Counted from the first letter of the stretch, positions 1 to 30,088 are shown. The stretch is DNA of 30,088 nucleotides from an uncultured archaeon (GCA_964347045.1 CAYFXC010000022.1:1-30088), one strand, 5' to 3'. The notes: generated by a model from the letters alone, not told the origin. A program made the numbers and translations.

Positions 1-54
1 TGGCTTTTGCCTTGGCTTTTGCCTTGGCTTTTGCCTTGGCTTTTGCCTTGGCTT
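1..54. repeat. 12-bp tandem repeat (TGGCTTTTGCCT)n encoding (KA)n on the minus strand
   Basis: About 4.5 copies read directly from the sequence. Confidence 0.9.
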
Positions 55-109
55 TGCTAGCGGATTTGGTTGCCTTGGCGGTTTTTTTCGTGGTTTTGGG
101 CTTTGACAC
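1..109 (-). CDS. 5' end of a gene running off the window; Lys/Ala-rich low-complexity N-terminus (VSKPKTTKKTAKATKSASKAKAKAKAK...)
   Basis: Manual translation from GTG at 109; GGTGA SD-like motif just upstream; frame open to window edge. Confidence 0.6.
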   Translation of the reverse strand, partial: MSKPKTTKKTAKATKSASKAKAKAKAKAKAKAKAKA

Positions 110-198
110 GATGGTTCACCTTGCCAATTTATACAGAATAACAGGCTTGTCCAAGCTTTTATAATAATTCTGTTGGAAAGCCTAGCCTGTTTACATGC

Positions 199-1377
199 GT
201 GGTGGATGCATCGTTGAAGGTTCTAATGGTGGTTGAGTCACATGCTAAGCAAGCAGGCGGTGGACCAATGTATTGGTCGCAACTTAGCAAGCATCTGATT
301 CAACGGGGGCATGAAGTAATTATTCTGAGTGGCACCCCTGCGGATGGGGAATTCGCATCACCGAATACAGTTGGTCTTCTTCCGGTGCGATCGAATCTTA
401 GGAGCCGTTCAGTGTCGATGTTGTTGAGTCGATACTTGTTCAAAAGACGTTATATTTCGTTGGTTCGAGAGTTTTCACGTGAATGGGATCCTGATATCAT
501 TCATACGGTTCCACCCATCGCATCAGAGGCCGCGTTACGTTCCGGTAAAGATCTTGGTGTGCCAGTTATTGCATCCGTTTTGTCACATGTAGAAGCCCAA
601 TGGGCGCGATTGGAATCGGGGCTAGGTCGTGCACGTTTGTTCCGGTTCATGGAATCGCGGGCACTTCATGGACCATTTTCTCGGATTATTTGTTTGACTC
701 ATCGATCCGAGGAGGTCCTGGTCGAGGAAGGTGTCCCGTTAGAACGCATTGTGTATGTCCCGCATGCCGTTGATGTTACTCGATTTCACGCGAACGTGGA
801 TTCCATGTTTCGTCAACAACTGAATCTGGAGAATGACTCGATGGTGCTAGGATATGCAGGCGCGCTTACACGGGAAAAGGGCTTTGCACAATTACTCGAA
901 GCCATGAAGTGCTTGAAGTCAGTGGATAGCTTGTACTTGTTAGTTGCTGGCGATTTTTCAGAGCATCGTGAGTGGATCGATTTTGTAGAGGAGGAGGGAC
1001 TTGCAGGGATTCACTTTCTTGGGCAGATAAAACATGAGGATATGCCTGCGTTCATGGCATCCTTAGATTTGTTTGTAATTCCTTCATTTTCAGAAACTTT
1101 ACCCACAACATTGCTTGAGGCATTAGCCACTGGCACACCTGTGATGGCGACAAGAGTGGGTGGTATTACAGAATTTCTACAAACGGATTGGGGAATAACC
1201 ATAGAGTCTCCGGAAACAGCCTCTCTTGTTACCACCTTGGAACACTGGCGGGTGCGTCGTGCGGAACTTCAACAAATGGGAAAGAATGGGCAGCGCTATG
1301 TGAAAAAGCATCATAACTGGGAGCAAACTAGCGAACTTACAGAAGGAGTGTATCAATCGTGTCTGAAGAATCGGTAG
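199..1377 (+). CDS. GT4 (GT-B fold) glycosyltransferase
   Basis: N-terminal GGG motif, EKG, and the C-terminal ETLPTTLLEALATGTPV (EX7E) signature. Confidence 0.92.
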   Translation: MVDASLKVLMVVESHAKQAGGGPMYWSQLSKHLIQRGHEVIILSGTPADGEFASPNTVGLLPVRSNLRSRSVSMLLSRYLFKRRYISLVREFSREWDPDIIHTVPPIASEAALRSGKDLGVPVIASVLSHVEAQWARLESGLGRARLFRFMESRALHGPFSRIICLTHRSEEVLVEEGVPLERIVYVPHAVDVTRFHANVDSMFRQQLNLENDSMVLGYAGALTREKGFAQLLEAMKCLKSVDSLYLLVAGDFSEHREWIDFVEEEGLAGIHFLGQIKHEDMPAFMASLDLFVIPSFSETLPTTLLEALATGTPVMATRVGGITEFLQTDWGITIESPETASLVTTLEHWRVRRAELQQMGKNGQRYVKKHHNWEQTSELTEGVYQSCLKNR

Positions 1378-2993
1378 ATTCAGCCCTGCGCAGTCCAGAG
1401 GCACGATTTGCTGAAAACGTTGTTGCGGAAACCGTCACGATCGTCTTGATTCTTCTGTTTGGAATTGCGTCCACAATTCTAATTGTGCGAGGATTACCTA
1501 GAACGCCAATCTATGAATTTTACATCTTTGTTCTGGTGTTTACATGGGTAAATATCCTCATTCCCATCGGAATAATGGGCATGGATGTTGCCCTAAGAAA
1601 ACATGTTCCCGAAGCCATCAGTAATCGATTTTCGGCTTTGACACGTGGACTTGGATTAGCGATTGCGACGACCATCATTGCGAGTTTCGGAATTGTGGGT
1701 GTTGTAAATTTATTGTTGGCTTGGTTTCCGTCAAACTCTTTTGTTCCCAGTTATGTGGTGCCATTTCTCCAACTTGCCCTTTGGACGATTCCACTAACTG
1801 TTGTCAGCACTGTATTACAAGGAGCCTTCCGGGGGATGCAAGAAATGCGGTATTGCACCATAGCCATGGGACTCTATCACGGAGCCTATTTTAGTGGTCT
1901 GACAATCCTCTTTGTCTCAGGAACCATGACATTGGTGAATGTAATTTTAGTGAATTTGGCAACGTCAGGCTTAACGATTGCTTATGAAACCTGGATTTTA
2001 CGGAAGCGGATTGGGCAGTATTCGGGTGAACAAGTGAAAGAAGACTTCACAGTAACTGGTCGCTCGATGGCTTTTACGGCTGTGCAGGCTTTGTTTCTAG
2101 CGCTCTTGAGTGCCGTGTTTCTGTATGTGCCTTTATTAATAGCGAATATGTATCGATCCTCAGATGTAATTTTGGCAGGATTAGGGCTAGCGTTGAGTGT
2201 TGCAGTATGGATTCAGCAAGGATTAGCTGCACCGTTTCGCGTGTTGATGCCACGCACGGCTGGTGATGTTGCGCAACAGGCATGGTCCACGATTAAGGGA
2301 TATATGAATCAGGCGTGGAAGTTGGGTGTGCTGTTATGTGCCTTTGTGGCAGTGGTCGCGGTGTTTTATGCGGCACCAGTATTTATTGTGATGTTTGCCG
2401 CAGAAGGTATGATCGCATTACCTTTCTTTGTGTTAATGGCGGGGAGCTTTCTTGTCTATCCGCTAGTGGTGATGATGTCAGATACTTTAATTGGAGTGGG
2501 AAGGATTCGGTCAGTGCTGGTAACCAATGCCGCATGGACCACGATGGTTGTTGTTGTTTTGTGGTTCTTAACTCCGATTGGTCATGAGGTAGTTGTCGCT
2601 TTAATCTGGTTAGTGGGAATTCCCTTTTTTCTAATCTATCTTGGATTGTATCAGACCCGTTCGAAAGCCCACCTTACGTTCAGTTTCCTTCCTAAAACTG
2701 TCGGCGTGTTAGGCCTCATTGCAGTGTTGGCTTTTGGGGGATTATGGGTGGGATCATATTTTCATATGGTCTGGAGCTTAGTCGGGTTGAGTTCTTGGTT
2801 ATTCCAATTGGCTCTTATTCTAACTCTACTCCCTTTGGCAATATTTTACCTATGGGTTCTGATTCGAAGCCGAGTATTCGATCCCGACGATAGCTTGGCA
2901 TTATTACGCTTGAGTGAAGTGTTACATCCAGTATCACGACCAGTGTCTTGGCTGGTTAAAAAATTGGATTCACAAGACGCCGATCGGCAATGA
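1359..2993 (+). CDS. MOP-superfamily oligosaccharide flippase / polysaccharide biosynthesis membrane protein
   Basis: ~14 hydrophobic segments, Wzx-like LQGAFRGMQEMRY motif, flanked by GT4 genes. Confidence 0.8.
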   Translation: MSEESVDSALRSPEARFAENVVAETVTIVLILLFGIASTILIVRGLPRTPIYEFYIFVLVFTWVNILIPIGIMGMDVALRKHVPEAISNRFSALTRGLGLAIATTIIASFGIVGVVNLLLAWFPSNSFVPSYVVPFLQLALWTIPLTVVSTVLQGAFRGMQEMRYCTIAMGLYHGAYFSGLTILFVSGTMTLVNVILVNLATSGLTIAYETWILRKRIGQYSGEQVKEDFTVTGRSMAFTAVQALFLALLSAVFLYVPLLIANMYRSSDVILAGLGLALSVAVWIQQGLAAPFRVLMPRTAGDVAQQAWSTIKGYMNQAWKLGVLLCAFVAVVAVFYAAPVFIVMFAAEGMIALPFFVLMAGSFLVYPLVVMMSDTLIGVGRIRSVLVTNAAWTTMVVVVLWFLTPIGHEVVVALIWLVGIPFFLIYLGLYQTRSKAHLTFSFLPKTVGVLGLIAVLAFGGLWVGSYFHMVWSLVGLSSWLFQLALILTLLPLAIFYLWVLIRSRVFDPDDSLALLRLSEVLHPVSRPVSWLVKKLDSQDADRQ

Positions 2994-3010
2994 ATTGTCA
3001 AGGTGACCAG

Positions 3011-4195
3011 CTAGGAAAGAATCTGATAGTAGACATTTTCGAGTTTTTGTGTAGTTGGTCCACGAGTAAAGTTGTTGACTACGTGTTTTCGTCCGGCATG
3101 GCCAAAGCGTTTGCACAGTGCAGGATCTGCAATTAAACGAAGTAGTGCCTGTTTGAGGGCTTCTTCGTTCATGGGGGGCACTAAAAGGCCAGTTTTTTCG
3201 TTTTGGACGACATAGGGTATTCCACCAACGGTTGTGGCGACTACAGGTTTTTCTTGGGCCATGGCTTCCAGTTGAGCGATACCGAAGGCTTCGGATCGCG
3301 ATTGGGATGGTAATACGAAGATGTCGCTAGCTGTGTATGCATCGCGTAGACGTTGACGGGGTAAGACGCCGAGAAAGTGGACGGCGTTCAAGATTTCGAG
3401 ACTTGTGCTCATTTTGCGTAGGCTTGGTTCTAAGGGTCCGGAGCCGACGATGGCTAAGTGCACGGCTGGATTCTGTCTGTGAATCTGATGGAAAGCGCGG
3501 AGTAGGGTTTGTAGTCCTTTGTAGGGCACTAATCGTCCTACAAAGAGTAGAAGAGGATTGTTGGAACTGAACCCAAAGCTTTCCTTTGCTTGGGCGGCGG
3601 AGCGTTGGGATTTTAGAAAGTATGGATTGATGGTAGCAGGGATGACGGTGGTTTTGCTCAGATAGTCTTGTAAGAAGAGGGAAGTGTTTCGGTATATAGG
3701 AGAGGTGACAATGAGTTGTTTAGCAATATTGGCAGCTCTTTGACGGGCGTGTCTATAGGCTTGGTCCAGCCAAACATGGAAGAAGGGAGTTTTTCCTGCA
3801 ATATCACTGATGAGGGCATCAGCATGGTAGGTAATGACTAGGGGGATTTGGGTTAGTTGACTGGCTATGGCGGTGATGTCAACGGTCATGGGGGAGTTGA
3901 TATGGGCATGGAAGATGTCACAGTGCTCACGAGAAAGTGCTTGTAAGAGTCCAGGGAGAAAGGGAAAATTGAAAGGCCGAGCGACAGCACGAAATCGATG
4001 AATATGAATGCCTTGATAGTTCTCATAGGTGGGGGTTTGAGGAAGATGTGCGGTGAAGACTTTGACTTCATGGCCAGCTTCCACAAGGCCTTTGGCAAGA
4101 TTATAAGCGTAGGTTTCTAAGCCACCGATAACAGGGTAAAAGTCATGGACGACCTGCGTGATGTGTAACCGCCGGGGCATTTCCTTTTCACCCAC
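3011..4195 (-). CDS. GT4 glycosyltransferase
   Basis: FYPVIGGLE, FVGRLVPYKG, EAFGIAQLEAMA motifs. Confidence 0.93.
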   Translation of the reverse strand: MGEKEMPRRLHITQVVHDFYPVIGGLETYAYNLAKGLVEAGHEVKVFTAHLPQTPTYENYQGIHIHRFRAVARPFNFPFLPGLLQALSREHCDIFHAHINSPMTVDITAIASQLTQIPLVITYHADALISDIAGKTPFFHVWLDQAYRHARQRAANIAKQLIVTSPIYRNTSLFLQDYLSKTTVIPATINPYFLKSQRSAAQAKESFGFSSNNPLLLFVGRLVPYKGLQTLLRAFHQIHRQNPAVHLAIVGSGPLEPSLRKMSTSLEILNAVHFLGVLPRQRLRDAYTASDIFVLPSQSRSEAFGIAQLEAMAQEKPVVATTVGGIPYVVQNEKTGLLVPPMNEEALKQALLRLIADPALCKRFGHAGRKHVVNNFTRGPTTQKLENVYYQILS

Positions 4196-4201
4196 TATGA
4201 A

Positions 4202-4705
4202 TTATGGTCCTGTGACATTCATTGGGAGATGGACCCATAATCCTCTGCCTAGTGGATTGCGAATCCAAATGATTTGATCTAAGTTTGGATCGTATCGCCA
4301 TAGTTCAAAGGTCAGTCGATAATTAATGCCAGGAGTTGTCATATTGAGGGTAGCAGGGAAGCGCCATGTTCCGCCATGTGGTACGAGGCGCTCGAATTGT
4401 TGGAGCACGGGGGCCGAGGAGGGATTTGTGGCGGTCGTCATGGTGGTTTCATCGGCGAGTTTCATACGGACATACAGATACTGAACAACGCCCATGAAGT
4501 TGGAAACTTCGATGTTGAGGGTAACGTTTGTGTTCACAGTTACATTGGTGGGGTATGGTCCTGCTTGCATTGATTCGTTAAGTAGCGCAATTGAAGGGGT
4601 CTGTTCTGGAGGTGGAAGAAACCAGACGGAGATAAGAAGGGTTCCCGTGGCTAAGACAATACCGAACATGAGGATAGTAAGGATGGTTTGTGTGTATTTT
4701 CTCAT
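4202..4705 (-). CDS. DUF1616 C-terminal-like membrane-anchored beta domain protein
   Basis: One N-terminal TM helix followed by ALLNESMQAGPYPTNV...RLTFELWRY, resembling the DUF1616 extracellular part. Confidence 0.6.
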   Translation of the reverse strand: MRKYTQTILTILMFGIVLATGTLLISVWFLPPPEQTPSIALLNESMQAGPYPTNVTVNTNVTLNIEVSNFMGVVQYLYVRMKLADETTMTTATNPSSAPVLQQFERLVPHGGTWRFPATLNMTTPGINYRLTFELWRYDPNLDQIIWIRNPLGRGLWVHLPMNVTGP

Positions 4706-5253
4706 GAGGTTTCATCCTCCTCTTCATCAGGGAGCCGAATCTCCATTTGCAAGAATTCTCGACGCTTCCTTTTCCGATATTGCTGCCATCGGGTGATCGC
4801 CAAGTAACTCATTGGAATAGATATCAATATGATGGCGAAGATTAGTAAAATCTGAGCCTGCGTCTGAGCAATTGTTGTGAGGCCGCGAAGCTGCGCTTCG
4901 TCGCTAATTTCATGAGCCGTGCTTTCCGCTGCTTCAGCCAGGGTAATCGCGGTTGTATAATCAGTTCGATTGTATGCTAGTCGGGCTTGCGTTAGTTCTG
5001 AAATGACTCCATTGAGTGATCCAATCAGGTCTGTAATTGGAGACCCGGCTGCGTCGGCAAACGCTAAATTTGTATAGGCTTCGTTGATGGCAGTTTGTGC
5101 ATCGTTAATAGCTTGCTGCGCTTGATCTTGTGGTGGTTGTATAAATGACACTGCATTAAGTGTACCAACACTTTGTGAGAAAAGTCCAGGTATTCTCAGG
5201 CTCACTATGAGTAGAGGAAAAATCAATAGCGGGACGAAGTGTTGGCGTTGCAT
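4702..5253 (-). CDS. Hypothetical exported helical protein with C-terminal TM anchor
   Basis: N-terminal hydrophobic signal, Ala/Gln-rich helices, TM helix then basic tail; 4-nt overlap with next gene. Confidence 0.75.
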   Translation of the reverse strand: MQRQHFVPLLIFPLLIVSLRIPGLFSQSVGTLNAVSFIQPPQDQAQQAINDAQTAINEAYTNLAFADAAGSPITDLIGSLNGVISELTQARLAYNRTDYTTAITLAEAAESTAHEISDEAQLRGLTTIAQTQAQILLIFAIILISIPMSYLAITRWQQYRKRKRREFLQMEIRLPDEEEDETS

Positions 5254-5325
5254 AGGCGTCCGAACAATAGGGGACTCAAAGGTTAAAAGAATCTTTGCTT
5301 AATGGTCGAACAGGACTGACATCTT

Positions 5326-5973
5326 ATGTTGCTTCGTGAAAAGGACACCTATATTCCAGAAACCGTCAGGGGATTTATTCTTGAAGCGCTTCGGAGTCGT
5401 CGCTTCTCAAAGGTGCAAGAAGTAGTTAATGAATTGAAGAGGAAGGGTGTCCCAGAAGACGTGACAACGCGGATGATAAAAGATCTCGCCCAAGAAGGGC
5501 AGTTGCTACTCAATCTTCCGGGAGCCTCTGAAGAGACAGTAATGACTCCAGTGTCGGGTATCGTGGAATATTTGTGGAGTACACTGGCCTTGGATTTGTG
5601 GCTAACTTTGGTGTTGCTGTTCTTTGGTGTAGCGACGATTTTGCTGATTCCGGTGGAGATGTTTCCAGTCGTTGTGCTACGCTGGGTTTTTGGTGGACTC
5701 CTGTTAGTATTTGTACCAGGTTTTGCGTTTATACGGGCGCTTTTTCCCTTTGAACGCTTTATTGATAGATGGGAACGACTCGCCCTTTCATGTGGTCTAA
5801 GTATTGCACTCGCTGTATTAGTCGCCTTTGGGTTGAATTTTACACCATGGGGGATTACCTTGGTTCCTACAGCGACCGTACTCGCAGGGATTACCTTGTT
5901 AGGTATCCTAATTGCAACCTTCCGACGGGCACGAGTACTTATTGGTCCTATACCTGAAGCTAGGTCAAGATGA
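5326..5973 (+). CDS. DUF1616 N-terminal TM domain protein with a small N-terminal helical (wHTH-like) domain
   Basis: FVPGFAFIRALFP...ERLALSCGLSIA...LNFTPWGI DUF1616 motifs. Confidence 0.75.
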   Translation: MLLREKDTYIPETVRGFILEALRSRRFSKVQEVVNELKRKGVPEDVTTRMIKDLAQEGQLLLNLPGASEETVMTPVSGIVEYLWSTLALDLWLTLVLLFFGVATILLIPVEMFPVVVLRWVFGGLLLVFVPGFAFIRALFPFERFIDRWERLALSCGLSIALAVLVAFGLNFTPWGITLVPTATVLAGITLLGILIATFRRARVLIGPIPEARSR

Positions 5974-7035
5974 TTTGAGATCTTTTACAAAACAGTGGGG
6001 AGGTTTCTTGTCTTTTTCAAGGTGGTATTCGGGGCAGATGAGTGCGCCAGATGGAATGATGGCACCAGCATCGAGGATGGCCCCATCCCCCACGATTGTA
6101 TATTCTTCTAATCGAAGATCCTTACCGATGATCGCACCATGACCAATGATTGATTGATCGACAATGACACCTTCGCCGATAATGGCATCCTCAAAGATGA
6201 TAGCCCGAGAAATGCGTGAATTCGGTCCGATTATGACCCGGTTTCCAATGGTTACAGCCGGCTCAATTTTTGCTGATGGGGCAATTTTGGTGTCTTCTCC
6301 GATGTGTGGGGTTTTGTGCAATTCGGATCGGAGGGCATGGTGAGCTTCAAGAAACGATTCGGGAGTTCCGGTATCGATCCAAAAACCATGATGTTCCCAT
6401 CCACAAACGGTAGCGGATTGACAAAGATTTGGGAATACATCGTATTCAATAGAAGCCGGTTGATTCGCCGGGATGTGTTCCAATACAGCGTGATTGAGCA
6501 CATAGCAGCCTGCATTAATTAGATTACTCGGTGCTTGACCTGGGCTAGGTTTTTCGATAAAATGATGAATGTGCCCATCTGAGGTAATATCAACAACGCC
6601 AAACCGGCTTGGATCTTCAACGCGGTACAATGCAATAGTGGCAGTAGCTTTATGTTGGTGGTGATATTGAAGCAGATGGCTGTAGGGGATATCTGAGACA
6701 ATGTCACCATTTAGAACAAAAAATGGGGTTTCTTTCTCAAGATATGGTTCAGCCTGTTTGATAGCGCCTGCTGTCCCTAGGGGATGGGATTCAACAGAAA
6801 AATGTAACGTGATGCCGTAATTGGCGCCATCACCAAGTACGTTTTGAAGGTAATCATTACCGTGACCGGTGGCGAGGATAATTTCGTCAATTCCCGCGGT
6901 CCCTAACTGTTCGAGGATATAACCGATGAGTGTAGAATTGGCAAGAGGGAGAAGTTGTTTGGGGCGACTACAGGTCAATGGGCGGAGTCGTGTGCCATAT
7001 CCACCAGCAAGTATCAGTGCTTTCATCGGTGACAT
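5965..7035 (-). CDS. NDP-sugar pyrophosphorylase (mannose-1-phosphate guanylyltransferase-like) with left-handed beta-helix C-terminus
   Basis: KALILAGGYGTRLRPLT...PK, LGTAGAIK, NGD, FIEKP, INAGCY, WIDTG; hexapeptide repeats. Confidence 0.9.
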   Translation of the reverse strand: MSPMKALILAGGYGTRLRPLTCSRPKQLLPLANSTLIGYILEQLGTAGIDEIILATGHGNDYLQNVLGDGANYGITLHFSVESHPLGTAGAIKQAEPYLEKETPFFVLNGDIVSDIPYSHLLQYHHQHKATATIALYRVEDPSRFGVVDITSDGHIHHFIEKPSPGQAPSNLINAGCYVLNHAVLEHIPANQPASIEYDVFPNLCQSATVCGWEHHGFWIDTGTPESFLEAHHALRSELHKTPHIGEDTKIAPSAKIEPAVTIGNRVIIGPNSRISRAIIFEDAIIGEGVIVDQSIIGHGAIIGKDLRLEEYTIVGDGAILDAGAIIPSGALICPEYHLEKDKKPPHCFVKDLKSS

Positions 7036-7184
7036 TTCCCAGAGAATGTTCTATTATCAAGCATAAGTATTTATTTGAAAGTTGATTCTTCTTTTCTATG
7101 GTTGGGGCTGCTTGTGGGGCAAGACTTAAGAATAAAGCCCTAGCAAGGCAGTTCCAGATTCCCTTTCAAAAGGGGTAACCAATT

Positions 7185-7514
7185 ATGGCACGAGATAAAA
7201 TCTATGGTTTCCTCATTCTCCTCTTCGCGATTCTAGTTCTACTCTATTACACCTATTGGGCTCTTATCTATCCGTTCATGTTCTTCTCTATTTATCCAAC
7301 CGCTACTGCTCCACCTATCACTCACCCATGGTGGCCATTCCTCGGCTGGATTCCAGTCCTTTTGGAGCCCTATTGGGCAGTTTCAATTCCGGTGTGGCTG
7401 GCGATTGTGCTTGTACTCTTCATTGTGGCTTGGATTGGTTGGACAATGCTCACGACTCCACCCCCGATTCCCCTTGAAGAAATTGAGGAAGAAGAGGAAG
7501 CTAAAGAAGAGTAA
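7185..7514 (+). CDS. Two-TM membrane protein, DPM2 (dolichol-phosphate-mannose synthase subunit 2)-like
   Basis: D-x3-G...YYTxW-x4-PF...(W/Y)AVxIP...ML pattern as recalled for eukaryotic DPM2; acidic tail; not database-verified. Confidence 0.6.
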   Translation: MARDKIYGFLILLFAILVLLYYTYWALIYPFMFFSIYPTATAPPITHPWWPFLGWIPVLLEPYWAVSIPVWLAIVLVLFIVAWIGWTMLTTPPPIPLEEIEEEEEAKEE

Positions 7515-7537
7515 ACGGCAAACCGTCGAACATCGGC

Positions 7538-7578
7538 TGTCTCCCCATCCGGGAGACAACCCTTTCTTCTTTTTCTCT
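7538..7578 (+). terminator. Hairpin plus pyrimidine/T tract after the DPM2-like gene
   Basis: TGTCTCCC-CATCC-GGGAGACA 8-bp stem followed by CTTTCTTCTTTTTC. Confidence 0.55.
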
Positions 7579-7609
7579 AATTATAAAAAAGACAATGTAA
7601 TAGTTGGTT

Positions 7610-7843
7610 CTAGGTTTCGGGAGGTTGATCTCCAGCTAGGACCTCACGCCATAATTCAAGGCTTTCTTCAGCATCTTTTTGATCCATTTTTTGGATGGCA
7701 TAGCCTGTGTGAACAATGACATAGTCGCCGGGTTCCAGTTTTTCTAGGAGTGCTATTGATACAGAGCGTTTTACGCCACCAAAATCAACAATGGCTGTGT
7801 TACCTTCTACGCTAATCACTTGGGCAGGTATTGCGAGACACAT
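7610..7843 (-). CDS. hypC: [NiFe]-hydrogenase maturation chaperone HypC
   Basis: MCLAIPAQV N-terminus; GDYVIVHTGYAI. Confidence 0.95.
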   Translation of the reverse strand: MCLAIPAQVISVEGNTAIVDFGGVKRSVSIALLEKLEPGDYVIVHTGYAIQKMDQKDAEESLELWREVLAGDQPPET

Positions 7844-7915
7844 GATTGTTCACTAAGATATTTTCCTGTGTACTGAGTGGAGGCGGATGCTTCTTAAGCG
7901 TTACCGCGTTGCTAA

Positions 7916-8890
7916 ATGTGTAGTGTGGTCAGGTTGACAACCGGTAAAGCGGAACAGCTGGCAAAAACCTATGGTTACAAAGTCTTTATGGTAGAGCGGT
8001 ATCTGGCACTTTTTGGAGACAAAACTGAAGAATTTCTACAAGGAAATGAGATGGCGTTTCCTAAAACCATTCGCGTGAACACTCTTGCTACTACTGTTCA
8101 AGAAGAAGCTTTGCGCCTACAAGCAAAGGGGTTTGAATTAGACCCTGTGCCGGGGTTCAACTATGCATTTCATGTGCTTCAATCACCGTTAACGGTTGGA
8201 GCTACCGCGGAATATCTGCTGGGCCATTATATGTTACAAAGCCCAGCCTCTATGTGGGCAGTCGAAACTATGAAACCCACCGGCAACCAGTTAGTTGTTG
8301 ATATGTGTGCTGCTCCTGGAGGAAAAACAACGCTAATTGCGCAACTCATGGAAAACCGAGGAGTCGTGGTTGCAACGGATATCAACCGCAACCGTACTCG
8401 GAGCCTCCGATCTAATCTTTCGCGCATGCGAATTGAAAATGCATTAGTGATGCGAATGGACGCAGCACGATTACCTGAATTTGCTATTCAAGCGGATTCA
8501 GTACTTCTGGATGCTCCATGCACAGGAGAAGGATTAATTCCACTGGATCCATCGCGGAAACAAAGTCGTAATCCCGAAGATATCAATACAATGACCCAAG
8601 TTCAACAGAAATTAATTCTCGCGGGCTCAGAGCTACTACGGGAGGAAGGGATACTTGTATATTCTACTTGTTCATTAGCGCCCGAAGAAAATGAAGAAAT
8701 CATCAACTTTGCTTTACAGCATTGTCCGTTAAGAATTGTCGAGACTGAATTACCTCTGGGTGATCCAGGTTTTGTGTCTTTTTTTGATCGAGATGTTAAT
8801 GAATCTTTACGTTTAGCCCGGCGTTTCTACCCCTATAAACATGCGATGGAGGGTTTCTTTATTTGCAAGATGATCAAACAAGCCGTCTAA
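7916..8890 (+). CDS. NOL1/NOP2/Sun family RNA m5C methyltransferase (Nop2-like); start codon uncertain
   Basis: DMCAAPGGKT, LLDAPCTG, YSTCS, EENE, EGFF motifs. Confidence 0.92.
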   Translation: MCSVVRLTTGKAEQLAKTYGYKVFMVERYLALFGDKTEEFLQGNEMAFPKTIRVNTLATTVQEEALRLQAKGFELDPVPGFNYAFHVLQSPLTVGATAEYLLGHYMLQSPASMWAVETMKPTGNQLVVDMCAAPGGKTTLIAQLMENRGVVVATDINRNRTRSLRSNLSRMRIENALVMRMDAARLPEFAIQADSVLLDAPCTGEGLIPLDPSRKQSRNPEDINTMTQVQQKLILAGSELLREEGILVYSTCSLAPEENEEIINFALQHCPLRIVETELPLGDPGFVSFFDRDVNESLRLARRFYPYKHAMEGFFICKMIKQAV

Positions 8891-9408
8891 TCTTTGCTAC
8901 ACCGAGTGCAGAAGAAGAACAGCAAATCCGAGAAGGTTTAGCATCCTATATCCCAGAAGAGGCTGTAAACCTATTTCTTGCTGGACAACACCTAATAATT
9001 GGAAAGGGACGTCGTCATGAAGTATTCTTACTCTCTGAAGCCTTATGGAAGCTCTATCAACAAATACAGCCCCAACACCCTTATTTCATTGGTCTCTTTC
9101 TCGGGGAACTCAAAGAATCTGCATTACAACCTAGCCTCCACATTTTACACCGGCTTGCCGATGTGGTGAAACCTTCAGCCAAAGTAGTTGCGGTTTCTAA
9201 AGGAGAACAACGATTCCTGTTTGGGCATTCATTGGAATCTCAGGAGTTTCAAGTAAATATTCCTGATTCAGGGGGAACAAAGAAGGTTCTTGTCATGAAT
9301 AGCCAAGGCGAGGGGCTTGGCTATGGTCAAGTAGTCAAGACTTCAGCAGGCAAAGTGAGTCTTAACAACAGGGTAGATCTGGGTTGGTATCTCAGACGCG
9401 GTCGATAA
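8863..9408 (+). CDS. Nip7-like ribosome biogenesis protein (C-terminal PUA-like domain)
   Basis: GLFLGEL, GEQRFLFG, LGYG and C-terminal DLGWYLRRG, matching the Nip7 DxGxYLR end; overlaps the Nop2-like gene. Confidence 0.75.
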   Translation: MQDDQTSRLIFATPSAEEEQQIREGLASYIPEEAVNLFLAGQHLIIGKGRRHEVFLLSEALWKLYQQIQPQHPYFIGLFLGELKESALQPSLHILHRLADVVKPSAKVVAVSKGEQRFLFGHSLESQEFQVNIPDSGGTKKVLVMNSQGEGLGYGQVVKTSAGKVSLNNRVDLGWYLRRGR

Positions 9409-9495
9409 AAAAAATAGCTTCAGTTGCCTATTGTGGACTAGCTTGGTACAGAACTGAATAGAGAAGTAGAAACGCGCCAGTGCCCCTATGAGAAT

Positions 9496-9801
9496 TTAGC
9501 CAAAGAGGGCTCCAAGCCCTGCTACTTCTTCAGGTTTTTCTTCCTCTTCTTCTTTCTTCGGCTTCTTTTCCTTGGGCTTTGCCTTAACAGCTTCTGCGGC
9601 AGGTGCGGCGGCGGGAGCTGCAGCAACTGGGACAGCTTTGACCGCTTCGTCAATGTTAATGTCCTTTAGAGTTGCGACAAGAGCTTTAATGCGGCCATCA
9701 TCAGGTGTGACGCCTGCGGCTTCGAGCACCTTAGTTAGACCTGCTGCGGAGACTTTTTTGCCCGCTTTGTGAAGGAGCATTGCACTGTATATGTATTCCA
9801 T
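9496..9801 (-). CDS. rpl12: Ribosomal stalk protein P1/L12
   Basis: MEYIYSAMLLH start (GGAGG SD upstream), Ala-rich hinge, EEE...AGLGALFG tail. Confidence 0.96.
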   Translation of the reverse strand: MEYIYSAMLLHKAGKKVSAAGLTKVLEAAGVTPDDGRIKALVATLKDINIDEAVKAVPVAAAPAAAPAAEAVKAKPKEKKPKKEEEEEKPEEVAGLGALFG

Positions 9802-9907
9802 TTTGTTTTCGTCCTCCATGTTTCTTGGGGAAGACAGGGGCGTAACCTGTGAGAGGAAACGCTTCCGTTGAGGCGTATTTTAATCTTTTGTCTTCATTAG
9901 GCCAGAT

Positions 9908-10834
9908 TTAGTTTGGGAGAGCGTCAGGATTCTTGGTCCGGATAGCTTGAGCTAGTGCAGTGGCACTTTGTGCTGCCTGTGCTAGGATTTGATTTGTTGT
10001 TTCATCGGTGAGGATGGCGGCAAAGAGGGAGAAACTGCGTGCCTCTTGGGCCGCTTGCTGTAGCAAGAGTGGAACGGTTTCGGTAGTAACATAGTTCATC
10101 GCTATGGCGAGAGCCAGTCCTTCAAGTGTAGCAGTGGTGAGCTGGTTGACAACATCACTTCGTGAGATATCGAAGACATCAGCGGAAATAATTGTTCCAT
10201 TATCATAGGCGACGGTGAGTGTAAGGAAGATTTCGTACGGCTCCATACCTAAACGCGACATGACTAGCGCTTGTTCACGGGTAACCGTTTCACCTGCTTT
10301 CACTATAACATGATCTTGGGTTATCCAGATGGATCCGCCTTGAATTCGGGTTTTCAGTCCGACCTGACTGAGTTCTGAGATGAGGGGACCAGGCGGAAAC
10401 CCAGTATTTCCAGCCTCAATAATAATATCTTGCGATGCGATCGTTCCAGCCTTCGCGGGGGCTTTGGCTTTATTTTGTTGCAGCAAATCGCTGAGTTCAA
10501 AGGGGCTAATATCAGTGAACGCAAAAGCACTGGAGCCTTCGATGAACGGAATGAGTTTGTCAAGGTTCTTTTTCTTCGCTGCGGCTTGCTGGATAGCACG
10601 AATCATAAGCGTGTTCCGTGACATATGGATCTTGGCGACAGCGCGCAGCACTTTTTTGATAGCTTGGAATTGTTTGGAACCAATTTGCTCGGTACGAAGA
10701 AGGGAGATGTAATTATACTTTTCGAGAAGAGAAACGAGATTAGCAACCTCTTCAAGCTTCGCTTGCGGAACCGGACGTCCTTTACTGGTGATTGGTTTTT
10801 CAGCGGATGCCGGAGTTTGTTGGCCTGAACTCAT
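9908..10834 (-). CDS. rpl10: Ribosomal protein uL10/P0, lacking the acidic C-terminal tail
   Basis: AKAGTIA, GNTGFPPGP, LGMEP motifs; position between rpl1 and rpl12. Confidence 0.95.
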   Translation of the reverse strand: MSSGQQTPASAEKPITSKGRPVPQAKLEEVANLVSLLEKYNYISLLRTEQIGSKQFQAIKKVLRAVAKIHMSRNTLMIRAIQQAAAKKKNLDKLIPFIEGSSAFAFTDISPFELSDLLQQNKAKAPAKAGTIASQDIIIEAGNTGFPPGPLISELSQVGLKTRIQGGSIWITQDHVIVKAGETVTREQALVMSRLGMEPYEIFLTLTVAYDNGTIISADVFDISRSDVVNQLTTATLEGLALAIAMNYVTTETVPLLLQQAAQEARSFSLFAAILTDETTNQILAQAAQSATALAQAIRTKNPDALPN

Positions 10835-10851
10835 TACGTTTCACCGTCTCG

Positions 10852-11502
10852 TTACATTTCAATTTTGAAAGGTGGACCCATCGTGGTTTTTGTATAGATT
10901 TTGTCAATGTTTTGCATTCCGCGTTCAAGGTTACTTTCAAGGGTTCGAACAACAGCTTGAATGTTCTCTGCAATCTGCTGAGGTTTCATAGAACGTTTAC
11001 CAACCTTAGCTTGAATGACTAAGTTTTTCCGCATTCGTAATTTCACTGAAGAGGAGAATTCAGAGAGTAACTTCTTGACATCCGCATCAGGAGGAATGGG
11101 ACGGGGCATCTTGCCTCGAGGACCAAGAAAAGGGCCCAGCACGCGTCCAACGAGGGGCATCAAATCAGCCTGAGCGATGAAGAAATCAATTTCTTCTGCC
11201 AAAGCTTTGGCTGTGTCTTTGTCAGCTTCGAATTTTTCAACATCGGCAGGTTCGAGCACTTGGGTTGCACCCGATTCACGAGCCCGAAAAGCCATGTTTC
11301 CTGACGCGATAATTGCAACCTTGATGCCTTCGCCGGTGCTGTGGGGAAGTGTGACATCGACGTTGAGTTGTTTACCACCTTTTTTGAGATCGATACCTTT
11401 GAGGTTCACGATGACTTCCATGGCTTCTTCGAATTTCCGTTTCTTCGATTTGGATTGGGCTTCGCTGACTGCTGTTTCAATGTTACCTAGTTTTAAAGAC
11501 AT
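10852..11502 (-). CDS. rpl1: Ribosomal protein uL1
   Basis: KRKFEE, LGPFLGPRGKMP, KTTMGP. Confidence 0.96.
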   Translation of the reverse strand: MSLKLGNIETAVSEAQSKSKKRKFEEAMEVIVNLKGIDLKKGGKQLNVDVTLPHSTGEGIKVAIIASGNMAFRARESGATQVLEPADVEKFEADKDTAKALAEEIDFFIAQADLMPLVGRVLGPFLGPRGKMPRPIPPDADVKKLLSEFSSSVKLRMRKNLVIQAKVGKRSMKPQQIAENIQAVVRTLESNLERGMQNIDKIYTKTTMGPPFKIEM

Positions 11503-11520
11503 CGTCATTTCCACCCTTTG

Positions 11521-12003
11521 TTATGCTTGTAATTTCTCGGTATGAACCCCAGCATCAATTTCTTTTTGGACTTCACGAGCATCCTTCCCTTCCACTGTGA
11601 CCCCCATACTCACACAGGTGCCTAACACAGACTTGACACGGTTAGCGAGAGAACTGCCCAACAAGTCTTGATCTTTTGCCAGAGCAACCTTCAACACCTG
11701 ATCAAACGTAACATCACCGGTAATTTCCGTTCCAGTGGCACCCGTGCCTTTCTCCACACCAAGCTCCTTGATAATCAACGCAGAAGTCGGAGGGAGCCCG
11801 ATGGTAATTTCAAACTCCTTGGTATCATCATCGACAACAATGGTTACCGGCACCTTTAACCCCTTCAAATCTTCTGTTTGCCGATTTATTTCTTGGACAA
11901 TTTGGAACAAATTTGCTCCCGTGGGTCCTAGAACTGGGGCGATAGGTGGACCGGCACTAGCTTTGCCGCCTTCGACAAGTGCTTCGCAAACAACTTTGCC
12001 CAT
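11521..12003 (-). CDS. rpl11: Ribosomal protein uL11
   Basis: VEGGKASAGPP, PPTSALI, GTCVSMGV. Confidence 0.97.
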   Translation of the reverse strand: MGKVVCEALVEGGKASAGPPIAPVLGPTGANLFQIVQEINRQTEDLKGLKVPVTIVVDDDTKEFEITIGLPPTSALIIKELGVEKGTGATGTEITGDVTFDQVLKVALAKDQDLLGSSLANRVKSVLGTCVSMGVTVEGKDAREVQKEIDAGVHTEKLQA

Positions 12004-12097
12004 TGTTGGTGTCTCCTCTAGAGATGGGTCAGCTTCAAGAGCTATACGCGATTTAAAAATGTTCTGCCTCTACTTAGACATTCTAGTGGTTGCCTCG

Positions 12098-12598
12098 TCA
12101 AAGTTCCAAGAGTTCTTCTTCCTCGTCCTCGGCTTCTTCTCGTTCGCCGCGTTCAACGATACGAACGAAGTCGGCGTGGACCTTGACGGGGATGGGTGAT
12201 GGAGCTTCGAAGAGTTCGAGGGTGATTTCGTCCTTAGATGTGTCAATGCGCATAACGCGTGCGCGTTCACCTTTGAAGGGGCCGCCGGTGATTTCGACAA
12301 TATCGCCGATTTCGAGGTCTTCGGTGGGTGGTCGTGGAACAAGGATGTGTTCAATTTCGTCGATGAGGATTTTTCCGGGTATAATGCCTTTGATGTGAGG
12401 GATGCCGGCAATAGCTAGTTCGACTTCGCGGGGGCTGCGGGCTTCGATGAAGATGTAGCCTTTCAAGGGTTCGGGGACAAGAATGGCTTTTAGATCAACT
12501 TGCCGCTTGCTAACTCGGCCAGAGATTACGTGGGCGATACCCTTCTCTTGTCCGATTGTAGTTCTCACGATGTAGATATTAGTGGTTTCTTCAGCCAT
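12098..12598 (-). CDS. spt5: Transcription elongation factor Spt5 (NusG)
   Basis: RTTIGQE, LKGYIFIE, KOW motif GDIVEITGGPFKG. Confidence 0.96.
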   Translation of the reverse strand: MAEETTNIYIVRTTIGQEKGIAHVISGRVSKRQVDLKAILVPEPLKGYIFIEARSPREVELAIAGIPHIKGIIPGKILIDEIEHILVPRPPTEDLEIGDIVEITGGPFKGERARVMRIDTSKDEITLELFEAPSPIPVKVHADFVRIVERGEREEAEDEEEELLEL

Positions 12599-12639
12599 TG
12601 TGCGCGCCTCCTTAGTCATGTTATCCTCGCCGTTAAAGG

Positions 12640-12825
12640 CTAACCACCGAACTGGGCGGTAACGACAATCATGATGAGGCGAATGAAGTAGCCAACGGCT
12701 CCGACGACGAAAAGACCAAGCATGCTGAGTTTGAATTGCATCCAGATTTCTTGGCGTGATGGCCGTTGTGATAATTGGACGATGCGCTTGGTATTATTCC
12801 AGAATTCGGATACCCGGTTTGACAT
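12640..12825 (-). CDS. secE: Protein translocase SecE/Sec61-gamma
   Basis: RPSRQE amphipathic helix plus one TM (GAVGYFI); upstream of spt5. Confidence 0.9.
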   Translation of the reverse strand: MSNRVSEFWNNTKRIVQLSQRPSRQEIWMQFKLSMLGLFVVGAVGYFIRLIMIVVTAQFGG

Positions 12826-12915
12826 TTTTCTCACCTATGGTCAACTAGAGGTCTTGCGCAGTCTCATCTTTCTTCTCCTAATAAGTCTTTTCGCATTCGC
12901 ACATGAAACTAGGGA

Positions 12916-13773
12916 TTATAGGGTGGATTCGCGGGTGAGATTTCGGATGCGGTCAACCTTTAATCCCAGAGTCTCTGCGATGGCAATAACTTGGTCTCGT
13001 TGGTCACCTTTCATCCCTTTCCAATCTAACGCTGCATAGGATGGGGATGGAAAACTGCGTTGAATTGCATGTGCCACAAGGGATTCAGACAGATGAACCA
13101 TTTGATATTTTGGTAAAACATGTGAAACTGCATATTGCGTTTCTTTATTCAGCCGTGTGAATCCTGGACAGTAATGGGGGCCGCCAAATCCTAGAACCGT
13201 TGGATAAGAAGTTTGGAGCCGTCGAGTAACCGCGACAATAGCATGAGCTACTATTTCAGCAGCAATGGGATTTTGCCATTCTTGCTCTGTACTTCCGATT
13301 TCGATAAAGAGGACCGGAATAGATTCGATGAATGGACCGTGATGGGTGGCTTCTAGGCCACAAGCCCAATCGGTAAGCCCCAATCGCTTTTGTTCGGATA
13401 GAAGTGTCTGTAAAGTGATTTTCATAGCTGATGGGTGTGCAATGCACAGTGTAGATGATTTTCCACCTAATTCTGCGTTTGCCCAATTTCCGGGGATATG
13501 GGTGAGCAGAGCAGGTTTGAAGGCAGCAGATTTGTGTCGAGAGGCAAAAATGAAAAGATCTGCAGAAAAATAGCGATCAAGATTGTCAGCATAAATGCTG
13601 TCTTTTTCAATAGTGACAATGGTGAGTTGATCCAGTTTCATGACGGGATAGCTATCAAAGGTTTCTGAGGTTTCAATGAAGGGATACAGCCGAAGGAGTT
13701 GGTGTTTAATATTTTGGGCTGCTAGGTCCTTTTGCGAGCAGAAGCAAGTCACCGACACTGTACCTGACCTCAA
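12916..13773 (-). CDS. dtdA: D-aminoacyl-tRNA deacylase (DTD2/DtdA)
   Basis: SRH, H-x-PGN, EATHHGP, FIEIGS, GFGGPHY. Confidence 0.93.
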   Translation of the reverse strand: MRSGTVSVTCFCSQKDLAAQNIKHQLLRLYPFIETSETFDSYPVMKLDQLTIVTIEKDSIYADNLDRYFSADLFIFASRHKSAAFKPALLTHIPGNWANAELGGKSSTLCIAHPSAMKITLQTLLSEQKRLGLTDWACGLEATHHGPFIESIPVLFIEIGSTEQEWQNPIAAEIVAHAIVAVTRRLQTSYPTVLGFGGPHYCPGFTRLNKETQYAVSHVLPKYQMVHLSESLVAHAIQRSFPSPSYAALDWKGMKGDQRDQVIAIAETLGLKVDRIRNLTRESTL

Positions 13774-13781
13774 GCGAAATA

Positions 13782-14711
13782 TTAGAGGAGCAGGGCGAGG
13801 ACAGCTTTCTCTGTGTGCAGTCGGTTTTCTGCTTGATCCCAGACAACGCTGTGTGGACCTTCAATCACGTCATTGGTGATCTCTTCACCCCGATGGGCAG
13901 GAAGACAGTGCATGACAATACTGTGTGGAGCTGCAAGCTCCACGAGAGCTTCGTTGACTTGAAAAGCGGGGAGAAAGGCGGCAAGGCGTTTTTTTCGTTC
14001 TGCATCTTGTCCCATGGAGACGAACACATCGGTATAGACTACGTCAGCATCTTCAACCGCTGCTTTGGGATCATTTGTGATCTCAACTTGCGCCATGTTT
14101 TGTGTGGCTCTTTCGCGAGCAATATTGGTGACTTCGGGATTCGGTTCAAAACCAGGTGGTGTAGCCACTGTGACTTCTAAGCCCATGGTAGCACCCCCTA
14201 ACATCAATGAATGAGACACGTTATTACCATCACCGACATAAACGAGTTTGAGACCTTCCAGTTCATGGAGTTTCTCATGGATGGTAAGGAGGTCCGCAAG
14301 CCCTTGACAAGGATGGTACATGGGAGTTAGTGCATTAATGACAGGAATTGTGCTATTTTCGGCAAATTCGACTACGTTCTCATGGCTGGTGGCGCGGATT
14401 ACTATGCCGTGAAGATAGCGGCTTAGAACGCGTGCAGTATCCGCGATTGGTTCACCACGACTTAATTGTAATTCCTGAGAGCTCAGAAAGAGTGCATCGC
14501 CGGATAGTTCGTTAATTGCTACTTCAAAGCTCACACGGGTTCGAGTGGAAGGACGTTCAAAGACCATACCCACTGATTGGCCTAGGAGGCTTGTTCCGAG
14601 TTCATTTCGATAGCGTTGACGTTTCAAATCCGATGCCGTATCCAGCATTAGTTGAATTTCTTCACGCGAGAAATCTTTCAAACTTAACAAATGTCTCCCT
14701 TTCAATTCCAT
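13782..14711 (-). CDS. argF: Ornithine carbamoyltransferase
   Basis: STRTR, HPCQ, GDGNNV, SMG, HCLP, QAENR. Confidence 0.96.
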   Translation of the reverse strand: MELKGRHLLSLKDFSREEIQLMLDTASDLKRQRYRNELGTSLLGQSVGMVFERPSTRTRVSFEVAINELSGDALFLSSQELQLSRGEPIADTARVLSRYLHGIVIRATSHENVVEFAENSTIPVINALTPMYHPCQGLADLLTIHEKLHELEGLKLVYVGDGNNVSHSLMLGGATMGLEVTVATPPGFEPNPEVTNIARERATQNMAQVEITNDPKAAVEDADVVYTDVFVSMGQDAERKKRLAAFLPAFQVNEALVELAAPHSIVMHCLPAHRGEEITNDVIEGPHSVVWDQAENRLHTEKAVLALLL

Positions 14712-14797
14712 TCTTATCACACACTGTAAAACAATCGCTTGAACCTGCAAGCACTGCTACTTTTTAGCCTTTGCGTCAGGCGATGGCAGATACAAAA

Positions 14798-15709
14798 TTA
14801 ATTGATTGGAGCAATTTTTTGCGCAAACCATTCTGGATTAAAGCCTTTAAGATCAGGATACTCTTGTCCTACGCCAATAAAGATAATGGGTTTTCCGGTT
14901 GCAAGAGCAATTGAGAGTGCCGCACCGCCCTTGGTATCAGCATCTACCTTGGTAAGAATCGCCGCATCGATGCCAATTTTTTCATTGAATGTTTTTGCTT
15001 GTTCTATAGCATCATTTCCAGCAAGGGCATCTCCAACAAAGATAACAAGATCGGGTTCGGCGACCCGATGGATTTTTACGAGCTCGGCCATGAGATTTTT
15101 GTCTGTTTGCATGCGACCTGCGGTATCGATAAGAACAACATTGATTCCCCGCGCCCGTGCATGGTTTATGGCATCGTATCCAACGGAGGCAGAATCAGAT
15201 CCATAGGGTCGCGTTATGACGCGGACTTTTAGACGCTGACCATGTGTTTGGAGTTGTTCTGAACTCCCTGCTCGAAAGGTATCTCCACAAGCTAAAACAA
15301 CGGAGTATCCCTTTTTTTGAAAAAGATAGGCTAGTTTGGCAATGGTTGTAGTTTTGCCTGTGCCGTTAACGCCTAGAAACATGATTGTAAGTGGTTCGCC
15401 TTCCTTCTTTCGTTGATCTAAGAGAGTAAACAGATCGACTTGCGTTTCGGGTGTTAGCGCTTCTATAATTGCTTGATAGAGGGCTTCTCGAATTTTGCCT
15501 TTTTTACTTTGCAAGAGCCCGATTTGTTCGCCTTCCAAGGTTTCTTTTAGGCGTTCATTAATTATCTCCGTGGCTTCATAGGCAACATCGTTTTCTAAGA
15601 GGGCTATTTGAAGTTCAGAATAGGCATCGACGAGATTCTTTTCGCTTATCGATTTATGGGTGACCTTTTGGACGAACCCATCAACTGCCTTGCGAAGTTT
15701 TTCAAACAC
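14798..15709 (-). CDS. ftsY: SRP receptor FtsY (NG domain only)
   Basis: GVNGTGKTT, DTFRA, DTAGR, TKVD, KGG, GVGQ. Confidence 0.96.
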   Translation of the reverse strand: MFEKLRKAVDGFVQKVTHKSISEKNLVDAYSELQIALLENDVAYEATEIINERLKETLEGEQIGLLQSKKGKIREALYQAIIEALTPETQVDLFTLLDQRKKEGEPLTIMFLGVNGTGKTTTIAKLAYLFQKKGYSVVLACGDTFRAGSSEQLQTHGQRLKVRVITRPYGSDSASVGYDAINHARARGINVVLIDTAGRMQTDKNLMAELVKIHRVAEPDLVIFVGDALAGNDAIEQAKTFNEKIGIDAAILTKVDADTKGGAALSIALATGKPIIFIGVGQEYPDLKGFNPEWFAQKIAPIN

Positions 15710-15736
15710 CTCTAGTTCCCCAAAGTACTATCAATT

Positions 15737-16189
15737 TTATTCTGTTTTTGGTGGTGGTTGCTGTGTGGCTTGAATGAGTTGATTGAGTTGAGAACGGTAA
15801 TCTTCAATTCGCGTTTGTGAGTTTTGGATTTGCTCTTGTTGACGTTGAGCAATGGATGTAAGCTGTTTTTGTTGTTCTTCGAAACGCTTTAGTGCTTCGT
15901 CCAATGTCCGCTGAGCGGCAAACCCTGCTCCAAATGATGTCACCACGTGTTTAGGATCGATGAGTTTGACATAAAGATGAACTCCCGAGCCGATGTTGAT
16001 CATGATTTCATCACCAACCTTGTGATGCTTCAATTCTTGAACCGCCGTTGTGGTTTCAGCGAGCCGTTGCATCTGGACTTCAATCATCTGGAGATTGTTT
16101 TGTCCTCGAGCGATTTCTTCTTCGAGGGCTTGAATGGACATGACCAATTGTTGAGCTAGTTGCTCGGGATCTGGTGGTGTTTGAGCCAT
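15737..16189 (-). CDS. pfdA: Prefoldin alpha subunit
   Basis: Coiled coils around two beta-hairpins (IGSGV, FGAGF); conserved position before ftsY. Confidence 0.9.
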   Translation of the reverse strand: MAQTPPDPEQLAQQLVMSIQALEEEIARGQNNLQMIEVQMQRLAETTTAVQELKHHKVGDEIMINIGSGVHLYVKLIDPKHVVTSFGAGFAAQRTLDEALKRFEEQQKQLTSIAQRQQEQIQNSQTRIEDYRSQLNQLIQATQQPPPKTE

Positions 16190-16233
16190 AATGATTTTCC
16201 TCCATAGAATTGCTGGATGCACATGTCAGGGAT

Positions 16234-16467
16234 TCATTCAACACCGCTAAGTTTTCGAATAAGAGGGTTTTCAGATTCTTCTGCTTTGATAACAGCGATG
16301 TGCTGGATGTTGATTGCAGGGCGATTTACTCGATGAAATGAACCTAAGAGAGAATAAAGTTGTTCCTTGGCATTGGTCTCTGTTAGTGCCCGAATTTCAT
16401 GAGAAAAGCGGTATTTACGCTTATTGCGGGTATAGGTTCCTTCTAAGCGGAAGATTTGCACTGACAT
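16234..16467 (-). CDS. rpl18a: Ribosomal protein eL20 (L18a/LX)
   Basis: EQLYSLLGSFHRVNR motif; synteny. Confidence 0.9.
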   Translation of the reverse strand: MSVQIFRLEGTYTRNKRKYRFSHEIRALTETNAKEQLYSLLGSFHRVNRPAINIQHIAVIKAEESENPLIRKLSGVE

Positions 16468-16548
16468 TTTAACCAGCTTCATTGAGGTGTGCAGTCAACC
16501 ATCGAATAGCCAGGTCTATTTTAACTCTTTCCACGAGCAAACCGAGAT

Positions 16549-17214
16549 TTAGAAGAACGCCTCTGTGATTCGCATAAGTTCGGGTCCCGTTGTCTCAAAT
16601 CCAGCTAAAGCAGCTTTTTGATCCACCAAAAGGCCAATGGACACATAAGGAATCCCACAATTGATTGTCCCAATTTCAGCTTTCACGGCGAAAAAGGAAG
16701 CTAACCAATCGAGTTCTTCTTCAGTGATGTCGGTATGAGCTAATAAGCCATGATTGGTGACTACACAAAAGGATCCCACTAAATCAGAGCCCGCGATGGT
16801 TTTCATTTCCACTTCAACTCCCAGTGCATCACGAATGGCTTTGATATCAGTTTTCGAAAATTTAGTGCTTATTAATGCGGCGTGGTCATTAGTTAGAATG
16901 AGGTTGCCCAATGCCGTGAGTTTTGATTCTAGGGGGATAATTGGTATGCTAGGTTCGGCTTGGAGCGATTCAAGTTCTTCGTCCAAAACAAAATGAGGGA
17001 CTAAAAGTCCGTTTATATTCCCAGCGGTGAGAATTCCCACAAGAGTGCTTTGACCTACTGTTGTTGTAATTGGCTGCATCTCAAAGATTTCGGTTAGCCC
17101 TCGTTTGGTTGGTTCGTTGCTTGGGGCTTGAATGACCCAATGATCTGTTACTCGACAAAAAGCTCCAATATTTGAACTGCCATCAAAATCGAAGCGCTGG
17201 ATTTTCCCATTCAT
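16549..17214 (-). CDS. eif6: Translation initiation factor aIF6
   Basis: SNIGAF, ALGNLILTND, GTINCG, TTGPEL. Confidence 0.95.
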   Translation of the reverse strand: MNGKIQRFDFDGSSNIGAFCRVTDHWVIQAPSNEPTKRGLTEIFEMQPITTTVGQSTLVGILTAGNINGLLVPHFVLDEELESLQAEPSIPIIPLESKLTALGNLILTNDHAALISTKFSKTDIKAIRDALGVEVEMKTIAGSDLVGSFCVVTNHGLLAHTDITEEELDWLASFFAVKAEIGTINCGIPYVSIGLLVDQKAALAGFETTGPELMRITEAFF

Positions 17215-17265
17215 TAGAGAAGCCACACAGAACAATTAGCCCAATCCAGTTGAAAAATGAAGGGA

Positions 17266-17589
17266 TTAGCCTTCGACTAAGAAGACTTTGACTAGTCCGT
17301 CCCGATCTTTGGTGGCCCGTACGCGAACGCGGCGCGGTGGTTTTTCGATACCACTAGTCCACAGGTACTCGTTGAGAGCCGTGTCGATAGATAGGTCGGC
17401 TTTGTCTTCCACTTTCATATGACGGATAATGAAGGCTTTGATAAGATTTACGGCACGTTTTGCGCGTTTCTTGCGAACAGCATCATAGGCTTTACCCAAA
17501 GGAATGGTGTAAAGTCGTTCAACTACGATTTCCTCTGTAACTTCTGGAACCCCGAGCGACTCGTTCAATGCATCATCTTTTTCTGCCAT
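17266..17589 (-). CDS. rpl31e: Ribosomal protein eL31
   Basis: ERLYTIPL, RAKRAV, LNEYLW, PPRRVRVR. Confidence 0.95.
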   Translation of the reverse strand: MAEKDDALNESLGVPEVTEEIVVERLYTIPLGKAYDAVRKKRAKRAVNLIKAFIIRHMKVEDKADLSIDTALNEYLWTSGIEKPPRRVRVRATKDRDGLVKVFLVEG

Positions 17590-17612
17590 TCTTGCGTACA
17601 CTCCTTCCACTT

Positions 17613-17768
17613 TTAAGGCTTCAGCTTGGATTGTCGCCAATTACGGCGCTTAGGATGCGTACGGATTTTCCCGTTGGTCTTTACCATAATCCAAGCAGGA
17701 ACACCGACGTTGGATTTCAATTGACGGCCAAGCCGTAGTTTCTTAGCTAGTGGTTTGTTTCGTGCCAT
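17613..17768 (-). CDS. rpl39e: Ribosomal protein eL39 (not in the ORF track)
   Basis: Manual translation [51 protein letters not shown]. Confidence 0.96.
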
Positions 17769-17782
17769 CATTGCCACCTTTT

Positions 17783-18112
17783 TCATTTAAATTGAATTTT
17801 AGTATCTCGCTGGCGCTTTCGTAATTGGGCAAGCATTGTTTTCAGCGTTTTATCTGTTATTGGAATCTCGGGTAATCGATTTGCTGATGCAAGGCGAATG
17901 AGATCATTTTCTAGCTGTTCTGCAAATGAAGGTTTTACCATCCGAAGATTAGATAATCGTGAACGTGCTTCGGGCGAGAGAATTTGTCGAAGAACAGCTG
18001 CCCGTTGTGCACGGATTTCAGCTTCTTGAGTTGCTTGTTCCTCTGCCATGGCCTGCTGTTGTAGTTCAGCCATTTTTCGCCGTCGCAGCTCATCTAATTC
18101 TTCATCGCTCAA
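17783..18112 (-). CDS. PDCD5/TFAR19-like DNA-binding protein
   Basis: [31 protein letters not shown]. Confidence 0.93.
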
Positions 18113-18134
18113 AAGTGTAAACCTCCGTGCTTAT

Positions 18135-18563
18135 TTATCCCGCATCTTGTGTACGCATCATATGCGCCAATTTGTCTAAGAAGGATCGCCCTTTGTTTGA
18201 GAGTCGTCGACCTGTGCCTTTGTCGTGTTCAACTAATCCTGCTTGCTCTAACTGTTGAAGAGCTGTTCGGATAATTGATCCACTCCCCTTTGAGAAGTGA
18301 TTAGGGCGAGCTCCTCGACGTTTACGCCCACCATATGCTGTTCGAAGTCGTGACACACCGGTAGGACCTTTCACATAGAGTCGGCGAAGAATCGAAGCAC
18401 AGCGTGTATACCACCAATCGGTACCGGTGGGGGGTTTTTCTTTATGAGCACCTGTCTTAACGTACTTGGCCCATTCAGGCGGTGTGACTTCTTTCGCCTT
18501 TTTGAGTTCCTCGGCGATTCGAGGAATGAGTTGGTCTGCAGGAACATCATATACAGTAGACAC
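18135..18563 (-). CDS. rps19e: Ribosomal protein eS19
   Basis: PEWAKYVKTG, WWYTRCASILR, YGG, LQQLE. Confidence 0.97.
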   Translation of the reverse strand: MSTVYDVPADQLIPRIAEELKKAKEVTPPEWAKYVKTGAHKEKPPTGTDWWYTRCASILRRLYVKGPTGVSRLRTAYGGRKRRGARPNHFSKGSGSIIRTALQQLEQAGLVEHDKGTGRRLSNKGRSFLDKLAHMMRTQDAG

Positions 18564-18661
18564 GATAAAGACCCCACGGCGCATAGAGAAATGACTCGCC
18601 GACGAGTCGGCTGAAGTACTCGATGAGAGCCTTAAAATTCTTTCGTAGTTACTTTGAGAAT

Positions 18662-18925
18662 TTACTTTGGTTTACGGGCAAGGACTACAACGAACCCGCG
18701 TCGTCCCCAAACCTCACTTGATGTTTGTGCAGCAAGTTCAACGATGATTTCGTCCAGATTTTTTGATATCGCTGTGGATTTGAGAAATTTCACTTTGATG
18801 ACTTTTAGTTTTTTGAGTTGGCGGTTGACTTCTTCAATGACTCCTGTGTCTAATCCTGCTTTTCCGATGCGGACAGCGGGTTTTTCTTTGGCCCAAATAC
18901 GGGCTAAATCAGCTTTGGTTGGCAT
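18662..18925 (-). CDS. YhbY/CRM-domain RNA-binding protein
   Basis: VRIGKAGL, VIKVK, RRGFVVVL; synteny. Confidence 0.88.
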   Translation of the reverse strand: MPTKADLARIWAKEKPAVRIGKAGLDTGVIEEVNRQLKKLKVIKVKFLKSTAISKNLDEIIVELAAQTSSEVWGRRGFVVVLARKPK

Positions 18926-19256
18926 GGGTGATTCCTCGATTATGTTGCCATATGATTTTTCGTCGATAGCCACAGGTTAGGCAGGTAATTACAAAGGATT
19001 TACTTCGACCGGCGTTGCGTAGTCGAATTCTAGCGTTAATCCCAGGTCGCAGATAGCTCTCACAGCGGTGGCAATATCGGTGTCGTAATTCGGGGGGTAA
19101 TCGGACCCGTGTTCGCATCACAATGCGTCGGGCGGATTGTACGTAGCGTTGGGCTAGCGCTGGATCCTGCGGTGCTACAGCTTCAGCCCTCAGGAAGAGA
19201 TTCCGGAGGTGTTGAACCACTGTGGTTCGCCATCTACGGCTCCCGCGCACGCGCAT
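18909..19256 (-). CDS. rnp4: RNase P protein Rpp21
   Basis: LAQRYV, YCHRC...TCLTCG zinc ribbon; true start is ATG 19256 because the ORF-track extension overlaps tRNA-Gly. Confidence 0.92.
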   Translation of the reverse strand: MRVRGSRRWRTTVVQHLRNLFLRAEAVAPQDPALAQRYVQSARRIVMRTRVRLPPELRHRYCHRCESYLRPGINARIRLRNAGRSKSFVITCLTCGYRRKIIWQHNRGITHANQS

Positions 19257-19287
19257 TTTTAACACCGATAGGTAAAAAGTGTGGGAA

Positions 19288-19362
19288 TGGTGCGCTGTCC
19301 GGGATTTGAACCCGGGCACCCAGCGTGGCAGGCTGGAGTCCTAGCCACTAGACCAACAGCGC
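19288..19362 (-). tRNA. tRNA-Gly(GCC), CCA encoded
   Basis: Cloverleaf; anticodon arm CCAGC-CTGCCAC-GCTGG; GGTTCAAATCC. Confidence 0.97.
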
Positions 19363-19485
19363 ACGGAGCTTGTAAAATCCGTCACCCTTTTTATTGGTTT
19401 TGGCTATTGCGGTTGAAGCAGTGAACAAGGGGTTGACTGGGAATGGAAAGACTTAAGCGCGTCGATGTCTCCCCTGCGGTTTGTA

Positions 19486-19591
19486 GCGGTCGTGGTCTAG
19501 TGGTTATGATTTCGGCCTTCCACGCCGAATACCCGGGTTCGAACGCCAGCACACGTTTTATGACTGACCGAATATCCCGGCGACCGCACCA
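19486..19591 (+). tRNA. tRNA-Gly(TCC) with a 31-nt T-loop intron (19544-19574, position 59/60)
   Basis: Acceptor GCGGTCG/CGACCGC-A-CCA; anticodon arm TCGGC-CTTCCAC-GCCGA; BHB-type splicing restores TTCGAAT. Confidence 0.93.
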
Positions 19592-19675
19592 TTTCCTCTC
19601 CAACATTTTATGACCGTGTCAAAATTTGCACCGATTTTTTCGAATGTCTATGACTGTAGAGATAGGGGAAGCCCC

Positions 19676-19836
19676 GTTTAATAATCTTTTAGCCTATATA
19701 TATAAGTCTATACTTATTATTTTAAAGTAATAGCAATATTTATAAGTAAGTATCTATAAGTATAGTATGTTGTTAATGTTTCCCGTTCACCCCACGAATG
19801 CTGGAGCCGCCCTGACTCCACTGGAAACGATGGGGT
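19676..19836. promoter_or_regulatory. Candidate replication origin: AT-rich DUE-like tract plus ORB-like box CTCCACTGGAAACGATGGGGT (19816-19836)
   Basis: Match to the TCCA-N2/3-GAAA(C)-N3-GGGGT ORB consensus; ~100-bp AT-rich tract with TATAAGT repeats. Confidence 0.55.
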
Positions 19837-19868
19837 GGGAGAGCTCGCCTAAATGGAGGTAGAGCCTC

Positions 19869-20258
19869 ATGGAGAATGATCAAATGGAATACGTTCCCCC
19901 CGTGGAAGTACAAAATTACCAAAAGTTCCTGAACTTTGCCCGTCAAGCAGCTATTGTGACGTTTGAGCCCGTATACCACGTCGCCCCATTCGAGAGCGAT
20001 GTGGCAGATAATCCAGCTCAATGGCTCCGGGCACTGCACATCTATGCCATCGGTGTTGAGCTCAACGGAATTTTCATCACTCTCATGCACCGGATTGATT
20101 TCCCCCCCGTAAGCTTTGACGAAGGCGTCCTCGATTGTGTTGCTACTGAAGGCAAGCTAGCTAAGATAGTTCAGGAGTTAGAAACAGAATTCCAAGCCGT
20201 ACCAGGTGCTCCAGAACAGCCCTCATTGCATGATGAGTGGATTCGCACCCTACGGTAA
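19869..20258 (+). CDS. Hypothetical protein (129 aa)
   Basis: ATG start with GGAGGT SD; plausible globular composition; no family recognised. Confidence 0.7.
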   Translation: MENDQMEYVPPVEVQNYQKFLNFARQAAIVTFEPVYHVAPFESDVADNPAQWLRALHIYAIGVELNGIFITLMHRIDFPPVSFDEGVLDCVATEGKLAKIVQELETEFQAVPGAPEQPSLHDEWIRTLR

Positions 20259-20338
20259 AATAGGCGTTAACGTGTTTCACGGAAAAAGATATTAAGGCGC
20301 GTGTCCGGAAACAGAGCGCGTGGGTAATCCCTGGCTCT

Positions 20339-20415
20339 GGGCCGGTGGTCTAGTTGGTTATGACGCCGCCCTGACACGGCGGAGGTCCCGTGTTCAAATC
20401 ACGGCCGGCCCACCA
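20339..20415 (+). tRNA. tRNA-Val(GAC), CCA encoded
   Basis: Anticodon arm CCGCC-CTGACAC-GGCGG; acceptor GGGCCGG/CCGGCCC; TATA-like AAAAGATATTAAGG upstream. Confidence 0.97.
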
Positions 20416-20420
20416 CACTC

Positions 20421-20533
20421 GCCGACGTAGCTTAGCCCGGGAGTAGCCTAACCTGCGGGTTATGCGCTGCTTTTCCGAAAGCGCGGGACTGAAGATCCCG
20501 TTGTCGCGTGTTCAAATCACGCCGTCGGCACCA
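20421..20533 (+). tRNA. tRNA-Phe(GAA) with a 36-nt D-arm intron (~20444-20479, position ~22/23)
   Basis: Acceptor GCCGACG/CGTCGGC-A-CCA; anticodon arm CGGGA-CTGAAGA-TCCCG; removing the insert gives D-arm GCTTAGCCCGGGAGAGC. Confidence 0.92.
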
Positions 20534-20573
20534 CTTCTACTTTCTAAGATAATTCTTGGAGAAGATAAGCTGC

Positions 20574-21038
20574 TTATGGACTCAGGAAGTAGCCTAACAG
20601 AAAGATGATGATTAGGGCGATGAGGGCCGCGACAACGTTGGCGATGATGTACCCAACGAGATAAGCGACTCGGGAGAAGGGGGCATAAGTGAAAATTAAG
20701 TAGTAGCAACCCGCCCAAATTCCAAGTACAATCAATACGGCTAGAAGAACCATAGCAAATCGACGTAGATAAAGCCGCGTTGGGCTAGCGGCAGGAGCGC
20801 CACGCGTGACGTGATAGGGGAAAAACCGTGATCCAAACAGTTCAGCGAGGAGTGCAGTCGCGGTCGCCAAAACGAGTACGACGCCAAGAGGGACAAGGGT
20901 GAGCACTATGGTGGAGATGACGAGATAGACGCTAGCGATGATATATGAGAGGTAAATCTGAACAATCCCAAATATCGCAATGGTAATGAGAAGGAGCGCA
21001 CCATCATCCAAGTTTTTCCAATAGAATACTTGTGACAT
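20574..21038 (-). CDS. Hypothetical 4-TM membrane protein
   Basis: Four hydrophobic segments; fills the gap between tRNAs. Confidence 0.7.
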   Translation of the reverse strand: MSQVFYWKNLDDGALLLITIAIFGIVQIYLSYIIASVYLVISTIVLTLVPLGVVLVLATATALLAELFGSRFFPYHVTRGAPAASPTRLYLRRFAMVLLAVLIVLGIWAGCYYLIFTYAPFSRVAYLVGYIIANVVAALIALIIIFLLGYFLSP

Positions 21039-21138
21039 ACAAGAAGCCTCGGAATCTGCTCGTTAGTGTGAGCCATTGGGATAACTTAGTATGTATTAAT
21101 GTTTTTATGTCAACCAGAGAATAATCCGAGAATGGGAA

Positions 21139-21213
<75 letters not shown>

Positions 21214-21224
21214 ATAGAAGCGGG

Positions 21225-21410
21225 TTAGACAAGGCGAGTTCGTGTGACGTCTTTTCGGGCCCAGCTGTATTTGCGAATACGACTAGTCACTCCGAAGCCA
21301 CAGGCCGCACATCGTTTCTTTCTGATGTGATAGGATCGGCGTCCACAGCGTCGGCAGCGAATGTGCGATTTCTTGTTTTTCTTTCCGAAAGAAGGTGTCC
21401 CTTTGCCCAT
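21225..21410 (-). CDS. rpl37e: Ribosomal protein eL37
   Basis: [23 protein letters not shown]. Confidence 0.97.
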
Positions 21411-21416
21411 TGTTCA

Positions 21417-21677
21417 TCACTTGTTCTTTTTTGCACTTTTCTTACCCGAAGCCTTTCCTGAGGGTGAAAGGAGGATAACATTGTCGCCGCGAAGGATTAC
21501 AGTCCCCAATTCTTGGGGAGGTTTTTCAGTAAGATCTTCCGCATCATCGAGGATGAGGTTTAGATGCTGATCATATCCACGGAGACGACCACGTAGCTCT
21601 CTGTCACCTTTCAGCTTCACTAGGACTTGTGAATTTAGTGACCGACCGAGTAAATCCATAGGACGATTTTCTGACAC
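21417..21677 (-). CDS. Sm-like archaeal protein (SmAP1/Lsm) with Lys-rich tail
   Basis: Sm1 GRLRGYDQHLNLIL, Sm2 ILRGDNV; conserved Sm-rpl37e pair. Confidence 0.96.
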   Translation of the reverse strand: MSENRPMDLLGRSLNSQVLVKLKGDRELRGRLRGYDQHLNLILDDAEDLTEKPPQELGTVILRGDNVILLSPSGKASGKKSAKKNK

Positions 21678-21765
21678 GGCACAAGCTCCTGCCTACTAAT
21701 GCAACAGGCATGCCTAAGAGACCTTAAAAAAGTTTGCTACTCATTTAGAGAAAGGGGGTACATTC

Positions 21766-22281
21766 ATGCGCATAAAACACCGCACGCTCCTTCGCACGAA
21801 AGAACTCCGGAAATTACTGGAAGGTCTCGAAAAGACGCCTAAAATGATTCATAAAGCCCTTAGAGACAGCTCCTCGGGAAAGGTATCTGTTGAAAGGATA
21901 ATTTTGGACAAGAAATCGGAGTTGTTTTTGGTTCAAGGTGAATTATGGCTCGTTAAGTTGGATGCAATAGTGTTTCCGGGATTACCCGCGTTGATAGCTG
22001 AGAATGTGCAACTGCCACAGGTTGTCATCGACATGGGTGCGGTGCCCCATATTGCAAATGGGGCAGATGTCATGGCTCCAGGTATCTTCAGTATCGATGA
22101 GCAACTTGTTGTTGATGATTTTGCAGTGATTATTGACCAGAAGAATCTGGTTCCCCTAGCTGTAGGTCGGATGCTTCTTATGCCAGAAGTAATTTTGAAA
22201 TCGAATAAAGGACGCGCCATCGAAACGCTTCATTATGTTGGCGACCAGTTATGGAAGCTTGCTAAGGAGCTCTCCGAATGA
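21766..22281 (+). CDS. PUA-domain RNA-binding protein (MCT-1/Tma20-like, DUF1947+PUA)
   Basis: VVIDMGAVPHIANGADVMAPGI, KGRAI, HYVGD. Confidence 0.9.
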   Translation: MRIKHRTLLRTKELRKLLEGLEKTPKMIHKALRDSSSGKVSVERIILDKKSELFLVQGELWLVKLDAIVFPGLPALIAENVQLPQVVIDMGAVPHIANGADVMAPGIFSIDEQLVVDDFAVIIDQKNLVPLAVGRMLLMPEVILKSNKGRAIETLHYVGDQLWKLAKELSE

Positions 22282-22348
22282 CAAGGCGAAGGATTTTTCT
22301 GTTCACATTTCATCTTTGAGCTGTGGAATTGTCGGAGGATGATTCGGT

Positions 22349-22732
22349 TTGAGCCCCTTTGGACGAAAAAAGAAAGATAAAACTGCTGATTCTAAAGAAG
22401 CAACGCCAAGTACGAGTTTAGATGCGGCTTCAATGTTTGTACGATTTATGGAGCTGACGGGATTAATGGATGTTACACCCATTTCAGATGAAGTTCGAAA
22501 AGGAAATATGGTTGTAATGGATGTTTCACCACTTGTTCAGCAAGGCACAGAATCACAATTGCAGTTAAGACGCGCCGTTGAACAGCTTCGAGCTGTGTGC
22601 ATTAGTGTCGATGGAGACATTGGACAACTGGGTAACCGGTATATCATCCTTACACCAAGTCGTGTTAAGATTTTCCGTGAATCACCAGCGGATGACGTTA
22701 ATATTGATGTTCCTCCTTCTACGACTGAGTAG
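22349..22732 (+). CDS. sepF: Archaeal SepF (DUF552)
   Basis: GNMVVMDV, LRRAVEQL, GDIGQLG...IILTP; follows the PUA gene as in other archaea. Confidence 0.85.
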   Translation: MSPFGRKKKDKTADSKEATPSTSLDAASMFVRFMELTGLMDVTPISDEVRKGNMVVMDVSPLVQQGTESQLQLRRAVEQLRAVCISVDGDIGQLGNRYIILTPSRVKIFRESPADDVNIDVPPSTTE

Positions 22733-22741
22733 GCAGCCATC

Positions 22742-23806
22742 ATGAAAAAAGTGTGTATCCTGGTTGATCAACCCCGAGGAGAACAACTTAGAAAATTGTT
22801 AGTGGAGCAAGGACTCCTCGACACTAATTTTCCTATCACAAAAAAGAGAAACCAATTGTGCTTTCCTATTCACCGTGAAATTTCAATTAGCGAATTGACT
22901 GTTCTCGAACACAAAGTAGGACACATCAAAATGGTGAAAAAAGACCTCAAACCCGTTCTGAAAAAACCCGCGAATCTTAGTACGGCTTTACAAGACATTC
23001 TTCCTGATAAATTGCACCAATTGCTTCCCCATTCCATGGACATCATTGGCGAAATTGCCGTGGTTGAGCTGAATGATCTGTTAAGATCATATGATACGCA
23101 GATTGGTCAGGCTATTATGATGGTTAATTCACGAATTTCAACTGTTTATGCTAAAGAAGGAGGCGTTGAGGGAGAGTGTCGTCTTCGCCCGCTGCGCTTA
23201 ATAGCTGGGAAAGATCAATCGACCACCATTCATACCGAATTTGGAGTTAAAATAGCTGTTAATGTTACGCAAACTTACTTCAGTCCACGCCTTGGAACTG
23301 AACATGATCGGATAGCGCGTTTGATTCAATCCGGAGAAGTCATTGTGGACATGTTTACAGGAGTCGGTCCGTTTGCGCTTCTAGCGGCAAAACGACAGCA
23401 GGTGAAGGTTTTTGCCATTGATGTCAATCCCCAAGCCATTAAATGCCTGCAGAAAAGTCTTGAGCTCAATCGATTAATTGGGGAAGTGATACCCCTCGTT
23501 GGTGATGCACGCACCATCATTGGTGATCAACTTGCAGGAAAAGCAGATCGTGTAATCATGAATCTTCCAAATGATGCATTTTCCTTTCTAGACGTTGCCA
23601 GTAAAGCAATGAAACCAAATGGTGGAGTCATCCATTTTTATGGTGTGACTACTGAAGCATTATCCCTTGAAACGCTCGCAAACGAAGTTTTAGACAAGCT
23701 TGCAGAATATGGATTTGATGCAAAAATTACTATTTCACGCGTCGTGCGCCCAGCAGCACCCCATGAAGAACAAGTTGTTCTAGACCTTCACTTAACTCCA
23801 GTATGA
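22742..23806 (+). CDS. trm5: Trm5-family tRNA (G37-N1) methyltransferase
   Basis: D1 N-domain, DIIGEIA, YFSPRL, DMFTGVGPF, IMNLP. Confidence 0.85.
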   Translation: MKKVCILVDQPRGEQLRKLLVEQGLLDTNFPITKKRNQLCFPIHREISISELTVLEHKVGHIKMVKKDLKPVLKKPANLSTALQDILPDKLHQLLPHSMDIIGEIAVVELNDLLRSYDTQIGQAIMMVNSRISTVYAKEGGVEGECRLRPLRLIAGKDQSTTIHTEFGVKIAVNVTQTYFSPRLGTEHDRIARLIQSGEVIVDMFTGVGPFALLAAKRQQVKVFAIDVNPQAIKCLQKSLELNRLIGEVIPLVGDARTIIGDQLAGKADRVIMNLPNDAFSFLDVASKAMKPNGGVIHFYGVTTEALSLETLANEVLDKLAEYGFDAKITISRVVRPAAPHEEQVVLDLHLTPV

Positions 23807-24234
23807 ACCACAAAAGCCACCTGAAGAACAATATTTGGGTTTCGAAGCGATGCAATCAATTTTCGATCGAGGTCCTTTGCAGCTTTATCACATCGAATAG
23901 CAATTGTTCTATTGTCCACAAAATCGCTAGTACGCCAAACAAGCGATGTTGGAGAAGTTAGAGTAAAGGCGGGTGAACCATATCCTCGGATTTGTTCAGT
24001 TTTGTCACCAAGTGAAAGATAGGTTTGAATTTGCGTATCTGGTCGTCGTAAAACATCACCAAACAGAGTATTGAGGTGTCGAGCACTGTGGGAAGCGTTA
24101 ACACCAATTATGCAATCACCTTGCATGGTAAGATGTGAATCCATTGTCACTTCAATGGTGGATGAATGCGTGGCTTGGATGTTAACATGGCCTTTAGCAG
24201 TCATGATGAATTGTGGCTGTTCTGGCGATACCAT
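23788..24234 (-). CDS. DUF371 family protein
   Basis: KGHVNIQATH, GDCIIGV, DKAAKDL. Confidence 0.88.
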   Translation of the reverse strand: MVSPEQPQFIMTAKGHVNIQATHSSTIEVTMDSHLTMQGDCIIGVNASHSARHLNTLFGDVLRRPDTQIQTYLSLGDKTEQIRGYGSPAFTLTSPTSLVWRTSDFVDNRTIAIRCDKAAKDLDRKLIASLRNPNIVLQVAFVVHTGVK

Positions 24235-24293
24235 AGTGGGATATTTAGTAGGGCGAGTACAAATAGTTTCAAATTAGATAACTTTGAGCTTGA

Positions 24294-25001
24294 ATGGTGA
24301 GTGATAATACGCCTTCAGAAAATGTGAAACCAGATATCGGGAAAAAGGAAGCTACTTTGAAGCGTTTAATTGCTTCCCGTACCGTGAAGAAGGAAGAAAC
24401 AATACGAGCATATCGAACGGTCCCTCGTGAACTCTTTTTACCGGGCCATCTTGTTCATGATGCCTATGCTGATACACCCCTCCCCATTGGAGAAGGGCAG
24501 ACCATTTCAGCAATTCATATGTGCTTGATTTACCTTGAGCTACTTGATCTCAAAGAAGGACTGAAAGTCTTAGAGGTGGGAGGAGGTTCCGGATATCATG
24601 CCGCATTAGTAGCTGAAGTCGTCTCGCCCACAGGTAAGCCTCCTTCAGGGCACGTTTTTACCATTGAGCGAAAGCCGACCTTAGTTGAATTTGCGAAAGA
24701 GAATCTTGAACGATCTGGATACAGCGATCGAGTAACGGTGATCGAGGGGGATGGCACCTTGGGATTGCCTGAGGAGGCACCTTTTGACCGAATCATGGTT
24801 GCAGCTGCAGCACCACATATTCCCCAATCCCTTGTTGATCAGTTGGAAGCGGAGGGTAAGATGTTGATTCCGGTGGGTGGTCATCATTTCTGGCAGGAAT
24901 TGACCCTTGTCACAAAAGACAAGAAAGGCAATGTTCAAGAACGCCAACAAATGTCTGTGGCTTTTGTCCCTCTTATTGGAGAGGAAGGCTGGACATCCTA
25001 A
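24294..25001 (+). CDS. pcm: Protein-L-isoaspartate O-methyltransferase
   Basis: VPRELF, GQTISA, VLEVGGGSGY, GDGTLG, APFDRI, FVPL. Confidence 0.95.
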   Translation: MVSDNTPSENVKPDIGKKEATLKRLIASRTVKKEETIRAYRTVPRELFLPGHLVHDAYADTPLPIGEGQTISAIHMCLIYLELLDLKEGLKVLEVGGGSGYHAALVAEVVSPTGKPPSGHVFTIERKPTLVEFAKENLERSGYSDRVTVIEGDGTLGLPEEAPFDRIMVAAAAPHIPQSLVDQLEAEGKMLIPVGGHHFWQELTLVTKDKKGNVQERQQMSVAFVPLIGEEGWTS

Positions 25002-25004
25002 TCC

Positions 25005-26201
25005 CTATTTTTCTGGTTTGCGAAGTTTGGCGATGAAATAGCCGGGTAAATCATGAATATCTGGATAGATGCGTTGAACGTTATCTTTCACTATAGAGTC
25101 GCCCGCTAGTCCTTTACTACCAATGAAAGGAGTTTGGGGCTCTAGTGTGAAGTCCTTGTTATCTATGAGATCTTGAATGTTGAATTCATTTTCTTCTACC
25201 GTTAGGGTACAAGTCGAATACACCAGAATGCCACCCGGACGAAGTGCTGAAACTGCCGAGTCCAGAATCATGCGTTGATAGGAAGCGGTACTCTGAATGC
25301 GTGCACGTGTAGTTTCATCATAAAGTTTGGGTCGAACGCCAAGGGCAGTACAGGGTGGATCAACAAGAACGCGATCAGCTTGAATTGTGGGATATTGGGT
25401 AACAAATTCTTTGGCACGACCAACAAATGGTGTTATGCACGATATTCCTAAGCGTTTCGCTTCGGAGAGCAGGTGATTTAATCGTCGCTTGGACCGATCC
25501 ACGGCGATGAGCCGACACTGGTTATCCACCAATTGGGCGATGTGGGTGCTTTTTCCCCCAGGAGCTGCGCAAAAATCAATTATTGTTTCATCTTGTTGAG
25601 GATCAAGAATTGGAGCGACAAGTATGGCTGACAGCGATTGAGAATAAAACAGACCTTTTTGATGTGATGCAAGATCAGAGATGCTTGGTATGTCATAATA
25701 CGAATCGATGATCTTTACGATTAGTCCGTCTTTAAGAGATGATAAATTCCTACTTTCTTCATGGGTAACTCCACTGCCAACGATGTGCCCTTTTGGATTC
25801 ACGACAGTGACGAAATCACCTTTTGAGAATGGGTCGAAGCGCTTAACGCCAGGTCGATAGAGATGACTCCCAAGAAGTACATTTTCACTGCTCGCTTTAT
25901 CAGCTACGATGATTTTTTCATGTTGATGTACTGGACCAGCTTTGTGAATTGGTAGAGCAACCGCATTTAGTTCGGGATTTACAATGGTTGCAGTGATATC
26001 TTCTCTGCGTAGTTGGTCAACTAGTTGTTCGTTGGTCGTAAGAAGGGTATTGGTTCGGAGGTGAAAGAATTCTCCTGGTTTACGTAACGCCGATGCAAGA
26101 GCATGAGCTCTTGTTGCGCCAAAAAGGTCTATGAAATAATGGTTGAGTTCTTCATTTAGTTCAGAGACATCTGGAGGAGGTCGAATTACATTCTTCACCA
26201 T
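25005..26201 (-). CDS. PUA-containing RNA m5C methyltransferase (archaeal NSun6-like)
   Basis: PUA (GSHLYRPGV), DFCAAPGGKS, DPPCTALG, YSTCT, EENE. Confidence 0.88.
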   Translation of the reverse strand: MVKNVIRPPPDVSELNEELNHYFIDLFGATRAHALASALRKPGEFFHLRTNTLLTTNEQLVDQLRREDITATIVNPELNAVALPIHKAGPVHQHEKIIVADKASSENVLLGSHLYRPGVKRFDPFSKGDFVTVVNPKGHIVGSGVTHEESRNLSSLKDGLIVKIIDSYYDIPSISDLASHQKGLFYSQSLSAILVAPILDPQQDETIIDFCAAPGGKSTHIAQLVDNQCRLIAVDRSKRRLNHLLSEAKRLGISCITPFVGRAKEFVTQYPTIQADRVLVDPPCTALGVRPKLYDETTRARIQSTASYQRMILDSAVSALRPGGILVYSTCTLTVEENEFNIQDLIDNKDFTLEPQTPFIGSKGLAGDSIVKDNVQRIYPDIHDLPGYFIAKLRKPEK

Positions 26202-26225
26202 TGCTCAGCTCTAGGTAATGAAGCA

Positions 26226-27137
26226 CTAGCCGTTCACAAAGAATCTTCCTTCGGCGACGAGTTTTACTTTTCCAGACACTAAAACACTTTTAGGAGCTTT
26301 TTCTCCCACCACCGCTGCAATTAATTGACTTGGACGATTAATTTCATAGCCCTGCTCAATGAAAATTGGCGTTTGTCGTGTAGCTCGGTTGACGAGCCCA
26401 TAATGATCAACATAGGCACCTATTGGACCAGCCGCGCTCCCTGTTGCTGGATCTTCAAGAACACCGACATCAGGAGCAAACATTCGTACATGAACATCTG
26501 AATCTTTGTTCACTGTTTCAGAGGTTATAAGAACAATTCTAGCTGTGGTCTCATCTCCCAATGTTCGAAGGATTGCTTGACCATCAGGCTGTGCCTTTTG
26601 AACTGCTTCAAGTGAAATAAGAGGTACAATTAGAAAGGGCGCACCAGTTGCGACATATTGCATAGGATATTTTGTAGAAATTGTTGAACTGGAAAGCCCC
26701 ACAGTTGCCGCGATTTCTTTTCGGTTTTCTAGCTTTTTAAGAAATTTTGGTGCAGGTTGAATCATTCGAACAATATCTGAACCTACATATTCTACAGGGA
26801 TTTTCCCAATTCCGAGTTCTAAGTTGATTTCTGGAATCGGAGGGTCAACCAGACCGACGTGTTTCAACACATACGCGCTACCTAGTGTAGGATGTCCAGC
26901 AAAAGGGAGTTCTCTTGCCGGAGTGAAAATACGTACTTTATATGAACAACCTTCTAGGGTGGGTGTTTCGAAAAAGGTGGTCTCAGAGAAATTCATCTCC
27001 AATGCAATACCCTGCATAACTTCGGTTGTTATCAGCGAATTGGCTTGGATATCCCAAAATGTAGCGAGTTGATTCCCACCAAAGGCATACCGGTCATCCA
27101 CAAACACGCTGGTTTGAACATAAGGAAGTGTTTCCAT
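26226..27137 (-). CDS. PhzF-family isomerase/epimerase
   Basis: GGNQLA, EMNFSETTF, ELPFAGHPTLG, EDPATGSA, EQG. Confidence 0.93.
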   Translation of the reverse strand: METLPYVQTSVFVDDRYAFGGNQLATFWDIQANSLITTEVMQGIALEMNFSETTFFETPTLEGCSYKVRIFTPARELPFAGHPTLGSAYVLKHVGLVDPPIPEINLELGIGKIPVEYVGSDIVRMIQPAPKFLKKLENRKEIAATVGLSSSTISTKYPMQYVATGAPFLIVPLISLEAVQKAQPDGQAILRTLGDETTARIVLITSETVNKDSDVHVRMFAPDVGVLEDPATGSAAGPIGAYVDHYGLVNRATRQTPIFIEQGYEINRPSQLIAAVVGEKAPKSVLVSGKVKLVAEGRFFVNG

Positions 27138-27300
27138 CTAATTTCACCAACATGCGATTTGATTACTACCTAACAAAAAGAACTTTCCTTTACGGTTTAC
27201 GAACATTGCAGAGAATCAAGAGAATGAGAAGTAGGCGAGAGTGCTTTAAATAGCCATAATCTAAGGTGTAAAAGAGCGGCTACTCCTTGGTGATTAAGGC

Positions 27301-27504
27301 ATGATCGAGTTTAACGCCCACGTATTAGACGGGAACCAGATTCAACTTCCTGACTGGCTTATCGAAAGTGCAGGCCTAAAAAAAGGCGATGTGCTTCGGT
27401 TAGCAATTCTGCACAAAGTCATTGTGCAAATGGCTGAAAAACCAGCAAAGAAAACAAGCACCAAAGGTAAAACCGAAGTAAAATCTGAGCCGAAGAGCAA
27501 ATAA
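27301..27504 (+). CDS. AbrB/MazE/SpoVT-like small DNA-binding protein with Lys-rich tail
   Basis: GNQIQLP...AGLKKGDVL swapped-hairpin motif; GGTGA SD and TTTAAATA TATA upstream. Confidence 0.7.
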   Translation: MIEFNAHVLDGNQIQLPDWLIESAGLKKGDVLRLAILHKVIVQMAEKPAKKTSTKGKTEVKSEPKSK

Positions 27505-27559
27505 GCGGCATATATCCTTCAAAAGAGTTCTCTGATTCTTTTTTCCGTTATATTGTAGA

Positions 27560-28010
27560 TTAGTAACCTCGTTTGACATCAACGATGTTGATAAAGTCTT
27601 TTCGACCCTTGGCAAAGCGAATGATATTTTCAATGACTTCATCCCAGCGATCTAAATCGTCGAACGGTGAAGCGGCACGATGGGGAGAAAGAAGGATATT
27701 GTCCAGTGTATGAAAGGGCTGTTCGTAGGGATATTTTCGCCCGTTTTTATCGGGTTTGGGTTGATAGGTGTACCAGACATCAATGGCGGCACCAGCGATT
27801 TTTTCTTGTTTAAGAACTTGAAAGAACCCCGTTTGATCGATAATGGATCAACGTGCAATGTTGACGAGGACGCCATTTTTGCCTAACCGTTGTAACTCTT
27901 GGTAACCGAGTAAGTTCTCTGTTTCAGCGGTTAGCGGGAGCGCCACAATTAGAGTGTCTATTTTATCGAGAAACTCGTTTAATTGGGAAGGAAAATATCT
28001 ATGGGCGGAG
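27560..28010 (-). pseudogene. D-2-hydroxyacid dehydrogenase, 5'-truncated and with an internal nonsense codon
   Basis: LPLTAET...VNIAR*SIID...GAAIDVW...LLSPHRA...RGY*; in-frame TGA (27848-27850) at the conserved Gly of NxARG. Confidence 0.88.
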
Positions 28011-28025
28011 GTTGGAAGAGAATCG

Positions 28026-28259
28026 AAAAATAAAGAATACCATTCACCCGCTGTGCGTCCACAACGAGTGAATGATACTGGGGACTTACCCAGCCCCACA
28101 GTAATCATAGTTTAGCGTCAATCTTCGCGTGGTTCCTACCATTTTGAACCACGACGGGAAGTCATGACCTTAAAGGCCCGTTGATACCCAGGTGTGGGGT
28201 GGGGGTTACGGCAACCAAGAGCTGCCCGTTCTCCGACAGAGACCCTGTCGAAGTGAACC
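28026..28259 (-). ncRNA. Unrecognised multi-stem structured RNA candidate ending in an 18-bp hairpin plus U-tract
   Basis: Seven stems; five G.U pairs on the minus strand that would be A.C mismatches on plus. Confidence 0.55.
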
Positions 28260-28863
28260 TTCTTTCCTTTCTTCTTAAAGAGTGCCACTTTGTTTCACCA
28301 ATGTGTTTTTGCACTGAAGGAGGGATAGTTGGTCAGACACATATATCCACGGGAGCCGACCAGTTACTAAAAACTCCCATAAATACAACAAAAGGAACCA
28401 AACATGAACCATTAAGTTCGGTTTTTTCTAGTCACAATTTGTGACCACAAAATGGAGAATTACTCTCATACAGTTGAAATTGAAAAATCATTCGCCATAT
28501 TCAGGAGGATGCAGGTCAAAATGAAGACTTTTCCTCTCTATAAATGAAGAGGTAACACTAGGAAGAGTGAGAGAATTACCAGAGATGAGTGTGTGAGTAG
28601 TCTGTGTAAACTACGTCCCCGACCTGAATTTTTGAAAAAAGATTTTGTCATTGAGAATTTAGGGTACTTCCTGTTAATGTCCTCTGAAAATCACTTAGTT
28701 CTAAAATGCTAATGTTGTTTTGCCCTCATTTCGGGGTCGATGAGAATTCTGTTTAGTTTTGGTTTTCATATTTAGCAGAACTGGAGAGGGTGTTACGATA
28801 ACTGTAATATTTTTATATTATTAAAAAAACAAATTATGCGAAATTTTTTGGAGCGATTACACT

Positions 28864-29439
28864 TTGCGACCAATAAAGATTTTCGGGCTTAGCATGACCC
28901 TCGCTCTCTTGGTTATGATGATTGCACCGGTTTTCATCGTTTCAGCGAAATCTAATAACAAGGGATTCATTCACGGCATTGTAATCAATGTGGATAGCGA
29001 AGATTACTATTTGGCGGGAGCTCCTGATGGTCCCGGAGGCGCATTTGATGTTCCAGGGCATTACTGGGTAATGGCTGGGCCTAATCAGCTTGTTGGGAAG
29101 CACTACAATACTGGGCCATTTGGTGCACCTCAATGGTGGTCTTCTGATGCACCTGATGGTGAACTTTTGTTCATTGTCCACGGCATCATCGACGAATGGA
29201 CCGCTAGTAAGGCAGAATACTATGCGAGCAGGGGCTATGTTCACTACCATGAACTAATCAGAGTTAGCGATGGCTCTCTTCACCCAGACAAGGTTGTTTG
29301 GCTTCGGCACACAGCACGCACCTTTTTCAATTTTGACGGGGGACCCCGCCCAGACCTTGGCCATTACGTTTCACCTGGTGTGGACTACGAATTCATCCCC
29401 AATTGGATGATGCCTTACTCTCCTGTCATTGAGACGTAG
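28864..29439 (+). CDS. Secreted His/Trp/Gly-rich hypothetical protein
   Basis: Signal peptide; PGHYW, GKHYNTGPFG, YVHYHEL, WLRH, DGGP motifs; followed by a T-tract. Confidence 0.85.
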   Translation: MRPIKIFGLSMTLALLVMMIAPVFIVSAKSNNKGFIHGIVINVDSEDYYLAGAPDGPGGAFDVPGHYWVMAGPNQLVGKHYNTGPFGAPQWWSSDAPDGELLFIVHGIIDEWTASKAEYYASRGYVHYHELIRVSDGSLHPDKVVWLRHTARTFFNFDGGPRPDLGHYVSPGVDYEFIPNWMMPYSPVIET

Positions 29440-29449
29440 TCGGCTAGTG

Positions 29450-29470
29450 CTTCTCCCCCCTTCTTTTTTT
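29450..29470 (+). terminator. Archaeal pyrimidine/oligo-T terminator
   Basis: CTTCTCCCCCTTCTTTTTTT just after the stop codon. Confidence 0.5.
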
Positions 29471-29539
29471 AGTTTCAATTGTGATTATAAGGTTCCGCCC
29501 AAGATGTGTTTTGTGCTTAACTGGGAAAATAGGATGTGA

Positions 29540-30000
29540 CTAGTTGATAGTTGTTTCAGATTTCTTGCTGAAGATAGTCTTTGCAGAAATTCCTAAACCG
29601 GTATAGATCAACACAATAAAGACGATTTCCAATATTTCGAAAATACCTATTGCTCCAACAGTTCAGTCAAAGGCGATTGGACTAAGATAACCAATAGTAT
29701 TGCCTAATAACAATGCACACCAAGACCATACTTCTCCCTTTCTAAAACTAAATAAGATGATGGAGATAGCAACCACTGCGAAAGCGATATTATACGCTCC
29801 GAGGAGTCTGTCCAAAAGCAGAATGTATTTGGCTATTTTAGGGTTTGTCGAAACTAGTGCTGATCAAGTTTGTCCTGTGAAAATCTGAAAACTTTCAGTA
29901 AGTAATTCCAGATAAATACGACCATTAGGCCGTAAAGCAATACACCCAGATCTCCAATTAAAATGAGTATCCATGCAAAACGCAATGATCTTGACCTCAA
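29540..30000 (-). pseudogene. Four-TM membrane protein pseudogene (one frameshift, two in-frame TGA)
   Basis: Reconstructed: MRSRSLRFAWILILIGDLGVLLYGLMVVFI/fs/ELLTESFQIFTGQT*SALVSTNPK...FRKGEVWSWCALLLG...AFD*TVG...ISAK; GGTGA SD before TTG at 30000. Confidence 0.75.
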
Positions 30001-30088
30001 TTTCTTCACCAATCAGTCCAAAAACTGTTTTTTTAATATGACTCAAGGAGTTGCCAAAATAGTTAGGCTAAGTTCTTAATTCGATCTT

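Follow-up and report, generated by a model that had tools for sequence, protein, structure and literature searches.

The open reading frame at 7185..7514 (+) of the window, a stretch of 30,088 nucleotides of DNA, encodes a 109-aa protein whose homology to eukaryotic DPM2 was established by sequence comparison. The protein belongs to a family that is nearly universal in Asgard archaea, and its gene often lies beside genes of hexose-phosphate activation. With a probability that we put slightly above even, it would be a membrane subunit of a glycosyltransferase that uses GDP-mannose, the likeliest being an anchor-less GT2 that resembles Dol-P-Man synthase. As contig C22, the window belongs to a MAG of 2.58 Mb in 83 contigs (89% complete) from the Hermodarchaeia (Asgard), the nearest relatives being labelled Hermodarchaeia or Hermodarchaeota. 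DPM2 and PIG-P each serve as a small subunit of an ER enzyme, and these two enzymes initiate Dol-P-Man-dependent glycosylation and GPI-anchor synthesis; the origin of such accessory subunits bears on the assembly of the eukaryotic endomembrane glycosylation system.

The Pfam DPM2 model (PF07297) matched the 109-aa protein with 35.9 bits and an E value of 8.9e-9, the curated gathering cutoff being 27.3; all 14 control prokaryote genomes stayed below this cutoff. The match fell into two stretches, profile positions 2-30 and 41-71, because the loop of the protein was longer than that of the model. PF07297 was also present in the precomputed annotation of all the close homologues (51/51). Furthermore, the profile of an alignment of 28 sequences, all from Asgard archaea (A1), gave 792 matches at E<=1e-3 among 1.84 billion representative proteins. 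Plant DPM2 proteins (clusters P0187 and P0193-P0198) were retrieved with E values of 5e-12 to 2e-11 in this set. They carried the name 'dolichol-phosphate mannose synthase subunit 2' in both NCBI and UniRef, scored 110-116 bits with the Pfam DPM2 model, and aligned to A1 positions 4-75, which covered both TM helices and excluded the archaeal tail. Aligned by hhalign against eight DPM2 sequences from plants, A1 gave a probability of 98.8% and an E value of 9.8e-17 over 77 columns with both TM helices, and BLASTP against the Primulina DPM2 gave 25% identity (pairwise E 3e-10). In both comparisons, D-x3-G, YYTxW-x4-PF, A-x2-IP and IG[YW]xML were in register with plant DPM2. By its Pfam score, reciprocal retrieval, two-TM hairpin and motif register, the protein is a member of the DPM2/PIG-P family. 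The sequence-only reading had proposed the likeness to DPM2 and had made the lack of a profile match its refutation test; the score above the cutoff, the reciprocal retrieval and the hhalign result bear the proposal out. The spacing that it gave for D-x3-G, YYTxW-x4-PF and A-x2-IP was likewise in agreement with the retrieved plant DPM2 sequences.

It might be argued that two hydrophobic hairpins resemble each other by chance and that the ORF is unrelated to DPM2, because the proteins are short and hydrophobic, the identity to plant DPM2 is 25%, and the structure searches returned generic helical hairpins only. Foldseek found nothing below E 2.8, and VIA-align found only such hairpins with Z<8, the TM hairpin of GtrB standing at rank 44; for a protein of two helices, both searches were uninformative. 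In addition, PDB sequence searches with the protein and the family profile gave no match to DPM2, PIG-P or 5mlz, and NCBIfam held no family for the protein. Nevertheless, chance resemblance is effectively refuted. The Pfam score exceeded a curated cutoff that no control prokaryote genome reached, the reciprocal profile matches had E values of about 1e-11 in 1.84e9 sequences, and the hhalign match (E 1e-16) aligned the polar and aromatic motifs D-x3-G, YYTxW, PF, IP and IG. Moreover, in an independent, published phylogenomic study the Asgard sequences form the sister group of DPM2 plus PIGP (PMC12872463).

The ORF starts with ATG and comprises 109 codons plus a stop. Its translation, which includes DKIYG...LLYYTYWALIYPF and PYWAVSIPVWLAIVLVLFIVAWIGWTML, was exactly as the sequence-only reading had quoted it, and the two TM helices named there were found by both Kyte-Doolittle analysis, which gave two hydrophobic spans, and the AlphaFold2 model. 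The model, built from a 28-sequence alignment with a mean pLDDT of 81.4, had helices at residues 2-36 and 63-90 and a short C-terminal helix at 97-108. The N-terminal segment MARDKIYG (7185..7208, +) carries two K/R and one D; in its D-x3-G, D4 was nearly invariant and G8 invariant across the family, and they aligned with D5 and G9 of plant DPM2. It is followed by TM helix 1 (residues 9-36; 7209..7292, +), which contains YYTYW...PF and lies in the AlphaFold2 helix 2-36 (pLDDT 87-97); residues 4-32 correspond to profile positions 2-30, the first stretch of the Pfam match. The loop of residues 37-62 (7293..7370, +) is aromatic and proline-rich, variable by its alignment gaps, uncharged, and longer than in most relatives in the alignment, and it was poorly defined in the model (pLDDT 64-65). 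TM helix 2 (residues 63-90; 7371..7454, +) contains YWAVSIP...WIGWTML, coincides with the AlphaFold2 helix 63-90 (pLDDT 83-97) and corresponds to profile positions 41-71. The acidic C-terminal tail (7455..7511, +) has nine D/E and one K and includes the AlphaFold2 helix 97-108. The protein is a hairpin of two TM helices, probably with both ends in the cytoplasm, including the acidic tail, and with the loop on the extracytoplasmic side. This orientation follows the positive-inside rule, since there are two basic residues in the N-terminal segment and none in the loop.

The archaeal family shares the motif WIGWTMLTTPPP and an acidic tail. In the window's protein, the archaea-specific juxtamembrane motif A-W-I-G-W-T-M-L-T-T-P-P-P-x-P-L-E occupies residues 82-98 (7428..7478, +), and in the family alignment the columns of W83, I84, G85, T87, T91 and P94 were invariant or nearly so. 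The Bathyarchaeia proteins retain the motif as AWIGWTMLTTPPPAPLE, and the acidic tail was found in most Asgard members. Eukaryotic DPM2, the regulatory subunit of the type-II synthase (PF07297), is of the same size class and shares the two-TM hairpin and the four aligned motifs. However, it aligns only with the IG[YW]xML part of the archaeal motif and then ends in a short basic (KKxx-like) tail, which in the archaeal protein is replaced by TTPPPxPLEE and the acidic tail; the archaeal inter-helix loop is also longer and aromatic/proline-rich. The juxtamembrane motif, which would face the cytoplasm, is an obvious candidate for a protein-binding site.

The relation of the family to PIG-P (PF08510), the subunit of GPI-GlcNAc transferase and a paralogue of DPM2, was also considered. 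The 109-aa protein matched the PIG-P model weakly (18 bits, E 0.0027; cutoff 39.3), and its score with the DPM2 model was twice as high. In the precomputed annotation, many archaeal relatives matched both models, and Bathyarchaeia-type members matched PIG-P only. Judged from these matches, PIG-P descends from the archaeal family no less than DPM2 does. This is in agreement with a previous study, in which the duplication of DPM2 and PIGP was placed before LECA and described as 'of archaeal origin' (Kay et al., Nature 2025, PMC12872463). Two members from the search of representative proteins were fused to HhH/DUF4332 domains, and a dedicated search for longer, fused forms, which is weak evidence, found none. 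The sequence-only reading had also remarked that proteins of this kind are loosely annotated as regulators, and indeed cluster P0043 carries the NCBI name 'transcriptional regulator'.

With the A1 profile, the gene was found in 359 of the 400 genomes of the phylum, in 87 of the 90 high-quality genomes and in 79 of the 85 genera. A patchy distribution, suggested by a six-frame search with the Pfam model (61/400), was rejected as a sensitivity artefact, since the Asgard-specific profile detected the gene in 359/400. The gene was nearly always single-copy, the exceptions being family f9 with two copies and one f17 genome with an inverted tandem pair. Named Asgard carriers included Hermod-, Thor-, Hel-, Heimdall- and Hodarchaeota, Jordarchaeum and Asgardarchaeum. 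Outside the Asgard archaea, the family was present with its motif in several MAGs of Bathyarchaeia, Bathyarchaeota and Thermoproteota, on contigs of up to 896 kb. The family had been proposed as a candidate eukaryotic signature. In the strict sense of eukaryotes plus Asgard archaea only, it is none, since it also occurs in MAGs of Bathyarchaeia and Thermoproteota.

In the window, the gene lies head-to-head with a gene for a 356-aa GMPPB-like mannose-1-phosphate guanylyltransferase (5965..7035, -), the two being divergent and 149 bp apart. The product of the latter matched the Pfam NTP_transferase model with 189.6 bits and also LbH. Its best PDB match, over the full length, was human GMPPB (7d72_K, E 5e-61), with GlmU and ST0452 far behind, and its best NCBIfam match was man1P_GTase, below the cutoff. 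The GDP-mannose pyrophosphorylase-like neighbour recognised in the sequence-only reading was thus confirmed. Read directly, the divergent intergenic region (7036..7184) contains A/T-rich boxes and, about 10 nt ahead of the ATG, the purine stretch GGGGT; the promoter scan of this region used a bacterial-type consensus and the host is archaeal. On the other side, a putative terminator-like hairpin of 8 pairs followed by a T-rich run (7538..7576, +; consensus scan and sequence) sits between the gene and the convergent HypC gene (7610-7843, -). In one metatranscriptome run, two read-length contigs, 94-96% identical, covered only the two conserved coding segments of the gene; they stem from a relative, DNA carry-over is possible, and they are no evidence of expression in the source organism.

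Further away, the block 199..4195 contains two GT4 glycosyltransferase genes (199-1377, + and 3011-4195, -) and between them a gene for a 544-aa protein with 12-14 TM spans (1359-2993, +). This protein had a sub-threshold MatE/MOP-like match (E 0.0025), which makes a flippase plausible. Of the GT4/flippase locus described earlier, the two GT4 genes were thus found as stated, and the flippase stands as plausible only. Other members of the genus keep the GT4/12-14-TM arrangement (clusters c19 and c40-c42 in L054 and L055). Ribosomal P0/P1/L1/L11 genes adjoin the DPM2-like gene in the window and in family f12.

The neighbourhood was compared across 121 loci, namely the window, 40 loci fetched from the genome search and 80 from the genome collection, which include some duplicates and are all phylogenetically related. 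A hexose-phosphate activation gene lay within 3 kb (<=3 kb) of the DPM2-like gene in 64 of the 121 loci. The chance expectation was about 2-3%, given about 10 such genes per 2.58 Mb in the window's own genome; the synteny counts are inflated by inherited gene order because related genomes are not independent. In Hermodarchaeia-type genomes, the neighbour was a GMPPB-like nucleotidyltransferase at 22-1600 bp, and this adjacency was kept in L054, L055, L060 and L079-L093. In Thorarchaeota, Heimdall-like f7, f26, f27, f30, f31 and f33, it was a PGM/PMM-family mutase at 79-2800 bp. In f19 and f20, a cupin with a mannose-6-phosphate isomerase domain (31 bits, cutoff 23.6) was found at 0.6-2.5 kb, and a bifunctional phosphoglucose/phosphomannose isomerase (394 bits, cutoff 295) lay at about 0.7 kb in f17 and a Helarchaeota MAG, together with GT4 genes at 0.4-0.5 kb. 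In addition, f26 and f27 have a divergent tandem-SIS protein gene immediately upstream (32-79 bp). The mutase is the commonest of these neighbours, and its sugar specificity is ambiguous, since it exceeds the cutoff of the NCBI archaeal GlmM equivalog and, among solved structures, comes closest to the promiscuous PMM/PGM enzymes of Pyrococcus and Sulfolobus. The neighbours with a readable specificity (PMI, PGI/PMI and the GMPPB-like protein) point to the GDP-mannose route.

About half of the loci had no sugar gene nearby, including those of family f9, whose neighbours are AspRS and dehydroquinase, and all Bathyarchaeia loci. In the latter, the order was always ThrRS, the DPM2/PIG-P-family gene and a KaiC-like ATPase, with a CDP-alcohol phosphatidyltransferase conserved three genes away. 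The link to glycosylation genes suggested by the sequence-only reading was found conserved across lineages (64/121), with the GMPP adjacency itself confined to Hermodarchaeia-type genomes. The conserved neighbourhood that it had asked for exists as sugar-activation genes in several Asgard lineages, but it does not reach the Bathyarchaeia loci.

The S19/L22/S3 ribosomal-protein cluster was located within a few kb at about 50 of the 121 loci, so that part of the synteny is inherited gene order. This observation bears on the idea that the protein serves an archaeal housekeeping function outside glycosylation, for example in protein export or membrane biogenesis, and that the roles of DPM2 and PIG-P were acquired after recruitment in eukaryotes. 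Such a function would suit a near-universal, single-copy core gene that adjoins S19/L22/S3 at these loci, P0/P1/L1/L11 in the window and f12, and aminoacyl-tRNA synthetase genes in f9 and Bathyarchaeia. The strongly conserved C-terminal motif without a eukaryotic counterpart and the fusions to HhH/DUF4332 rather than to glycosyltransferases would also be in keeping with it. However, four sugar-activation enzymes have been kept or brought alongside the gene, which ribosomal synteny explains poorly; when four enzymes from a single short pathway adjoin this gene in different lineages, inheritance alone is hardly a sufficient explanation. Furthermore, both eukaryotic descendants serve lipid-linked sugar synthesis, which is most simply explained if their ancestor already had such a role. 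A housekeeping function outside glycosylation is accordingly considered unlikely.

The genome was searched for glycosylation genes and for a possible partner of the protein. Six GT2 genes were present, among them a second small one at C20:13108-13803. The candidate of interest, at C1:34209-34895 of the same MAG (G000), encodes a 229-aa protein, counted from an internal ATG, without a TM span. Its best PDB match was the catalytic domain of the Dol-P-Man synthase of P. furiosus (5mlz residues 23-223, E 3e-21), and the next was ArnC. It is a candidate anchor-less DPM1-like GT2, which by sequence would have the architecture of human DPM1. Human DPM1 has no TM helices and needs DPM3 and DPM2, of which DPM2 raises the activity (PMC5526996). 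Close anchor-less orthologues of this GT2 occurred in only some families, and distant GT2s occurred everywhere. Co-occurrence is uninformative in this case, as GT2 paralogues are ubiquitous and the DPM2-like gene is itself nearly universal.

For DPM3 (PF08285), the best match in the 89%-complete MAG had an E value of 0.43, below the cutoff, and lay inside a 500-aa frame; this does not prove absence, given a completeness of 89% and the shortness and divergence of DPM3. The PIG-A-specific domain (PF08288) gave no match in the same MAG, and the best PIG-C (PF06432) match there (E 0.03) was below the cutoff. The search for DPM3 and PIG homologues that the sequence-only reading had recommended thus returned none of these three in the 89%-complete MAG. 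Its description of the protein as a precursor of the multi-subunit DPM complex can be kept only as a hypothesis, DPM3 having not been found in this MAG. N-glycosylation is present, with a single STT3/AglB in the genome. PMT was not found in the 89%-complete MAG, and neither was GT22, whose absence shows nothing because the 14 control genomes were also without a match (0/14). No lipid-mannose-consuming GT-C enzyme other than AglB was detected in the MAG.

The archaeal system was also compared with characterized Dol-P-Man synthases. The archaeal gene is linked to genes of GDP-mannose supply, and its genome has a candidate anchor-less DPM1-like GT2; in contrast to the DPM1-DPM2-DPM3 complex, no DPM3 was detected in this genome. 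In the type-III synthase of P. furiosus (5mlz), the catalytic GT2, which the 229-aa GT2 matches, is fused to two TM hairpins. These hairpins have been proposed to correspond topologically to DPM2 and DPM3 (Gandini et al. 2017, PMC5526996). Unlike them, the archaeal hairpin is encoded by a separate gene; by sequence, the Asgard profile did not match 5mlz at any E value up to 10, and structure searches did not single 5mlz out. Yeast Yil102c-A, likened here by its description, is a functional DPM2 homologue that is small and hydrophobic and binds both Dol-P-Man synthase and GPI-GnT; a DPM2-type protein can thus act where a DPM3 subunit is lacking (PMC7728079). Yeast Dpm1, however, has its own TM anchor, unlike the 229-aa GT2 of this genome.

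GT4 mannosyltransferases also use GDP-mannose, and the mannose-pathway synteny for this reason fits a different partner too. The protein might be a PIG-P-like accessory subunit of a GT4 enzyme and not of a GT2 Dol-P-Man synthase. Such a GT4 would be either PIG-A-like, producing a GlcNAc-inositol-lipid, or a mannosyltransferase of the Alg2/Alg11/PimA kind that depends on GDP-mannose. The weak PIG-P match (E 0.0027), the relatives that match both models and the Bathyarchaeia-type members that match PIG-P only are consistent with such a partner. Two GT4 genes are about 3 kb away in the window, and GT4 genes lie at 0.2-0.5 kb from the DPM2-like gene in f17 and two Helarchaeota loci; the CDP-alcohol phosphatidyltransferase three genes off in Bathyarchaeia and the match of the mutase neighbour to the archaeal GlmM model would also agree. 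Moreover, GPI-GnT is itself a target of DPM2 and of the yeast homologue, which bind it and stimulate it (PMC7728079). On the other hand, GT4 proximity was limited to few lineages, and the 89%-complete MAG yielded no PIGA-specific domain, PIG-C or DPM3. The twofold higher score with the DPM2 model and the adjacent nucleotidyltransferase, which is GMPPB-like and not GlmU-like, also argue against it. A GT4 partner is considered doubtful.

The preferred explanation, that of a membrane subunit serving a GDP-mannose-using glycosyltransferase of the GT2 type, would work as follows. Like DPM2 and PIG-P in the ER, the 109-aa protein would be non-catalytic; it would bind a membrane-associated glycosyltransferase and stabilise or stimulate it, and this partner would charge a lipid carrier from GDP-mannose. 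The most likely partner would be the genome's DPM1-like polyprenol-phosphate mannose synthase at C1:34209-34895. Since no DPM3 homologue was found, it is proposed that the WIGWTMLTTPPPxPLEE motif and the acidic tail may tether the partner, as DPM3 does in animals. This role of the tail is speculation, because human DPM2 directly binds DPM3 and not DPM1 (PMC7728079). A more specific proposal, which is put forward only tentatively, is that, through this motif and tail, the protein alone would both tether and activate an archaeal Dol-P-Man synthase that has no anchor of its own. This pair would be the two-component ancestor of both the three-subunit eukaryotic DPM synthase and the PIG-P subunit of GPI-GnT, and it would be present in essentially all Asgard archaea and in Bathyarchaeia.

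The Asgard homology itself is not new. It has been published as one sentence and one row of a supplementary table, in which PF07297 has 'Asgard' as its sister lineage and is assigned two LECA clades, namely DPM2 and PIGP (Kay et al. 2025, PMC12872463). In the literature on Asgard archaea with PIG-P, DPM1 or dolichol, we found no paper that treats the protein of the archaea or deals with its distribution or context, and the distribution, synteny and motif of the archaeal family appear to be new. The present analysis adds a near-universal Asgard core gene, the extension to Bathyarchaeia, a motif predicted to be cytoplasmic, the synteny with mannose activation and a candidate partner. Together, these results provide a concrete and testable hypothesis for the partner and the pre-eukaryotic function of the family. 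If the two-component ancestor were true, the origin of the ER lipid-linked sugar machinery would become directly testable in cultured Asgard archaea.

Relatives' contigs from sediment metagenomes and one metatranscriptome covered positions 7172-7298 and 7384-7527 of the window at 88-96% identity; within the DPM2-like ORF (7185-7514, + strand), this coverage was confined to its two conserved coding segments. No contig from these sources covered the variable inter-helix loop or the flanks. Elsewhere in the window, the ORF at 1359-2993 (+ strand), lying between two GT4 genes, encoded a 544-aa protein with about 12-14 transmembrane spans, whose sole match was to MatE and was sub-threshold (E 0.0025). 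The product is possibly a lipid-sugar flippase, of a divergent MOP type. In addition, complementary DUF1616 halves were found on opposite strands, with profile positions 151-287 matched at 4202-4705 (- strand) and positions 6-120 at 5326-5973 (+ strand); an unannotated 183-aa membrane protein was encoded between the two ORFs.

On other contigs of the same genome, the anchor-less Dol-P-Man-synthase-like GT2, proposed as the partner of the DPM2-like protein (C1:34209-34895, in the locus C1:32385-35237), adjoined two genes, of which one encoded a 93-aa zinc-ribbon protein and the other a 233-aa multi-TM protein that gave no match in the Pfam search. A DNA polymerase large subunit came next after this group. 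A second sugar-nucleotide cluster, consisting of an NTP-transferase and two PGM/PMM-family mutases, was located on contig C8 (about 7-13.5 kb). Another NTP-transferase, on contig C20 (about 12-13.8 kb), adjoined a second small GT2, for which the PDB search returned no relatives.

The surroundings of the DPM2-like gene were compared in other archaea. In five Bathyarchaeia loci (L129, L131, L142, L146, and L157), the neighbours were lipid and housekeeping genes but not sugar genes. These loci shared a block running from ThrRS through the DPM2/PIG-P-like gene and a KaiC-like ATPase to thiolase/DUF35-type genes and a class II aldolase, with a CDP-alcohol phosphatidyltransferase upstream. In the Asgard family f10 (L061 and L062), the gene was convergent with one for a UbiA-family protein, which most closely resembled decaprenyl-phosphate phosphoribosyltransferases but scored below their cutoffs; those enzymes are polyprenyl-phosphate sugar transferases. 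All genomes of family f9 carried two copies of the DPM2-like gene. Moreover, locus L078 (G127:C10, 9779-10574) contained two such genes as an inverted tandem pair; the genes flanking this pair were two GT4 genes and one for a bifunctional PGI/PMI.

The archaeal DPM2-like gene was also present on contigs that NCBI labels as bacterial MAGs (Deferrimicrobium and Acidiferrales), namely L117 (DATKTP010000260.1) and L150 (DATIYC010000035.1). These contigs were probably misbinned or mislabelled, because L117 also carries an archaeal S19 and is identical to contig G123:C260 of the Asgard phylum. Locus L081 was labelled Odinarchaeota, yet its DPM2-like protein was 81% identical to the Hermodarchaeia one.

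Fused forms of the DPM2/PIG-P-like hairpin were found in two protein clusters from the representative-protein search with the Asgard-only profile, P0067 (200 aa, from a Kariarchaeaceae MAG) and P0107 (289 aa), both with C-terminal helix-hairpin-helix/DUF4332 domains. Evidently, a nucleic-acid-binding-type module can stand in for the cytoplasmic tail, and such fusions do not obviously fit the role of a glycosyltransferase subunit.
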